Positions 1 to 64,000 of a DNA stretch of 64,000 bases are shown here, in pieces. The stretch is from Pseudomonadota bacterium (GTDB lineage: Bacteria > Pseudomonadota > Alphaproteobacteria > Acetobacterales > Acetobacteraceae), in contig JAJZFA010000059.1 in NCBI GenBank assembly GCA_021805565.1, positions 1,125 through 65,124 of the forward strand. Direction: 5' to 3'. The notes under the pieces were generated by a model. The model was not told the origin of the DNA and searched no databases. It saw only the letters and a program-made list of their open reading frames with translations. Position numbers and translations under genes: made by a program. Position 1 is the stretch's first letter, and each line of letters begins with the position of its first letter.

Positions 1-78
1 CGCGAACATTACCGAAAGCTATGTCGGCGCGAAGGGTTTTATGGGCATTTTAAAACGCACTCATCGCCAAATCCGCCT

Positions 79-1134
<1,056 letters not shown>

Positions 1135-1155
1135 TTATGGCGGAAGTGGCGCCGA

Positions 1156-1851
1156 TTATCCACCCGGCGATCGGTGCGCGCCGGAGGAGGCGGACGGTTT
1201 CGGCGGAATGACTGTCAGCCGGCGCATTCCGTCGCGAAGTTTAACGAAGCTGGGTGACCGATTGGCTTCGGGGTCAAGATGCGGGCCGATCCTGTCGGCC
1301 CATTGGTGCTTAATCTGTCCGGGCAGCGGCCAGCCGGCTTTACGAACCGCGGCCGAACCTCCGGGATGAACCGCGTCGGCAAGCCGTTCCCAGGTGCCGC
1401 AGACGGAATCCTGGACATAGGCATCGAGTATGGGTAACCGGGCATTCGGGTATGCGCGTAGCAATGCGGCACGGTCGCCGAAATACCTTGCCTCTGTTTC
1501 CTCGATCGCCAGGCGGAACAGCGCGATCGAGGCGGCACTGCAGGCGGTAGCAAGGGATCTCAGTTCCGACAGGAATGTCACGCGATCGCGATCATCCGCG
1601 TCAAGCACCACGACGACGGCATCGACCCCTGGCGTTTTGACGTAGCCTCGCAGCAAGCGGGGCAGTTGATCGAGCAGAATTCGTTTCGACGAATCGGCCG
1701 ATGACGAAAGCCCAACGGGGATTCGGCCGATACCACGGTAGGAATGGATCCGCCATGTATGCGGTTCGGAAGGTGCGCCGATCAACTTTGGCAGGAGATG
1801 TTCCAGCAACCGGGCGCCCGAACTGTCCTCGGTCAGAATTTCGATGTGCAT
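1156..1851 (-). CDS. Small TOPRIM-like protein (resembles Pfam DUF4276 from memory), partner of the upstream ATPase
   Basis: 231-aa ORF with ATG at 1851, only 2 nt after the stop of the ATPase gene. It has an N-terminal acidic strand MHIEILTED and a hydrophobic strand followed by DxD (VVVVLDADDRD, nt 1591-1602), which is the Glu...DxD layout of TOPRIM folds. No other recognisable domain. Confidence 0.7.
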   Translation of the reverse strand: MHIEILTEDSSGARLLEHLLPKLIGAPSEPHTWRIHSYRGIGRIPVGLSSSADSSKRILLDQLPRLLRGYVKTPGVDAVVVVLDADDRDRVTFLSELRSLATACSAASIALFRLAIEETEARYFGDRAALLRAYPNARLPILDAYVQDSVCGTWERLADAVHPGGSAAVRKAGWPLPGQIKHQWADRIGPHLDPEANRSPSFVKLRDGMRRLTVIPPKPSASSGAHRSPGG

Positions 1852-1853
1852 AA

Positions 1854-3083
1854 CTATGGTGAATCAAGATAGTCGCTGTACCAAAGGCCGCCTAGCGGAA
1901 GACCTTCGGCAACGAGATTTTTGACGATTTCCAGGTCCGAGACATGCCGAACCGCCGAAAATCCGTCAGCCGACTTTTCCAGTATCCAGACTTCCTCGGG
2001 GCTTAGCGCATCGACGAAATAGGGTTGGTGGGTGGTAACGAAAATCTGCGGCGCGTTCCGTCTCCCTGTTGCATGCACCCGGAATTCGCGTGCAAGGGTT
2101 TCCAGGAGTTTGTGATACAGGCCGTTTTCAGGCTCCTCGATACAGATGAACGGCGGCGGATCGGGGTCTTCCAACAGTAGCAGGTAGGTAAACAACTTGA
2201 GCGTGCCGTCCGACATCTGCTGGGCAAAAAACGGATCGTGAAAGCCGGCGTCGTTGAACCGTAACAGAACCCGTTTGTCCTCAGTCACGTGCGTGTCGAT
2301 AGTCCTGATTCCGGGTATGCGCTCAGCGATCCGTCGTAAAATGAAATCGAAACGATCCTTATGCTCCCGCTGCATGAACTGCACGACATTGCCGAGATTG
2401 TCGCCGTGGCTGTTCAAGTGCGCCTGCGGTCCGGCGACCGGCAAACCCCTGGCGGCGTTCGGTTCAAAGTAAGACAGGTACCAGGCCTTCAGGAATTCCC
2501 GAAAGCGGGTAATGCGCGGGTGGTCGCGTAACGTGCCCAACGTCGCGATTCCAAGTTGCCGCATGTCGGTCAGCGCGACCGGCATGCGTTCGTTGGATTC
2601 CTCGCCTTCCACCTCGACTGCGTCCTCGCCCGCCCATACTTCCCCCATTCCGTGTTCCAGACGAAGAAACGGGAACGGGCGCCCGTAACGAGCCCCCTGG
2701 CGGCGTTGCAGCAGCACTTCGGACGCAACAAACGGACGCCCGGACCGATCCAGATCAACAGCGAGTTGGTAAGTAATTGGCCGCTGGTTCTGGGCTTCCC
2801 GGTAGTAAATTTCGAAACGAATCGGTTCTTGAATGCCCCGCGATCGCAGGCGATCGAAGCCGCCGCGCTGCTCTTTGTCGCACGCGGCTTCGACGCCGAT
2901 GGTTAGAGAATCGGCCAGAAAGCCAAGCGCGTCGAAAAGTGTGCTTTTGCCCGCGCCGTTCTTGCCGATGACGACGGTCAACGGCGTAAGCGCGGCTGCG
3001 TCGCCGTCACCCGATAGGCGTCCAAGCGTGACGTCGCACAACGACCTGTAGTTCTGAATGCGGAAACCCTCGATCAGTGCCAT
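1854..3083 (-). CDS. ABC/SMC-type AAA ATPase (AAA_15/AAA_21-like)
   Basis: 409-aa ORF. Walker A GKNGAGKST (nt 2940-2966), signature-like QMSDGT, Walker B PPFICIEEPENGLY and H-loop FVTTHQP, with a long insert between Walker A and the signature as in OLD/AbiL/PARIS-type ATPases. Hand-counted GC on three 60-nt lines is 52-55 %, against 67 % for one ilvC line. Confidence 0.85.
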   Translation of the reverse strand: MALIEGFRIQNYRSLCDVTLGRLSGDGDAAALTPLTVVIGKNGAGKSTLFDALGFLADSLTIGVEAACDKEQRGGFDRLRSRGIQEPIRFEIYYREAQNQRPITYQLAVDLDRSGRPFVASEVLLQRRQGARYGRPFPFLRLEHGMGEVWAGEDAVEVEGEESNERMPVALTDMRQLGIATLGTLRDHPRITRFREFLKAWYLSYFEPNAARGLPVAGPQAHLNSHGDNLGNVVQFMQREHKDRFDFILRRIAERIPGIRTIDTHVTEDKRVLLRFNDAGFHDPFFAQQMSDGTLKLFTYLLLLEDPDPPPFICIEEPENGLYHKLLETLAREFRVHATGRRNAPQIFVTTHQPYFVDALSPEEVWILEKSADGFSAVRHVSDLEIVKNLVAEGLPLGGLWYSDYLDSP

Positions 3084-3151
3084 CGCTCATCCTGTGCGGT
3101 TCCAGCACGAAATGGAAGGTTTCTCGAATGGCCCATCTCGTTGCGATACAG

Positions 3152-3670
3152 TCAGATAACACGACTGCCGCGGGCCAGCGCGGCAATCCCGCTGCGGGAC
3201 ACCTCGGCCAACCCCAAATCCCGCATCAGTTCGATGAACGCATCGATTTTGTCGGTCGCGCCAGTCAGTTCGAAAACGAAACTGCCCAGCGTCGTATCGA
3301 CCACATGGGCGCGGAACGTATCGGCGATGCGCATCGCCTCAACTCGCCGCTCGCCCGTCCCGATCACTTTGATCAGCGCCAGTTCGCGCGCCACATGCGG
3401 CCCGTCCATGGTCAGGTCGGCGACGCGATGCACCGGCACCAGCCGGTCCAGTTGCGCCTTGATCTGTTCGATCACCATGCTTGTGCCGGACGTAACAACA
3501 TTGATGCGGCTGTGCAGCCCGGCGGCATCGACCGGCGCGACCGTCAGGCTGTCGATATTGTAACCGCGGCCGGAAAACAGGCCGATGACGCGCGCCAGCA
3601 CGCCGGATTCGTTATCCACCAGGACCGAAATGGTTGCGCTGCGCGGGGTCGTGTCAGTGGGGCTGAGCAT
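3152..3670 (-). CDS. ilvH: Acetolactate synthase small (regulatory) subunit
   Basis: ACT-domain motif ISVLVDNESGVLARVIGLFSGRGYNIDSLTV. The track ORF (3152-3796) is trimmed to the internal ATG (MLSPTD...) so that it does not overlap ilvI. Start is uncertain (alternative 3721). Confidence 0.9.
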   Translation of the reverse strand: MLSPTDTTPRSATISVLVDNESGVLARVIGLFSGRGYNIDSLTVAPVDAAGLHSRINVVTSGTSMVIEQIKAQLDRLVPVHRVADLTMDGPHVARELALIKVIGTGERRVEAMRIADTFRAHVVDTTLGSFVFELTGATDKIDAFIELMRDLGLAEVSRSGIAALARGSRVI

Positions 3671-3758
3671 CGGATAAACCAGGGTGCGGGGGAAAGTGTG
3701 ATCCGGACGCGGCGGCGTCATGCCCTGCCGCGTCAGGATAGGCAAGAGACAGCAGCGA

Positions 3759-5537
3759 TCAGACCAGCGCCATGCCTGCATCGGTAATGCCGGCACCGGA
3801 TTCCTCGTGTTCAGGCCCCAGCAGCATCTCGTTATGCGCCGCGCCGCTGGGGATCATCGGAAAGCAATTTTCCGCCTGATCCACCGCGATGTCGGCGATT
3901 ACAGCGGTCGGGCAGTCCAGCATTGCGTTGATCACGGCGTCCAGCTCATCGACCGACTGCGCCCGCATTCCGGTTGCATGAAACGAGTCCGCCAGCTTCA
4001 CGAAATCGGGTAGCGCCGCCGAATAGGTTTCCGAATAACGGCTGCCATGCAGCAATTCCTGCCACTGGCGCACCATGCCCATATACTGGTTGTTTAGAAT
4101 GAACACTTTCACCGGCAGGCGGTATTGCGCCAGGGTGCCCATTTCTTGAATGTTCATCAGAATGGAGGCCTCGCCGGCGATATCTATCACGCAGGCATCT
4201 GGATACGCGATTTGCACCCCCATCGCCGCCGGCAATCCGTATCCCATGGTGCCCAGGCCGCCCGATGTCATCCAGCGATTCGGCTTGTCGAAGTGAAAGT
4301 GCTGCGCCGCCCACATCTGGTGCTGCCCGACTTCCGTGGTGATGAACACGTCCTTGCTTCGGGCGCGCGTAATCTCAAACAGGCGCTGGATGGCATATTG
4401 CGGCTTGATGATCCCGCCGCGCGCCATGTTCTGGGTGAACTTCAGGCTGTCCTTGCCCCGCCACGTGTCGATCTGCCGCCACCACGATGCCAGCGCGGGC
4501 TTGTCGGACGGCGCGTCGCTGGCTTGCCAGGCCGCCACCAAAGCGGCCAGCGCCTTGCCGGCATCGGCGATGATGGGCACCTCGACCGGGACGTTCTTGT
4601 TGATCGACGACCCATCGATATCGATGTGGATCTTCCGGGAATCCGGGCTGAACGCATTCAACCGCCCGGTCACCCGGTCGTCGAACCGGGCGCCCACCGC
4701 CAACAGCATGTCGCAGCCGTGCATGGCCAGGTTGGCCTCGTACGTGCCGTGCATTCCCAGCATGCCCAGAAATTGCGGGTCGCTCGCCGGATAGCAGCCC
4801 AGCCCCATCAGCGTATTGGTAACCGGAAACCCGGTCATCCGGGCAAGCCGCGTCAATGCGTCCGACGCGGCCGGCCCGGCATTGATGACGCCGCCGCCGG
4901 CATAGATCATCGGCCGTTTCGCCTGCTTCATCAGCGCGACGGCCTTGGCGATCTGGCCCAGATCGGGCTCGGTCCGCGGACGATAGCTGGCGTGCTGGAC
5001 CGCCGGTTCGGCATACGGCGCCTTGTTGATGACGATGTCCTTGGGGAGATCGACCACCACCGGGCCGGGCCGGCCGCTGCGGGCAACATAGAACGCCTCA
5101 TGCACGACGCGCGCGAGGTCCTCGCCGCGCTTGACCAGATAATTGTGTTTCGTCGCCGGCCGCGTAATGCCGGTGGTGTCGGCTTCCTGGAATGCATCGT
5201 TGCCGATCAGATGCGTCGGCACCTGACCGGTCAGGCATACCAGCGGGATGCTGTCCATCAGCGCGTCCACCAGACCCGTAACCGCGTTGGTCGCGCCCGG
5301 CCCCGATGTCACCAGAACCACGCCGACCTTGCCGGTGGACCTTGCATAGCCTTCTGCCGCATGTACCGCCGCCTGTTCGTGCCGCACCAGGATGTGACGG
5401 ATGGCGTTCTGCTGAAACAACGCATCATAAATCGGCAGGACCGCGCCGCCGGGATAGCCGAAAATAACCTCAACGCCCTGATCCTTAAGGGCACGAAGAA
5501 GGATTTCCGCTCCCGACTGAGTCCATTCCGCCGACAT
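3759..5537 (-). CDS. ilvI: Acetolactate synthase large (catalytic) subunit, TPP-dependent
   Basis: Full-length AHAS: SGAEILLRALKDQGVEVIFGYPGGAVLPIYDAL and the TPP-binding GGLGTMGYGLPAAMG...NNQYMGMVRQWQ. Start set at the ATG giving MSAEWTQ (the longest ORF reaches 5597 and would overlap miaA). Confidence 0.95.
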   Translation of the reverse strand: MSAEWTQSGAEILLRALKDQGVEVIFGYPGGAVLPIYDALFQQNAIRHILVRHEQAAVHAAEGYARSTGKVGVVLVTSGPGATNAVTGLVDALMDSIPLVCLTGQVPTHLIGNDAFQEADTTGITRPATKHNYLVKRGEDLARVVHEAFYVARSGRPGPVVVDLPKDIVINKAPYAEPAVQHASYRPRTEPDLGQIAKAVALMKQAKRPMIYAGGGVINAGPAASDALTRLARMTGFPVTNTLMGLGCYPASDPQFLGMLGMHGTYEANLAMHGCDMLLAVGARFDDRVTGRLNAFSPDSRKIHIDIDGSSINKNVPVEVPIIADAGKALAALVAAWQASDAPSDKPALASWWRQIDTWRGKDSLKFTQNMARGGIIKPQYAIQRLFEITRARSKDVFITTEVGQHQMWAAQHFHFDKPNRWMTSGGLGTMGYGLPAAMGVQIAYPDACVIDIAGEASILMNIQEMGTLAQYRLPVKVFILNNQYMGMVRQWQELLHGSRYSETYSAALPDFVKLADSFHATGMRAQSVDELDAVINAMLDCPTAVIADIAVDQAENCFPMIPSGAAHNEMLLGPEHEESGAGITDAGMALV

Positions 5538-5593
5538 ATGTCCGGCTCCCATTGCTGAAGACGGCGGACGGATAGGCCCACAAGGCGGCAGGG

Positions 5594-6553
5594 TCAATCC
5601 TCGCTTTCAATAAATGTGAACAAATCGCGGCGTTCACTTTCTGAAAATTGCTGAACTGAACAAACTCTCGAATGAATAATGCGTACGCGGGTCTGCGGTG
5701 CAAGTGTGCGATGACGGAACCACGTCGCCTGGCGCTTGGTGTAATGACTGGTTACCTGTTCCGTGCGCTGACCAGCCTGGTCCAGGGTCAGCGTGCCGCG
5801 AAGGTAAGCCGATAGTTCCGGAACACCGTGCGCGCGCATCGCCGGCAGGCTGGGATCGAGACCCAGCGTCAGAAAGTTGCGGACTTCGTCCAGTGCGCCG
5901 TCGCGCAGCATGGTGCCGAAGCGGGTCGCGATGGCGACGCGCAGTGCGTCGCGGGGTGGATCGAGCAAAATCGCCGTAAACCGCCAGGGTGCCGGCGTTC
6001 CCTGGCGTGCCTGCCACGCCGCGAGACCGATCCCGGTACTCCGCCAGACTTCCCAGGCCCGAGCTATTCGCTGGCCGTCCCCGGTATTCAGGCGCGCGGC
6101 GGTTGCGGGATCGATCCGCGCCAGACTGGCATGCAACGCGGCCGGACCCTGGTCCGCCAGCAGACGCCTCGCCTCCGCACGGGCGTCCTGACCTGGATCG
6201 GGAATATCGGCGAGGCCGCCGGTCAGTGCGGCGAAATACATCCCGGTGCCGCCCGTCAGAATGGGCATACGGCCGGCCGCGTGAATGTCTTCCATCGCCG
6301 AAAGGGCCTGCTGGCGCCACCACGCTACACTGCCGGCTTCGGCTGCCGGACGGACGCCATACAAACGATGCGGCACCTGGGCTTCTTCCCCTGGCGTGGG
6401 CCGCGCGGTTAAAATCCGTAGTTCCCGGTACACCTGCATCGAGTCGGTGTTGACGATCGTTCCGCCCAGTTGTTCGGCAATACCAAGCGCGAGCGCCGAT
6501 TTTCCGCTCGCGGTCGGGCCGGCGACGATCAATGCTTTGGGCAGCGAGGCCAT
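5594..6553 (-). CDS. miaA: tRNA dimethylallyltransferase
   Basis: 319 aa. P-loop GPTASGKSALAL followed by DSMQVYRELRILTARP, typical of MiaA. Confidence 0.93.
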   Translation of the reverse strand: MASLPKALIVAGPTASGKSALALGIAEQLGGTIVNTDSMQVYRELRILTARPTPGEEAQVPHRLYGVRPAAEAGSVAWWRQQALSAMEDIHAAGRMPILTGGTGMYFAALTGGLADIPDPGQDARAEARRLLADQGPAALHASLARIDPATAARLNTGDGQRIARAWEVWRSTGIGLAAWQARQGTPAPWRFTAILLDPPRDALRVAIATRFGTMLRDGALDEVRNFLTLGLDPSLPAMRAHGVPELSAYLRGTLTLDQAGQRTEQVTSHYTKRQATWFRHRTLAPQTRVRIIHSRVCSVQQFSESERRDLFTFIESED

Positions 6554-6822
6554 CGCCGGTCTCTATCGAACGAACAGCCGGCCCATCGGCCGTAGCGGCA
6601 GGTCGAACCAAATGGGCGCTTTACCCGCTTCAGGCATTGCGTCCCGCCGGTCTGCCGCCGAAGTCCGACGATGAAACGAACATGCCGTACTGGTCATCGT
6701 GAGTCCTTTCCCGAAAAGCCAATTCATTAAGCGATCCAAGCGCCGCGCATTGGCGGCGCCAGGGCGGCCACCCAAGCATTCGCTTGCGTGACACAAAGGT
6801 GGCTGTCAGGGTCCGCGTCATC

Positions 6823-7698
6823 ATGTCTTATATATTGACCGTCGTCGCCCAGCGGGAGGCCACCAGCCTGACCCCCGTGCTTCTCAATCATATTCGCAAT
6901 GCCGTGCGCGGCGCGCCGCCAATTGTCCTTTCCGCCGGGGAAGCCGCCGATATCCCGCTGACCGCGCCGTTCGATCCGGCCGCGCTGCACGCGGCGTTGG
7001 ACGGCAAACCCATCGATGCCATCGTGACCAAGACGCGTGGGCGGCGCAAGGCGCTGCTGGTCGCCGACATGGACAGTACTATTGTCACCGGGGAGACCCT
7101 GGACGAACTGGCCACGTTCGCCGGCGTTGGGGACAAGATCGCCGCGATTACCAAGCGCGCGATGAACGGCGAGATCGACTTCAAGGCCGCGCTTCGCGCG
7201 CGTGTCGCGATGCTGAAAGGTCTTGATACCGGCGCGTTAGAAAGTACCTGGCGCCAGATCCGCCTTACCCCAGGCGCTCGGGAACTTGTCGCCACCATGC
7301 GCTCAAAAGGAGCGTTGACCGCGCTGGTGTCCGGCGGATTCACCTTTTTCACCGGCAAGGTCGCGGCCGAACTGGGATTCGACGTGCATCGGTCCAACAT
7401 GCTGCTGGACGATGGCGCGGTGCTGACGGGGGAAGTCGGGGAACCAATCCTCGATCGTGACAGCAAGCGCGCGGCCCTGACCGAACTGGCGGTTCAACGG
7501 GGTATCAGGCTGCATGCCACCCTGGCGGTTGGTGACGGGGCGAACGATCTGGATATGATCCGGGCCGCCGGCCTGGGTGTGGCGTTCCATGCCAAGCCGG
7601 TCGTGGCGAAAGAAGCTGGGGCGAAGGTCGAATATGCCGATTTGCGGGCGCTGCTGTTTGCGCAGGGTTATCCGGCTTCCGCTTTCGTCACGCCCTGA
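6823..7698 (+). CDS. serB: Phosphoserine phosphatase (HAD family)
   Basis: HAD motif I DMDSTIV, motif VSGGF and GDGANDL. Start placed at the internal ATG 6823 (MSYILTVV); the track ORF starts at 6784. Confidence 0.9.
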   Translation: MSYILTVVAQREATSLTPVLLNHIRNAVRGAPPIVLSAGEAADIPLTAPFDPAALHAALDGKPIDAIVTKTRGRRKALLVADMDSTIVTGETLDELATFAGVGDKIAAITKRAMNGEIDFKAALRARVAMLKGLDTGALESTWRQIRLTPGARELVATMRSKGALTALVSGGFTFFTGKVAAELGFDVHRSNMLLDDGAVLTGEVGEPILDRDSKRAALTELAVQRGIRLHATLAVGDGANDLDMIRAAGLGVAFHAKPVVAKEAGAKVEYADLRALLFAQGYPASAFVTP

Positions 7699-7762
7699 GT
7701 GCGGAATTCTCCGTGTTTGGATTGCGGTGGCCAACCCGCCCTGAGCAACGGTTGACCGGCCG

Positions 7763-7790
7763 CATTACCGGCGTGCTGACGCCGGTAATG
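7763..7790. terminator. Perfect 11-bp stem hairpin between convergent serB and degP-like genes
   Basis: CATTACCGGCG-tgctga-CGCCGGTAATG read directly from the sequence. It sits in the 104-nt convergent gap. There is no clear U-tract, so terminator function is inferred. Confidence 0.5.
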
Positions 7791-7802
7791 CCGATCCTGC
7801 CG

Positions 7803-9341
7803 TTATCCCGGCTGCTTGTCCTTGCCGGCTGGGGCTTTGGACAGCGACAACGGCACATATTGGACGCCGCCCTCACGTTGGACCAGCATCAGCACAAACT
7901 TCCGATCGGCCTTGCGGGCTGCCTCCACCTGTTTTTGCACGTCATCCGGAGTGGAAACCTCTGCCTGTTGCACCTCCACGATAACATCGCCCGGCTTTAA
8001 GCCCCGTTCCGCCGCCGACGTATTCGGGGACACATCGGTGATGACGACACCCTTCTGACCGTCCTGAAGCTGGAACTTCTCCTTTATGTCCGGTGTCATC
8101 GGCGCCACCTTAAGCCCCAGACCGGCGATGCTGGTGGGCTTGGCTGCATCCGCCGGCTTTCCCGCATCGGCCGAGGCAAGCTGTGCGTCGGCCGGCCGTT
8201 CCGCCAGCGTGGTCTGCACGATGAGTTCCTTGCCATCGCGCCATAGCACCACCGGCACATCCTTGCCCACGTCGGCGTCCGCGACGATGCGCGGCAGATT
8301 GTGCATTTCCTTCACGTCCTGGCCATCGAACTTCAGGATGATGTCGCCGGCGCGGATTTTCGATTTCTCGGCCGGTCCGCCGTCGGTAACCCCGGCAACC
8401 ATTGCGCCGGATGCGTCCTTCAACCCCAGGCTTTCCGCGATATCTGGCGTCACCTGCTGAATTTTGACCCCGAGCCAGCCGCGCCGGGCATGGCCATATT
8501 GCTTGATTTGGGCGATGGTCAGCTTCGCCATGTTGGATGGGATCGAGAAGCCGATACCGATCGATCCACCCGACGGCGAGAAGATTGCCGTATTGATGCC
8601 GATCACCTGCCCGTCCATGTTGAACAGCGGGCCACCGGAATTCCCGCGGTTGATCGCCGCGTCGGTTTGGATGAAATCGTCATACTGGCCCTGATGGATG
8701 TCGCGCCCGCGCGCCGAAACGATTCCGGCGGTGACAGTGCCGCCCAGCCCGAACGGATTGCCGATCGCCAGCACCCAGTCGCCGACGCGGGATTGGCTGG
8801 AATCGCCGAAATCGACGGTCGGCAAGGGCTTGTCGGATTTGACCTTCAGCAGTGCCAGATCGCCGCTTTCATCGCGCCCGACGATCTCGGCCTTCAGGGT
8901 CGTGCCGTCCTGAAGCGTGACGGATACCTCATCGGCGCCCTCGATGACGTGGTTGTTGGTCACGACGTAACCCGCCGGATCGATGATGAAGCCCGACCCC
9001 AGACTTTGTGCCCGGCGTGCCGGGGCGGCCGGGCCGTCCTCGCCGCCGCCCTGACCCTGATGGTTATGGTTGAGGAAGTCCTTGAAGAACTGTTCGAACG
9101 GCGAACCCGGCGGAAATGTGGGCATTTCCGGCGTTGCGTTCGGGTTACCGGCCTTGGCGGCGATGGTCTGACTGGACGACACGTTGACCACGGCAGGCAG
9201 TAATTTCGCGGCCAGATCGGCGAAGCTGTCCGGGGCGCCGCGGGCGGTGGCTGGTTGCACCCATGAGGCGACCGGCGCGGTCAGCGCGAATGACAAACCC
9301 AGCAAGGCAGCGCGGGCGGCGGTGGGACGGAACAGGCGCAT
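7803..9341 (-). CDS. Periplasmic serine endoprotease, DegP/DegQ (Do) family, two PDZ domains
   Basis: Signal peptide MRLFRPTAARAALLGLSFALTAPVASW. Trypsin-like catalytic motifs TNNHV, DLALLK and GNSGGPLF. Two PDZ-like segments. Start at the ATG at 9341. Confidence 0.92.
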   Translation of the reverse strand: MRLFRPTAARAALLGLSFALTAPVASWVQPATARGAPDSFADLAAKLLPAVVNVSSSQTIAAKAGNPNATPEMPTFPPGSPFEQFFKDFLNHNHQGQGGGEDGPAAPARRAQSLGSGFIIDPAGYVVTNNHVIEGADEVSVTLQDGTTLKAEIVGRDESGDLALLKVKSDKPLPTVDFGDSSQSRVGDWVLAIGNPFGLGGTVTAGIVSARGRDIHQGQYDDFIQTDAAINRGNSGGPLFNMDGQVIGINTAIFSPSGGSIGIGFSIPSNMAKLTIAQIKQYGHARRGWLGVKIQQVTPDIAESLGLKDASGAMVAGVTDGGPAEKSKIRAGDIILKFDGQDVKEMHNLPRIVADADVGKDVPVVLWRDGKELIVQTTLAERPADAQLASADAGKPADAAKPTSIAGLGLKVAPMTPDIKEKFQLQDGQKGVVITDVSPNTSAAERGLKPGDVIVEVQQAEVSTPDDVQKQVEAARKADRKFVLMLVQREGGVQYVPLSLSKAPAGKDKQPG

Positions 9342-9437
9342 GATCGGGTTTCCTGGCGAGTTGGCCGCAAAAAAGTCCGGAAGCTTCAGCCTAACAGTTT
9401 TTCCAGCGCATAACACGAGACGTTCAAACACCGCCCC

Positions 9438-10334
9438 CTAATGAGCTGGGTCGGGCCTGGGCGAAAGATCGACGGGAGGCGCCTGGAGATAGCGCAAATA
9501 GTCGTTGTCCGGCGACACCACAAGGCGCGCCGCACCGCTGTCGAAGATATCGCGATAGCCCTGCATGGTCCTCCAGAATGAGAAAAACACCGGATCTTGA
9601 CCGAATGCCCTGGCATAGATCGCCGTCGCCTCGCCTTCCCCTTCGCCGCGGAGGTTGTCAGCCTTTGCCCTGGCATCGGCGACCAGCACGGTACGCTCGC
9701 GTTCGGCGTCGGCTTTGATCTTCTGCGACGCTTCGGCACCCTCCGCCCGGGCCTGAGCGGCGACACGCTGGCGTTCAGACTTCATGCGCGACAGAATCGC
9801 GTCGGTATTTTCCTGTGGCAGGTCGGCCCGGCGAATGCGGACATCGACAATCGTCACGCCGAAGTTCTGCATTTCGGTGTTCACCTGACCCCGGATGGTG
9901 GACATGATCCGCTCGCGATCGGCCGACAGCACATCCTGAAGCGTGTTGTTACCCAAAACCCGCCGGAGGCTGCCGGTGACCACCGAATTCAGCCGGCCCC
10001 TGATATTGTCCGGTATCGGGCCAATCGCCTGATAGAATCGCAGCGGATCGGTGATGCGGAACACCGTGAAGGTATCTACGATCAGCCGTCGCTGTTCCCC
10101 AAGGATCACTTCCTCGCCCGGCAGTTCTACCGCCAGCAGGCGCTTGTCGAAGGTTATGATGTTCTGCGCGACCGGCCATTTCGCGTGCAGTCCCGGGTCT
10201 TCGATTACCCGTTCCACCTTGCCGAATTGGGCGACGAGCACCTGTTCGGTCTGCGACACGGTGAACAGGCTGGCACTGGCGATAACCGCCAGGACAAAAA
10301 GGGCGGCGGCGCCCGCGATGGCGATACGGTTCAT
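9438..10334 (-). CDS. hflC: Protease modulator HflC (SPFH/band-7)
   Basis: 298 aa with an N-terminal TM helix and an SPFH domain. 4-nt overlap with the hflK stop. Confidence 0.92.
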   Translation of the reverse strand: MNRIAIAGAAALFVLAVIASASLFTVSQTEQVLVAQFGKVERVIEDPGLHAKWPVAQNIITFDKRLLAVELPGEEVILGEQRRLIVDTFTVFRITDPLRFYQAIGPIPDNIRGRLNSVVTGSLRRVLGNNTLQDVLSADRERIMSTIRGQVNTEMQNFGVTIVDVRIRRADLPQENTDAILSRMKSERQRVAAQARAEGAEASQKIKADAERERTVLVADARAKADNLRGEGEGEATAIYARAFGQDPVFFSFWRTMQGYRDIFDSGAARLVVSPDNDYLRYLQAPPVDLSPRPDPAH

Positions 10335-11671
10335 CGGCCGGCTCCCGCCGATGCGGACGACGCCGGCGCGACCGGCGCCACCAGCTTCGGCGGCGGCACA
10401 TTCAATGGCAGGAACGGCACCAGGCCCTTGAGCTTGTCGTCAACGATCAGCGGCTGCGAATGGGCCAGCACATCCTCCATCGTGTCGAGATACATCCGTC
10501 GTAAGGTGATGTCCTTCGCCGCTTGATAGGCTTTGAAAACACTTTCGAACTGCTGGGCCTGACCGGTCGCCTGGGCAACCGAGGCAGCCTTCGCGCCCTG
10601 GCCCTCGGCGACGATACGCGCCGCGTCGCCGCGCGCACGGGGAACGATATCGTTGCGGTAAGACTCGGCCTCGTTGCGCATGCGTTCGGCATCGGTGTTC
10701 GCCCGCTGCACGTCGCGGAAACTTTCGATCACCGCCGCGGGGGGATCGACCTTTTGAAGCTGGACCTGGGTAATTTCAACGCCCGCTTTATAGCGGTCCA
10801 GGATTTCCTGGGTTTGTTTGAACACATCGGCCTCGATCTGGGCGCGTAACTGGGTCAGCGCCGGCTGAATCGGTGTGCGGCCGATAACCTCGCGCATCGA
10901 ACTTTCGGCCACCGCTCGGACCAGGGTTTCCGGATTGGCCGTATTGAAAAGAAAAGCCGGGGCATCGTTGATGCGCCAGAACACCGCGACATCGATATCG
11001 ATGATATTTTCGTCGCCCGTCAACATCAGGCTCTCGGCTTGAACATCGATCCCGGCGGCATCGCGGCCTGCTTCCATGGTGCCGCTGTTGGCCGAACGAT
11101 AGCCGATTTCGGTGCGATTGATGCGTGTCACGGTCGGCAGTTCCACGGTTTCCATCGGCCATGGCAGATGCCAGTGCAGGCCGGGCGGGGTCCAGTACTC
11201 ATAAGCGCCGAAGCGCAGTACGACGCCCTGCTCGTCGGGTTGCACCCGATAAAAGCCGCTGCCGGTCCAGACCAGCACAACCAGCAAACACAGCAGCGTC
11301 AGGCCGCGGCCGTTGGCAAAGCCGCCGAAACCACCGGGCATGCCACCGCCGCGCCGGCCGCCCGACCCGCCGCCCATCAATCCCCGAATGTAGGCCTGAA
11401 CCCCAGCGATCAGCCGGTCCAGATCGGGCGCGCCGCCGCCGCCGAATGGGCCACCGCCACCGCCACCACCACCACCGCCACCGCCAAACGGGTTGCCGGG
11501 ACGTTTTCCGCCCGGATTTCCGCTGCCGCCAGGACGGTCCGCCTCAGGGCCGGGCCGGCCGGCGCCGGGATTCGCACCTTTGTTGCCCCAAGGGCCTTGC
11601 GCCGGCTTTTTGTCGTCGCCGCCGTCTGACGGGTCGCCCCAGGGGCCGGGACCGCCGTTATTCCAAGGCAT
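10331..11671 (-). CDS. hflK: Protease modulator HflK (SPFH/band-7) with Gly-rich N-terminal region
   Basis: SPFH domain plus TM helix. N-terminal low-complexity Gly/Pro region including an 11-Gly run. Start set at the ATG giving MPWNNGGPGPWG (the track ORF extends to 11770). Confidence 0.9.
   Translation of the reverse strand: MPWNNGGPGPWGDPSDGGDDKKPAQGPWGNKGANPGAGRPGPEADRPGGSGNPGGKRPGNPFGGGGGGGGGGGGPFGGGGAPDLDRLIAGVQAYIRGLMGGGSGGRRGGGMPGGFGGFANGRGLTLLCLLVVLVWTGSGFYRVQPDEQGVVLRFGAYEYWTPPGLHWHLPWPMETVELPTVTRINRTEIGYRSANSGTMEAGRDAAGIDVQAESLMLTGDENIIDIDVAVFWRINDAPAFLFNTANPETLVRAVAESSMREVIGRTPIQPALTQLRAQIEADVFKQTQEILDRYKAGVEITQVQLQKVDPPAAVIESFRDVQRANTDAERMRNEAESYRNDIVPRARGDAARIVAEGQGAKAASVAQATGQAQQFESVFKAYQAAKDITLRRMYLDTMEDVLAHSQPLIVDDKLKGLVPFLPLNVPPPKLVAPVAPASSASAGAGR
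11451..11485 (-). repeat. GGY-codon simple repeat encoding the poly-Gly tract in HflK
   Basis: The plus-strand ccaccgccaccgccaccaccaccaccgccaccgcc encodes GGGGGGGGGGG on the minus strand. Confidence 0.6.
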
Positions 11672-11828
11672 GAAGGGTGTGGCTCCTGTCGGACTGTGCG
11701 GTTGGCCGCCGCGTGCGCGAGCCGTTGGCGGAAACGGGATGAAGCGCCATATCGGGCTGGACAGGCGCATGCGGCGCGGTGCTTATCCGCCGGCCGTGTA
11801 AGCTTTGCAAGATAAGGGTTCAACAGCC

Positions 11829-12935
11829 ATGGTCGATGCTACCCCGGAGTCTCTGCGTGCCGCGTTGCGCGCCATCGTGGACCCGGCGTCCGGACGCGAT
11901 ATCGTCGCCGCCGGACTGGTCGAGGCGATCGAAGTCCGCGGTGGTCTGGTGCAGGCGGCATTGCTGACCGACCGGGCGCATGCGGCGGCGATGGAGCCGG
12001 TGCGTCGTGCAGCCGAAGCATTATTGATGCGCCAGCCCGGGGTCACCAACGCTACCGCGATTCTGACCGCGCACAAAGCGCCTGCCGCATCGAAGCCGGC
12101 CGCGGGCCATGTGCCTGGCGGTAAGGCCGCGCTGTTGCTGCCGGACGTGAAGGCCATTGTCGCCGTGGCGTCGGGCAAGGGTGGCGTCGGCAAGTCCACC
12201 GTCGCGGTTAATCTCGCGGTTTCGCTGGCGCGGCAAGGCCGTAAGGTTGGGCTTCTCGATGCCGATATTTATGGGCCGAGCCTGCCCCGGATGATCGGGT
12301 TGAACCGGAAGCCGGAGGTGAGGAACGATAAGATGATCCCGCTTCAGGCCTGGGGCCTGTCGTGCATGTCGATCGGCTTTCTGGTGGATGAGGAAACCCC
12401 GATGATCTGGCGGGGTCCTATGGTGATGGGCGCACTGGAACAGATGATGGGTCAGGTCGAATGGGGCGCCTTGGACATCCTGATAGTCGATATGCCGCCG
12501 GGCACCGGAGACGCGCAACTGACCATGGCGCAGCGGGTCGCGCTGACCGGGGCCGTTATCGTCTCCACGCCGCAGGACATCGCGCTGATCGACGCTCGCC
12601 GCGGCGTGCGGATGTTCGAGAAAACCAAGGTGCCGGTGCTGGGGCTGGTTGAGAACATGAGTTTTTATTGCTGTCCGAACTGCGGCCATCGCGCCGATAT
12701 CTTCGGCCATGGCGGCGCCCGGACCGAGGCGGCCCATCTGGGAGCGGAGTTTTTGGGCGAGATACCGTTGTTGCTGGATATTCGGGTGGCCGCCGACGTT
12801 GGCACCCCGATCGCCGCGTCGGCGCCGGACGGCGAGGCGGCCAAGGCCTACGCCGCGCTAGCCGTTCGGGTGTGGGATAAAGTGACCGGCGCGGTGGCGA
12901 CCGGAAGCGCCGGCCCTCGGATTGTTATCGGCTGA
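11829..12935 (+). CDS. apbC: Fe-S cluster carrier ATPase Mrp/ApbC/NBP35 family
   Basis: N-terminal DUF59-like domain, deviant Walker A ASGKGGVGKST and CPNCGH motif. Alternative start at 11805. Confidence 0.9.
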   Translation: MVDATPESLRAALRAIVDPASGRDIVAAGLVEAIEVRGGLVQAALLTDRAHAAAMEPVRRAAEALLMRQPGVTNATAILTAHKAPAASKPAAGHVPGGKAALLLPDVKAIVAVASGKGGVGKSTVAVNLAVSLARQGRKVGLLDADIYGPSLPRMIGLNRKPEVRNDKMIPLQAWGLSCMSIGFLVDEETPMIWRGPMVMGALEQMMGQVEWGALDILIVDMPPGTGDAQLTMAQRVALTGAVIVSTPQDIALIDARRGVRMFEKTKVPVLGLVENMSFYCCPNCGHRADIFGHGGARTEAAHLGAEFLGEIPLLLDIRVAADVGTPIAASAPDGEAAKAYAALAVRVWDKVTGAVATGSAGPRIVIG

Positions 12936-13101
12936 GGGCAGCATCGGCAATCGGTGCGACGTTCCACAACCTTGTGTCCCCCGATACAAAGCGTCGTCGG
13001 CCTGGCCTTCGCCGCCGCGACAGGACACCGGTCAATCAGTCCGGTGAAAGTCGGGCGGGGACGCACAATATCGACGGTCAGGACGCTAGAGGAGAGAGCG
13101 C

Positions 13102-13299
13102 GTGTTCCTGGTACGTTCGATAACGTTTTTGGCGGCGCTGGGTTTGGCTGCAATGCTGAGCGGATGCGTAGCCTATCCCGCCTATCCGGTTTATGGCGGC
13201 TATCCGGTGTATGGAGGGTATCCCGCTTACGGCTATAGCTACGCGCCGGTTTACCCTGGCGGTTACTATGGGGGCTGGGGCGGCTGGTGGCGCCGTTAA
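13102..13299 (+). CDS. Small lipoprotein with Tyr/Pro/Gly repeats and a GGWGGWWRR tail
   Basis: 65 aa. Lipobox LSGC after a hydrophobic signal (MFLVRSITFLAALGLAAMLSGC). The mature part is about 43 aa of YPxYG-type repeats. Coding status rests on the signal/lipobox and the in-frame repeat only. Confidence 0.55.
   Translation: MFLVRSITFLAALGLAAMLSGCVAYPAYPVYGGYPVYGGYPAYGYSYAPVYPGGYYGGWGGWWRR
13174..13236 (+). repeat. In-frame degenerate tandem repeat (YPAYPVYGGYPVYGGYPAYGY)
   Basis: Reiterated tatcc(n)g..tatgg(n)gg(n) units are visible in the DNA and translate to YPxYGG units. Confidence 0.5.
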
Positions 13300-13392
13300 T
13301 CGGCGAACCCCCGCAATGGATCGCCGATTTATAGGGCCAAAGAAATTAGGTCGTTATTTCAGACCATATCAACGTTACCGGCTGGCTCAGGC

Positions 13393-13845
13393 TCAGGATT
13401 TCTTCGATGATTTCTTTCCGCCACCCGAAGCTTCTGTCATTATTGCGCGAACATCGCGCAAAAAAGCGGCTCCTTTGGGTGTGCGCTGCACCAGTACGCT
13501 GCGGCGATCCAGCGGATCGACCTTGCGGCGCGCCAGATCCAGTTCGCCCAACCGGTCCAGGGCGCGTGTGATCGCTGGTTTCGATACGTTCAGATCGGCT
13601 GCGAGGCCGCGAACGGTGTGACCGCCCTCATTTAAATAGCAGGTCAGGAAAACCCCTAACTGGCGCGCCGAAAGGTCGGCGCCGTCGCGGCGAACCAACG
13701 AAACGATGGTATCGCGGAGGAGTCCGACCTGGGCATCCGAAACCGGATTTGGAGGAGCTGCCACTGGAATGTCCTTTCTTAACCGACCACACAAAGGGTG
13801 CGATCCGTTGTCATTACATATACACAAAAGACGAATCGAGGTCAA
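13393..13845 (-). CDS. MarR-family transcriptional regulator
   Basis: Winged-HTH segment HTVRGLAADLNVSKPAITRALDRLGELDLARRKVDPLDRRSVLV. The N-terminal about 30 aa of the track ORF are doubtful, so the true start may be internal. Confidence 0.8.
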   Translation of the reverse strand: MTSIRLLCICNDNGSHPLCGRLRKDIPVAAPPNPVSDAQVGLLRDTIVSLVRRDGADLSARQLGVFLTCYLNEGGHTVRGLAADLNVSKPAITRALDRLGELDLARRKVDPLDRRSVLVQRTPKGAAFLRDVRAIMTEASGGGKKSSKKS

Positions 13846-13875
13846 CCTTATTACATTTGGCGATTCTTCGTTCTG

Positions 13876-15297
13876 TCACGACTGCGTGACCGCGCTGCCG
13901 CGGCCGTTTTCTGCTCCCCGAAAGCCGTTCGTTGCCAGTGCGAAAAGCGCCCGCATGGCCATTGCCTCGCCGCCCTCTGGTCGCCCAGGCCGGTTTCGAT
14001 CGTTCCAGGCGTAGAGATCGATATGCATCCAGGGAACCCCCGGGGCGACAAACCGCTGCAGAAATAATCCCGCCACGATCGATCCAGCCAGCGGCTGCGA
14101 CGACACATTATTCATGTCCGCAACTGGGCTTTTTAGCCAGTCATCGTATCCGGACCATAACGGCAGCCGCCATAGCGGGTCGTTTACACGATCGCCAGAC
14201 CGCATAACGGCGTCCGCCATCGCGTCGTTGTTGCAAAACAGTGCCGGCAGATCGGGGCCAAGAGCCACGCGGGCTGCCCCTGTCAGTGTCGCGCAGTCGA
14301 TCAGCAGCGTCGGGTTTTCGGCCGATGCCTCATGCAGAAGATCGCACAACACCAGGCGGCCCTCGGCGTCGGTGTTGCCAACCTCGACCGTCAGACCGGA
14401 TCGCGTCCGGATTACGTCGGATGGGCGCATCGCCGTCCCCGATACGGAATTCTCGACAGCCCCGATCCGTACCGTCAGGCGTATCGGCAGATCGGCTTCC
14501 ATGATCAGGCGAGCCAATCCCAAAACGGTTGCCGCGCCGCCCATGTCCTTTTTCATTCGCAGCATGCCGGCCGATGGTTTCAGGTCGTAGCCGCCGGTAT
14601 CGAAACAGACGCCCTTTCCGCACAAGGACAGCAACGGCGAATCGTCCGTTGCCGATCCGCCGCGCCAACGAAAGACAACCACGCGCGGCGTCCGTGCCGA
14701 CCCGCGGCCGACCGCGGCAACCGCTGGATAGAGATCGTCCAGTTCCGCGCCGGCGAATGTTTCCGAAACCGCCCCGTAGCGATCAGACAGCGAGACAGCG
14801 AAGGCCGCCAGTTCGGCCGGCCCGAGTATATTGGCGGGCGTATTGATCAGATCGCGTACCATCCATGTCGCCGACGCCTGCGACAGACTTGTTGCATAAC
14901 CGGACGGCACATAAAGCAAAGCAGCTTTGCGCCCGCCTGGAATAAACCGGCGGTAGCGGTAGGCGCCCAGGCAATAACCCAGGATGGCCGCTGACTGATC
15001 GTAATGCCCCGGTTCCAGGCGCCAGGGCGAACTATCCGGCAATTGCGCCGAAAGATCGCCGAACGTGAACATCGTGGGTTCGGCACCCAGGCCCAGCACC
15101 GCACCGGCCAGACCGTCCGAGCCTTGCAGCAACCGCACCGCCCCGGCATCTGCCTCGAAACCGGAATCGCGCAGAAAGGCTGCCTGTGCCGCGGGTAACG
15201 TTTCCAGGAAGGCCGTCAGTGCGGACGGACGGATCGCGTGGACAGGGCGTGTCCCGCGATCCGAACCGGTAATGCAATCGATGATCTGGTCCAGCAC
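13876..15297 (-). CDS. Leucyl aminopeptidase family protein (peptidase M17)
   Basis: M17 signature NTDAEGRLVLCD, with metal/active-site context GKGVCFDTGGYDLKP and MKKDMGGAA. Confidence 0.88.
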   Translation of the reverse strand: MLDQIIDCITGSDRGTRPVHAIRPSALTAFLETLPAAQAAFLRDSGFEADAGAVRLLQGSDGLAGAVLGLGAEPTMFTFGDLSAQLPDSSPWRLEPGHYDQSAAILGYCLGAYRYRRFIPGGRKAALLYVPSGYATSLSQASATWMVRDLINTPANILGPAELAAFAVSLSDRYGAVSETFAGAELDDLYPAVAAVGRGSARTPRVVVFRWRGGSATDDSPLLSLCGKGVCFDTGGYDLKPSAGMLRMKKDMGGAATVLGLARLIMEADLPIRLTVRIGAVENSVSGTAMRPSDVIRTRSGLTVEVGNTDAEGRLVLCDLLHEASAENPTLLIDCATLTGAARVALGPDLPALFCNNDAMADAVMRSGDRVNDPLWRLPLWSGYDDWLKSPVADMNNVSSQPLAGSIVAGLFLQRFVAPGVPWMHIDLYAWNDRNRPGRPEGGEAMAMRALFALATNGFRGAENGRGSAVTQS

Positions 15298-15367
15298 CGG
15301 CGCGATCCCCGTTCGTAGATAAAATTGGATGACCGGCCGAACATTCCGTCCGGCCGGATCGCACGTC

Positions 15368-17188
15368 CTATCCCAGAGTGCCCGCGAGAAGGCTGGTTAC
15401 GCGCCGGGCGAAGGCCGATGCATCGGTGGGCAAATCGCCTTCCTGCACCCGCGCCAGGTCGAGCAGCGTCTCCGATGCGGCGGCAATCAGCGCCGTGTCT
15501 TCCAGTTTGGCGACCAGCGCCTCGATCAGTTTGTGCCGGGGATTGATCTCCAGCACTGGCTTCGTCGGCATCGTTGCCCGTCCGGCACGGCGCATCAGCC
15601 GCTGCATCGCCAGATCGGGCCCCTTGCCGTCGGATGCCAGCACGACCGCACTGTCGGTCAGCCTGGACGTGGCGCGCACGTCCGCTATCTGGTTGCCGAG
15701 CGCCGCTTTCATGGCCGCGAGCAGGGGCGAAATGTCTGGCAGATCGTCGTCCTTGCCCAGATCGTCCGCCGCCTGGGTCACGCTGCGCAGCTTTTTTTCC
15801 TCGAAGCGATCCAGCCGCTCTGGCCAGAACGCGTCGATCGAATCCGACATCAGCAGAACCTCGATTCCCTTTGCCCGGAACCCTTCCAACTGCGGCGAAG
15901 TCTTCAGCAGATCGGCATGATCGCCCGACAGGTAATAGATCGTGTCCTGACCGTCCTTCATACGGGACACATAATCGGGTAGAGACGTCCAGCCATCTTG
16001 CGTGGAGGAATGAAAGCGCAACAAAGGCGCGATCTCGGCGCGGTGGTCGTTATCCTCCCAGACGCCCTCCTTCAGGACAGGTCCGAAATTCTCGTAGAAT
16101 TTATCGTAATCCCCGGCATCCTTGGCGCGCGTCTTCAGTTCCGCCAGCACGCGGCCGATCAGCGCCTTGCGGATCCGCGCCAGCACCGGCGTCGTTTGCA
16201 ACATCTCGCGCGACACGTTCAGCGGCAGATCTTCGGTATCGACCACGCCGCTGACGAAGCGCAGCCAGTGCGGCAGAAGATCGGCCTTATCGGTGATGAA
16301 CATCCGCCGGACATGCAGGCGCACATGGGCGTCGCGGTCGTTTTCCACCGGATCGAACGGTTTCATGCCGGGAATGAACAACAGGCAGAAATATTCCAGC
16401 GTCCCTTCGGCGCGCCAGTGCAGGGTCGCCCAGGGATCGTCGAAATAATGCCCCAGGTGGCGATAGAATTCCTTATAGGATTGTTCGTCCGTTTCGGATT
16501 TGGACTTACGCCAAAGCGCCGTCCCCTCATTGGCGGGCAGATCCTTGCCGTCATGCGCGACGGTGATCGGCAGCGTGATGTGATCGGCCCATTTCCGAAT
16601 CACGGTCTCCAGCCGCATCGGTTCAAGATATTCCGATGCATCGGACTTCATGTGCAGCACGATATCGGTGCCGGGCTGTTCGCGCGCGGCTGGTGCCAGC
16701 GTGAACTGGCCGGCGCCTTCGGACGCCCAGGTGAACGCTTCCGCGGCACCCGCCTTCCGCGACGTGACCTCCACCCGATCCGCCACCATGAACGCGGAGT
16801 AAAATCCAACTCCGAACTGTCCGATCAGATTCGGACGATCTTCCGGTTTGGCACTGGCCAGGTTCTGCGCGAACGCTCGGGTGCCCGACCGGGCGATGGT
16901 GCCCAGATTGTCGATCATCTCCTGCCGGGTCATGCCAATGCCGTCGTCGGCGATCAGCAGAGTGCTGCCCGCCTTATCTGGCACGACCCGGATCTTCGCG
17001 TCGGGCGGGGGCGCCAGGCTTGAATCGGTCAATGCCTCGAAGCGCCGGCGGTCCACCGCATCGGCCGCATTCGCCACCAGTTCCCGTAAAAAAATTTCCC
17101 GCTCTGAATAGAGCGAATGTACCACCAGATCGAGCAACCGCCCAACCTCGGCGCCAAATGAATGTTGTTCCAAAACCGTGTCGTCCAT
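15368..17188 (-). CDS. htpG: Molecular chaperone HtpG (Hsp90)
   Basis: GHKL N-terminal motifs [12 protein letters not shown] and [13 protein letters not shown]. Full-length Hsp90 layout. The ATG at 17188 is preceded by SD AAGGAGG (17196-17202). Confidence 0.95.
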
Positions 17189-17211
17189 TCGTGAACCTCC
17201 TTGCGCGGCGG

Positions 17212-17240
17212 ATATGCGGCCGCATGCACCGTATTTCAAT
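17212..17240 (-). promoter_or_regulatory. Sigma-32 (RpoH)-type heat-shock promoter upstream of htpG
   Basis: The minus strand reads aTTGAAA-N14-CCGCATAT, against the E. coli sigma-32 consensus CTTGAAA-N13/14-CCCCATnT. The -10 element ends 24 nt upstream of the htpG ATG. Confidence 0.55.
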
Positions 17241-17356
17241 ACGTGGCCGCATCTTCGGTGGGGTGCGGGGCCGGCAGTCGCCGCGATGCACCGCTTCCCT
17301 CCGGCTCGCTGGTTCGGCTACTGTGAATTGATTCGCCGTATAGGAGACACCGGCAG

Positions 17357-17971
17357 ATGGGTTGGCGCCCAATCGCGATTCTGTTGCTGCTTATAGCCAT
17401 TCAGGCCCGCGCCCAGCTCGTGGCCACGGCCGCGGACGTGCCTGTGCGCATCTTTGTGCCGCCGCCGGTGCAGTGGGATAATGCGATGCTGAGTTTTCGT
17501 CCGGCATTGCAACAGACGGCGACGGATTTCGCCAACCTGACAGGCGGCCTAGCCTTCGGTATGGCGCCGGCGCGGGCGAACGCCAGCCTGACCAATCCAT
17601 ATCCCGGGCTGTCCTGGGACGATCTTCCCCTGGCCAACGAATACCCTGGCGAGGTCCGCTATTTCGGCGTTCCCGTGGATCGCGCCGGATTATTGCGGAT
17701 GAACATGACCGCCTGCGCCGGCACCGGCAGCTATCTCGCGCTGCTGTTTAGCACAAAGGGCCTGTTCCGGCTGTCCTATCGCCTGATCGCCGACAAGGCG
17801 TGCCCGGATACCAATGAGGCGGCGAGAGAAATATTCTCCAGATACGTGCAAATCGGCCAGTCGGTGGCTGACAGCAATCGCTACGTGACCGGCAAAACGC
17901 AGGTCGTGGACGTCACCGATCCAACGGCCAGGATTCTGAGTCCGATCCGCTGGCATCAGGTGGGCAACTGA
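17357..17971 (+). CDS. Hypothetical secreted protein
   Basis: 204 aa. Signal peptide MGWRPIAILLLLIAIQARAQ. No recognisable domain. Its stop overlaps the start of the next ORF by 1 nt (TGATG). Confidence 0.55.
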   Translation: MGWRPIAILLLLIAIQARAQLVATAADVPVRIFVPPPVQWDNAMLSFRPALQQTATDFANLTGGLAFGMAPARANASLTNPYPGLSWDDLPLANEYPGEVRYFGVPVDRAGLLRMNMTACAGTGSYLALLFSTKGLFRLSYRLIADKACPDTNEAAREIFSRYVQIGQSVADSNRYVTGKTQVVDVTDPTARILSPIRWHQVGN

Positions 17972-18546
17972 TGCGCTGGGCCTGGCTGATTCCGGCTTTC
18001 GCGGCGCTGCTGTGCGGCGCTGCTGTGCACGCGGGACCGATAGAATTCGATCTGCATCTGAATGTGCCGCCCGTTGTGGCCGACAGTCAGGCGCCGGCCG
18101 GATGCACCGTGACGTATCTGGTCGCCGATACGGCCAACAACGACCTGTTCGCCGCCCGCATGCGGATCGCCTCCGCCGAAACGGATACGCCAACCGGCAA
18201 CCGGATGCCATGCCCGGCCAATGTTCCGGCACGGGTCGGCGTGCGGGCGCTGGATACGTGTCAGTCGCGGGAGGCCGATCCGAAATACTGTGTGTTCGCG
18301 GACATGAGCCGGGGGTTCGAGAGCGATACTGGAATTCATAATACGTCGGAAATTGCCTCTCGCTGCTCCTCCGATAAATTCTCCGACATCGGTGCGGCGT
18401 GCTGGATGGCCGGCACGAAGCAGGTTTGCGATGTCGCCTGCGGCGCATCGCCAGCGCAGGCCACCGCGCAGGCTCGTTTGCGCTGCGAGGGCAAACAGCA
18501 GCACAGTTGTCCGATTACGGCGACGGTGCCGGTAACGAGCCCATGA
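17971..18546 (+). CDS. Hypothetical secreted Cys-rich protein
   Basis: 191 aa. Signal peptide MRWAWLIPAFAALLCGAAVHAGP. Ten Cys in the mature part. Translationally coupled to the 17357 ORF. Its 3' end overlaps the convergent gene by 32 nt. Confidence 0.55.
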   Translation: MRWAWLIPAFAALLCGAAVHAGPIEFDLHLNVPPVVADSQAPAGCTVTYLVADTANNDLFAARMRIASAETDTPTGNRMPCPANVPARVGVRALDTCQSREADPKYCVFADMSRGFESDTGIHNTSEIASRCSSDKFSDIGAACWMAGTKQVCDVACGASPAQATAQARLRCEGKQQHSCPITATVPVTSP

Positions 18547-19492
18547 CGGTTTGGCCCGCGAGCCGGATCAGGGCGTTCGCGACCGCGGCCGAATGGGCAA
18601 TTTGTGTTGTCTCGTTCAGATGGTCCTGCGTGTCGAAGAACGCGGCGCGCGGATATCGGCTGCGGTTGGCCAGTTCCAGGAAACCCGCGCCGTTGGCGCG
18701 ATAGATCGCGGCGATCGCTGCCAGGCTGTCCGCGCCGATCGGCGAATCTGCAAAACCCGTGGGAATGCCGCCGACCGCGCGCACGTCATGCGAGTCCGCC
18801 CAGCGCAGAAAGCCGATGACCAGGGCAGTGCCATAACCGGTGTCAATCTGTCCGGCGGTCGGATGGAATGGAACGATCGTTGCCAGGTTGGGCTGGTTGG
18901 CGGCAGCCAGCCCGGCGGTATGGCCGATATGGTCGCCCCAAACATTATAGCCGCCCATGGCCGCCGAACGTGGATCGTGGAACCCATCATCGGTCAGTGC
19001 GGTTTCGATCAGGCTCATGATTGCGCCACGCAGGTTGGCGGCGAACAATGCGGCGACCTCGCGCTGCCAGGGCATTGCCCGCAACGTTGTCCGGTCGTGC
19101 CGCAGCATGATGCTTGCGTCCGGCCCGAGATAGGCGGTGGACCGTGGCCTTGAGTATTGCGCTTCCTCCAGCGGCAGATAGACGATGTCGCCCGGATGCA
19201 GCAGCGGTTTCCAGCGATCGAACAGATAATCCAGCCCGATTCCGACCGCCACCCCGGCATTCACGCACGCTCGGCCGATAATCGGTTCCATGGTCTCGCA
19301 GCGGTGCGAGTATGGGCCGTTCGATCCGGCCAGGATAACCAGTTTCGGCCCCTGAATAGCGGCGCCGCGTAATAGATTAGCATCGATCCGGGCACGCAGA
19401 GCCCCCAGCGTCAGCGGCCTGTCCAGCAGGCAGGCGAACCCCACGATATACAGCACCACGGAGACGATGCACGCGAGCGCGATGCGCCACAT
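18515..19492 (-). CDS. MBOAT-coupled membrane-anchored periplasmic protein of unknown family
   Basis: The ATG overlaps the MBOAT stop (TGATG at 19490-19494). It has an N-terminal TM helix MWRIALACIVSVVLYIVGFACLL followed by about 300 soluble aa. The rest of the 490-aa track ORF is read-through across the MBOAT gene in another frame. Confidence 0.6.
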   Translation of the reverse strand: MWRIALACIVSVVLYIVGFACLLDRPLTLGALRARIDANLLRGAAIQGPKLVILAGSNGPYSHRCETMEPIIGRACVNAGVAVGIGLDYLFDRWKPLLHPGDIVYLPLEEAQYSRPRSTAYLGPDASIMLRHDRTTLRAMPWQREVAALFAANLRGAIMSLIETALTDDGFHDPRSAAMGGYNVWGDHIGHTAGLAAANQPNLATIVPFHPTAGQIDTGYGTALVIGFLRWADSHDVRAVGGIPTGFADSPIGADSLAAIAAIYRANGAGFLELANRSRYPRAAFFDTQDHLNETTQIAHSAAVANALIRLAGQTVMGSLPAPSP

Positions 19493-20940
19493 CAGAACTG
19501 GAAATACAAAAACGGTGCGACATGCGGCGCGAAAAACAACGCCTGCACCGAAAAGGCAAAGCCGCCCGTCAGGGTCCAGTGGCGGGTCCGGCTGGTCATC
19601 CGGTGGATGTTGGGCACCGTCAGGACGATCAGCCAGCCCAGCAGCAGACAGGCGGACACCTCGGGAAAGCTCAGGGTCCGGCCATCGCCGAGCGATGGCA
19701 TGACCGAAACCGGATCGGCGATGGCGGCCAGTGGCGGCAGGGCGGCCACGATCATGCGCGGCAAGGCGATGCCGTTCAGCCCGGCCATGCCGCGCACCAT
19801 GCCCAGCGCGCAACCGAACGACGTTGCCCGGAACGGTACCCATGCGACGATCACGGCAAACAGGGTGATGGCCTGACCGATCGCGGCGGGCATGGGCGGG
19901 AACAGCTTGCGGTATTGAGTGTGTACGACCAGGAACAGCCCGTGCAGGCCGCCCCAGGCTACGAAAGTCCAGGCCGCGCCATGCCACAGGCCAACCAGCA
20001 GCATGGTCGCCATCAGGTTGCCCGTGCGGCGCCAGTGACCCACTCGGTTACCGCCAAGTGGAATGTAAAGATAATCCCGTAGAAAGCTGCCCAGGGTGAT
20101 ATGCCAGCGCCGCCAGAACGCCGCGATATCGCTTGCCTGGTATGGGCTGTCGAAGTTCATCGGAAAGCGGACGTTCAGCATCCGGGCAAGGCCCATGGCC
20201 ATGTCGGAATAACCGGAAAAATCGAAATAGATTTGCAGTGCATAGGCCAGCGTGGCGTACCAGGCCTCGAAGAAGGTCAACTGGGTTCCCTGGGCGGCGG
20301 CGTTGAACCCGGTATCGGCGAATCCTCCGAACATATCCGCAAGCACCAGTTTCTTCCCCAGGCCGAGGAGGAAAATCAGCAGGCCCTCGGTCAGGTTTTC
20401 GATGCTGGGCCTGGCGAGGCGGGGCGCGGTAAGCTGAGGAACGATCTCGCCGGGCCGTACGATCGGGCCCGCGATCAGGTGCGGAAAAAACATGACGAAT
20501 GCGGCGTACGGCAGAAATCGCTTTTCCCGGGCGGGAAATTTCGCCGAATCGGCCAGGAACATGATTTGCTGAAAGGTGAAAAAGCTGATCGCCAGCGGCA
20601 GGGCGACCGGCAATGCCGGGGCACCGGGGATCACGATATGCAGCAGGAAGTCGGCGTATTTGAACCATCCAAGCGTGGCCAGGTTCAGCACCACCCCCGT
20701 CGCGAGCCACGCCTTGGGGCGCCTGGACCACCGCATTCGCGCGGCGATGCCGTGGTTGACGACCACGGATCCGATCAACAGCGGCAAATGCCGCGGATTC
20801 CACCATCCGTAAAAAAACAGGCTACAGGCAATCAGCCACGCCAGGGTCCAGGGCGCGGTGCGGACGCGGCCAATGATGAAAAACCCCGCCATGCAGACTG
20901 GCAGAAACCCAAGAACAAAGGTGGTGGTGTGGAACATCAT
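19492..20940 (-). CDS. MBOAT-family O-acyltransferase (AlgI/DltB-like)
   Basis: 482 aa and polytopic. Characteristic motifs FWRRWHITLGSFLRDYLYIPLGGNR and the conserved His in LVGLWHGAAW. Confidence 0.9.
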   Translation of the reverse strand: MMFHTTTFVLGFLPVCMAGFFIIGRVRTAPWTLAWLIACSLFFYGWWNPRHLPLLIGSVVVNHGIAARMRWSRRPKAWLATGVVLNLATLGWFKYADFLLHIVIPGAPALPVALPLAISFFTFQQIMFLADSAKFPAREKRFLPYAAFVMFFPHLIAGPIVRPGEIVPQLTAPRLARPSIENLTEGLLIFLLGLGKKLVLADMFGGFADTGFNAAAQGTQLTFFEAWYATLAYALQIYFDFSGYSDMAMGLARMLNVRFPMNFDSPYQASDIAAFWRRWHITLGSFLRDYLYIPLGGNRVGHWRRTGNLMATMLLVGLWHGAAWTFVAWGGLHGLFLVVHTQYRKLFPPMPAAIGQAITLFAVIVAWVPFRATSFGCALGMVRGMAGLNGIALPRMIVAALPPLAAIADPVSVMPSLGDGRTLSFPEVSACLLLGWLIVLTVPNIHRMTSRTRHWTLTGGFAFSVQALFFAPHVAPFLYFQF

Positions 20941-21071
20941 GGCGTGAAGGCGGCACTGTAGGACGAAGATGATAATGAAGCGTTAACGGCTTTGCTGTCG
21001 GATATCTTTACAGATTACACATGTATGCGACGATAAATCTCTGATTTCATGATATATATACAACTGGCACA

Positions 21072-21842
21072 ATGTTTGCTGTCCGTTCCCTGTTCCGCTG
21101 TCGCCGCCGTGGCGATAAGACGAAAAAGGGTATCCCCGTGCTTTTGGCAGCGTGCCGCCCCATCGTTCTGGTTCTGATGTCGATCGCCGCGTTTTCATCC
21201 GGCGCGCGGGCCGCTCCGGCGTTGATCGAATTCACCGCCATGATCGGGCCGGGTAATGCCATCGACACCGGGAACGTGTTCGGCGAAGGCTATGGCGCGG
21301 ACCTTGCCGGCCAGATCATCACCGGATCGATCGTGATCGACGCAGCATCGCTGCGGCAACGATGCGGCGTCGGGGGCGCCTGTTACACCGACCAGGGGGC
21401 CGGGGCGGTGTCGGTCGGTTTCACCCTGAACGGCGTCACGGTCACCGCGGTCTCGACCGGTACGCTGGGATATGCTGGCAACAGTTCGGGCGGGTTGGTG
21501 CAGATCAACGATCCCGCTCATGGCGGCGACAATTATCTTGCGGTCGGCGCCACCAGCACAAACGGGACGATGCAGGCATCGGTTGGCGCGCTGTTCTCCG
21601 CCGCGACTGTATTCTCCGCTTACGGCGGGGGTAGCCCAACGGTGGCGATCGACAGCCTTTCCAGCATAGCCGCCGGTTCGGGCCTGATTGCGGGCGGTAT
21701 TACGCTACTGTCGCCGATCGAGCATCTGGACGCGACCATCCTGACGATCGAAGCGGCCGGCATTCCGGAACCGTTCGGCTTGGGGGTGCTGGGCGTCGCC
21801 CTTGCCGGGTTGGGATGGGTCCGCCGCAGGTCCGCCCGTTGA
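21072..21842 (+). CDS. PEP-CTERM sorting-domain protein
   Basis: The C-terminus GIPEPFGLGVLGVALAGLGWVRRRSAR has the PEP motif, a TM helix and a basic tail. N-terminal signal ...LVLMSIAAFSSGARA. Gly/Ala/Thr-rich mature region. Confidence 0.75.
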   Translation: MFAVRSLFRCRRRGDKTKKGIPVLLAACRPIVLVLMSIAAFSSGARAAPALIEFTAMIGPGNAIDTGNVFGEGYGADLAGQIITGSIVIDAASLRQRCGVGGACYTDQGAGAVSVGFTLNGVTVTAVSTGTLGYAGNSSGGLVQINDPAHGGDNYLAVGATSTNGTMQASVGALFSAATVFSAYGGGSPTVAIDSLSSIAAGSGLIAGGITLLSPIEHLDATILTIEAAGIPEPFGLGVLGVALAGLGWVRRRSAR

Positions 21843-21887
21843 ACAGGTGTTTCCCAGACCGGTTTTTGCTGATAGCACACAGCGGAA

Positions 21888-23042
21888 ATGACCGACGATC
21901 TGCCCCCCAACCCGGCATTGTTACCGGCCGGCCTGCGCGACCTGTTACCGCCCGGCGCGGAGACCGAAGCATCCGCCGTCGAGGCGCTGATGACGGTGTT
22001 CGCCGCGCATGGCTATCAGCGCGTGAAACCGCCGTTGATGGAGTTCGAGGATAGTCTGCTGGCCGGGTCCGGGACCGCGGTGGCGGACCAGACCTTTCGT
22101 CTGATGGATCCGGACAGCCAGCGCATGATGGGGCTGCGGGCGGACACCACGCCTCAGATCGGGCGTATTGCCGCCACTCGGCTGGCCGGCGCCCCCCGGC
22201 CGTTGCGGCTGTCGTATGCGGGGCAGTGTCTGCGCGTGCGGGGTAGTCAATTGGCGCCGGATCGGCAGGTGGCCCAGGCGGGGATCGAACTGATTGGGCA
22301 CGACAGCCCGGAAGCGGACGCCGAAACCGTGCTGGTCGCGGCCGAGGCTCTGGCGTCGGTCGGGCTGACCCGCGTCAGTTTCGATCTGACCTTGCCGATG
22401 CTGGTGCCGTCGTTGCTGGACGATGCCGGCATAACCGGATCGGATCGCATTGTTCTGGCCCGCGCGCTCGACCGCAAGGACGCGGCGGCCGTTGCGCGCC
22501 ATGGTGGCACGCTGGCGCCGGTGCTGACCGATCTCTTGCTGGCCGCCGGTGCGGCGGATGGCGCGCTCGCCGCGCTGGCCGAGGCAAAGCTACCGAACAT
22601 GGCCGGTATCCTTGCTAGGCGGGTGGCGGATACGGTGGCTGCGATCCGGGCGGCTGTGCCGGCTCTGCGCCTGACCGTCGATCCTGTAGAGTTTCGTGGC
22701 TTCCGTTACGAAACCGGCGTGTCGGTAACGGTGTATGCGCTCGGTCGGCATGAGGAACTGGGACGCGGAGGGCGATACGTCTGCGGCGATGGCGAACCGG
22801 CGACTGGGCTGACGCTATATCCGGATGCCATCTTACGGGTGGCGCCCGCCCGTCAGGCGCGTCCGCGCGTGTTCGTGCCATTCGGCGCCGATCGCGCGAC
22901 CGTGGCCGGCCTGCGCGCCGATGGTTTCGCCACGGTAGCCGCCCTGGTGCATGCGGACGACGAGACCGCCGAGGCCAAGCGAATGGATTGCACTCATATC
23001 CTGCGCGCCGCGAAGGCCGCGCTTCTTCACATCGAGGGCTGA
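21888..23042 (+). CDS. hisZ: ATP phosphoribosyltransferase regulatory subunit
   Basis: 384 aa, HisRS-like without an anticodon domain. [11 protein letters not shown]... and [24 protein letters not shown] are typical of HisZ. Confidence 0.9.
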
Positions 23043-23047
23043 AAACT

Positions 23048-24337
<1,290 letters not shown>

Positions 24338-24416
24338 ACCGCCGCCGGCGGCGTTAACCATTGGTCAACCTTTCCGCCGGTACACTGCGCGGCCTGGCCA
24401 AATATGGTTCGCCCGC

Positions 24417-26375
24417 ATGGTTGACGACCCGATTCTCGCACGCTCCAACACGCTGATCGCCGGGCGTTACGCGGTCGATACCGCGCAGTCGTTGCCCGAT
24501 GCCGGCGGCGGCCTGCCGGCGTTCGTCGCCTGGGATCGCCAGGTGTCCGGCGCCAGGCTGGCCGCCCTGGCGGTGTCCCGCGATGCATCGCCCCGTGTGC
24601 TGGCACTGAGTGTCCTTGGCGAACCGGCCGAAAGCCTGATGGTGCCGCTGGCGCATGGGATCGCGCCCCTGGCCGCCGGTAAGGGCTACTTCGTCATCTG
24701 CTCGCCGCCGCCTGGGCCACCGATTTCCACGGGCTTGAATCTCTGGCCAGAGAAAGCGTTGCTCGATCTGGTGCTTCGGCCGGCGGCGCAGGTGCTCGAT
24801 TACCTGTATCGCCGCAAACTGACCCACCGGGCGATCCGTCCGAACAATGTGTTTCAGCCGGCCCGGGGTCAGCCGGTGACGCTGGGGGCGGCCTGGGCGG
24901 CGCCGCCGGCGATGCATCAACCGGCCGTATTCGAATCGCCATACACCGCGATGTGCGAAGCTGCCGGACGCGGCGACGGCACGATCGCCGACGATGTCTA
25001 TGCGCTTGGGGTCCTGTTGCTCGCTCTGTCATCGGGTCGGTTGCCCATGGCGAATATGGACGACGCCGCGGTCATTCGCTGGAAGCTCGATCTGGGCAGT
25101 TTTGCCGCGCTCACCCGCGACATGACCGTGCCCGTACAGCTGGCGGAACTGCTGCGAGGCATGCTGGCCGAGGATCCGGACCACCGTCCGCTGCCCGCCC
25201 AATTGCTGGACCTGGCGAAACTACGTGGCCGCCGCGTCGCAGCCCGACCGCCCCGGCGCAGCCAGACCGCATTGACACTGAACGATATGGCCGTGTTCGA
25301 TTCCCGGACCCTGGCCTACGCGCTGTTCCGGGACGAAAAAAGAGCGATCCAGTTTCTCCGTAACGGCCTGATTAGCCAGTGGCTGCGGCGTGGCGTCGGC
25401 GATGCCGGGCTGGCGACAAGGATCGAGGATCTGGTCAGAAATCGCATTGCCGATACGAAATCCGGCCCGCTGGGCGACCCGCTGTTAGTGATGCATACGA
25501 TCGCGGTGCTTAATCCGCGTATGCCGCTGTGCTGGCGAGGATTCGCTTTGTGGCCGGATGCGCTGGCGGCCGTTCTGGCCCAGGGGGTCGCCGCGAATGC
25601 CATCCTTTTGGCGGTGGCCGGTGAACTGCTGGCCGGCGAGATCGCCAATGCCTGGTCGGATCAGGAACCGTGGCGGCCGGTCCATCCTGACATGACGCAA
25701 CACAGGCGTCTGTTTCAGGGCGAGGGGACCGGCGGTTTGTTGCGACTGTTCTATACGTTGAATCCGCTGCTGCCGAACCGGATCGCGGGGATGGCGATGG
25801 GTTGGGTGCTAGGTATGGCCGACCTGATGCACTTTCTTGAAAGCGCGGCGGAGAAGGCCGGCGACAGCGTCATCGACCCGCATACCCTGGCTTTTATCGT
25901 CGCGCGCTCCGATCGGAAGACCGAGACCTTTGCCAGTACTCTGGCCGGCGCGAAGGGGGCCGCGGCCATAAAGACCGCCGAACTGGTGTTGCTGGAAGAC
26001 CTACAGACCCGTTATTACCCCGTGCCCATGCCGGCCCTGGCGAAATGGGCCGCCGCCCGGCTGCGGCCAGACCTGATTCGTTGGCATAACAGGCCGCGCC
26101 GGGAAGCAATGGACGTGCGGTTGGACGCCCTCGCGCAGACCGGGTTCATTTCCAGGCTGCTGGCCGTGACGGAGGACCTGACGGCGCGAGCGGCCGATAT
26201 CGCCGGTGCGCGGCTGGCCAGTAACGAACTGTTGTGGATCGACGCGGAAATCGCGGCAATGGATCGGAATGGCACCGCGCGCAAGGCCGATTCCGAACGA
26301 TCCGCTCAGGCGATTGCCGGCGGAATTGGCCTGTCGGTGTTTGTCCTGATGGCGATGTCGGTGCTGCTGCGATGA
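24417..26375 (+). CDS. Hanks-type protein-kinase-like protein, predicted pseudokinase, C-terminal TM anchor
   Basis: Kinase subdomains are readable: G-loop-like DAGGGLPAF, RLAALAV in place of VAIK (no Lys), THRAIRPNN in place of HRDxKxxN (HRA at nt 24825-24833), TLGAAW in place of DFG, conserved DDVYALGVLLLALSSGRLP and LLRGMLAEDPDHRP. About 350 further aa follow, then a terminal TM helix GGIGLSVFVLMAMSVLL. Confidence 0.75.
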   Translation: MVDDPILARSNTLIAGRYAVDTAQSLPDAGGGLPAFVAWDRQVSGARLAALAVSRDASPRVLALSVLGEPAESLMVPLAHGIAPLAAGKGYFVICSPPPGPPISTGLNLWPEKALLDLVLRPAAQVLDYLYRRKLTHRAIRPNNVFQPARGQPVTLGAAWAAPPAMHQPAVFESPYTAMCEAAGRGDGTIADDVYALGVLLLALSSGRLPMANMDDAAVIRWKLDLGSFAALTRDMTVPVQLAELLRGMLAEDPDHRPLPAQLLDLAKLRGRRVAARPPRRSQTALTLNDMAVFDSRTLAYALFRDEKRAIQFLRNGLISQWLRRGVGDAGLATRIEDLVRNRIADTKSGPLGDPLLVMHTIAVLNPRMPLCWRGFALWPDALAAVLAQGVAANAILLAVAGELLAGEIANAWSDQEPWRPVHPDMTQHRRLFQGEGTGGLLRLFYTLNPLLPNRIAGMAMGWVLGMADLMHFLESAAEKAGDSVIDPHTLAFIVARSDRKTETFASTLAGAKGAAAIKTAELVLLEDLQTRYYPVPMPALAKWAAARLRPDLIRWHNRPRREAMDVRLDALAQTGFISRLLAVTEDLTARAADIAGARLASNELLWIDAEIAAMDRNGTARKADSERSAQAIAGGIGLSVFVLMAMSVLLR

Positions 26376-26833
26376 GTGCCGGTACGAAATTAGGGCGGGG
26401 GATGGGCGGATCGATCGTTCTGCTTCTGGGCCTGGCAGCCGGCGGACTCATCGCTCTATCGCCCGATATCGCGCTGCCGGCGACGATATTGCTGCTGCCG
26501 GGATTGCTCGCCTTAATTCTGGACCGCACTCCAGGATGCGGGGTGGCACGTGCGATCTTGCTGTTCCAGGGGGCGGCCTGCGTTCATCCGGTGATGAACG
26601 CCTGGTACCGATGCGCCGGGATCGATGGCTGCATGGGGTACCTGGCGGACTGGCCTACCGTGGCGCGTGTCTGGCTCGCGGCGGCGTGCGCCTGGGCGAT
26701 GTCTCAGATTTTGCCGCTTGGCCTGATGGCACTATACGACTATCGCATGCGCTATCGGCGAATAGCGCTTATGGCCCGGCGTGAGACGTTGGCGGCGGAG
26801 TGGGGCCTGGAAGACGACGATCCGGCCGGTTAA
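26372..26833 (+). CDS. Small polytopic membrane protein coupled to the pseudokinase gene
   Basis: The ATG overlaps the upstream stop (ATGA at 26372-26375). 153 aa with about 4 hydrophobic helices (SIVLLLGLAAGGLIAL, ILLLPGLLALIL, VARVWLAAACAWAMSQILPLGLMAL) and an acidic tail. Confidence 0.6.
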   Translation: MSAGTKLGRGMGGSIVLLLGLAAGGLIALSPDIALPATILLLPGLLALILDRTPGCGVARAILLFQGAACVHPVMNAWYRCAGIDGCMGYLADWPTVARVWLAAACAWAMSQILPLGLMALYDYRMRYRRIALMARRETLAAEWGLEDDDPAG

Positions 26834-26891
26834 CCGGGACGGCGAACCGCCGCCATGGGCCATTGCTGGCCCTGACGGCGGAGCCGCACGA

Positions 26892-27806
26892 TCAGACGTA
26901 TTCCCCGGCGATCGCGGTTGGCCGCGTAGCGGCGTTCAGCCGCCGTTCCGCGATCTGCGCTTTCATCGCCTTTTGCAGCTTCTCAAACCCCCGGACCTCG
27001 ATCTGACGGACCCGCTCGCGGGAGATGTTGTATTGCTGCGACAGGTCTTCCAGCGTGGTGGGGTTATCCTTCAGGCGACGCTCGATCAAGATGTGGCGTT
27101 CGCGTTCGTTCAGCGACCGCAGCGCCCCGGTCAGCAATGCCTTGCGGCCGGTCAGTTCCTCCCGATCCGCGATCGAGGTTTCCTGGCTGTCCGATTCATC
27201 GACCAGCCAATCCTGCCACTCGCCTTCGCTATCCTGTCGCACCGGGGCGTTCAGGCTGTTGTCCGGCGCGGCAAGGCGGCGGTTCATACTGACCACATCC
27301 TGTTCCGGCACATCCAGAATGCGGGCGATCTTGGCAACCTGTTCGGGCTGCAAATCGCCGTCGTCGATCGCCTGCATCTGGCCCTTGAGGCGACGCAGAT
27401 TGAAGAAAAGCTTCTTCTGGGCGGCAGTGGTGCCCATTTTCACCAGCGACCAGGAATGCAGGATGTATTCCTGTATCGCCGCGCGTATCCACCACATGGC
27501 GTAAGTTGCCAGCCGGAACCCGCGATCCGGATCGAAGCGTTTGACCGCCTGCATCATGCCGACATTGCCTTCGCTGATCAGTTCCCCGACCGGCAGGCCA
27601 TAGCCGCGATACCCCATGGCGATTTTAGCGACGAGCCGTAAATGGGAGGTGACAAGCTTGTGTGCGGACGCCATATCCTGGGTGTCGCGCCAGCGCTGAG
27701 CCAGCGACAATTCTTCTTCCGGACTAAGCATCGGAAATTTACGGATCTCTTGGAGATACCGCGACAGGTTGCCTTCTGGGGCAATGTTGAGGACGGCAGA
27801 GGCCAC
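26892..27806 (-). CDS. rpoH: RNA polymerase sigma-32 factor
   Basis: 304 aa. Regions 2-4 of the sigma-70 family, with the RpoH box QRKLFFNLRRLK-like segment (AAQKKLFFNLRRLKGQ). Confidence 0.95.
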   Translation of the reverse strand: MASAVLNIAPEGNLSRYLQEIRKFPMLSPEEELSLAQRWRDTQDMASAHKLVTSHLRLVAKIAMGYRGYGLPVGELISEGNVGMMQAVKRFDPDRGFRLATYAMWWIRAAIQEYILHSWSLVKMGTTAAQKKLFFNLRRLKGQMQAIDDGDLQPEQVAKIARILDVPEQDVVSMNRRLAAPDNSLNAPVRQDSEGEWQDWLVDESDSQETSIADREELTGRKALLTGALRSLNERERHILIERRLKDNPTTLEDLSQQYNISRERVRQIEVRGFEKLQKAMKAQIAERRLNAATRPTAIAGEYV

Positions 27807-28032
27807 GGCGTAGGCTCCTTTCGTCAGGCCGGATTGACTTGCCCGAAGGGCGCAAGATCACGGCATGAGAGTGACTGTTACCAGCCCGGATGCAGGTTGG
27901 GACTTCACATCCCAGAGACCCGTCCCAGCATGGCGGCGGCATTTCCGGATGTCCCATCGAAGAAGGGCATCCGCCCGCTTTGATCTTTATCTTATACAGG
28001 ACCGTTTTAGTACTGTCAATATTAACGTATAG

Positions 28033-29031
28033 TTAACAACCGGTCATGTTCATGTCGATTTCGGCAAGAAGCGCCCGCATATCGGCCGGAAGGGCCGCTT
28101 CAAAGCCGATCGGGCGACCGGTGCGCGGGTGCTTGAACCCAAGGCTGGCGGCGTGCAGGGCTTGCCGGGGAAAGTCAAGAATGCGGCCCCGGAGCGGCTG
28201 ATCTATCGTTTTCGCAACCGTTGGAACCCGGCGTAAATACAACGGATCGCCGACAACCGGGTTTCCGGTCCCCGACAGGTGCACGCGTATTTGATGGGTA
28301 CGTCCCGTTGCCAAGCGGCATTCCAGTAACGCGAGGCTGGCCTGCCAGGCGCGCATCGTGCTGTACCGCGTCAGCGCCAGCTTGCCGCCGCGGTCCACCA
28401 TCGCCATGCGTTTGCGTTCGCGCGGGTCGCGGCCGATGGCGCCCTCGATTTCGCCTGTTGGCGTCCGTGGCAGGCCCCACACCAGCGCGATATAGGCTCG
28501 GTCCAGGTCGCGGGCGGCAAACGCCTTGGTCAGCACATCGCTGGCAAGCTGCGTTTTGGCCACCACCATGACCCCGGACGTGTCCTTATCCAGCCGATGC
28601 ACGATGCCTGGACGGCGTTCGGCGCCGATGCCGGTGAAACCAGGACCGCAATGGGCCAGCAGCGCGTTGACCAGGGTGCCGTCGAGGTTGCCGGGGGCGG
28701 GATGGACGACCAACCCGGCAGGCTTGTCCAAGACGATCAAATCCTCGTCTTCATATAGGATAGGGAAGGGAATGGCCTGCGGCAGCGGAGTCGCCGCGAC
28801 CGGAGCAGGCAGGTCCAGAATATATGTGGCACCCGCTTTCACCGCTTCGGCCGGCTGGGTCACCGCGCCGTTTGCTCCCGACAGCCGCCCCTCTTCGATC
28901 AGGGTTTTGATGCGGGAGCGGGACAGCGTGCCGAGACTGTCCGCGACAAACCTGTCGATTCGCTGGCCGGCCTGCGCCGGAGCGGCGACGATGCGGGTTG
29001 GCCCGGATGGTGGATCGCTGTTGGCTGGCAT
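28033..29031 (-). CDS. rluD: RluA/RluD-family 23S rRNA pseudouridine synthase
   Basis: S4-like N-terminus (RIDRFVADSLGTLSRSRIKTLIEEGRL) and catalytic HRLDKDTSGVMV motif. Start at ATG 29031; the longer track ORF would overlap the divergent small ORF. Confidence 0.88.
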   Translation of the reverse strand: MPANSDPPSGPTRIVAAPAQAGQRIDRFVADSLGTLSRSRIKTLIEEGRLSGANGAVTQPAEAVKAGATYILDLPAPVAATPLPQAIPFPILYEDEDLIVLDKPAGLVVHPAPGNLDGTLVNALLAHCGPGFTGIGAERRPGIVHRLDKDTSGVMVVAKTQLASDVLTKAFAARDLDRAYIALVWGLPRTPTGEIEGAIGRDPRERKRMAMVDRGGKLALTRYSTMRAWQASLALLECRLATGRTHQIRVHLSGTGNPVVGDPLYLRRVPTVAKTIDQPLRGRILDFPRQALHAASLGFKHPRTGRPIGFEAALPADMRALLAEIDMNMTGC

Positions 29032-29062
29032 GCGGATATGGGATAACCCGATTTGGGTGTGA

Positions 29063-29359
29063 ATGGGAGATGGCATGCGGGCGTTGAAGATCGCGGTGAT
29101 TGTCATGGGCGTGTTGATCGTCGCCGGGACGATGGCGCTGGTCATCGGGGTGGCGCGCCGGGCGGCAGGGCCGGGGCCGGCCGGTTTGCCGCCGTCGGTG
29201 GCGGCCGTACTGGATGAACCGGCGGGAACCAGAATTGCCGGCATCGCGCCGGTTCGGGACCGGTTGGCAATACAGCTTCAAGGTGGCGGTGCGGACCGGG
29301 TGGTGCTGATCGACCCCGCGAGCGGGGCCGTGGCAGGGCGAATTTCGTTGGCGCGATAG
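29063..29359 (+). CDS. Hypothetical small single-pass membrane protein
   Basis: 98 aa with one TM helix (ALKIAVIVMGVLIVAGTMALVIGV). Divergent from rluD. No motif evidence beyond the TM helix and reasonable codon usage. Confidence 0.45.
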   Translation: MGDGMRALKIAVIVMGVLIVAGTMALVIGVARRAAGPGPAGLPPSVAAVLDEPAGTRIAGIAPVRDRLAIQLQGGGADRVVLIDPASGAVAGRISLAR

Positions 29360-29416
29360 AATTCCGGCGCTTGAGGTTCCGGGGGTTCCGGGCTAATAAA
29401 CAGGCCCTGGCCAGTT

Positions 29417-29492
29417 GTCCCGTTCGTCTAGAGGCCCAGGACAGTGCCCTCTCACGGCACCAACAGGGGTTCGAATCCCCTACGGGACGCCA
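29417..29492 (+). tRNA. tRNA-Glu (anticodon CUC)
   Basis: 76 nt, GTCCCGTTCGTCTAGAGGCCCAGGACAGTGCCCTCTCACGGCACCAACAGGGGTTCGAATCCCCTACGGGACGCCA. Acceptor stem GTCCCGT/ACGGGAC, T-loop GGTTCGAATCC, anticodon loop CT-CTC-AC and encoded CCA. Near-identical architecture to E. coli tRNA-Glu. Confidence 0.9.
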
Positions 29493-29776
29493 ATAATACC
29501 AAAAATTTTCGGTTCTATAGACCGAAATGACTGTTCCGATCGCTCGGCTTCGTGGAATCCAAACCGGGGCGCCAGGATTCCACACTTGTTAGACTCCGGT
29601 CAGCCGGTCAGCACTCGACCGTCCGAAACCAGGACGCCGCAAGGCAAAGCGTTCGGGGCACACCCTTCGTTAGAACCCGGCAGTCCGCCCCTTTACGATC
29701 TGAACCGGAGCAAACTCACGTTGACTTTGCCGGATCGGGATATATCTAAATAGTTTCGATAGGACAGGAGGTCGAG

Positions 29777-30103
29777 ATGAAAATCCGACGTTTTCAGCGC
29801 GCCGTTTTGTTCGCTACACTGGGGGTTGCTGCTGTTTGGGTTTCCATCCCGACTCCCGCACAGGCATGGTGGCGTGGTGGATATGGCGGCTGGCGTGGGG
29901 GCGACCGATGCTGGCGATGCGGTTATGGGCCTCGCTGGGGCGGAGGCTTCGGCCCCGGTTTCGGTTTGGGCCTCGGCCTTGGCGTGCTGGGCGGAGCGGC
30001 GCTTGCACCGCCAGTCATCTACGCTCCGCCTCCAGTGGTTTATGCACCGCCGCCGGTCTATTATTATGGAGCGCCGTCCGTGGTGTACCCAGCCTACCGA
30101 TAG
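29777..30103 (+). CDS. Small secreted low-complexity protein (WWRGG / Gly-zipper / PPxVY)
   Basis: 108 aa. SD GGAGG lies 6 nt upstream. Signal peptide ending PTPAQA. The mature part is WWRGGYGGWRGG..., GFGLGLGLGVLGGAAL, then PPVIYAPPPVVYAPPPVYYYGAPSVVYPAYR. Confidence 0.5.
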   Translation: MKIRRFQRAVLFATLGVAAVWVSIPTPAQAWWRGGYGGWRGGDRCWRCGYGPRWGGGFGPGFGLGLGLGVLGGAALAPPVIYAPPPVVYAPPPVYYYGAPSVVYPAYR

Positions 30104-30864
30104 GGTGGCCTCCGCCTATCCGACGCCTGCCCGGCTGTCGGGACAGCGTGCCGGGCGAAGACCTGACACCTGTTCGGCTTAGGACACACTTGGACTAATC
30201 GGGCACATGGATGCCGGGCGTGTCTGTTCTGGGCACACAGAGTTCGGCCACTACCGTTTGCGATGACGATGGACAGTTCAATGGCCGTTCATCGTCACGT
30301 TAAGATCGCGTACGGCCCAGCGATCGGCGCAGGTCCTATCGTTACGCGAATCGCGCGCTGCACGGCTTTGGATACCAAACAGGCGCACCACTGGGGGGCG
30401 CACCTGTAAGGATCCGGCGCGATCGACGAGCGACCAACACCTAAACATCGTCCCCGATCGTTCGATTCGGTGTCAACTGTTATTGACAATACGCACCGGG
30501 CAATCGGGCGAGTCCCGTCAGAATTGGCGTTTCATTGCGTCATCGCTGGGTTTGGTTCGGCCATCCGTGCCTTCGGGTTACGAATGCAAGACAGTCGGGG
30601 ACGGGCGGTCCCGGCCCGATCATGAATCAGGACAAAAAATAGGCATCCGAGCACAATTTTAGAACGGGGCATTGTTTAACCGCCATCGAACACATGGGTC
30701 ATACCCCGCTCAGCAAAGCGCCCGGCAAGACTGTCCAGCGAAGCACGCGAAGGGCCTCCGCCTGAAAACCTTCGCCTAATTCCCCTGCGCCGACGGGCTC
30801 CTTTCAGTGCCATCCCGCACATCGTCTTGACCGGGCACAGCCATGCTCTAGAAGCCCGATGAGC

Positions 30865-30870
30865 AAGGAG
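30865..30870 (+). promoter_or_regulatory. Shine-Dalgarno of trpB
   Basis: AAGGAG lies 5 nt upstream of the GTG start at 30876. Confidence 0.6.
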
Positions 30871-30875
30871 AGCCT

Positions 30876-32102
30876 GTGTTGAATATCGCATCCCCGATTC
30901 CAAACAGCCTGCGTACCGGCCCAAACGAGCGGGGCCGATTCGGCGAGTTCGGTGGCCGTTTCGTGGCGGAAACGCTGATGCCGCTGGTTTTGGCAGTCGA
31001 GCACGCTTACGCCGCCGCCAGAGCCGACCCCGCTTTCGATGCCGACCTTAGGCACCACCTAAAACATTACGTTGGCCGCCCAAGTCCCTTGTGGTTCGCC
31101 GAACGGCTGACCCGCCAACTCGGTGGGGCAAAAATCTATTTTAAGCGCGATGAACTAAACCACACCGGCAGCCATAAGGCCAATAACTGCATGGGGCAGA
31201 TTCTGCTGGCTCGGCGCATGGGCAAGACGCGGATCATCGCCGAAACCGGCGCCGGGCAGCACGGTGTCGCCACCGCCACGATGTGTGCGTTGTTCGGCCT
31301 GCCCTGCACGATTTACATGGGTGCCACCGATGTCGAGCGGCAATCCCCCAACGTGTTCCGCATGAAGCTGCTGGGGGCGGAAGTGAAAGCGGTCACGTCT
31401 GGCGCCGGCACGCTGAAGGACGCGATGAACGAGGCAATGCGCGACTGGGTCGCCAATGTCGGCGATACCTATTACCTTATTGGCACAGTCGCCGGCCCGC
31501 ATCCGTATCCGATGATGGTACGCGACTTCCAGTCGGTGATCGGCGAAGAAGCCAAGATGCAGCTTCAGGAAGCCGAGGGCCGTCTGCCCGACGCCGCCGT
31601 CGCCTGTATCGGTGGCGGATCGAATGCGATGGGCCTGTTCCATCCCTTCCTGGACGACGCTTCGGTACGCCTGATCGGAGTGGAGGCCGGCGGCCATGGC
31701 ATCGCAACCGGCGAACACGCCGCCAGCCTGACCGGCGGACGGCCCGGCGTGCTGCATGGCAACCGCACCTACCTGCTGCAAGACGACGACGGCCAGATCA
31801 TTGAGGGGCACAGCATCTCCGCCGGTCTCGATTACCCCGGCGTCGGCCCCGAACATTCCTGGCTGCACGATATCGGCCGCGTCGAATACGTGTCCGCCAC
31901 CGACCAGGAGGCACTGGCGGCGTTCCAGCTTTGCACGCGCACAGAAGGCATCATTCCGGCGCTGGAGCCGGCGCACGCGCTGGCCCACGTCGCCAGACTG
32001 GCGCCCGCGATGAAACCCGATGAGATCATTCTGATGAACCTCTGCGGGCGCGGCGACAAAGACATCTTCGCCGTCGCCGACCATCTGGGGGTGAAGCTGT
32101 GA
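30876..32102 (+). CDS. trpB: Tryptophan synthase beta chain
   Basis: 408 aa. PLP-lysine context [11 protein letters not shown] and [11 protein letters not shown] start. Confidence 0.97.
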
Positions 32103-32914
32103 GCCGTATCGCCGCCAGGTTCGCCGAACTGAAACGCCAGGGCCGGGGCGCGCTGATCCCGTTCCTGGAAGCCTGGGATCCGGATCGCACAACCTCCATG
32201 GCGCTGTTGCGCGGCATGCCTGAAGCCGGCGCCGACCTGATCGAGATCGGCATGCCGTTCACGGACCCAATGGCGGATGGGCCGATTATCCAGGCGGCCG
32301 GAAAGCGCGGCCTGGCCGCCGGCGTCAAGGTCGCCGACGTGCTGACCATGGTGCGCGACTTCCGTATGGACGACCGGCAAACCCCTGTGATTCTGATGGG
32401 CTATCTGAACCCTATCCTGTCTTACGGCATCGAACGCTTTTGCACCGATGCCGGTCAGGCTGGCGTGGACGGGCTGATTATCGTGGACCTTCCCACCGAG
32501 GAAGCCGACATGCTGCTCCCTTACAGCAACGCCAATGGGATTGATTTCATTCGGTTGATCGCACCGACAACAGACGATGCGCGCCTGCCGCATGTGCTGA
32601 ACGGCGGTTCCGGCTTCGTCTATTACGTCAGCATTACCGGCATCACCGGCACGAGAAGCGCTACAGCCGAGGATCTGGCGACGGCAATGCCGCGTCTTCG
32701 CCAGGCAACACAATTGCCGGTCGCCATCGGATTCGGGGTAAGGACGCCAGAACAGGCGGGGGCGGCGTCGCGGATCGCCGACGCCGCGGTGGTGGCATCG
32801 GCGTTGATCGATACGTTGTCGGCTCATTTGGATGCGGATGGGCAGGCTTTGCCGGGTGCGGTGGACGCGGTGCTGAACCAGGTTCGGGCACTGGCGGTTG
32901 CGGTGCGGCGCTAA
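32099..32914 (+). CDS. trpA: Tryptophan synthase alpha chain
   Basis: 271 aa. [17 protein letters not shown] motif. 4-nt overlap with the trpB stop. Confidence 0.95.
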
Positions 32915-33069
32915 GGCAACTTTGCCAGCGCTGCCATACGCCGTGCGCGGCAATTATCGCTTCGGATCGCGACGCCGAGCATACCCCAAGCCTTTATGTA
33001 AGCGGGCATCGTCAGCGGAGTGCCGACGCGCTTATGGCCGATGCTGCCCTTAGGGTGTAAAGCGTCCCG

Positions 33070-34875
33070 ATGCCTCCTCCCCTTCTCGTTCTGCAAGATA
33101 TCGCCCTGACGTTCGGCGCCGCGCCGCTATTGGCCGGCGCCGGGCTGTCGGTGTCGTCCGGCGACCGCATTTGCCTGGTCGGGCGCAACGGTTCCGGCAA
33201 ATCGACCCTGCTGCGCATCGCCGCCGGCCTCGTGCCGCGGGATTCCGGCCGGCGGTTTGCCCAGCCCGGCGCGACCATTCGCTACCTTCCGCAGGAACCC
33301 GATTTTGCCGGCTTCGCCACCACGCTCGCCTATGTCGAGGCGGGGCTCGGCGATGCCGGCACGGACCGGTACCGAGCGGCTTATTTGCTGGAACAACTGG
33401 GGCTAACAGGCGAGGAGGATCCGGCAAAATTGTCCGGCGGCGAGGCCAGGCGCACCGCGCTGGCCCGTGTGCTCGCGCCCGAACCGGACATTCTGCTGCT
33501 GGACGAACCGACCAACCATCTCGATCTGCCCGGCATCGAATGGTTGGAACAGGAACTGTCCGGTATGCGGTCCGGCATCGTCACGATCAGCCATGACAGG
33601 CGCCTGCTGGAGCGGCTGTCGCGAGCCACCGTGTGGCTGGATCGCGGCGTCACGCGCGTTCTGGACCAGGGGTTCGCGCAGTTTGAGACGTGGCGCGACC
33701 AAATCCTGGAGCAGGAAGAACTCGACCGTCACAAGACCGGCCGCAAGATACTCATGGAGGAAGACTGGGTCCGCTATGGTGTGTCCGGCCGGCGCAAACG
33801 CAATCAAAAGCGTCTGGGCGATCTGCATGCCTTGCGGAAGAAGCACAAGGAACAGCGAGCTGCCGTCGGCAAGGTAAAGATGGCGGCAGCCGAAGCGGAC
33901 CTGTCCGGCCGGCTGGTCATCGTGGCGGACGACATTTCCAAATCGTTCGGCGACCGCGCTGTCGTGCGGGATTTCTCGGCACGCGTCATCCGTGGCGACC
34001 GTGTTGGAATCGCCGGCCGGAACGGTGCAGGCAAGACGACGCTGCTGAATATGCTGACCGGTAAGCTGATCCCCGATACCGGCGATGTGAAGTTGGGCAC
34101 CAATCTGGCCGAGGTGGAACTGGACCAGCGACGCGATACGCTGGATCCGAACCTGACTTTGTCGCAGACGCTGACCGGAGGAGCGGGACACACGGTCACG
34201 GTCGGCGGGCAGAATCGCCATGTCGTCAGCTACATGAAGGATTTCCTGTTCGGGCCGGAACAGGCGAACACCCCGGTCGGCGTGCTGTCGGGCGGGGAGC
34301 GCGGGCGGCTGACCCTGGCGCGCGCGTTCGCCACTCCGTCCAACTTGATGGTGCTGGACGAACCCACCAACGACCTGGATTTGGAAACGCTGGAATTGTT
34401 GCAGGAACGTCTGGCGGAATACGCGGGCACCGTGCTGCTGGTCAGCCACGACCGCGATTTCCTGGACCGCGTGGTAACGTCCGTCATCGCCACCGAGGGC
34501 GACGGCCGGTGGATCGAATATGCCGGCGGCTATTCCGACATGCTGCTGCAACGCGGGCCGGCCAAAACATTGGCCGATGCGCCCGGCGGCCGAACGCGCG
34601 GGTCGCGCAACGGCGGGGCCGCCAAATCCCGGAGTCGGAAAATGACCTTCAAGGATAAGCACGCCCTGGAAACGCTGCCCGTCCGCATGGCGGAACTGGA
34701 GCGGGAAATGGCCCGCCTCAACCGCACCTTGTCCGATCCCGGCCTCTATCTGCGCCAGCCCGCCCAATTCGCCGCGGCGACGCAGGCGCTGGACGCGGCC
34801 CAGACGGCGATGCAACGGGCCGAGGAGCAATGGCTGGAGTTGGAGATGCAGCGGGAGGCGCTGGAAGGAGCCTGA
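33070..34875 (+). CDS. uup: ABC-F family ATPase (Uup-like)
   Basis: Two ABC cassettes (GRNGSGKST, LSGGEARR, LLLDEPTNHLD; GRNGAGKTT, LSGGERGR, MVLDEPTNDLD), no TM domain, and a C-terminal coiled-coil tail. Confidence 0.92.
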   Translation: MPPPLLVLQDIALTFGAAPLLAGAGLSVSSGDRICLVGRNGSGKSTLLRIAAGLVPRDSGRRFAQPGATIRYLPQEPDFAGFATTLAYVEAGLGDAGTDRYRAAYLLEQLGLTGEEDPAKLSGGEARRTALARVLAPEPDILLLDEPTNHLDLPGIEWLEQELSGMRSGIVTISHDRRLLERLSRATVWLDRGVTRVLDQGFAQFETWRDQILEQEELDRHKTGRKILMEEDWVRYGVSGRRKRNQKRLGDLHALRKKHKEQRAAVGKVKMAAAEADLSGRLVIVADDISKSFGDRAVVRDFSARVIRGDRVGIAGRNGAGKTTLLNMLTGKLIPDTGDVKLGTNLAEVELDQRRDTLDPNLTLSQTLTGGAGHTVTVGGQNRHVVSYMKDFLFGPEQANTPVGVLSGGERGRLTLARAFATPSNLMVLDEPTNDLDLETLELLQERLAEYAGTVLLVSHDRDFLDRVVTSVIATEGDGRWIEYAGGYSDMLLQRGPAKTLADAPGGRTRGSRNGGAAKSRSRKMTFKDKHALETLPVRMAELEREMARLNRTLSDPGLYLRQPAQFAAATQALDAAQTAMQRAEEQWLELEMQREALEGA

Positions 34876-35149
34876 GCCGGATGCGGCACTGCGTTCGGAT
34901 TCCCGATACCGCGCCATGCTCGGGAGTGCCCGGAGCGATGCGTCTGACAATGGCGGCGACGCCGGCGGCGACCGCGCGCTGGCGCCGGTGGGGCTTGCCT
35001 CCGCGGACGATGGAACGATTGCCGTCTGTGTTCGCCTGACGGCGGCACGGGCAATAAGGGTTTCGGCACACCGATGAAACCGCTCGAAAAGGCAAAATCC
35101 CAGGGCATGTTCCACGCCGCGATCCGGAGCGACGATCGTTGAACTTGCC

Positions 35150-35869
35150 TTACCGTTGAAACCGCAAATCCAACCCGCGCGCGATCCAGCCGGCCTCTAT
35201 CGCATCCAGATCGGCCAATCCGGACGGGTTTGCCTTCGACGGCGCAGCGCTCTGGCGGGGTGCGGCTTCGGCTTTCCACAGCGACAGCAGGCGCCGCAAC
35301 TCCCGCAGCGGTTCGGCGTGGTCGTCCACCCGCAGATCGAGATCGGGAAAGTCTTCGGTCGTCGCCATCGTCATGGCGGCGGATTGTTTGCCGCGCCGGT
35401 CGCCGCCCGCGGCTTCGCCCGCTTCCATCGCGGCCATCAGGCGATCCGGCATCGGGGTACCGCTGGCCGCGGTCCAGGCGGCGAGGGTTGCCGCGACCAC
35501 CGGTTGCCCGGTCAGCATGTTGCCCGCGACACTGATTCCGCCGGCGGAGACGGCTCCGCACCATGTCACGCAGTTGCCGCCGGTCCACGCGGCGGTGCGT
35601 CCGTATCGGTCCACCGCATGGACCTGACGTATGCCGCGCCCCAGGTCCCCCGCCAGGGCCCCTTCGATCGCCGCCGCCGGGCCCAGGCCGCGCGCCATGG
35701 CGTCCAGGATTGCCGGCCCTAAATACCGGTTGGTCAGCGACTGGGTCGAAACCGCGCCAACGCCGGCCCGAACGAACGGGCACGAGGCGCCAACCGCGAA
35801 CGCCCTGGTGGCGACCGCCACGGCGAAGGCGCCGGCATCCGGATCGTAAGCAACGATGGACCAGGTCAT
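35150..35869 (-). CDS. DUF1028-family (Ntn-hydrolase-like) protein
   Basis: The N-terminus MTWSIVAYDPDAGAFAVAVATRAFAVGASCPF is typical of DUF1028 proteins as I recall them. 239 aa. Confidence 0.78.
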   Translation of the reverse strand: MTWSIVAYDPDAGAFAVAVATRAFAVGASCPFVRAGVGAVSTQSLTNRYLGPAILDAMARGLGPAAAIEGALAGDLGRGIRQVHAVDRYGRTAAWTGGNCVTWCGAVSAGGISVAGNMLTGQPVVAATLAAWTAASGTPMPDRLMAAMEAGEAAGGDRRGKQSAAMTMATTEDFPDLDLRVDDHAEPLRELRRLLSLWKAEAAPRQSAAPSKANPSGLADLDAIEAGWIARGLDLRFQR

Positions 35870-36018
35870 GGCGAGCTCCGTGAGGCAGTGTTAGCATAGC
35901 GGGGGAGTACACATCATGGACAGCCAGAAGTTTTTTTCGGGACTGTACGATCCATCGCCGAACCCGCGCCGTAAAGAAGACGCATCCAAATTGACGATGC
36001 TTTTTCCGGGAGACCCCA

Positions 36019-36591
36019 ATGTCAACGCGTGTTGTTTCTTTCTTAATCGCCGGCCTCGCGATCGGCGGTCTGGCAACCCTTCCCGTCATGGCGCAAGGTG
36101 CGGCCGCCGATACTGTCATGGTCGGCGGTGCGCCGATGTATCCGTCAAAAAATATCGTTGAAAACGCGGTGAATTCGAAAGATCACACGACCCTTGTCGC
36201 CGCCGTGAAAGCCGGCGGTCTGGTCGATACCCTGGAAAGCGCGGGTCCGTTTACCGTGTTCGCCCCGACCAACGAAGCGTTCGACAAGTTGCCGCCCGGA
36301 ACGGTCGCAACGCTGGTGAAGCCGGAAAACAAAGCGACACTGGTGAAGATCCTGACCTATCATGTGGTGTCTGGCAAATACACCGCGGCCGATCTGATGA
36401 AGATGGTGAAGGCCGGCGGCGGTAAGGCGATGCTGAAATCCGTCGAGGGCGAGCCGCTGACCATCAGCGAGAATGGATCGAAGCTGTTTATCAGCGGCGA
36501 GCAAAGCGGTGTCGGCGAAGTGACGATACCGAATGTCATGCAATCGAATGGCGTAATCCACGTGATTAATTCTGTCGTTCTTCCGAACTAA
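36019..36591 (+). CDS. Fasciclin (FAS1) domain secreted protein
   Basis: Signal peptide, then TLVAAVKAGGLVDTLESAGPFTVFAPTNEAFDKLP and NGVIHVINSVVLP FAS1 motifs. Confidence 0.88.
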   Translation: MSTRVVSFLIAGLAIGGLATLPVMAQGAAADTVMVGGAPMYPSKNIVENAVNSKDHTTLVAAVKAGGLVDTLESAGPFTVFAPTNEAFDKLPPGTVATLVKPENKATLVKILTYHVVSGKYTAADLMKMVKAGGGKAMLKSVEGEPLTISENGSKLFISGEQSGVGEVTIPNVMQSNGVIHVINSVVLPN

Positions 36592-36602
36592 CGATATGAA
36601 GG

Positions 36603-36648
36603 CGGACAGTTACCCGATGGCGTTGCCCGCCGGGTTTCTGTCCGTTTT
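36603..36648 (+). terminator. Possible rho-independent terminator after the fasciclin gene
   Basis: CGGACAG (36603-36609) pairs with CTGTCCG (36638-36644) and is followed by TTTT. The loop is long with an internal ACCCG/CGGGT pair, so this is only moderately convincing. Confidence 0.35.
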
Positions 36649-36789
36649 CCGTCACGCTGCCAAGGGCGCCGGATTGGCGCTTTATGTATTTTTATGAAGT
36701 TTCAGTTCGGGGCGACCGGCGGCGGAACGCCCGCGCCGCGCCAGTGCGCCGCCGATCCCGTGTCTTACCCAAAACGCCTGCCGGCCGGA

Positions 36790-38502
36790 TTATGGCGCTA
36801 CACGAATTTCGACCAGTGCCTGGGTTCGGGTGACCGCGATGTGTTCGATCGCCGCCGCCAGCACGCCGGGCAGATCGCCGGACACGTCCACCCGCGCCGT
36901 CCATGCCCGGCTGGCCGCCGCGATCTTGGTAAAGTCGGGCGAGGGGTCCAGCGAAACCAGCGGCATTTGGTTGGTACGGGACGCATAGCCGTCGGGGTAG
37001 GTGCCCAGCACCGACTTACGCACCGCACCCCACTCGCAATTGTTCAACACCAACACCAGCACGGGCAGGTTCATTGCTTCCGCGATCTGGTGGCAGGCTA
37101 CCGGGTTGGCAAACATATAGGATCCATCGCCCATGGTCGCGACGACAAGCCGGTTCGGCCGAGCGAGTTGGATGCCCAGGGCGGCGGGGAAGGACCAGCC
37201 GAGACCGCCGGAATGGGGCTCCTGAAACCAGCTTTGAGGACCGTACAAAGTCAGCGGATCGAACGGACAGCCAAGCTCGGACAGGATTGTCGCGTCGCGC
37301 CCCGGCAGGGCGCGGGACAGACACAGGCTGACCCAGGCCTTGGTCATTTGACTGCCATCGCCGTCCTGGCCGGCGGCTCGCTCGACCGTGGCGCGCAGGC
37401 GTTCGGCCGTGGTGGCCACGCGCGCATGTCGATCCGCCCGCTTCGCTGTGTGTTCGGCCAAATGCGGCCGCATGGCGGATGCAAGGCCTGGAATAATATC
37501 CTCCAACTCCCCCGCCAGCGACAGGTCGGCGGGGAAGTGCCGTACTGGAAAGCGACTGTACAGCGGGTCGGGACCGGCCTGGATCACCAGGCAATCCGGC
37601 GCAAGCCGGTGAATGTCCGGCGACCACGGGGCGAGACAATCCAGCACCAGAACCACGTCGGCTTCGCTGAGCCAGGGTGCGGGGTCCGATCCGGCCGCCA
37701 TCGGGTGATCGGACGCGATCGCAAGCTGAATCGCCCAGTACTGCACGACGGGAATGCCCCATTCCTCCGCCAGGGCGGATAGGCTTGCAAACCCTTCCTC
37801 CGATCCGGCACCGCGTTGCGCCAGGATGAGGGGGTTGCGCGCACCCGCCAGCATCGCGGCGGCGCGATCCAGCTCCGCGGCCGGCGGGACGATTGAAACC
37901 GGGGCGATCCGGCTGGGTTCGGCCAGGGCGTCCGACGGGCAAGGACCGCACAATACCTCGCGCGGCAGGCTGACATAGACGGGACCGCGCGGCGTGGAGC
38001 AAGCGATGGCATAGGCCCTGTCCACGATGTCTGGCGCTTGTTCGGGGAATCGCAATTCGTAGTCCCATTTCACCGCCTCGCGGATCAATGCCGATTGGTC
38101 GCGCATTTCCTGGCCCCAGCCGATCGGAACCGTGCGCGCACCCAGGCGGCCCTGTTCCAGCGTGGGTGTGCGGCCCGAAAACAGCAGGACCGGAACATGT
38201 TCGGTCGCCATGTTAATGGCGCCGATGGCACAATTCGCCAGCCCGACATTGGTATGCGCCATGACAGCCTGGGCACGGCCGGTCGCCAGATAATAGCCAT
38301 GCGCCATGCCCATCGCCGCGTGTTCGTGCGGGATTACAATGGCTTTCGGCAGGTCGATATCCTTGGCGCTTGCCTCTGCCAGCCCTTCGATGATCGGTGG
38401 AAAATCGGTTCCTGAATTGGCGAAAATATAATCGACGCCCACGGCCTTGAGGCGGGCCAGAAGGGCGCCGCCGGCGGTGATCGTTGCGGCGTGTCGCGGC
38501 AT
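36790..38502 (-). CDS. Thiamine-pyrophosphate-dependent enzyme, acetolactate-synthase-like, unknown substrate
   Basis: N-terminal TPP-Pyr domain (GVDYIFANSGTDFPPIIEGL) and C-terminal TPP-binding GGLGWSFPAALG...GDGSYMFANP...NN. The ATG at 38502 is preceded by GGAGGAG. Confidence 0.85.
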   Translation of the reverse strand: MPRHAATITAGGALLARLKAVGVDYIFANSGTDFPPIIEGLAEASAKDIDLPKAIVIPHEHAAMGMAHGYYLATGRAQAVMAHTNVGLANCAIGAINMATEHVPVLLFSGRTPTLEQGRLGARTVPIGWGQEMRDQSALIREAVKWDYELRFPEQAPDIVDRAYAIACSTPRGPVYVSLPREVLCGPCPSDALAEPSRIAPVSIVPPAAELDRAAAMLAGARNPLILAQRGAGSEEGFASLSALAEEWGIPVVQYWAIQLAIASDHPMAAGSDPAPWLSEADVVLVLDCLAPWSPDIHRLAPDCLVIQAGPDPLYSRFPVRHFPADLSLAGELEDIIPGLASAMRPHLAEHTAKRADRHARVATTAERLRATVERAAGQDGDGSQMTKAWVSLCLSRALPGRDATILSELGCPFDPLTLYGPQSWFQEPHSGGLGWSFPAALGIQLARPNRLVVATMGDGSYMFANPVACHQIAEAMNLPVLVLVLNNCEWGAVRKSVLGTYPDGYASRTNQMPLVSLDPSPDFTKIAAASRAWTARVDVSGDLPGVLAAAIEHIAVTRTQALVEIRVAP

Positions 38503-38964
38503 ATCGGACTCCTCCGCCACAATGATCGCGTGTGGCTCCGGGATACCCTTAGCAGGTTGCGAAAAAGGACGAAACGATCCGCCGGACTACTGAATATAGA
38601 GGTCTGATAGGGTTAATTCCTCCACATTTGGTGCCTGACTGTCTTGCCGCGGGGATTTTTTAACAACCTGCCAGGGGGTAGCCGGCACTCATTCCAACGT
38701 CCATAAGAAGCGATCGCCGGTATCGTCTCTGTTTCGCCCGCCACCGCCCGCCAACCATGCCCGGAGCTTTTGTCTGGATTGCTACCAAGGCGCTTGCCCC
38801 CCATGAATGAAACCCATGGTATTGCTTTCCGGTTCGCGGCTGTGAGGCACAATTTCGCAACATGCGCTCATCCGATCGCCTTCTCGCGATTGCACGGCGT
38901 CTGTTTAGCGGGCAGCGTTATCGGCGTGCCAACGCAGTTACAGCCGCTGCTGCCCTGACCCGAG

Positions 38965-39501
38965 GTGTTCATGTCCATTGCCCGCACCCGTGCGAAGCGT
39001 ATCGTCCACGTCGCGATACTGGCGGGGTTTGCCGTGCTTTCGCCCGCATGGGCGGCGCCGACGGCCAGGATTATCCTGGCGGAGGCAGCCGGTGTGACGG
39101 TGTCCGATGCCTGGGCCCGCGCGACCGCCGGGGCGTCGGCCAATGGCGCTGCCTATGTCATGCTGATGGGCGGCCCGCTACCGGATCGGCTGGTTGCCGT
39201 CAGCACACCGGTCGCGGCTGCCGCACAGGTGCATGATACGGTCGAGGATCACGGTGTAATGCGCATGCGGCCAGTCGCCGAGGTGCCCATTCCGCCTAAC
39301 GGTATGGTGACATTCGCACCGGGAGGCCTGCATATCATGCTGACAGGTCTGAAACAGCCGCTGATCGCCGATCAGAGTTTCCCTTTGACATTGACATTCG
39401 CGCACGCGGCGACGGTGACGGTGGACGTGAAGATCAGGCCGCTGGGCAGCCGCCCGGGCCATGACGCGCCCGCCGATGGTTCTGGCGACATGAAAATGTA
39501 G
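38965..39501 (+). CDS. Periplasmic copper chaperone PCu(A)C (DUF461)
   Basis: Signal peptide. Motif HDTVEDHGVMRMRP...GGLHIMLTGL matches the H(M)x10Mx21HxM copper site of PCuAC proteins. Confidence 0.85.
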   Translation: MFMSIARTRAKRIVHVAILAGFAVLSPAWAAPTARIILAEAAGVTVSDAWARATAGASANGAAYVMLMGGPLPDRLVAVSTPVAAAAQVHDTVEDHGVMRMRPVAEVPIPPNGMVTFAPGGLHIMLTGLKQPLIADQSFPLTLTFAHAATVTVDVKIRPLGSRPGHDAPADGSGDMKM

Positions 39502-39654
39502 AAAATCGCCGGTTTTAATCCAGGCGCCATTCGGCACCGGCACGGGTGTTTGGCCACCGATCGGGCCAGGGCGCGGAAAAAGTCCCCGCCAACCGAACAA
39601 GGGCACACCGTGGATAAACATAATCCGCAACGAATGGCGCCCGCTCGACGCTGG

Positions 39655-39681
39655 TAACCGGTTCATTTTGCGTGCCGATCG
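39655..39681 (+). promoter_or_regulatory. Sigma-28 (FliA)-like promoter upstream of motB
   Basis: TAAC-N15-GCCGATCG against the consensus TAAA-N15-GCCGATAA. The -10 element ends about 180 nt upstream of the motB ATG. Sequence match only. Confidence 0.35.
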
Positions 39682-39862
39682 ACACGTCTGACGACTTTGT
39701 TCTGCGCGTTCGCCATCCTGCCATCGTATGCAGACCGGACTGGTCTTTACAATCGACTGGCTTTTCCACTGGTGGGTTTTTGCATGGGCCGGTGGAATTT
39801 CCGCCCTGGTTAGGACCTCGTTAACGTTTTCCGGTCATCGTGCGGTTCTCCGGAGGGCAACG

Positions 39863-40945
39863 ATGGCGGGCAAGACAGAGAGAAAGGGATCCAAGGGCGG
39901 GGTCATCGTCAAAAAATACGAAATCGTGGAGGGCGGTCATCACGGCGGCGCGTGGAAGGTCGCATACGCCGATTTTGTTACCGCGATGATGGCGTTCTTC
40001 CTTCTGATGTGGCTGCTGAACGCCACGACCGAGGATCAGCGTAAGGGTCTGGCGGATTATTTCAGCCCGAACAACCTGTTGTCGCATGCCTCGTCGGGCA
40101 CCGGCCAGCCGTTCGGCGGCCATACCGCCTTCGATGAAGGTGCGTTGGTGTCCGATCGTGGCAGCGTGCAGATCACGTCCGGCAAGCGCCCGGTGATCGA
40201 GCGGACCGAGGATGGCGACGATCCGGTCTATACCGACTCGCATCGGGCGAAGTCCGGCGATGGCGTGGGTGCGGGTCCGATGGCGGACGACCAAAGTGCC
40301 GATGACGACACCGGCGACAAGCCGCTGGGCCAAAAAGCCTCCCGCCCAGCACCCGGCCCCGGCGGCGGATCCGATGTGCGCCGCGAAGGCCAGCCCGACA
40401 CCCGGCCGATCACCGCGGCCGAAGTAGCCGCCCAGGCCGCCAAATCCGAAAAAGCAACATTCGAGAAGGCCGCCCGGCAAATCGAGGATGCGGTGCGCGG
40501 GGATCCGGCACTGGCCGGACTGTCGAAGCAATTGGCGGTGGATATGACTCCGCAGGGTCTGCGCATCCAAATTCTCGACGAGATCAAACTGCCGATGTTC
40601 CCGACCGGATCGGCAACGCCAAACGAACGGACCCGCCTGCTGATCCAGAAAGTCGTGCCGATTCTGATGAAGCTGAGCGAACCTGTTTCCATCGCGGGCA
40701 ATACCGATGCGGCGCCGTTTCCAGGCCAGGATCGCACGAACTGGGAATTGTCGGCCGATCGCGCAAATGCCACCAGACGGCTATTGGTCGATGACGGTTT
40801 CCCCGAGGCGCGCGTCAAATCGGTGATCGGAAATGCCGACCATGATTTGTTATTGCCGGCCGATCCCCTGGCGGCGGCCAATCGCCGGATCGCTATCCTG
40901 GTGATGCGTCAGGCCCCGTCCGCCGCAGCCAGCGCCCCACACTGA
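39863..40945 (+). CDS. motB: Flagellar motor stator protein MotB (OmpA-like C-terminus)
   Basis: GGAWKVAYADFVTAMMAFFLLMWLL (plug/TM with the conserved Asp), a long acidic/Gly-rich linker and the C-terminal IAGNTDAAPF...NWELSADRANATRRLL. ATG 39863 is preceded by GGAGGG. Confidence 0.85.
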   Translation: MAGKTERKGSKGGVIVKKYEIVEGGHHGGAWKVAYADFVTAMMAFFLLMWLLNATTEDQRKGLADYFSPNNLLSHASSGTGQPFGGHTAFDEGALVSDRGSVQITSGKRPVIERTEDGDDPVYTDSHRAKSGDGVGAGPMADDQSADDDTGDKPLGQKASRPAPGPGGGSDVRREGQPDTRPITAAEVAAQAAKSEKATFEKAARQIEDAVRGDPALAGLSKQLAVDMTPQGLRIQILDEIKLPMFPTGSATPNERTRLLIQKVVPILMKLSEPVSIAGNTDAAPFPGQDRTNWELSADRANATRRLLVDDGFPEARVKSVIGNADHDLLLPADPLAAANRRIAILVMRQAPSAAASAPH

Positions 40946-40954
40946 GTCCGTCCC

Positions 40955-41818
40955 GTGCTGACGATTGGTGGCCTCGTTTTGTTGTTCGGATGCGTGCTGG
41001 GCAGCTACCTCACCTCCGGCGGCAGCATGGAGCCGCTGATCGAGGCGGTGCCGTTCGAAATGTGGACCATCGGCGGCGCCGCCATCGCGACGATGCTGAT
41101 GGCGAACAGCATCCACGATGTGAAACACACTATGGGCGCCTTCGGCAAAATGATCAAAGGTGCGGCGTTCCATAAGCCGGACTATATCGAGTTGCTCAGT
41201 CTGCTATATTTCCTGGTGCGCCTTGCCAGCACCAAGGGCGCGATGGCGCTGGAAGCGCATATCGAAAAGCCCGACGACAGCCCTGCGTTTCAGAAATTTC
41301 CGAAAATACTGGCAAACCATCATGCCAGCACGATCATCTGCGATTACTTGCGCATGGTCGGCATGAACGCCGACGACCCGAACCAGATCGAAGACGTTAT
41401 GGCGCGGGAGCTCAAGAAAGTGCTGACCGAGGAACTGCATCCGTCCCACATCATGCAAAACATGGCGGATGCGCTTCCCGCGCTTGGTATCGTCGCGGCC
41501 GTGCTGGGCGTTATCAAGACCATGTCGCACATCGATCAACCGCCGGCGGTGCTGGGTGCGATGATTGGCGGCGCGCTGGTCGGCACATTCCTGGGAATTT
41601 TGCTTGCGTATGGGATGGCCGGCCCGTTCGCGACCCGGATGAAAGGTATCGTGGAGGAGGAAGCGAAATATCTTGAAGTGATCCGAGCAGTACTGGTGAC
41701 GCACCTGTATGGGAATGCGCCGCAAGTGAGCGTCGAATCGGGGCGGAAAATGGTGCCGTCCGAACACATGCCGACGTTTCAGGAACTGGAGGAAGCCGTG
41801 CAGGCGGTGCAAATGTGA
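40955..41818 (+). CDS. motA: Flagellar motor stator protein MotA
   Basis: 287 aa, colinear with E. coli MotA (ALPALGIVAAVLGVI..., GAMIGGALVGTFLGILLAYG, PTFQELEEAV). Confidence 0.92.
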   Translation: MLTIGGLVLLFGCVLGSYLTSGGSMEPLIEAVPFEMWTIGGAAIATMLMANSIHDVKHTMGAFGKMIKGAAFHKPDYIELLSLLYFLVRLASTKGAMALEAHIEKPDDSPAFQKFPKILANHHASTIICDYLRMVGMNADDPNQIEDVMARELKKVLTEELHPSHIMQNMADALPALGIVAAVLGVIKTMSHIDQPPAVLGAMIGGALVGTFLGILLAYGMAGPFATRMKGIVEEEAKYLEVIRAVLVTHLYGNAPQVSVESGRKMVPSEHMPTFQELEEAVQAVQM

Positions 41819-42063
41819 ACAAATGGCCTCGCATGGCGGTCATGCGCAGGTTTGAGCCTGGCCAGTTCAAAGACTGGCGAGAATCGCATGCTGGCTACAA
41901 GCCACGGGCATGGATCGCTTTCGTTGCGCAGTGGCGCCCGGTCGCGTCGTACCGGCCGATTGCATGTCCGGACGGATGCAAAGCATTGCGGTGGCGAAAG
42001 CGATTGCGGTATGCGGGATTGGGCCGGCGCCGCGGTCGCGCGGAATGCATGAGGCAGGTCTAG

Positions 42064-43176
42064 GTGAACCCTCCAACCCAACAATCCGGGAATGGCCATC
42101 GGGCACCGCTGGTCATGCACGTTTTTCCCACCTTCGCGGTCGGCGGCGCGCAGGTTCGGTTCGCCGCCATCGCCAACCATTTCGGATCGGCGTTCCGTCA
42201 TATCGTGCTGTCCCTGGACGGGAACATGGCGTGCCGGGAACGGCTGGATCCAGGTCTGGACGCGGTGTTCCCTGCGATCAAAGTGGCCAAGAACGCCATG
42301 CTGGCGAACGCCTGGTCTTTCCGCCGCTTACTGCGGGACTGGCGCCCCGATGTGCTGGTTACCTGTAACTGGGGGGCGATCGAGTTTGCCCTGGCCAACA
42401 TCCTGCCGGTAACGCGCCATATCCATGTCGTGGACGGATTTGGTCCCGAGGAACGCGACACCCAAATTTCCCGCCGTATATGGATGCGGCGGATCGTCCT
42501 GGGCCGGACACCGGTGGTGTTGCCGTCCCGCAACCTGGTGCGCATCGCGACCGATATCTGGCGGCTGCCGCCGGGTATGATCCGCTACATCCCGAATGGC
42601 ATCGATCTGGCCCGCTTCGCGACCGATGGGTCCCAGCGTGGGACGGCAGGCCCGGTAATCGGTACCGTGGCCGCGCTGCGCGCCGAAAAGAATATTGCCC
42701 GGCTGCTGCGCGCCTTCGCCATGCTGCCGGCCGGACAGCTTGTCATCGTCGGCGATGGGCCGGAACGTCCTGCATTACAGGCGCTGGCCACGGCGCTAGG
42801 GATCGGGGATCGCGTCCGGTTCGCCGGCCATCATCGCGATACAGCCGCGTTTTACGCCCAGTTCGACATCTTCGCTCTGTCGTCGGATACCGAACAAATG
42901 CCGCTATCGGTCATCGAGGCGATGGCCAGCGGGCTGCCCATTGTCTCCACCGATGTCGGCGATGTGCGGCACATGGTGGCGGAACCGAATCGCACCCTGA
43001 TCGCCGGACTGGACGACACCGCCTTTGCCGCCGCGCTGACCGCTCTGGCGACCAGCGGAGATACCCGTCAGGCGATCGGTCGCGCGAATCTGGCAAAAGC
43101 CCATCGGGATTTCGGTCAGGACTCGATGTTTGCCGCCTACGAAGCGTTATGGCTCGGGACATCGGCGTCGCCGTGA
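42064..43176 (+). CDS. Glycosyltransferase family 4 (GT-B)
   Basis: 370 aa. N-terminal VMHVFPTFAVGGAQ and the C-terminal E-x7-E region (SDTEQMPLSVIEAMASGLPIVSTDVG). Confidence 0.85.
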   Translation: MNPPTQQSGNGHRAPLVMHVFPTFAVGGAQVRFAAIANHFGSAFRHIVLSLDGNMACRERLDPGLDAVFPAIKVAKNAMLANAWSFRRLLRDWRPDVLVTCNWGAIEFALANILPVTRHIHVVDGFGPEERDTQISRRIWMRRIVLGRTPVVLPSRNLVRIATDIWRLPPGMIRYIPNGIDLARFATDGSQRGTAGPVIGTVAALRAEKNIARLLRAFAMLPAGQLVIVGDGPERPALQALATALGIGDRVRFAGHHRDTAAFYAQFDIFALSSDTEQMPLSVIEAMASGLPIVSTDVGDVRHMVAEPNRTLIAGLDDTAFAAALTALATSGDTRQAIGRANLAKAHRDFGQDSMFAAYEALWLGTSASP

Positions 43177-44228
43177 CGGTCGTCCGGATATCCGGCGTTG
43201 CCGATTTCGCCGGGCTGGGTGTCCGCTGGCGCGATCTGGAACGGCGTTCCAAATGCTCGTTTTTCCAAAGCTGGACCTGGACCGGCTGCCTCGCCGCCGA
43301 ACGCTTCCCCGATCCCGTTTTGGTCGAAGCCACCGAAGACGGACGAACGGTCGCGCTGGCCTTGTTCAACCGTACCAGCCGATGGATCGGCCCGGATCGG
43401 CTGTCCTTGGGCGAAAGCGGAATACCCGCGCTGGACTGTCCGTATATTGAGCAGAACGGCGTGCTGGCCGAGGCGGGACGGACGGCCGAACTGACCGGAT
43501 TGTGTCTGCGCGAGGTGGCTTCGCGATTCGACGTCGTGCTGCCGGGCGTGGAGGACACTGTTCTTGCGGCGATCCGGCGGCCGGCAGTCCTGGTGCGGGT
43601 ATTGCGATCGCAGGCCTCGCCTTACGCCGATCTGGCCGGTTTGCGGCAGGCGGGCGGCGACTATCTGGCGGGGCGGAGCGCCAATACGCGCCAGCAAATC
43701 CGCCGGTCTGGCCGGTTTTACGAACAGGCCGGGCTTGTCGTGGCCGAACCGGCGGGATCGGTGGCGGCGGCGCACGGGCTGCTGGACGATCTGGCGATCC
43801 TGCATCAGGCCGCGTGGACAGCCCGAGGCAAGCCCGGCAGTTTCGCACAGCCATTCTTCCGCCGGTTCCACAGGGAACTGATCGCGGCGGCCGTGCCGCG
43901 CGGGGAGGCATCTTTGATTCGGGTGTCGGGCGGGGGCGAGCCGATCGGAGTTCTCTATAACTTTGTCCATCGCGGCCGGATGCTGGCCTATCAAAGCGGT
44001 TTTGCGTACCGCGGCGATGAACCGCGCGCCAAACCCGGACTTACCTGCCATTACGAAGCGATCCGAATGGCGTTGGCGCAGGGTCTGGATCGATACGACT
44101 TTCTGGCGGGCGATCACCGCTATAAGCGCAGCCTTGCCGACGGGGCTTACCAGCAGCTTTGGGCGGAGTGCGGTCCATTTTACTCGCCACGCCTGCTCCT
44201 GCGCCGCGCGCTGGGAAAGTCGGCGTAA
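43149..44228 (+). CDS. GNAT-fold acyltransferase, CelD/BcsL/FemAB-like
   Basis: 359 aa from the internal ATG (MARDIGVAVTVV...), overlapping the GT4 3' end by 28 nt. FFQSWTWTGCLA and the C-terminal YDFLAGDHRYKRSLA resemble CelD-like Acetyltransf_6 proteins. The upstream part of the 582-aa track ORF is read-through over the GT4 gene. Confidence 0.7.
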   Translation: MARDIGVAVTVVRISGVADFAGLGVRWRDLERRSKCSFFQSWTWTGCLAAERFPDPVLVEATEDGRTVALALFNRTSRWIGPDRLSLGESGIPALDCPYIEQNGVLAEAGRTAELTGLCLREVASRFDVVLPGVEDTVLAAIRRPAVLVRVLRSQASPYADLAGLRQAGGDYLAGRSANTRQQIRRSGRFYEQAGLVVAEPAGSVAAAHGLLDDLAILHQAAWTARGKPGSFAQPFFRRFHRELIAAAVPRGEASLIRVSGGGEPIGVLYNFVHRGRMLAYQSGFAYRGDEPRAKPGLTCHYEAIRMALAQGLDRYDFLAGDHRYKRSLADGAYQQLWAECGPFYSPRLLLRRALGKSA

Positions 44229-44334
44229 CGATCTGGAGCGGAAGCGTCCGGGATAAACCGGTCGCGCGGCATGCCAATGGCGTAAGGCTGCCATCCTACG
44301 CTATGGTATCGTCCGCGCGCAGTCCTGGCATGGA

Positions 44335-45492
44335 GTGCGACGATCGACAGCGTTGGGGTTGAGCATGCGTTTAACCGGCCAAGGCCCGCAGGCAACTGAC
44401 CGCACCGAGACCGGACGATCCTGTATTGGAATGCCCGGCGATGCCCGGCGCGATCCGATCGTATCCGCGCCACGGTGCGGGACCGGTCCTTTAAGGGCGT
44501 CGCTGACAGCGGCGGTCTCCGTTCTGGCGCTGTTGCTGCCGGGTGCCCACGGAGCGATGGCGACGCCCATTATCGAAACACCGTGGGCGGCACCATTAAA
44601 CCATGTGCGCGGGGAAACGGTGCCCACCCGGACCAGACCGGGCGAACCCGCGGGCGCTTATATATTTGCACCGCTGACCGCGGGAGACGGGGCAATGTAC
44701 GGTAATAACCAGGGCGCCAGTCCCTATGCGGCCGGTCAATCGGCGTTGATGCGCCTTGCCAGATCGCCCCCAGCCGAGGCGATCGGCGGTACCGGCGATT
44801 GGCGCGGGCAGGACAATTCGGGCGACTCGGTCTTTGTGGGGACGACCGGTACGTTTTTGCTTCTGGACAGTCCGGTCAGCACGCAATCGGTGGCCTCGGC
44901 ATCGTTCGGTTTTACTTATTCGCCAAAGCCGGCGTCAGGCGAGGATCGCGCGTCCACGCTGGACGATACGGCGGTCCAGGCCGAACCCGCCCCGCCCGCT
45001 GGTTTCGCCGCTACGACGGCCCCGTCTCTTGCAAGCGACGCGCCTCCGCCGATCCTGACACCCGCATCCCAGGCGGGACGCACCTATGCGGTGTCGATTC
45101 CAGGAGCAAGTGCGCTCCGGACCGCTAAATCGTCAGGCGCGAATTCCGCACCCGCGAACATCCGTCCTGGAACCGCGAGCAAGGCCCTGATCGCGGAATT
45201 TCAACGGATTGTCCGTCAGGCGCCACATGATCCGGACAACGGCGACTGGCTGGCGTCGCTGGCATCGCGAGGCTTCAGGCCCACCCCGCCCGAGGTGGCG
45301 AAATTTACCGTTTCGGCTGGATCGGCGGATGACGGGCTGGCCCAGAACACCGCGGTCTCCGTTCCGATAAGGATCGTGAATACCGGGCCGGGCGAACTAT
45401 CATCCAGCCTGATGGTCTTCGTCGATCAGTCGGTGGCGGCCGGCAATGGGGACGTGTTCAATTTCTTTTTCGATCGGGTCATTCTGCGCTAA
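44335..45492 (+). CDS. Hypothetical secreted Ala/Pro-rich protein
   Basis: The signal-like segment LRASLTAAVSVLALLLPGAHGAMA lies about 55 aa into the ORF, so the true start is probably internal (for example ATG 44431). No recognisable domain. Confidence 0.5.
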   Translation: MRRSTALGLSMRLTGQGPQATDRTETGRSCIGMPGDARRDPIVSAPRCGTGPLRASLTAAVSVLALLLPGAHGAMATPIIETPWAAPLNHVRGETVPTRTRPGEPAGAYIFAPLTAGDGAMYGNNQGASPYAAGQSALMRLARSPPAEAIGGTGDWRGQDNSGDSVFVGTTGTFLLLDSPVSTQSVASASFGFTYSPKPASGEDRASTLDDTAVQAEPAPPAGFAATTAPSLASDAPPPILTPASQAGRTYAVSIPGASALRTAKSSGANSAPANIRPGTASKALIAEFQRIVRQAPHDPDNGDWLASLASRGFRPTPPEVAKFTVSAGSADDGLAQNTAVSVPIRIVNTGPGELSSSLMVFVDQSVAAGNGDVFNFFFDRVILR

Positions 45493-45535
45493 TCCCGGCA
45501 TGGCAGCAGGCCTGGGGCTTGTTCGGCGGTCCCGC

Positions 45536-46486
45536 CTACCTGCCGTCGCGGAACCGTTCCACGGCCGCGATCAGCGCCCGCCGTATGCCCGGTTCCAATG
45601 CCGAATGGCCGGCGTCCGGCACGATCGTCATCCGGGCGTTGCGCCAGGCCGCCGCGAGATCGAACGCGGTGATGGCCGGGCAAATCATATCGTAACGGCC
45701 CTGCACGATCTCGGCCGGGATGTGGGCGATCCGGTCCATATGCCCGAGCAAGCCGTTTTCCGGCAGAAACAACCCGTGGGCGAAATAGAACGCCTCGATC
45801 CGGGCAAGGCCCAGCGCCGTGCGATCGCGGGCAAAGCCATGCACGGTATCCGGGCTCGGCAACAAGGTACTGCAGGTTCCTTCATACACCGACCACGCCC
45901 GCGCGGCCGGCAGGTGAACGGACGCGTCGGGATCGGTGAGCCGACGAAAATAGGCGCCCAGCAGGTCGCCGCGCTCAGGCTCTGGCAGAAAGCCCGAAAA
46001 GGCCGAATGGGCCTCTGGGAAAACCGCCTGCATGCCGTGCAGGAACCACGCGACCTCTTGCGGGCGTCCAAGGAAGACCCCGCGCAATACCGCCCCCGCC
46101 ACCCGTTCGGGGTGCGCCTGGGCGTAGGCCAGCGCCAGCGTGGAACCCCAGGATCCACCGAACAGCAGAAAGCGTTCGATCGCCAGGTGGCGGCGCAGGA
46201 CTTCGATGTCGGCTACGAGCCCCGGGGTGGTGTTATGGTCCAACGCGCCAAGCGGGCGGGACCGGCCAGCCCCGCGCTGGTCGAAAATCACGATCCGCCA
46301 GTAGTGCGGGTCGAAGAACCGGCGATGAACGGCGCCCGCGCCGGCGCCTGGACCGCCATGCAGAAACAGGACCGGCCGGCCGTTGGGATTGCCCGCCTGC
46401 TCCCAGTACATCGTGTGACCGCCGGACAGCGGCATATAGCCGGTCTCGTACGGGCCGATCTCGGGAAACAGGTCTCCGCGTGGCAT
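45536..46486 (-). CDS. pip: Prolyl aminopeptidase (proline iminopeptidase)
   Basis: 316 aa alpha/beta hydrolase. LHGGPGAG, FDQRGAGRS and the nucleophile elbow GGSWGSTL. Confidence 0.92.
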   Translation of the reverse strand: MPRGDLFPEIGPYETGYMPLSGGHTMYWEQAGNPNGRPVLFLHGGPGAGAGAVHRRFFDPHYWRIVIFDQRGAGRSRPLGALDHNTTPGLVADIEVLRRHLAIERFLLFGGSWGSTLALAYAQAHPERVAGAVLRGVFLGRPQEVAWFLHGMQAVFPEAHSAFSGFLPEPERGDLLGAYFRRLTDPDASVHLPAARAWSVYEGTCSTLLPSPDTVHGFARDRTALGLARIEAFYFAHGLFLPENGLLGHMDRIAHIPAEIVQGRYDMICPAITAFDLAAAWRNARMTIVPDAGHSALEPGIRRALIAAVERFRDGR

Positions 46487-46559
46487 GATGAGGCAATGCT
46501 ATAGGCCGGCCCGCCGTCAAAAAACAGGGGTTGCGTCTGCCGCCGAACGATTGCGGCCG

Positions 46560-46916
46560 CTATCCGGGTGGCAGCAAACCGCGCAACACCTCGATCAGGG
46601 CATCCGGCCGGCAGGGTTTTTGCAGACAGGGCGCCCCCGCGAATTCGCGCGCCTGCTGCTGCGGCGAATAACCGGACACGACCACGAACGGAATGCCGCG
46701 TGCCGTCAGCGCCAAGGCAGCCGGGCCCGCACTGACCCCGGCGAGATTGGCATCCAGAATGACGGCATCGATAGCCCCGCCGGCGATCGATGCCAGCGCC
46801 GCGTCCAGCCGTCCGGCCACACCGGCGATGGTAAAACCGGCATCGGTCAGACATTCTTCCAGTACCAGCGCGATCATTGCCTCGTCCTCGACGATCAGGA
46901 TGCGCGGGGATTTCAT
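46560..46916 (-). CDS. Single-domain response regulator (REC only)
   Basis: MKSPRILIVEDEAMIALVL..., phospho-acceptor context AVILDANL. The ATG overlaps the kinase stop (ATGA). The 181-aa track ORF is trimmed. Confidence 0.85.
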   Translation of the reverse strand: MKSPRILIVEDEAMIALVLEECLTDAGFTIAGVAGRLDAALASIAGGAIDAVILDANLAGVSAGPAALALTARGIPFVVVSGYSPQQQAREFAGAPCLQKPCRPDALIEVLRGLLPPG

Positions 46917-48457
46917 CGGCCGAACCCGTCTGCCGGCATCAGCGCATTCCCGGCCGGTGCGGTCAGGGTCCATGTAACCCCCGCTGGATGGAAGGCAATA
47001 TCGGCGACGCCCTGCACGGCTGCCGCCGCCATCCGCCCGATCACCACCTGACCGAAGCCCTTTCGCGCCGGCATCGCCACCGCCGGGCCGCCCGCTTCCT
47101 TCCACGAGATCGAGAATTCCGGTTCGGTGCCCGTGCCGGGGGTCCAGTCTATCGTAACGTATCCGTAACCGTTCGACAGCGCACCATACTTGGCGCTGTT
47201 GGTGGCGAGTTCGTGCAGCGCCATGCCGATGCCCTGCGCCGCGGGCGCCGATAGCTGCGCCGGCTTGTGGCCAAGAAAAACCCGGCTACCGATCAAATCC
47301 TTGAAATGAGCAAGCTGAGACTCGACAAGATCCCGGACATCGACGCCTTGCCACTGGTTCCGGACCAGCAGATCCTGTCCCGCGGCCAGCGAGCCGATGC
47401 GATCGGACAATCGTGTCACGAACGTTGCTGGATCGCCATGATACGCGGTTTGATGGGCCACCGCCTGCACCACGGCAAGCAGGTTCTTGGCACGATGATT
47501 GATTTCGGCCATCAGCAGATTCACATGCTCCTCCGATCGTCGGCGTTCCGTAATATCCCTGATATTGCACTGAATAATCAGCCGGCCGTTCTCTTCGTAC
47601 AAGTTGGCCACCACCTCCACGTCCTGAAGGCGACCCGTTTGGGTTACCAGCGGCAGATTGTCGTAGCGGACCTGCTTGTTTTTTTTCAGCTTCCGAAACA
47701 TGGCCTGGCTGGCGGCTTCGTCTGCCAGCAATCCAATCTGGAACAACTCCTTCCCGATCAGCTTGTCATGCGGATAATCCAGGATCCGCGTCATGAACGG
47801 GTTGGCATCGATAATCTTCCGTGTGCGGGGATCGAGCAGAAGCACACCGTCATGGGCCGTTTCGAACAGCCGGCGGTAGCGGATTTCCGAAACCAGGATC
47901 TGATCGTCGCGACGCCGCCGTTCCGTCACGTCGCGGACAACAAGCAGTTGTCCGGCGGGTCTGTCGGCGGTTTCGCGCAGAATTGTTACTCCCAGATCGA
48001 CATACATCTCCCGTCCGTCACGCCGGACATGAATAAGCTCGCCGCGCCATGCGCCGGTTTCGCGCAAAACCCCGGCTGCGGCCGGTTCGTCGGCCGGAAG
48101 CAACCATCGCGTTTCGTACAAAGCCGCTTGTTTGTGTCCCAGGATAGCGGAGGCAGAGAAATTATAAAGCCGTTCGGCCGCCGCGTTCAGATAGACGATA
48201 CGGCCGGCGTCGTCCAAGGCGATGACGGCATCGCTGACCTGTTCGAGCATTTTGCCCCGGAACCGGCTCGTTTCGGCTTCCACGCCTTGCAGGGTATAGA
48301 CCCGTGGACCGCTGGACCCCTCAACGACCAGCGCGTCCACTTCTCCGTTACGGATCGCGGACAGCGTGTCCTGCGCCTCGGCAAGCTGAAGCCGCAGGCT
48401 GGCGTTCTCCAGGAGAAGCGACGACGCAGAGCGTATCCCTGCCATGGGGCCAGTCAA
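46913..48457 (-). CDS. Multi-PAS sensor histidine kinase, HWE/HisKA_2 type
   Basis: PAS repeats followed by the H-box EINHRAKNLLAVVQAVAHQT and the HWE-type ATPase region (LHELATNSAKYGAL). The longest ORF starts with TTG at 48457, overlapping the kaiB2 stop. An ATG at 48445 is an alternative start. Confidence 0.85.
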   Translation of the reverse strand: MTGPMAGIRSASSLLLENASLRLQLAEAQDTLSAIRNGEVDALVVEGSSGPRVYTLQGVEAETSRFRGKMLEQVSDAVIALDDAGRIVYLNAAAERLYNFSASAILGHKQAALYETRWLLPADEPAAAGVLRETGAWRGELIHVRRDGREMYVDLGVTILRETADRPAGQLLVVRDVTERRRRDDQILVSEIRYRRLFETAHDGVLLLDPRTRKIIDANPFMTRILDYPHDKLIGKELFQIGLLADEAASQAMFRKLKKNKQVRYDNLPLVTQTGRLQDVEVVANLYEENGRLIIQCNIRDITERRRSEEHVNLLMAEINHRAKNLLAVVQAVAHQTAYHGDPATFVTRLSDRIGSLAAGQDLLVRNQWQGVDVRDLVESQLAHFKDLIGSRVFLGHKPAQLSAPAAQGIGMALHELATNSAKYGALSNGYGYVTIDWTPGTGTEPEFSISWKEAGGPAVAMPARKGFGQVVIGRMAAAAVQGVADIAFHPAGVTWTLTAPAGNALMPADGFGR

Positions 48458-48816
48458 CAGCCGATGCCCGGCGGGAAACTTTCCGCCGCTATATGCAAAT
48501 CCAGACCCGCCAGGAGACGCTCGGTTTGCGACATGTCGCCAATGAACCGGCGGAGCGGCAGCGGCGCCGTCTTGATCAGGGTCGGCGCGGCGATAATCTG
48601 CTCGCCCCTGGCGAGGGCCGGGTGTTGCGCGATGTCGATGACTTCCAGATCGTAGCGTCCTTCCAGGTGGGTCTCGCAGATCATCCGGATATTCGCGATG
48701 GCGCGCGAGGAACGTGGGGTCGTTCCCGTGACATAAAGCCGAAGGATGTATCGAGCAGACAAGAACAGCGGCGCCGTCGCGGCGTCAGGCGTATCCGTTG
48801 GTGGATTCCTGGTCAT
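48454..48816 (-). CDS. kaiB: KaiB-family protein, second copy with N-terminal extension
   Basis: LRLYVTGTTPRSSRAIANIRMICETHLEGRYDLEVIDIAQHPALARGEQIIAAPTLIK, a thioredoxin-like KaiB fold signature. 120 aa. Confidence 0.85.
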   Translation of the reverse strand: MTRNPPTDTPDAATAPLFLSARYILRLYVTGTTPRSSRAIANIRMICETHLEGRYDLEVIDIAQHPALARGEQIIAAPTLIKTAPLPLRRFIGDMSQTERLLAGLDLHIAAESFPPGIGC

Positions 48817-48822
48817 CGGGCG

Positions 48823-49119
48823 TCAGTGTCCAACCATACGAATGTCGAGGCCGACCAGAACGCGTTGTTCGTTGGAAAGATCGCCAATGATTTTCTTGAT
48901 CGGTTCCGGCAGGCGGCGCACCAGCGTCGGTACAGCCAAAATCTGGTCTCCGGCGGCGAGTTGCGGCGACGTCGTCAGGTCGATAACCTCGATCGAGTAT
49001 TGCCCGGCGAGGTGTGTTTCGCAAATACGGCGCAGATTGGTGACGGCCGCCAAGGATTTCGCGGTCTGGCCGGCCACGTAAAGGCGCAGTTCGAATGCCG
49101 CCGCCACGGATACGCTCAT
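48823..49119 (-). CDS. kaiB: Circadian-clock-type protein KaiB
   Basis: 98 aa. [58 protein letters not shown]. The ATG overlaps the kaiC stop (ATGA). Confidence 0.9.
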
Positions 49120-50858
49120 CGCCGATCCTTCGGGCCACCAACACCGTTAGCGAGGTCGCCGCGCTGGTGGGCCATCGCATCGATCGTTTGATAGGTAGCG
49201 GTTTCCCGCAGCGTCTCCTGGGACATGCCGAAGTGAACCTCTTCGGCTTCGGCTTCCGCCTGGGCCTGAAGGGCGGCAATCCGCGCATCGATGGCTTTGC
49301 GGTTACTGTCGAGCTGGCGCAGCTTTCGTTCGTGATCTTGTACGCGTAACGTGGCGGCGGCACGTTCCTGTGCTTCCTGCGCAACCCGCGCGCTGCCGGT
49401 CAGCATACGGTCGCCGCCGAGATATACGTCCACCAGGTCGATCCCTTTGCCGCTCAGCACGAATTCGCGCACCTGATTGGAATGAGGCATACCGCGCGAC
49501 TTCCGGACGAAAATCGTACGGTTGCGTTCGCCGGTATTTTCCACGTTTCGTAGCAATAGCCATGTGTCGATCAGCGATGTGACACTCAGTTGCGAACCCT
49601 CAAGTGTGGAGTTCGAATCGCCATCGCCAGTCAGGCAGGTGAACACGGCGGTAATCTGTTCTTTCTTCAAAAAGTCGATCAGCCGCATCAGCGTCGGCTT
49701 CACTTCCACGTCGTCATGCGCCATCGTGAGATTGCTGATCGGATCCACGACGACAACGGTCGGCCGGAATGCCCGCACCAGATCGTGCATAACCACCAGA
49801 TGCTGTTCCAAACCCAGCAATGTCGGCCTGGAGGCGTGGATTTCCAGCAACCCCTGTTCCTGCAATGGCGCCAGATCGATGCCGACGGATCGCATGTTGC
49901 GAACGATCTGCGCGGTGGATTCTTCGTAAGCGAAATACAGCGCGCGTTCGCCGCGCAGACAGGCGGTTTCGATCATCTTGGCGGCGATGGTGGTTTTGCC
50001 GGTGCCCGGCGAGCCGGAAATAAGCACGCTGCTGCCCCGGTAAACACCCAGCCCGCCCAGCATGTCATCGAGGCGCGGAATGCCGGTGCCGATGCGTTGG
50101 GTGGAAACGGCGTGGTCGAGCTGCAGCGACGTGATCGGCAGGACGGAGAATCCCTGCATGCCGATCAGGAACGGGTACTCGTTCATGCCATGCGCGGTGC
50201 CGCGATATTTCAGCACGCGCAGCCGGCGCGTGGAGATCTGATCCTGAATGCGCTGGTCGAGAACAATCACGCAGTCGGCGACATATTCCTCCAGGCCATA
50301 CCGGGTGATGGCATTTCCATCGCCTTTTTCCCCCGTAATTATTGCGGTCACGCCGCGGTCCTTCAGCCTGCGGAACAGCCGGCGCAGTTCGGCGCGCAGC
50401 AGCCCGTGGTTGGGTAGCCCGGCGAATAGCGCCTCCACCGTGTCGAGCACGACGCGTTTCGCGCCGATGGAATCGATCGCATACCCCAGGCGGATAAACA
50501 GGCCTTCCAGGTCGTATTCGCCGGTTTCCTCGATTTCGCTGCGTTCGAGATGCACGTAATCGAGAACGATTTTTTTGTCCGCCACGAGCTTTTCCAGGTC
50601 GAAACCGAGCGACCGGACGTTGGCGGTGAGTTCCGCGGCATTTTCCTCGAACATCATGAAGACGCCCGGCTCGTTGAACTGCGCTGCGCCGCGCACGATG
50701 AATTCCATGGCGAGCATGGTTTTGCCGCAGCCGGCCGTACCCGATATCAAGGTGGGCCGGCCGGCCGGGAGACCCCCGCCGGTAATTTCATCGAGACCCG
50801 CGATCCCTGTCAGGGATTTTGGAAGCGAGGGAGTGCTATCGGCCGCGGGTATTTTCAT
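49116..50858 (-). CDS. kaiC: KaiC double-RecA ATPase/autokinase with extended C-terminus
   Basis: 580 aa. CI Walker [12 protein letters not shown] Walker A GSPGTGKT, and the phosphosite-equivalent segment [12 protein letters not shown] (T426/S427 aligned to S431/T432 of S. elongatus ISTITDT). About 90 aa beyond the usual CII end are heptad-rich. Confidence 0.93.
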
Positions 50859-51262
50859 CGGCCGGCCCAGGTGGACGCTTCGGGCCGCTGCACCGGAGCA
50901 GCGAACAGATTGCTTCGGCCGTATTGAGCAATTTTACATTGGGTCATGTCGTATTTCACCCCGCCGGACGAGATTAAGGCCTCGCGCGAGGCTCCCTCAT
51001 AACATTTCGCGGGACGGGGCGTCAGGTTCGGAATCTACTCATGCCGGCTGGCGGGACGGGCGGGCCGCTTCGGGTTTCATGGGACCGGCGCGAGAGCAAG
51101 CTTAGGGTTTGTCCTGCAATGATTGCGTCGGGTTCCGGCCGTGCGCACGAGATTGGATTTCGCCGGTCCGGCAGACCGCTGCCTGCCCGGAATTCCGTCG
51201 AACTTGACGGAACGCCCGCGAGCGCTGACGTTCAATCCATCGTTTCCAGGGACTGTGCAGCC

Positions 51263-52042
51263 ATGAACATCGCCACCTCTCCCGCCTCGATCGCCGGCAT
51301 ATCCGAAGCCGAATGGCAAATCCGGTGCGACCTGGCGGCGCTGTATCGCCTTGTGGCGCATCACCGCTGGACGGACTTCATCTACACGCATCTCAGTGCC
51401 CGTCTGCCAGGGCCGGATCACCATTTCCTGATCAATAAATTCGGCGTCAATTTCCAGCACATGCGCGCCTCCGATCTGGTGAAGATCGACATGCATGGCA
51501 ACATCGCCGAGGAAGCCCGCGGCCTGAGCCAGCGCGACGTCAACGCCGCCGGCTTCACCATTCACTCCGCCATCCACATGGCCAGGGAGGATTTGATGTG
51601 CGTCGTGCATACCCACACTGCCGCCGGTATCGCGGTATCGGCGCAAAAGGATGGTTTGCTGCCGCTGTCGCAGCACGCCTGCAAGTTTTATGGGCGGATC
51701 GCCTATCACGGCTACGAAGGCATCGCGCTCGATTTGGATGAGCGGGAGCGGCTGGTTGCCGACCTTGGACAGCACAAGGCGATGATCCTGCGTAACCACG
51801 GCCTGCTGGTCGGTGGCACCTCTATCGCCGAGGCGTTCCTCAATATCTACATGCTGGAACGGGCCTGCGCCGCTCAGGTCGATGCGATGTCCAGCGGGCG
51901 CGAACCAATCCTGCCGCCGCCGGAGGTGTGCCAGCACACGTCCGACCAGTTCCGTGCCAGCGAAACCGAGCAGCACTACGCCATGGTGTGGGACGCGGCG
52001 CTGCGGCTCATCGAAGATGGAAAGCCGGACTACCGCGGTTAG
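51263..52042 (+). CDS. Class II aldolase/adducin-domain protein
   Basis: 259 aa from the internal ATG (MNIATSP...). Metal-binding His cluster VVHTHTAAGIAVS and NHGLLVGG. Confidence 0.85.
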   Translation: MNIATSPASIAGISEAEWQIRCDLAALYRLVAHHRWTDFIYTHLSARLPGPDHHFLINKFGVNFQHMRASDLVKIDMHGNIAEEARGLSQRDVNAAGFTIHSAIHMAREDLMCVVHTHTAAGIAVSAQKDGLLPLSQHACKFYGRIAYHGYEGIALDLDERERLVADLGQHKAMILRNHGLLVGGTSIAEAFLNIYMLERACAAQVDAMSSGREPILPPPEVCQHTSDQFRASETEQHYAMVWDAALRLIEDGKPDYRG

Positions 52043-52164
52043 ACGTCCCCTCAGGAATTGCCCGACAATAATCGCTACAAGCGGCAGCGTCGGGCAATCC
52101 TTCAGCTCATGTTTTGCAAGGCGATTTTGTTGGCGTGCTGACGCATTTATTCGCCAGCCTTGCC

Positions 52165-53565
52165 TTATCGGGCCTTTGCCTCGAACCGGTAAGGCGACGC
52201 CCCCGCGGTCAGCGGATCCAGCGACAGCCGATGCTCCAGCGGCGGAAACGCTCGGCTGCCGCAGTCCGGCCGGTCGCACAAACGGCAGGACAGGCCGATC
52301 CCGACCCGCGCACGGTCAAGGTCCAGCCCGTCCGCATAGACAACGTCCGTCGCGTTCGCCAGCGCGCACCCCATTGCCACCACATGCACCGGCCGCGGCT
52401 CGCCCCATTTCAGCACCGGCTGGGCCACGGCCGACGCGAAGCACAGATACGCTGCCCCGTCGGGTAGTTCCGCTACCTGCACCTGCACGGTGTTCGGCTG
52501 GGAAAAGGCCGTATGCACGACCCAGCGCGGGCACGAACCGCCATAGCGCGCAAACGGGAACCCGGCGGCGGAGAACCGTTTCGACACGTTGCCGGCGGGA
52601 TCGACCCGCAGGAAAAAAAACGGTACTCCCCGGGCGCCCACGCGCTGTAGCGTGGACAGCCGGTGACAGGCCTGCTCGAACGATACGCCGAACCGGGCGG
52701 CGATGGCTTCCATATCGTGACGCAATCCGGACGCCGCCGCGTGAAATGCGGCGTATGGCATCACCAATGCGCCGGCGACATAATTCAGCAGGCCGATCCG
52801 CAACAGCATCGCTGCTTCCGGCGTGGACGGCGAGGCATCCTTCAGCACGGTTTCGACCGCTTCGCGCGCTTCCAGCAAGGCAAGTTGAAACGCCATATGA
52901 AACCCACGGCTTTCGCGTGGCAGCGACTCCGACAACGCCAGGCTTCTGGTTGCCGGATCGTAGCGCCGTAAGGCCAGTTCCAGCGGCTGAACGGTAACCC
53001 GAACGCCGTGCATGGTCCGCAGGCGTTCGGCGATGGCGTGGTTCATTTCCGCCGGGGCACCGGGCGCCAGCTCGTTCGCCAGCACTTCGGCGGCGGCTTC
53101 CAGTGCGGGAAAATGATTGGCGTGGTCGTCGAAAAAATCGCGGACTTCCTCGTTTGGCAGCAAGATACGGCGACCCGACGGCAGAGCGATGCCGTTCGCG
53201 TCTTCCCGTGCCACCCGCCACGCCCGATACAGTGCCAGCACCGCGCGTGCGGCGTTCGGACTGCCGGCGGCCAGTGCTTCGACCTCGGTTTCCGCAATGT
53301 CGCCCGCACCCAACAAAGGGTCGGCGAAGGCTTCGCGCAGACCTGTTTCAAGCTGACGTTCCTGCATACCCGACAGTTCGCCGAGATCGACGCGCAATGT
53401 TTCCGCCAGTTTGATCAGCAGCGACGCGGTCACCGCACGCTGGTCGTGTTCGATCAGGTTTAAATAGCTGGCCGAAATACCCAGTTTGATGGCCAGCGCC
53501 TGCTGCGACAGGCCGCGATCGGTTCGCAGGCGGCGCACCGTTCGGCCAATCAGCGTGCGGCTCAC
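52165..53565 (-). CDS. XRE-HTH / ImmA-IrrE-like peptidase / DUF2083 regulator (RamB/PrpR/ScfR-type)
   Basis: N-terminal HTH GLSQQALAIKLGISASYLNLIEHDQR, a central COG2856-like domain and a C-terminal Cys-rich region (CPRW...CRLCDRPDC). GTG start. Confidence 0.85.
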   Translation of the reverse strand: MSRTLIGRTVRRLRTDRGLSQQALAIKLGISASYLNLIEHDQRAVTASLLIKLAETLRVDLGELSGMQERQLETGLREAFADPLLGAGDIAETEVEALAAGSPNAARAVLALYRAWRVAREDANGIALPSGRRILLPNEEVRDFFDDHANHFPALEAAAEVLANELAPGAPAEMNHAIAERLRTMHGVRVTVQPLELALRRYDPATRSLALSESLPRESRGFHMAFQLALLEAREAVETVLKDASPSTPEAAMLLRIGLLNYVAGALVMPYAAFHAAASGLRHDMEAIAARFGVSFEQACHRLSTLQRVGARGVPFFFLRVDPAGNVSKRFSAAGFPFARYGGSCPRWVVHTAFSQPNTVQVQVAELPDGAAYLCFASAVAQPVLKWGEPRPVHVVAMGCALANATDVVYADGLDLDRARVGIGLSCRLCDRPDCGSRAFPPLEHRLSLDPLTAGASPYRFEAKAR

Positions 53566-54227
53566 ACTTTACATCCTTTACAAATTTGCATCCTTGCCGG
53601 TGAATGCGGCACCAGGATTAGGGCGTTCGGCCAAGATTACGGCGTCTTATTCGCAACAGCAATGTCAATTGTTCACTCACGGCATGCCCGGCAATGCCCG
53701 GACAATTCCGCAAGGCGATTTGCGTTCAGACCTGCCGATGTGGCGGGAAACGCGGCGCAACGAAATCTGCCGGATCGAACGGCTGACCGGAAAGCATCGG
53801 GGTGGCGGACCATCCACGCCGTATTTGCCGGCAGGGGACGTATCGGTACTATCGGACCAAGGCTGGACGCGCCGCGACCGTGCGGCGGAACCTCCGATTG
53901 GTCCGGTTATCGTTCCGGCAATGATCCGATGGGACTTTTCGATGAGCAAAGTGTCACCAATCAGGCGATAACTGACTAACATTTGTTGTTCGAACCCGCG
54001 CCCATTGACAGACCCCGAACCCCGATAACAGCATGATCGTTAATGGCGAAGTGTCTGAATCATGCGATACGGGATGGCCTCAACGGTAAGCGCGATAGTC
54101 CGGCGCCGCCAATCCGCCCGCATGCCGCCCGACGGCACGGGCCGGCGTCCGTCTGGCCCAGCGGGCAGCGACCGATGATGGCCCGCACATCGTCCGCGAA
54201 CGTCAACCTAACCCAGGACCCACACGC

Positions 54228-55430
54228 ATGAGCGCCGCGCTGGAAATGGCCGCGAACCGGCCCAGCCTGACCGACGATCCGGTCGCGCGGGCGCACGCAT
54301 TGGCACCGCTGTTGCGCGATGAAGGCGCCCGGATCGAGGCGTTGGGCCGATTGTCTCCGGCCGTGGTGAACGCGCTGCACGATAGTGGCCTTTACCGCAC
54401 CTTGTTGCCCCGCCGGTTGAACGGATTCGGCGCCGGGCTGGAAACCGCCGGCAAGGTCCTGGAGATTATCGCCGCGGCCGACGCCTCCACGGCGTGGTGC
54501 CTCGGTCAGTCCATCGGCTGTTCCATGGCCGCGGCGTATGTCGCACCGGCGGTTGCCCGCGAAATCTGGGGCGACGATCCGCGCGGCGTGCTGTGCTGGG
54601 GTTTTCAGCTTGAAGGACGCGCCAGGGTCGTTCCGGGGGGATACAGGGTCACCGGCAAATGGGGCTTCGGCAGCGGCGGCCATCACGCGACCTGGATGGG
54701 CGCGCATTGCCATGTCGAACTGCCGGACGGATCGCTGCTGACGGATTCCGTTGGCGCCCCGATCGAACGCACCATGCTGGTCCGGCAGGATACGCTGAAC
54801 TGGTCGGCAACGTGGGACGTGGTCGGCCTGCGCGGCACCGGCAGCGACAGCTACGCGCTGACCGACGTGTTCGTGCCGGACGCTTATACGGTGCGGCGCG
54901 ATATCGACGCGGAACGGCGCATCGACGAACCGTTCTTCCGCTTCACGACCACCAGCGCCTATTCCTGCGGTTTCGCGTTCGTATCCATGGGCATCGCCCG
55001 GGGCATGCTGGACGAATTGAAAAGCCTCGCCGCGTCGAAAAAACCGTCCAATACCGCCCGGATGCTGCGCGATAATCCGGTCATGCATCACCTTGTCGCG
55101 GAAAACGAGGCCAAACTGCGATCGGCCCGAGCTTTCGTGCTGGAAACGATCCGCGAAGGGGAGGATTGCATCCGGCGCACCGGCGGGCTGACAACGGACA
55201 ACCGGGTGCTGATGCGGCTGGCGACCACCACCGCGATCCGGCGGGCCAAGGAAGTCGCTGAGTTCGCCTACCATGAAGCCGGTGCCACCGCGATTTTCGC
55301 CAGCAACGCGTTCGAGCGGAAAATGCGGGACATTCACGCCTCGGCGCAGCAGGTGCAGGGGCGAACCGGACATATCGAAGTGTGCGGTCAGTATTTTCTG
55401 GGGTTCGACCCGGTCGCCCGTCATATCTAA
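54228..55430 (+). CDS. Acyl-CoA dehydrogenase-family flavoprotein
   Basis: 400 aa with the three-domain ACAD layout (GYRVTGKWGFGSG, WDVVGLRGTGSD). Substrate unknown. Confidence 0.83.
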   Translation: MSAALEMAANRPSLTDDPVARAHALAPLLRDEGARIEALGRLSPAVVNALHDSGLYRTLLPRRLNGFGAGLETAGKVLEIIAAADASTAWCLGQSIGCSMAAAYVAPAVAREIWGDDPRGVLCWGFQLEGRARVVPGGYRVTGKWGFGSGGHHATWMGAHCHVELPDGSLLTDSVGAPIERTMLVRQDTLNWSATWDVVGLRGTGSDSYALTDVFVPDAYTVRRDIDAERRIDEPFFRFTTTSAYSCGFAFVSMGIARGMLDELKSLAASKKPSNTARMLRDNPVMHHLVAENEAKLRSARAFVLETIREGEDCIRRTGGLTTDNRVLMRLATTTAIRRAKEVAEFAYHEAGATAIFASNAFERKMRDIHASAQQVQGRTGHIEVCGQYFLGFDPVARHI

Positions 55431-55459
55431 TCGGCGCCGGTTTACTGGAGTCATCGCGT

Positions 55460-56353
55460 ATGAAAGTCGGGGTAATCGGCCTGGGCAACATGGGTATGGG
55501 CGCGGCCTTGAATCTGGTGCGGGCGGGCCACGAGGTCACCGGATGCGAATTGCGCGAAGATAGCCGCGCCGCGTTCGTGGCCGGTGGCGGCAAGGCGGTG
55601 GTGTCGCCGGACGCCCTGCCGGCCGGCCTGGAAGCGGTGGTCGTGTTCGTTATCGATGCGGCGCAAACCGATCAGGTTCTGTTCGGCGACAAGGGCTGCC
55701 TGGCGCGGATGGATAAGGGCGCTGTCGTTTTGTGCTGCGCCACCATCGCGCCGGAAGCCGCCAGGGCCCTGGGCCGGAAAATCGCGGACGCCCGATTTCT
55801 AATGCTGGACAGTCCGGTTTCCGGCGGGTCGGCCGGCGCGAAGGCCGGGACAATGACGGTGATGGCAGCGGGGTCGGAGGCGGCATTCGCCAAGGCGGGA
55901 CCGGTTCTGGCAGCCATCTCTACCAAGGTTTGGCACCTCGGCGACGAGATCGGCGTCGGCAGTACCGTGAAGATGGTCAATCAGTTGTTGGCCGGCGTGC
56001 ATATCGCCACGGCGGCCGAGGCACTCGCGCTGGGGATTCGCGCCGGGGCCGATCCGGAGACGCTGTATAAGGTGATCTCGGAATCCGCCGGCAGTTCCTG
56101 GATGTGGCAGAATCGTGTGCCGCATATTTTGGCAGGCGACGATACGCCATCCTCCGCGGTGAACATCTTCGTCAAGGATCTGGGGATCGTGTTGGATCAG
56201 GCCCGCGCGCTGACCTTTCCGCTGCCCATGGCCGCCGCGGCGCATCAGTTGTTCCTGGCTGCCGCGGCGAATGGGCAAGGCCTGAAGGACGATTCGTTCG
56301 TGATCAGGGTGTGGCAGCAACTGACCGGTATCGATCTGCCGGGCAAGACATAG
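55460..56353 (+). CDS. NAD(P)-dependent oxidoreductase, 3-hydroxyisobutyrate dehydrogenase family
   Basis: MKVGVIGLGNMGMGAALNL Rossmann motif, DSPVSGG and GVGSTVKMVNQLL. Confidence 0.88.
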   Translation: MKVGVIGLGNMGMGAALNLVRAGHEVTGCELREDSRAAFVAGGGKAVVSPDALPAGLEAVVVFVIDAAQTDQVLFGDKGCLARMDKGAVVLCCATIAPEAARALGRKIADARFLMLDSPVSGGSAGAKAGTMTVMAAGSEAAFAKAGPVLAAISTKVWHLGDEIGVGSTVKMVNQLLAGVHIATAAEALALGIRAGADPETLYKVISESAGSSWMWQNRVPHILAGDDTPSSAVNIFVKDLGIVLDQARALTFPLPMAAAAHQLFLAAAANGQGLKDDSFVIRVWQQLTGIDLPGKT

Positions 56354-56409
56354 ACAGCGGCGACCGCCGCCCGATTGACCCGGCAGGCCGGCCTGTCTAT
56401 TGCAAAGTC

Positions 56410-57765
56410 ATGATGGAAAGCGGTGCGGAACGCGCCACGGGGGAAAGCTGGATGGAAACGCTTGAACAACGAACAATCGCGAAAATTTCCTGGCGCATCG
56501 TGCCGTTTCTGATCGTTTGCTATTTTGTTGCGTATCTGGACCGGGTGAATGTCGGCTTCGCCGCGCTGACCATGAACAAGGCGCTGGGCTTGACCAGCAC
56601 CACGTTCGCGCTTGGGGCAGGGGTGTTCTTCCTGGCTTATTTCGTGTTCGAGGTGCCGTCCAATCTGCTGCTGGAACGTTTCGGTGCCCGCAAATGGATC
56701 GCCCGGATCATGCTGACATGGGGGCTGCTGTCAGGATTGATGGCCTTCATCCCGCCGATCGCGGCCTCGACCGGCGCGTCCACGACCTCGGTATTCTATA
56801 CCATCCGTATCGTGCTGGGCGCGGCGGAAGCCGGGTTTTTTCCCGGTATCATCTTCTACCTGACGCTGTGGTTTCCCGCGGTCTATCGCGCACGCATCAT
56901 CGGCTACTTCATGGCTGCTATCCCGCTGTCTTCGGTGATCGGCGCGCCGGTGTCCGGTATGTTGCTGAACCTGGATGGCTCCGCGGGGCTGGCCGGCTGG
57001 CAATGGCTGTTCATCCTGGAAGCGGTGCCCGCACTGTTGCTGTCGGTGGCGGTGTTCTTCTATCTGACCGACCGGCCCGCCGATGCCCGCTGGCTGGCAC
57101 CCGAGGAACGCGCCTGGCTGTCGGCGCGGCTTGAGTCGGAGCGGGAGCAGCGGGAAACGGCGCGCCATTTCAGCGTGCTGCAAGCCCTCGGCGATACCCG
57201 CGTCCTGCTGTTGTCGAGCGTGTATTTCGGCATCGTCGCGTCGAATTATGGTTTGAGCTTCTTTCTGCCCCAAATCGTGCGCGACTTCGGCCTGAGCTTC
57301 ACCGCGACCGGCTTTGTCACCGCCATACCCTATGTGGTCGGTACGCTCGGTATGGTCTGGTGGGGCCGCAAATCGGACCGTATGCGCGAACGCAAAGAAC
57401 ATGTGGGACTGGCGGCGCTGCTGGCCGGGGCGGGGATCGCGGCGTCCACGCTGATCGCCGATCCGACCGGGAAGATGATTGCCCTGTCCATCGCCGGGTT
57501 CGGCATCTTCGCCACTTTGCCCGTGTTCTGGACGCTTCCCACCGCTTTTTTGTCTGGCGCGGCGGCGGCTGGCGGGATCGCCATCATCAACTCCATCGGC
57601 AATCTGGCGGGTTTCGCGGGGCCGTATGTGATGGGAACGATCAAGGACTCGACCGGCAGCTTCACCATCGGGCTGCTGGTTATCGCCGGGCTGGTCCTGC
57701 TAGCAATGCTGATCGTGCTGTCGTTGCCGCACGACGAGGGATTGGAACTGCCGCCGGACACGTGA
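56410..57765 (+). CDS. MFS transporter (anionic-substrate/tartrate-type subfamily)
   Basis: About 12 TM helices. YLDRVNVGFAAL and FLLERFGARKW motifs. Start at ATG 56410; the track ORF from 56104 overlaps the upstream gene. Confidence 0.85.
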   Translation: MMESGAERATGESWMETLEQRTIAKISWRIVPFLIVCYFVAYLDRVNVGFAALTMNKALGLTSTTFALGAGVFFLAYFVFEVPSNLLLERFGARKWIARIMLTWGLLSGLMAFIPPIAASTGASTTSVFYTIRIVLGAAEAGFFPGIIFYLTLWFPAVYRARIIGYFMAAIPLSSVIGAPVSGMLLNLDGSAGLAGWQWLFILEAVPALLLSVAVFFYLTDRPADARWLAPEERAWLSARLESEREQRETARHFSVLQALGDTRVLLLSSVYFGIVASNYGLSFFLPQIVRDFGLSFTATGFVTAIPYVVGTLGMVWWGRKSDRMRERKEHVGLAALLAGAGIAASTLIADPTGKMIALSIAGFGIFATLPVFWTLPTAFLSGAAAAGGIAIINSIGNLAGFAGPYVMGTIKDSTGSFTIGLLVIAGLVLLAMLIVLSLPHDEGLELPPDT

Positions 57766-57858
57766 GTCGAACCGGCCGGTGCGGGGCGGCCGGTTGGCCG
57801 AAGCGGCTTGTGTGCTATTTCTCTAGGAGAGAGCGGCCAGTACGGCGTAGGATATCGG

Positions 57859-59079
57859 ATGAATATGGTTCCATATCCGACGCCTCGGCCAATAACCGAA
57901 GCTGGGGATTCTGTTGCCGCGGTCGGCCGGATCGCGGCCGTTCCCACGATTCTGGAAGTCCTTTGCCGGACGACCGGAATGGGTTTCGCGGCGGTCGCCC
58001 GCGTCACGGAGGACCGTTGGATTGCCTGTAGCGTTCACGATGAGATTGCGTTCGGCCTGGTGCCGGGCAGCGAACTGAACCCGGCCGCGACGATCTGTAA
58101 CGAGGTCCGCGAAACCCTGGAACCGGTGGCGATCGACAATGTCGCCGAGGACCGCCTGTACAGCGATCATCCGGTTCCGGCGCTTTATGCCTTTCAAAGC
58201 TATATATCCATGCCGATCCTGCTGCCGGACGGGCGATTTTTCGGCACCCTGTGCGCTATCGATCCCCGGCCCGCCCGCCTGAGGTCGCCCGAGAGGATCG
58301 GGATGTTCAAGCTGTTCGCCGAATTGATCGGCTTTCACCTTGGCGCTTTGGAGCAGGTAGCCGCCAGCGAGGTCCGGCTGTCAGACGAGCAAAAGTCCTC
58401 GGAACTGCGGGAACAGTTTATCGCGGTGCTGGGCCACGACCTCCGCAATCCGCTGACAGCGATCGCGATCGGGGCCGAATTGCTGGAGAAGGCCCCGCTG
58501 GGTGAAAAGGCGTCGCGAACCGTGCGGGTGATCCGCGCCAGTGCGAAGCGGATGTCGAGTTTGATCGACGATGTAATGGATTTCGCGCGTGGCCGGCTGG
58601 GTGCGGGCCTGACATTGGATCTGACCGCGACGGCTCCGTTGGAGCCGGTTCTGGCGCAGGTGATCGCCGAACTACAGTCCAGCTTTCCGGATCGTGCAAT
58701 CGATGTGACGATGGCATTGAAGCGGCCGGTTGTGTGCGACCAGGGACGCGTCGGGCAACTGTTGTCCAATCTTTTGGGAAACGCACTGGCATACGGCGTG
58801 GCGGCCGAACCAATTCGGATCACCGCCGCGTCGGACGCGGCCAGCTTCGAACTGTCGGTCGCCAATGGCGGCGACGCGATCCCGGCAGAGGTCTTGGGGC
58901 GGATGTTTCAACCGTTTGTCCGCGGGGCGGTGCGGCCCCGGCAGCAAGGCCTGGGGCTGGGTTTGTTCATCGCGTCGGAGATTGCCAGGGCCCATGGGGG
59001 GACACTGACGGCTCTGTCGTCGGCACAAGAGACCCGATTTACTTTCACGATGCCGGTCGAGGGACCGCGGACGGCATGA
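57859..59079 (+). CDS. GAF-domain sensor histidine kinase (HisKA + HATPase_c)
   Basis: N-terminal GAF-like domain, H-box FIAVLGHDLRNPLTAI, N-box LLSNLLGNALAYG and G-box GLGLGLFI. Confidence 0.85.
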   Translation: MNMVPYPTPRPITEAGDSVAAVGRIAAVPTILEVLCRTTGMGFAAVARVTEDRWIACSVHDEIAFGLVPGSELNPAATICNEVRETLEPVAIDNVAEDRLYSDHPVPALYAFQSYISMPILLPDGRFFGTLCAIDPRPARLRSPERIGMFKLFAELIGFHLGALEQVAASEVRLSDEQKSSELREQFIAVLGHDLRNPLTAIAIGAELLEKAPLGEKASRTVRVIRASAKRMSSLIDDVMDFARGRLGAGLTLDLTATAPLEPVLAQVIAELQSSFPDRAIDVTMALKRPVVCDQGRVGQLLSNLLGNALAYGVAAEPIRITAASDAASFELSVANGGDAIPAEVLGRMFQPFVRGAVRPRQQGLGLGLFIASEIARAHGGTLTALSSAQETRFTFTMPVEGPRTA

Positions 59080-59143
59080 CAATCCTTCGCCGCGCTTAAC
59101 CGTCATAGCCGCGGGCATCGTCTATAATCCCATGCGCCCCGCC

Positions 59144-60232
59144 TTATCCCTGATTTTCCACCGAAGCGGCCGCTCGGGTAAACCGGATCGTAACGCGCAT
59201 GCCTTTGCCTGGACTGGACTCTACGTTCAGGCTTGCCTTGGCGTTTTCCCGCAGCGATTGAACGATCAGTGCGCTGAGTTTGCCTGGCCTGGGCCAGACC
59301 GCGCCATCGGGTAGGCCGGCGCCGTCGTCCGCGATGACAATGCGGCACCCATTGCCGTCGGACACGCTGTGCACCGTGATCGTGCCGCCATCGCGCCCCG
59401 TGAAAGCGTGTTTCAGCGCGTTGATCAGCAATTCGTTGACGACCAGCCCTGTCGGCATCGCCACATTGACCGACACGGGGTATGCATCGACCTTGAGGTC
59501 CAGCCTGATGCCCTCGACGGCGTGAGATCGCAGGACGCCGGTGGCGATCTCGGTCAGATACACGCCAAGATCGACCTCATCTTGCTTCCCATGGTCCGAA
59601 AGTTGCTTGTAAACGAATCCAATGGCTTCGATCCGCCCGGCCAGGCGGTCGAACGGTGCTGTGTCGATCCGTCCGCGCGCGTTGCGCGCCTCGATGCGAA
59701 TCAGGGCGGTGATCATTTGCAGGTTGTTTTTGACGCGGTGCTGGATCTCCAGCAGCAACGTGTCCTTCTCGCGGATTTGCTTCTCGAAGTCCGCCCGCTG
59801 GGACTGCTCGTGCGTGCTGACATCGACCAGCGCGGCCAGCCGGAAACACGGCACGTCGTGCTCGTTTTCGATAACGTTCGAATATACATCGACGATCGTG
59901 GGTTCCGCGGCGCCGCGATCGAGGCGGAAGGTGCCGGCGAAATCGCTGCCCCCGGCGATCGTGGCGCCGATCGTGCGTTCCCCGTCCATGTCTTCGCCGC
60001 GCAAAGCGTCCCAGGCGCGGCCCACGATGTCCGCCGCCATTTGGCCGGACAGCCGTTCGAACTCCGGGTTGGCATACACAATCCGCTCCCCGGCCTTCAT
60101 CTCCGAGACCACGATGGCGATGGGCATTTGATCGAGAAAGTGCCTGAATTGCTCGCTCTCCAGCGCATCGGCCAGATCCGGCGAGGCCATCAGCGTGCAG
60201 AGCTGCTCATTTTTCTTCGCGTCGTCGGACAT
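59144..60232 (-). CDS. PAS sensor histidine kinase, HisKA_2 type
   Basis: PAS segment (IVYANPEFERLSG), H-box EIQHRVKNNLQMITALIRIE and ATPase NELLINALKHAF...DDGAGLP. Confidence 0.85.
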   Translation of the reverse strand: MSDDAKKNEQLCTLMASPDLADALESEQFRHFLDQMPIAIVVSEMKAGERIVYANPEFERLSGQMAADIVGRAWDALRGEDMDGERTIGATIAGGSDFAGTFRLDRGAAEPTIVDVYSNVIENEHDVPCFRLAALVDVSTHEQSQRADFEKQIREKDTLLLEIQHRVKNNLQMITALIRIEARNARGRIDTAPFDRLAGRIEAIGFVYKQLSDHGKQDEVDLGVYLTEIATGVLRSHAVEGIRLDLKVDAYPVSVNVAMPTGLVVNELLINALKHAFTGRDGGTITVHSVSDGNGCRIVIADDGAGLPDGAVWPRPGKLSALIVQSLRENAKASLNVESSPGKGMRVTIRFTRAAASVENQG

Positions 60233-60268
60233 GTCGGGTACTTTCGATGAAGGGGGCCGGCCCGCGGA

Positions 60269-61438
60269 TCAGTCGTCAACCCGGTGGATGTCATGGACGC
60301 TGAGGCCGGCGTCGCTTTCCGATACTTCCAGCCAGTCGCGGTGCCGAAGTGTGCGCTGCGTGTCCAGATAGCCGCTGTTCCAGTGTTCGTGCATCGAAGC
60401 GGTGCTGAATTCGTAGTCCTTGGCCTGAGTTTCATAGGCGGCCTGCTGGTAGATCAATTCCAGGATGGTTGCTTCCGGCATACGCGCCAAGCTGGCCTTG
60501 AGCGCACGCTCGTCTGCATCGAGCCTGTCGTCGGGGATTTTCGCCAGCAACTTCTTCGTCAGAAGATCGCGATCGTGACGTTCTCGGAAGTAATCGGTAA
60601 CCAGCCGGGTCCGGCTGGAATACTGGATATCCTTCTGGCGCGCCAGCACGTCGTCCATATCGCGCGGCAGCGGACCGCGGGCGCTGAACAGATCGACCTG
60701 AAAGACCAGCATGTGGTGGCTCCCCGCGTTGTCCAGCACGTGCTGTAGCGGGGTGTTGGAGACAAGGCCGCCGTCCCAATAATGGTCCGTACCGATTTCG
60801 ACCGACGGAAACGCCGGGGGCAAAGCGCCGCTGGCCATCACATGTTCGGGCAATATTTCGATTTGCGTGCTGTCGAAATAAGCGAAATTGCCGTCCAGAA
60901 CGTTGACCGCGCCAGCGGCGAAGCGCACGGCGCCGCTGTTCAGCAGATCGAAGTCCACTAGCCGGAGCAGCGTGTCCCGCAGCGGTTCGGTGTCGTAGAA
61001 CGCGGTCGCGGTCCTGGCTCCGCGCGGACTGAGCCAGGGGCTGACCGCGTTCGGCTTAAAGAATCCCGGCTGTCCCAGCGTCGTGGTGAGGAAGGCAGAC
61101 CAGGTATTGACGGCGCGATGAAAAGCGTCGCCGCCGGGGATACCCAGGCTTACGGGCCGCGATGTAATGCCTTCCCAGAACGCGCGCAGCCGTTCGACGC
61201 GGCGTTCCGGCGGATTGCCGGCGATAATCGCTGCGTTGATGCCGCCGATGGACACGCCGGCAATGGTGTCGGGCCGTAATCCTGCTTCATGCAGAGCCTG
61301 GAATATCCCGGCCTGATAGGCACCCAATGCGCCGCCGCCTTGAAGTACAAGGGCGATGTTATCGCACCCGCGCGGACGCCAGGGAGGTTTGGCCCGTCGA
61401 ATGGGGGGAAGCGGGCGCGGGATGGTGAACGGAACCAT
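60269..61438 (-). CDS. Patatin-like phospholipase
   Basis: Oxyanion GGGALGAYQAG, nucleophile GVSIGG and the catalytic Asp region DGGLVSNTP. A C-terminal extension is present. Confidence 0.88.
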   Translation of the reverse strand: MVPFTIPRPLPPIRRAKPPWRPRGCDNIALVLQGGGALGAYQAGIFQALHEAGLRPDTIAGVSIGGINAAIIAGNPPERRVERLRAFWEGITSRPVSLGIPGGDAFHRAVNTWSAFLTTTLGQPGFFKPNAVSPWLSPRGARTATAFYDTEPLRDTLLRLVDFDLLNSGAVRFAAGAVNVLDGNFAYFDSTQIEILPEHVMASGALPPAFPSVEIGTDHYWDGGLVSNTPLQHVLDNAGSHHMLVFQVDLFSARGPLPRDMDDVLARQKDIQYSSRTRLVTDYFRERHDRDLLTKKLLAKIPDDRLDADERALKASLARMPEATILELIYQQAAYETQAKDYEFSTASMHEHWNSGYLDTQRTLRHRDWLEVSESDAGLSVHDIHRVDD

Positions 61439-61533
61439 ACTGCCAGATAAGAGGTCCTATCCCGCCCGGCAATGCTGGATCATGATGCGGTGCGGCATAC
61501 GCTGCGGATTTTATCGCGTGGAAGGAAGAAGCC

Positions 61534-62319
61534 ATGAGTCTGAAGGGAAAAGTCGCTCTGGTTACCGGTTCGACCAGCGGCATCGGGTTGGGCATCGCCC
61601 GGGCGCTGGCCGGGGCCGGAGCGGACATCATGCTGAACGGTTTCGGCGATACGGCACAAATCGAGGCGTTACGATCCGGCATCGCCGCGTCGTTTGGCGT
61701 GAAGGTTGGATACAGCGGCGCCGATATCGGCAAGCCGGACCAGATCGCCGCGATGGTGGCGGACGCGGCGAAGACGCTGGGAGCGGTCGATATCCTGGTG
61801 AACAACGCCGGCATCCAGTTTACCGCCAATGTCGAGGATTTTCCGGAAGAGCGTTGGGACCAGATTATCGCCATCAACCTGTCGGGCGTGTTCTTCGGCA
61901 TGAAGGCGGCGATTCCGGGCATGAAGGCAAAGGGCTGGGGGCGGATTATCAACATCGCGTCGGCGCACGGACTGGTCGCCAGCGCGCAAAAGGTTGCGTA
62001 TGTCGCCGCCAAGCACGGGGTGCTGGGTATGACGAAGGTGGCGGCGATCGAACTGGCGAACGCCGGTGTCACGGTCAATGCGATCTGTCCGGGTTGGGTG
62101 CTGACGCCGTTGGTGGAAAAGCAGTTGCGCGACCGAGCGGAAAAGGATGGCAAGACGGTGGAGCAGGAGACCCACGATCTGGTGGCGGAGAAGCAGCCAA
62201 TGGTGAAATTCACCACGCCAGAGCAGATTGGTGGCTTGGCGGTGTTCCTGTGTTCGGAAGCGGCGAGCACGATGACCGGGATTCCGGTGTCGATCGATGG
62301 CGGATGGGTGGCACAATAA
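61534..62319 (+). CDS. bdhA: 3-hydroxybutyrate dehydrogenase (SDR)
   Basis: 261 aa. TGSTSGIGLGIA, NNAG and YVAAKHG catalytic motifs, with overall BdhA-like sequence. Confidence 0.9.
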   Translation: MSLKGKVALVTGSTSGIGLGIARALAGAGADIMLNGFGDTAQIEALRSGIAASFGVKVGYSGADIGKPDQIAAMVADAAKTLGAVDILVNNAGIQFTANVEDFPEERWDQIIAINLSGVFFGMKAAIPGMKAKGWGRIINIASAHGLVASAQKVAYVAAKHGVLGMTKVAAIELANAGVTVNAICPGWVLTPLVEKQLRDRAEKDGKTVEQETHDLVAEKQPMVKFTTPEQIGGLAVFLCSEAASTMTGIPVSIDGGWVAQ

Positions 62320-62366
62320 CAGGCGGATCGTGTAGGACTCTGTTGTTCCAACCCGGCGGAGTTCGC

Positions 62367-62966
62367 ATGCAGAGTTCTGAAACGGCCCGCTTCGCGGCGA
62401 TGATGACGAAGTCGGCCGATCTGAAGCGGCGGATCGCCACCGAACTGGCCGATACCGTTATTCAGGTGGTCGATGCCTGTGAGACCAGCCTGCGTGGCGG
62501 CGGGAAGGTCATGTTTTGCGGGAATGGCGGATCGGCGGCGGACAGCCAGCATTTGGCGACGGAAATGCTGATCCGTCTGCGCGGTAGCCATGAGCGGCCG
62601 TCTTACGCCGCGCTGGCGCTGACGCTGGATCCGGCGATGTTGACCGCGTGCGGCAACGATTATGGGTACGATCGTGTGTTCGAACGGCCGTTGCGCGGGT
62701 TAGGCCGGCGCGGCGATGTGCTGTTCGGTATTACCACATCGGGCCGCTCCGCCAACGTGATCAAGGCGCTGGAGGCAGCGCGGGAAATGGGGATCGTGAC
62801 CGTCGGGATGCTTGGCGGCAGCGGCGAACCGGCGCGGGGCCTGTGCGATGTCGCTTTAGCGGTGCCGGACACGGATACCGCCCGCATCCAGGAGTGCCAT
62901 ATTTGCCTGGGCCATGCGGTCATGGAGTTGCTGGAAGACCGGCTTGTTGCGCGGCCGTTGTCGTGA
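62367..62966 (+). CDS. gmhA: SIS-domain D-sedoheptulose-7-phosphate isomerase
   Basis: 200 aa from the internal ATG. CGNGGSAADSQHLATE and ITTSGRSANV motifs. The upstream part of the 536-aa track ORF is read-through. Confidence 0.85.
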   Translation: MQSSETARFAAMMTKSADLKRRIATELADTVIQVVDACETSLRGGGKVMFCGNGGSAADSQHLATEMLIRLRGSHERPSYAALALTLDPAMLTACGNDYGYDRVFERPLRGLGRRGDVLFGITTSGRSANVIKALEAAREMGIVTVGMLGGSGEPARGLCDVALAVPDTDTARIQECHICLGHAVMELLEDRLVARPLS

Positions 62967-63946
62967 AGATTCTGGTCACGGGCTGCGCGGGGTTTATCGG
63001 GTATCACGTTTCCGAAGCGCTGCTGGCGCGCGGCGACACCGTGACTGGTCTCGACAATCTGAACGATTATTATGATGTACGATTGAAGCATGCGCGCCTG
63101 GACCGGTTGCGCGCGCATGCCGGGTTTGCGTTCCATCGCCTGGATGTTTCGGATAAGGACGCGATGGCCGGACTGGTCGCGAACCACGCCGATATAGCCG
63201 GTATCGTGCATCTGGCGGCGCAGGCCGGCGTCAGACATTCGTTGGTCGATCCATACGCCTATATCCAGTCTAACGTGATGGGCCATCTGGTCGTGCTGGA
63301 AGCCGCTCGGCGTCTGCCGGCGCTGCGGCACCTGGTCTATGCCAGTTCGTCTTCGGTTTATGGGGCCAATACCGATATGCCGTTCCGGGAGACGGATCGC
63401 GTGGACTGCCCGGTGTCGCTGTATGCCGCGACCAAACGGGCGGATGAGTTAATGAGCCACGCGTACGCTCACCTGTTCAGTCTGCCGCAGACAGGGCTTC
63501 GCTTCTTCACGGTTTACGGGCCGTGGGGCCGTCCGGATATGGCATATTTCGGTTTTGCCCAGGCAATTGCGAATGGGGAACCGATCACGCTGTACGACGA
63601 GGGGCGGCTGAGGCGGGATTTCACCTATATCGACGATATCGTCGCCGGCGTGGCTGGTTGCCTGGATCATCCGCCGGCGGATGCGCATTCGCCGCGGCTG
63701 CTGAACATCGGCAATCATCGGGCCGAGGAGGTGCGGGAACTGGTGCGTCTGCTGGAGGCGGCACTCGGGCGGAAGGCGATTATCCGATCGGCGCCACGGC
63801 CGATGGTCGATGTGGAGGCGACCTATGCGTCCGTGGATGCGATCGGGGCATTGACTGGATTTGCGCCGTTAACCCCGCTTTCCGTTGGAATTCCGCGCTT
63901 CGCGGCGTGGTTCGAGGGATGGCATTCTGGGAAAATGACGATTTGA
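62963..63946 (+). CDS. NAD-dependent sugar-nucleotide epimerase (UDP-glucuronate 4-epimerase-like)
   Basis: The GTG start overlaps the gmhA stop (GTGA). VKILVTGCAGFIGYH Rossmann motif, SSSSVYG and YAATK catalytic motifs. Confidence 0.88.
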   Translation: MKILVTGCAGFIGYHVSEALLARGDTVTGLDNLNDYYDVRLKHARLDRLRAHAGFAFHRLDVSDKDAMAGLVANHADIAGIVHLAAQAGVRHSLVDPYAYIQSNVMGHLVVLEAARRLPALRHLVYASSSSVYGANTDMPFRETDRVDCPVSLYAATKRADELMSHAYAHLFSLPQTGLRFFTVYGPWGRPDMAYFGFAQAIANGEPITLYDEGRLRRDFTYIDDIVAGVAGCLDHPPADAHSPRLLNIGNHRAEEVRELVRLLEAALGRKAIIRSAPRPMVDVEATYASVDAIGALTGFAPLTPLSVGIPRFAAWFEGWHSGKMTI

Positions 63947-64000
63947 CGAAAAACCTGCTTGACGGTGCGGCGGACGGGGCCTACACCCCCGCTCACCGAG

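Follow-up and report, generated by a model that had tools for sequence, protein, structure and literature searches.

Genes and features at the locus

Near the start of the window (the whole stretch of DNA analysed, 64,000 nt), two genes form an insertion of ~2 kb that separates ilvH from ilvC and reads in the direction of ilvI, ilvH and ilvC. The initial annotation had described two co-oriented genes 2 nt apart, each with characteristic motifs, and had named ilvC as a flanking gene; the list of open reading frames and the positions of the motifs bear this out. The features are as follows, in window coordinates.

79..1098, minus strand: ilvC, ketol-acid reductoisomerase, downstream flank (Pfam KARI_N and KARI_C in relative locus L001)
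1099..1155, minus strand: right junction spacer, 57 nt, separating the stop codon of gene 2 from the start of ilvC; contains the ilvC AAAGGA ribosome-binding site
1156..1851, minus strand: gene 2, 231 aa, ATG start; PADLOC HEC-01B, divergent DUF4276-family protein, putative TOPRIM-like metal-dependent nuclease
1498..1503, minus strand: E117-E118 of gene 2, just past strand β4, with E120 two residues further; candidate second-metal ligands
1585..1617, minus strand: VVVVLDADDRD, gene 2 aa 79-89, end of β3 with D84-x-D86; position of a putative TOPRIM DxD
1825..1848, minus strand: HIEILTED, gene 2 aa 2-9, strand β1 and then the conserved Glu8 (also E4, D9); position of a putative TOPRIM glutamate
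1852..1853, minus strand: spacer of 2 nt, after the TAG stop of gene 1 and before the ATG of gene 2
1854..3083, minus strand: gene 1, 409 aa, ATG start; ABC-type ATPase, PADLOC HEC-01A, Pfam AAA_21 and AAA_15
2022..2036, minus strand: H-loop TTHQP, gene 1 aa 350-354, conserved in 80/80 homologues
2127..2150, minus strand: Walker B FICIEEPE, gene 1 aa 312-319, including the catalytic Glu; the D-loop region comes next
2202..2219, minus strand: ABC signature-like QMSDGT, gene 1 aa 289-294, conserved in 79-80/80 homologues
2940..2966, minus strand: Walker A (P-loop) GKNGAGKST, gene 1 aa 40-48
3084..3151, minus strand: left junction spacer, 68 nt, separating the stop codon of ilvH from the start of gene 1, whose ATG is preceded at 8 nt by an AGGA Shine-Dalgarno sequence
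3152..3670, minus strand: ilvH, acetolactate synthase small subunit, upstream flank; called as a 172-aa protein in relatives

Together ilvH and ilvI span 3152..5597 on the minus strand, and the ilvH open reading frame as listed extends to 3796. The junction between gene 1 and gene 2 reads TAG-tt-ATG, and the pattern TAG/TAA-NN-ATGCAY recurs in 15/16 same-locus relatives. Since gene 2 is not preceded by a Shine-Dalgarno sequence, this conserved 2-nt junction probably couples its translation to that of gene 1. A consensus scan found no sigma-70-like promoter in the 68-nt spacer at 3084..3151, and a hairpin lies within the 3' end of ilvH (3188..3163). Consensus scans returned one promoter-like and seven terminator-like sites, neither class above shuffled controls. 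Transcription of the pair probably starts at the ilvIH promoter and reads through.

The gene pair matches the candidate defence system HEC-01

Both proteins match PADLOC models of HEC-01 over their full length, which is the outcome of a PADLOC check that the initial annotation had proposed. Gene 1 matches PDLC04182 (HEC-01A) at 1.3e-185, with residues 1-408 on profile positions 1-402 of 406, and gene 2 matches PDLC04205 (HEC-01B) at 1.4e-87, with residues 1-211 on positions 1-211 of 213; among PADLOC models, gene 2 matches those of HEC-01 only. The arrangement on one strand (minus) with a 2-nt gap agrees with the HEC-01 adjacency rule, and in nearly all of the 80 genome loci the next gene upstream of gene 2 is that of the ATPase. 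Judged by these profile matches, the pair is the candidate phage-defence system that PADLOC already names HEC-01 (Hma-embedded candidate 01, PADLOC-DB v2; Payne et al. 2024, doi 10.1101/2024.01.29.577857). In its authors' description a TOPRIM protein accompanies an ABC ATPase, and they liken the system to OLD, Gabija and PARIS (doi 10.1101/2024.01.29.577857).

The experimental record of HEC-01 is conflicting: cloned alone in the first study, it gave no protection (doi 10.1101/2024.01.29.577857), whereas a representative cloned as a cluster defined by PADLOC gave E. coli B protection from one or more of T7, T5 and T4, an effect whose size is not given (PMC12881386, 2026 Nat Commun). The family has been in PADLOC-DB since 2023 and has been cloned twice, so the earlier view of the pair as uncharacterised and unrecognised does not hold. 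The proposal of a candidate defence pair made of an ATPase and a TOPRIM-like protein is supported by the HEC-01 match and by the embedding of homologues in BREX loci.

Gene 1 is an ABC ATPase with conserved motifs

As the initial annotation had proposed, gene 1 is an AAA_21/AAA_15 ABC ATPase with all four motifs, and both Pfam models score above their gathering cut-offs (AAA_21, 1.4e-40, 140.7 bits against a cut-off of 27; AAA_15, 1.8e-14, 54.6 bits against 32.1). The key motif residues are kept in 76-80/80 homologues, except at Walker A positions 44 and 48. Within Walker A, G40, N42, G43, G45 and K46 are present in 80/80, K41 in 76/80 and S47 in 78/80, the variable positions being 44 and T48 (63/80). 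Within Walker B, C314, E316, E317, P318 and E319 are present in 80/80, F312 and I315 in 79/80 and I313 in 76/80. From its sequence, gene 1 is an ABC ATPase of the OLD/AriA/GajA type.

Gene 2 belongs to the DUF4276 family and is putatively TOPRIM-like

The resemblance of gene 2 to DUF4276 could be established transitively, as the window copy itself matches no Pfam family, PF14103 included, at E<=1 or E<=10, but PF14103 is matched by 50/52 of its close relatives (best 1.1e-8) and 71/72 of its diverse relatives (best 1.3e-14). Proteins 68% identical to gene 2 carry the NCBI label 'DUF4276 family protein'. On this evidence gene 2 is a divergent member of the DUF4276 family, linked to it through its relatives.

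The AF2 model of gene 2 (pLDDT 89.9) has, along the chain, the order β1(2-7)-α-β2(32-37)-α-β3(76-84)-α-β4(110-115), as expected of the three-layer α/β core of TOPRIM proteins, followed by a helical domain, and places acidic residues at the C-terminal ends of β1, β3 and β4, with E8 just past β1 and D84-x-D86 ending β3. Alignments A1 and A2 show no variation at E8, D84 and D86, and the conservation of each is still at least 90% in A4, an alignment of gene 2 homologues with a mean identity of 32%. E118 likewise does not vary in A1 and A2 and stays conserved to about 32% identity, while E120 is the same in every sequence of A4. By the same criteria of topology and motif, DUF4276 has been placed in the Toprim superfamily (PMC12065111). 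Among the 72 diverse relatives, the recurrent secondary Pfam matches, all sub-threshold, are to TOPRIM-nuclease families only: DUF3226 in six, RloB in four (best 6.6e-4), OLD-like_TOPRIM PF20469 in four (best 2.8e-3) and DUF4435 in one (5.4e-3).

Structure searches lend the TOPRIM link no support. Foldseek with the model found no match at E<1e-3 in PDB and BFVD and no TOPRIM protein among the top 50 in PDB; the best matches were flavodoxin-like parallel α/β folds, and the best named TOPRIM match in BFVD was an RloB-like viral protein at E 0.05. A profile search against PDB sequences was empty, and hhalign placed the HIEILTED segment on the LLVEGKTE motif of P2 Old at a probability of 0.4-2.6%, which is not significant. 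The TOPRIM reading of the initial annotation thus stands as to the Glu...DxD layout and the β-α topology, but the fold was not reproduced by Foldseek. We regard gene 2 as a putative TOPRIM-like protein, a link supported by the predicted topology, the placement of the motifs and the recurrent weak Pfam cross-matches.

A single old insertion under purifying selection

In a Rhodopila-like clade of Acetobacteraceae, at least 19 loci share the insertion between ilvH and ilvC. Their copies form a monophyletic group in the gene 1 tree and in the gene 2 tree, and in a tree of IlvI and IlvC all filled loci fall in one clade and all loci outside it are empty. At empty sites, in relatives with IlvC 87-92% identical to that of the window, ilvC follows ilvH at 4-350 nt, and clean empty sites are also nested within the filled clade (L089, L092 and L093). 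One insertion, in the ancestor of the clade, placed the cassette between ilvH and ilvC in the orientation of these genes, and the cassette has since been inherited vertically under strong purifying selection: against 16 same-locus relatives, gene 1 has a median dN/dS (ω) of 0.065 and gene 2 one of 0.107, compared with 0.076 for ilvC and 0.128 for ilvI. Between the ilv-locus proteins and BREX-embedded copies, identity is 65-75% and all catalytic residues are the same, and gene 2 of the ilv clade has acquired a Pro/Ser-rich C-terminal tail that BREX-embedded copies lack. The stand-alone copy has thus been kept through the divergence of at least 19 loci, and the clade offers natural filled and empty sites for comparison.

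In line with a single insertion, the left junction in locus L034 retains a copy of the 5' end of ilvC. Unrelated small genes also occur in the ilvH-ilvC spacer of relatives.

Base composition gives little sign of a recent arrival. Low GC relative to ilvC had been taken as consistent with horizontal acquisition, an argument that was overstated, as gene-level GC is 0.58 for gene 1 and 0.614 for gene 2, near that of ilvC (0.605; window 0.63), and the dip to 54% GC is local (1801-2400). The only difference from the ilv genes is in GC3 (0.66-0.68 for the pair, 0.77-0.78 for the ilv genes), and this is no outlier, because it stands at about the 25th percentile of the open reading frames of the window. 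The insertion is old, has taken on the composition of its host and is vertical within the clade, and the GC argument for recent acquisition fails.

The cassette in other genomes

No defence gene lies near the pair at the window locus. Defence genes do not typically occupy a conserved place within a biosynthetic operon. Elsewhere the cassette is distributed over many phyla and widespread, its small subunit alone forming 709 clusters at 50% identity. In 17/65 non-ilv loci the pair is flanked by type 3 BREX genes, and in 5 more it stands directly downstream of a large type III-like methyltransferase. Other neighbours include type III-like methyltransferases, Wadjet JetC/JetD and dGTPase genes, and one relative lies on a conjugative plasmid between T4SS and relaxase genes, the plasmid also carrying stb stabilisation genes. 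Often the pair is alone among housekeeping genes, and BREX genes are missing around 27 of the 42 non-ilv loci of at least 12 kb, even when the flanks extend to 10 kb. Across phyla the cassette spreads by horizontal transfer, and type 3 BREX loci are a frequent setting for it.

These contexts agree with the expectation that the pair would co-occur across genomes and lie near defence genes, as the 17/65 loci in type 3 BREX attest. The initial annotation had also named what would count against a defence role, namely vertical conservation at this locus in all relatives and absence from the vicinity of known defence genes. Inheritance is indeed vertical within the clade, but close relatives have an empty site and the cassette is embedded in BREX elsewhere.

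Interpretation

Our preferred reading, to which we give a probability of roughly three in four, is that the pair is a self-contained HEC-01 cassette with an ATPase-nuclease mechanism like that of PARIS and OLD, which entered the ilvH-ilvC site once, long ago, and is read through from ilvIH. The mechanism is proposed by analogy. The gene 1 ATPase would oligomerise and hold or gate the gene 2 nuclease, as in PARIS, Gabija, OLD and Septu, and on sensing a phage-derived cue or a change of nucleotide state it would free or activate this metal-dependent nuclease, which may then cut phage DNA, or host tRNA or RNA as in PARIS, and so stop the infection. The N-terminal α/β core of gene 2 would supply the TOPRIM catalytic layout, with the Glu past β1, the DxD past β3 and further acidic residues past β4. 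That the pair works alone, without BREX or Hma, can be argued because the stand-alone copy has long been under strong purifying selection.

The same conserved 2-nt junction would also fix the stoichiometry of two proteins in a selfish, toxin-antitoxin-like addiction cassette, in which a TOPRIM-like toxin is restrained by the ATPase and the pair persists as its loss is costly rather than for phage protection. The Pfam title of AAA_21 ('putative AbiEii toxin, Type IV TA system'), the relative between T4SS and relaxase genes on a conjugative plasmid with stb genes, the frequent solitary position among housekeeping genes, the long retention at a site with no other defence genes and the one heterologous test that showed no defence would all agree with addiction. 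Purifying selection at the level of core genes fits any function and lends it no specific support, and the empty sites at L089, L092 and L093 inside the filled clade suggest that the pair can be lost without lethality; BREX embedding, the link to methyltransferases and one positive phage assay point instead to defence. We consider addiction unlikely as the explanation, although the two functions are compatible, because abortive-infection systems are often toxin-antitoxin-like. Dependence on a larger methylation-based system (type 3 BREX, Hma, or a MADS-like system as for Mad3/Mad4), with the ilv copy as an inactive or partly active orphan, would account for the 17/65 non-ilv loci in type 3 BREX and the 5 next to a methyltransferase, for the analogous ATPase and DUF4276 pair Mad3/Mad4 within the eight-gene MADS (PMC12065111) and for the failure of HEC-01 to protect when cloned alone in one study. 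But both stand-alone genes are under strong purifying selection in at least 16 genomes, which speaks against an inactive orphan; BREX genes are missing from the surroundings of most non-ilv loci (27/42 of those of at least 12 kb); and a HEC-01 representative cloned as a PADLOC-defined cluster protected E. coli B. We regard an accessory role as highly improbable.

The position in the operon raises the question of whether the pair has been domesticated in the Rhodopila-like clade, for RNA processing or turnover (compare the TOPRIM RNase M5) or for DNA repair, with its expression tied to ilvIH-ilvC and hence to branched-chain amino-acid status. Co-orientation with ilvI, ilvH and ilvC across spacers of 68 and 57 nt with no detectable promoter, retention of the position in at least 19 loci of the clade, ω values of 0.065 and 0.107 comparable to those of ilvC and ilvI, the drift of GC3 towards the host range and a gene 2 tail specific to the ilv clade as against BREX-embedded copies would all suit such a role. 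However, at 65-75% identity to the BREX-embedded copies and with unchanged catalytic residues, nothing suggests a change of function; the pair is dispensable, because several members of the same clade do not have it; and as unrelated small genes land in the same spacer, the site looks permissive rather than functionally linked. A housekeeping role is accordingly very unlikely in our judgement. A bolder version, which we offer as decidedly speculative, is that the mobile HEC-01 cassette has become a fixed, co-transcribed part of ilvIH-ilvC in Rhodopila-like Acetobacteraceae, so that the level or activity of the ATPase-nuclease would follow branched-chain amino-acid supply, either as a starvation-coupled abortive-infection switch or as a domesticated housekeeping nuclease; if true, a core metabolic operon would have taken in a defence module and retained it as species diverged.

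Comparison with known systems

PARIS (AriA with the DUF4435 TOPRIM nuclease AriB; PMC11464382) shares with the pair the split between an AAA_15/AAA_21 ABC ATPase and a separate small TOPRIM-type effector. Gene 1 matches the PADLOC AriA models at 5e-35 and 1.6e-16, a match to the generic AAA_21-like core. We infer that PARIS is the best mechanistic template for the pair, with an ATPase scaffold that would release a nuclease once triggered. The pair is not itself PARIS, in that gene 2 matches no AriB/DUF4435 model and DUF4435 appears in only 1/72 relatives (5.4e-3). AbiL likewise combines two genes, AbiLi and the RloB-like AbiLii, as an ATPase and a small TOPRIM-like protein, and gene 1 matches PADLOC AbiLi at 1.7e-25. 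Gene 2 has no RloB/AbiLii match, RloB being hit weakly in 4/72 relatives (best 6.6e-4), which sets AbiL aside; the RloB-like and gene 2 families are only distantly related.

OLD and Gabija GajA also combine an ABC ATPase with a TOPRIM nuclease, and PF20469 is matched weakly by 4/72 gene 2 relatives. An identity with either was rejected, as the domains in the window lie on two open reading frames with a stop between them rather than in a fusion, and no GajB-like helicase gene is adjacent. Gene 2 shows no significant sequence or Foldseek similarity to solved OLD/GajA structures. MADS Mad3/Mad4 share the ABC ATPase with a DUF4276 partner, but that pair sits in an eight-gene methylation-associated system (PMC12065111). 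Gene 1 matches PADLOC mad3 at 6e-18 and the NCBIfam MAD3 model NF047739 at 88.6 bits, and is no MAD3 equivalog because the NCBIfam cut-off is 420. MADS was also rejected in that gene 2 has no PADLOC mad4 match, the other six mad genes are absent and the neighbours are ilv genes.

With HEC-01 itself the pair shares both the two-gene layout, in which the gene for the ABC ATPase precedes that for the small TOPRIM-like protein, and close homologues embedded in methylation-based defence loci. The window copy differs in lying within the ilvIH-ilvC cluster rather than in Hma, BREX or another defence locus, in being vertically inherited in one clade, and in a gene 2 that has a Pro/Ser-rich C-terminal tail and falls below Pfam detection of DUF4276. 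The pair in the window is an ordinary instance of a catalogued family, unusual only in its position among the ilv genes and in its long vertical inheritance.

A HEC-01 gene pair in the ilv cluster

The pair shares one strand with the ilvH/ilvI and ilvC genes that flank it:

1854..3083, minus strand: gene 1, ABC ATPase, 409 aa in the ORF listing
1156..1851, minus strand: gene 2, putative TOPRIM-like partner, 231 aa in the ORF listing
3152..5597, minus strand: ilvH/ilvI, one flank of the pair
79..1098, minus strand: ilvC, the other flank

The two genes are separated by 2 nt (TAG-tt-ATG), and this layout and every motif quoted in the initial annotation were found in the translated ORFs: GKNGAGKST (residue 40), QMSDGT (289), FICIEEPE (312) and TTHQP (350) in gene 1, and HIEILTED (residue 2) and VVVVLDADDRD (79) in gene 2. 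Pfam matches to AAA_21 (1.4e-40) and AAA_15 (1.8e-14) confirmed the proposed ABC-type AAA ATPase, whose Walker A, signature, Walker B and H-loop residues show little or no variation across 80 homologues, except at two variable Walker A positions. Over their full length, the two proteins match PADLOC-DB profiles, gene 1 that of HEC-01A (1.3e-185) and gene 2 that of HEC-01B (1.4e-87), which settles the identity of gene 2.

Direct scans of gene 2 with Pfam and NCBIfam profiles gave no match, and its family assignment was reached solely via its relatives, of which about 5000 are detectable in a large protein collection (709 clusters at 50% identity). PF14103 (DUF4276) is matched by 50 of 52 close and 71 of 72 diverse relatives, so the initial annotation's suggestion of DUF4276 was right at the family level; NCBI names proteins 68% identical to gene 2 ‘DUF4276 family protein’. 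Judged from these relatives, gene 2 is a divergent DUF4276 member that lies under the reach of the Pfam model. Its C-terminus (window 1156-1200, residues ~217-231) belongs to a variable Pro/Ser-rich tail of the ilv-clade copies (223-232 aa in total), modeled at low confidence (pLDDT about 66-68); copies embedded in BREX loci are 217 aa long and lack this tail.

The initial annotation had also read a GC contrast with ilvC as a sign of horizontal acquisition. Gene-level GC is 0.58 for gene 1 and 0.614 for gene 2, vs 0.605 in ilvC and 0.63 over the whole window, and the only composition measure below the ilv genes is GC3 (0.66-0.68 vs 0.77-0.78), which places the pair at about the 25th percentile among window ORFs. 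The contrast is far weaker than claimed, and on these values we rejected recent horizontal transfer as a reading of the composition. The listed ilvH ORF (window 3152-3796, 214 aa, GTG start) runs 38 nt into ilvI; as ilvH is called at 172 aa in relatives, translation probably begins at the Met near 3670. Rfam, at its gathering threshold, and ARAGORN find a single RNA gene in the window, a tRNA-Glu(CTC) at 29417-29492.

Gene 2 is probably a TOPRIM-like nuclease

A first AF2 model of gene 2 from a shallow alignment had a pLDDT of 70.9 and no Foldseek match; a second, with the alignment deepened by relatives of a distant member (about 33% identity), reached pLDDT 89.9 and pTM 0.85. The core of the second model runs β1(2-7)-α-β2(32-37)-α-β3(76-84)-α-β4(110-115) and leads into a helical C-terminal domain, with E8 directly after β1, D84-x-D86 ending β3 and E117/E118 past β4. 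Alignments of relatives show that these acidic residues are kept down to 32% mean identity, and in the predicted structure they sit at the positions set by the TOPRIM definition. Recurrent secondary Pfam matches among the 72 diverse relatives are to TOPRIM-nuclease families only, namely DUF3226 (6/72), RloB (4/72, best 6.6e-4), OLD-like_TOPRIM (4/72, best 2.8e-3), DUF4435 (1/72) and OLD-like_TOPRIM_1 (1/72). These profile cross-matches are the strongest independent support for the predicted TOPRIM link.

The TOPRIM layout proposed initially is thus backed by topology, motif placement and weak Pfam cross-matches, but not by direct structural or profile comparison. Foldseek searches of the pLDDT 89.9 model against PDB returned nothing significant and no TOPRIM protein in the top 50, the best match being to flavodoxin-like lumazine synthases (E 0.023); against BFVD, a set of viral predicted structures, nothing was significant, and the weak list includes DNA topoisomerases, an RloB-like protein and a primase. 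Gene 2 profiles searched against PDB sequences gave only noise (e.g., a tape-measure protein and Msh2), and gene 1 matched there only the P-loop of OLD 6p74 (E 0.009). Alignment by hhalign of the gene 2 family profiles with P2 Old, given as a single sequence, was not significant; its sole local alignment, likewise not significant, puts ILTED of gene 2 on the LLVEGKTE glutamate motif. HEC-01B was previously assigned to TOPRIM by topology and motifs in comparison with BpOLD (doi 10.1101/2024.01.29.577857), and on the same kinds of evidence DUF4276 and RloB have been called new Toprim members (PMC12065111). We regard gene 2 as a probable, not proven, TOPRIM-like nuclease.

A single old insertion between ilvH and ilvC

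The order miaA-ilvI-ilvH-[gene 1-gene 2]-ilvC was found in 16 of 80 species representatives, as well as in a Rhodopila sp. chromosome and one other genome. There is evidence that the pair entered this site in a single old insertion. Both neighbor-joining trees, that of gene 1 and that of gene 2, set the ilv-locus copies apart from all others as a single group; in a tree of IlvI and IlvC, the loci filled with the pair all fall within one clade, outside which all loci are empty, and its sub-groupings largely match those of the gene 1 and gene 2 trees. The pair was absent from all 80 of the closest ilvH loci from metagenomes, most of which have ilvH followed by ilvC at 4-350 nt, including relatives with IlvC 87-92% identical to that of the window. 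Nested within the filled clade are four empty loci (L089, L090, L092, L093) with no remnant of either gene, which points either to secondary loss or to limited resolution of the tree.

The idea that a hotspot had captured the pair repeatedly was prompted by L074, the locus of a Rhodopila MAG (8757-10681), where gene 1 is only 65% identical to that of the window and ilvH, ilvI and ilvC are 92-97% identical (ilvH 97%). We preferred one insertion followed by unequal rates of change, since both trees show the ilv-locus copies as monophyletic and gene 2 of L074 groups with that of L083, as in the housekeeping tree; the divergence of gene 1 could be due to rate acceleration or to partial allelic replacement of the ATPase. 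No target-site duplication or mobile-element ends were found in the window. At the left junction of one filled locus (L034:4191-4271), a 35-nt pseudo-copy of its own ilvC start (ACCATGCGCGTCTATTACGACCGCGACGCC...) is 32/35 identical, with an alignment score of 53 vs a shuffle maximum of 24. The pseudo-copy resembles a footprint left by insertion at the 5′ end of ilvC, in this one lineage, and nothing comparable was seen in the other 15 filled loci.

The ilvH-ilvC spacer takes unrelated small inserts in several relatives:

L013:8122-8769 and L090:5495-6178: ORF of about 215-230 aa whose N-terminus is hydrophobic, 74.6% identical at the nt level over 523 nt, common to a locus with the pair (L013) and one without (L090)
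L099:1538-2626: ORF that, by eye, resembles a REP-associated/IS200-like tyrosine transposase
L117:5480-6620: 364-aa ORF, family judged by eye
L166:3742-4405: ORF of about 183 aa, family judged by eye
L134:2625-3149: 147-aa ORF, family judged by eye

On a 5.2 Mb contig of Rhodopila sp. (L006:10839-13163), ilvH is still followed by the pair; in place of the class I ilvC stands a 494-aa KARI gene, encoded on the opposite strand, and a PIN-domain gene comes next. Just past ilvC, at the contig end in L001:12349-13762 (contig DAHWBK010000073.1), there are an IS21-type IstB gene and an ORF of 114 aa, both outside the 64-kb window, close to its start. The Rhodopila-type miaA-ilvI-ilvH-pair-ilvC order also occurs in MAGs labeled Asaia bogorensis (L011) and Nitrosovibrio sp. 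Nv4 (L012), with IlvC 92-93% identical to that of the window; the L012 contig, in a betaproteobacterial bin, looks mis-binned.

Selection and expression

Compared with 16 relatives, gene 1 has a median dN/dS of 0.065 and gene 2 one of 0.107; the values for ilvC, ilvI and miaA are 0.076, 0.128 and 0.171, respectively. The pair is stably and vertically retained at the ilv locus under purifying selection. The stop-NN-ATG junction is kept in 15 of the 16 relatives, and the two genes would be translationally coupled. Scans found no sigma-70-like promoter or convincing terminator between the pair and ilvH or ilvC, which is weak evidence in an alphaproteobacterium, and the pair is presumably read through from the ilvIH promoter.

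The pair is frequently embedded in type 3 BREX loci

A scan of species-representative genomes recovered 549 gene 2 relatives, the best 80 of which, all 60-75% identical to gene 2, come from Alpha-, Beta- and Gammaproteobacteria, Desulfobacterota, Deinococcales, Gemmatimonadetes, Actinomycetes, Planctomycetia and Verrucomicrobiales. The ATPase gene lies directly upstream in nearly all of these 80 loci. The family shows strict gene pairing, horizontal spread and frequent BREX embedding. Type 3 BREX genes (BrxF, BrxC/PglY, PglXI, a BrxH-type helicase, PglZ and BrxA) surround the pair in 17 of 65 loci without ilv genes, among them 15 of the 42 that are at least 12 kb long, usually as PglXI-[pair]-(SLFN/HATPase)-BrxH-PglZ-BrxA. 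Where BREX genes are absent, JetC/JetD and dGTPase genes are among the nearest neighbors, but so are plain housekeeping genes. Plasmids (2/72,556 records) and phage records (1/50,697) seldom carry the family; a conjugative Pseudomonas plasmid carries a gene 2 homologue (48% identical) with an adjoining AAA family ATPase gene between its T4SS and MobF.

Two BREX-embedded loci (L035:~3000-5000 and L086:~7000-10000) have two gene 1-like ATPase genes, as tandem or nearby duplicates, and one gene 2. A PD-T7-3-like gene (PADLOC PDLC04108, 2.3e-43) lies between BrxC and PglXI in L007:3858-5294 and also occurs in L019 and L025, so these BREX loci each hold two embedded cassettes.

Possible mechanism and relation to known systems

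The pair consists of an intact ABC ATPase and a partner whose conserved acidic residues follow a TOPRIM-like arrangement, and the ATPase plus TOPRIM-effector reading of the initial annotation was essentially right, the family being HEC-01. By analogy to PARIS, Gabija, OLD and Septu, an ATPase oligomer would sense a phage cue or nucleotide state, and would then release or activate a metal-dependent nuclease. That the pair is instead an addiction cassette seems unlikely, and this reading overlaps with abortive-infection defence. We consider a domesticated housekeeping nuclease more doubtful still. Least probable is that the pair is an accessory orphaned from a methylation system; in 5 of the 65 non-ilv loci, the gene directly upstream of the pair encodes a large type III-like methyltransferase.

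Payne et al. first described HEC-01, as a cassette of ABC ATPase and TOPRIM genes inside Hma systems, and saw no protection when they cloned it (doi 10.1101/2024.01.29.577857). One representative protected E. coli B against at least one of T7, T5 and T4, with effect size not stated (2026 Nat Commun, PMC12881386), and a second 2026 paper still regards HEC-01 as unvalidated. The pair is thus not ‘uncharacterised’, as first proposed: HEC-01 is already catalogued in PADLOC-DB and has been cloned in two tests so far, with a mixed outcome, so the novelty of the pair is low. The sole new point is that, in a Rhodopila-like clade, purifying selection has long kept the pair fixed in the ilvIH-ilvC cluster, apart from other defence genes, which suggests that the pair functions autonomously; filled and empty ilv loci supply natural comparisons. 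Among known systems, MADS offers a further likeness: gene 1 scores 88.6 bits against MAD3, far under the equivalog cut-off of 420, and Mad3/Mad4, like the pair, combine an ATPase with a DUF4276 protein (PMC12065111).
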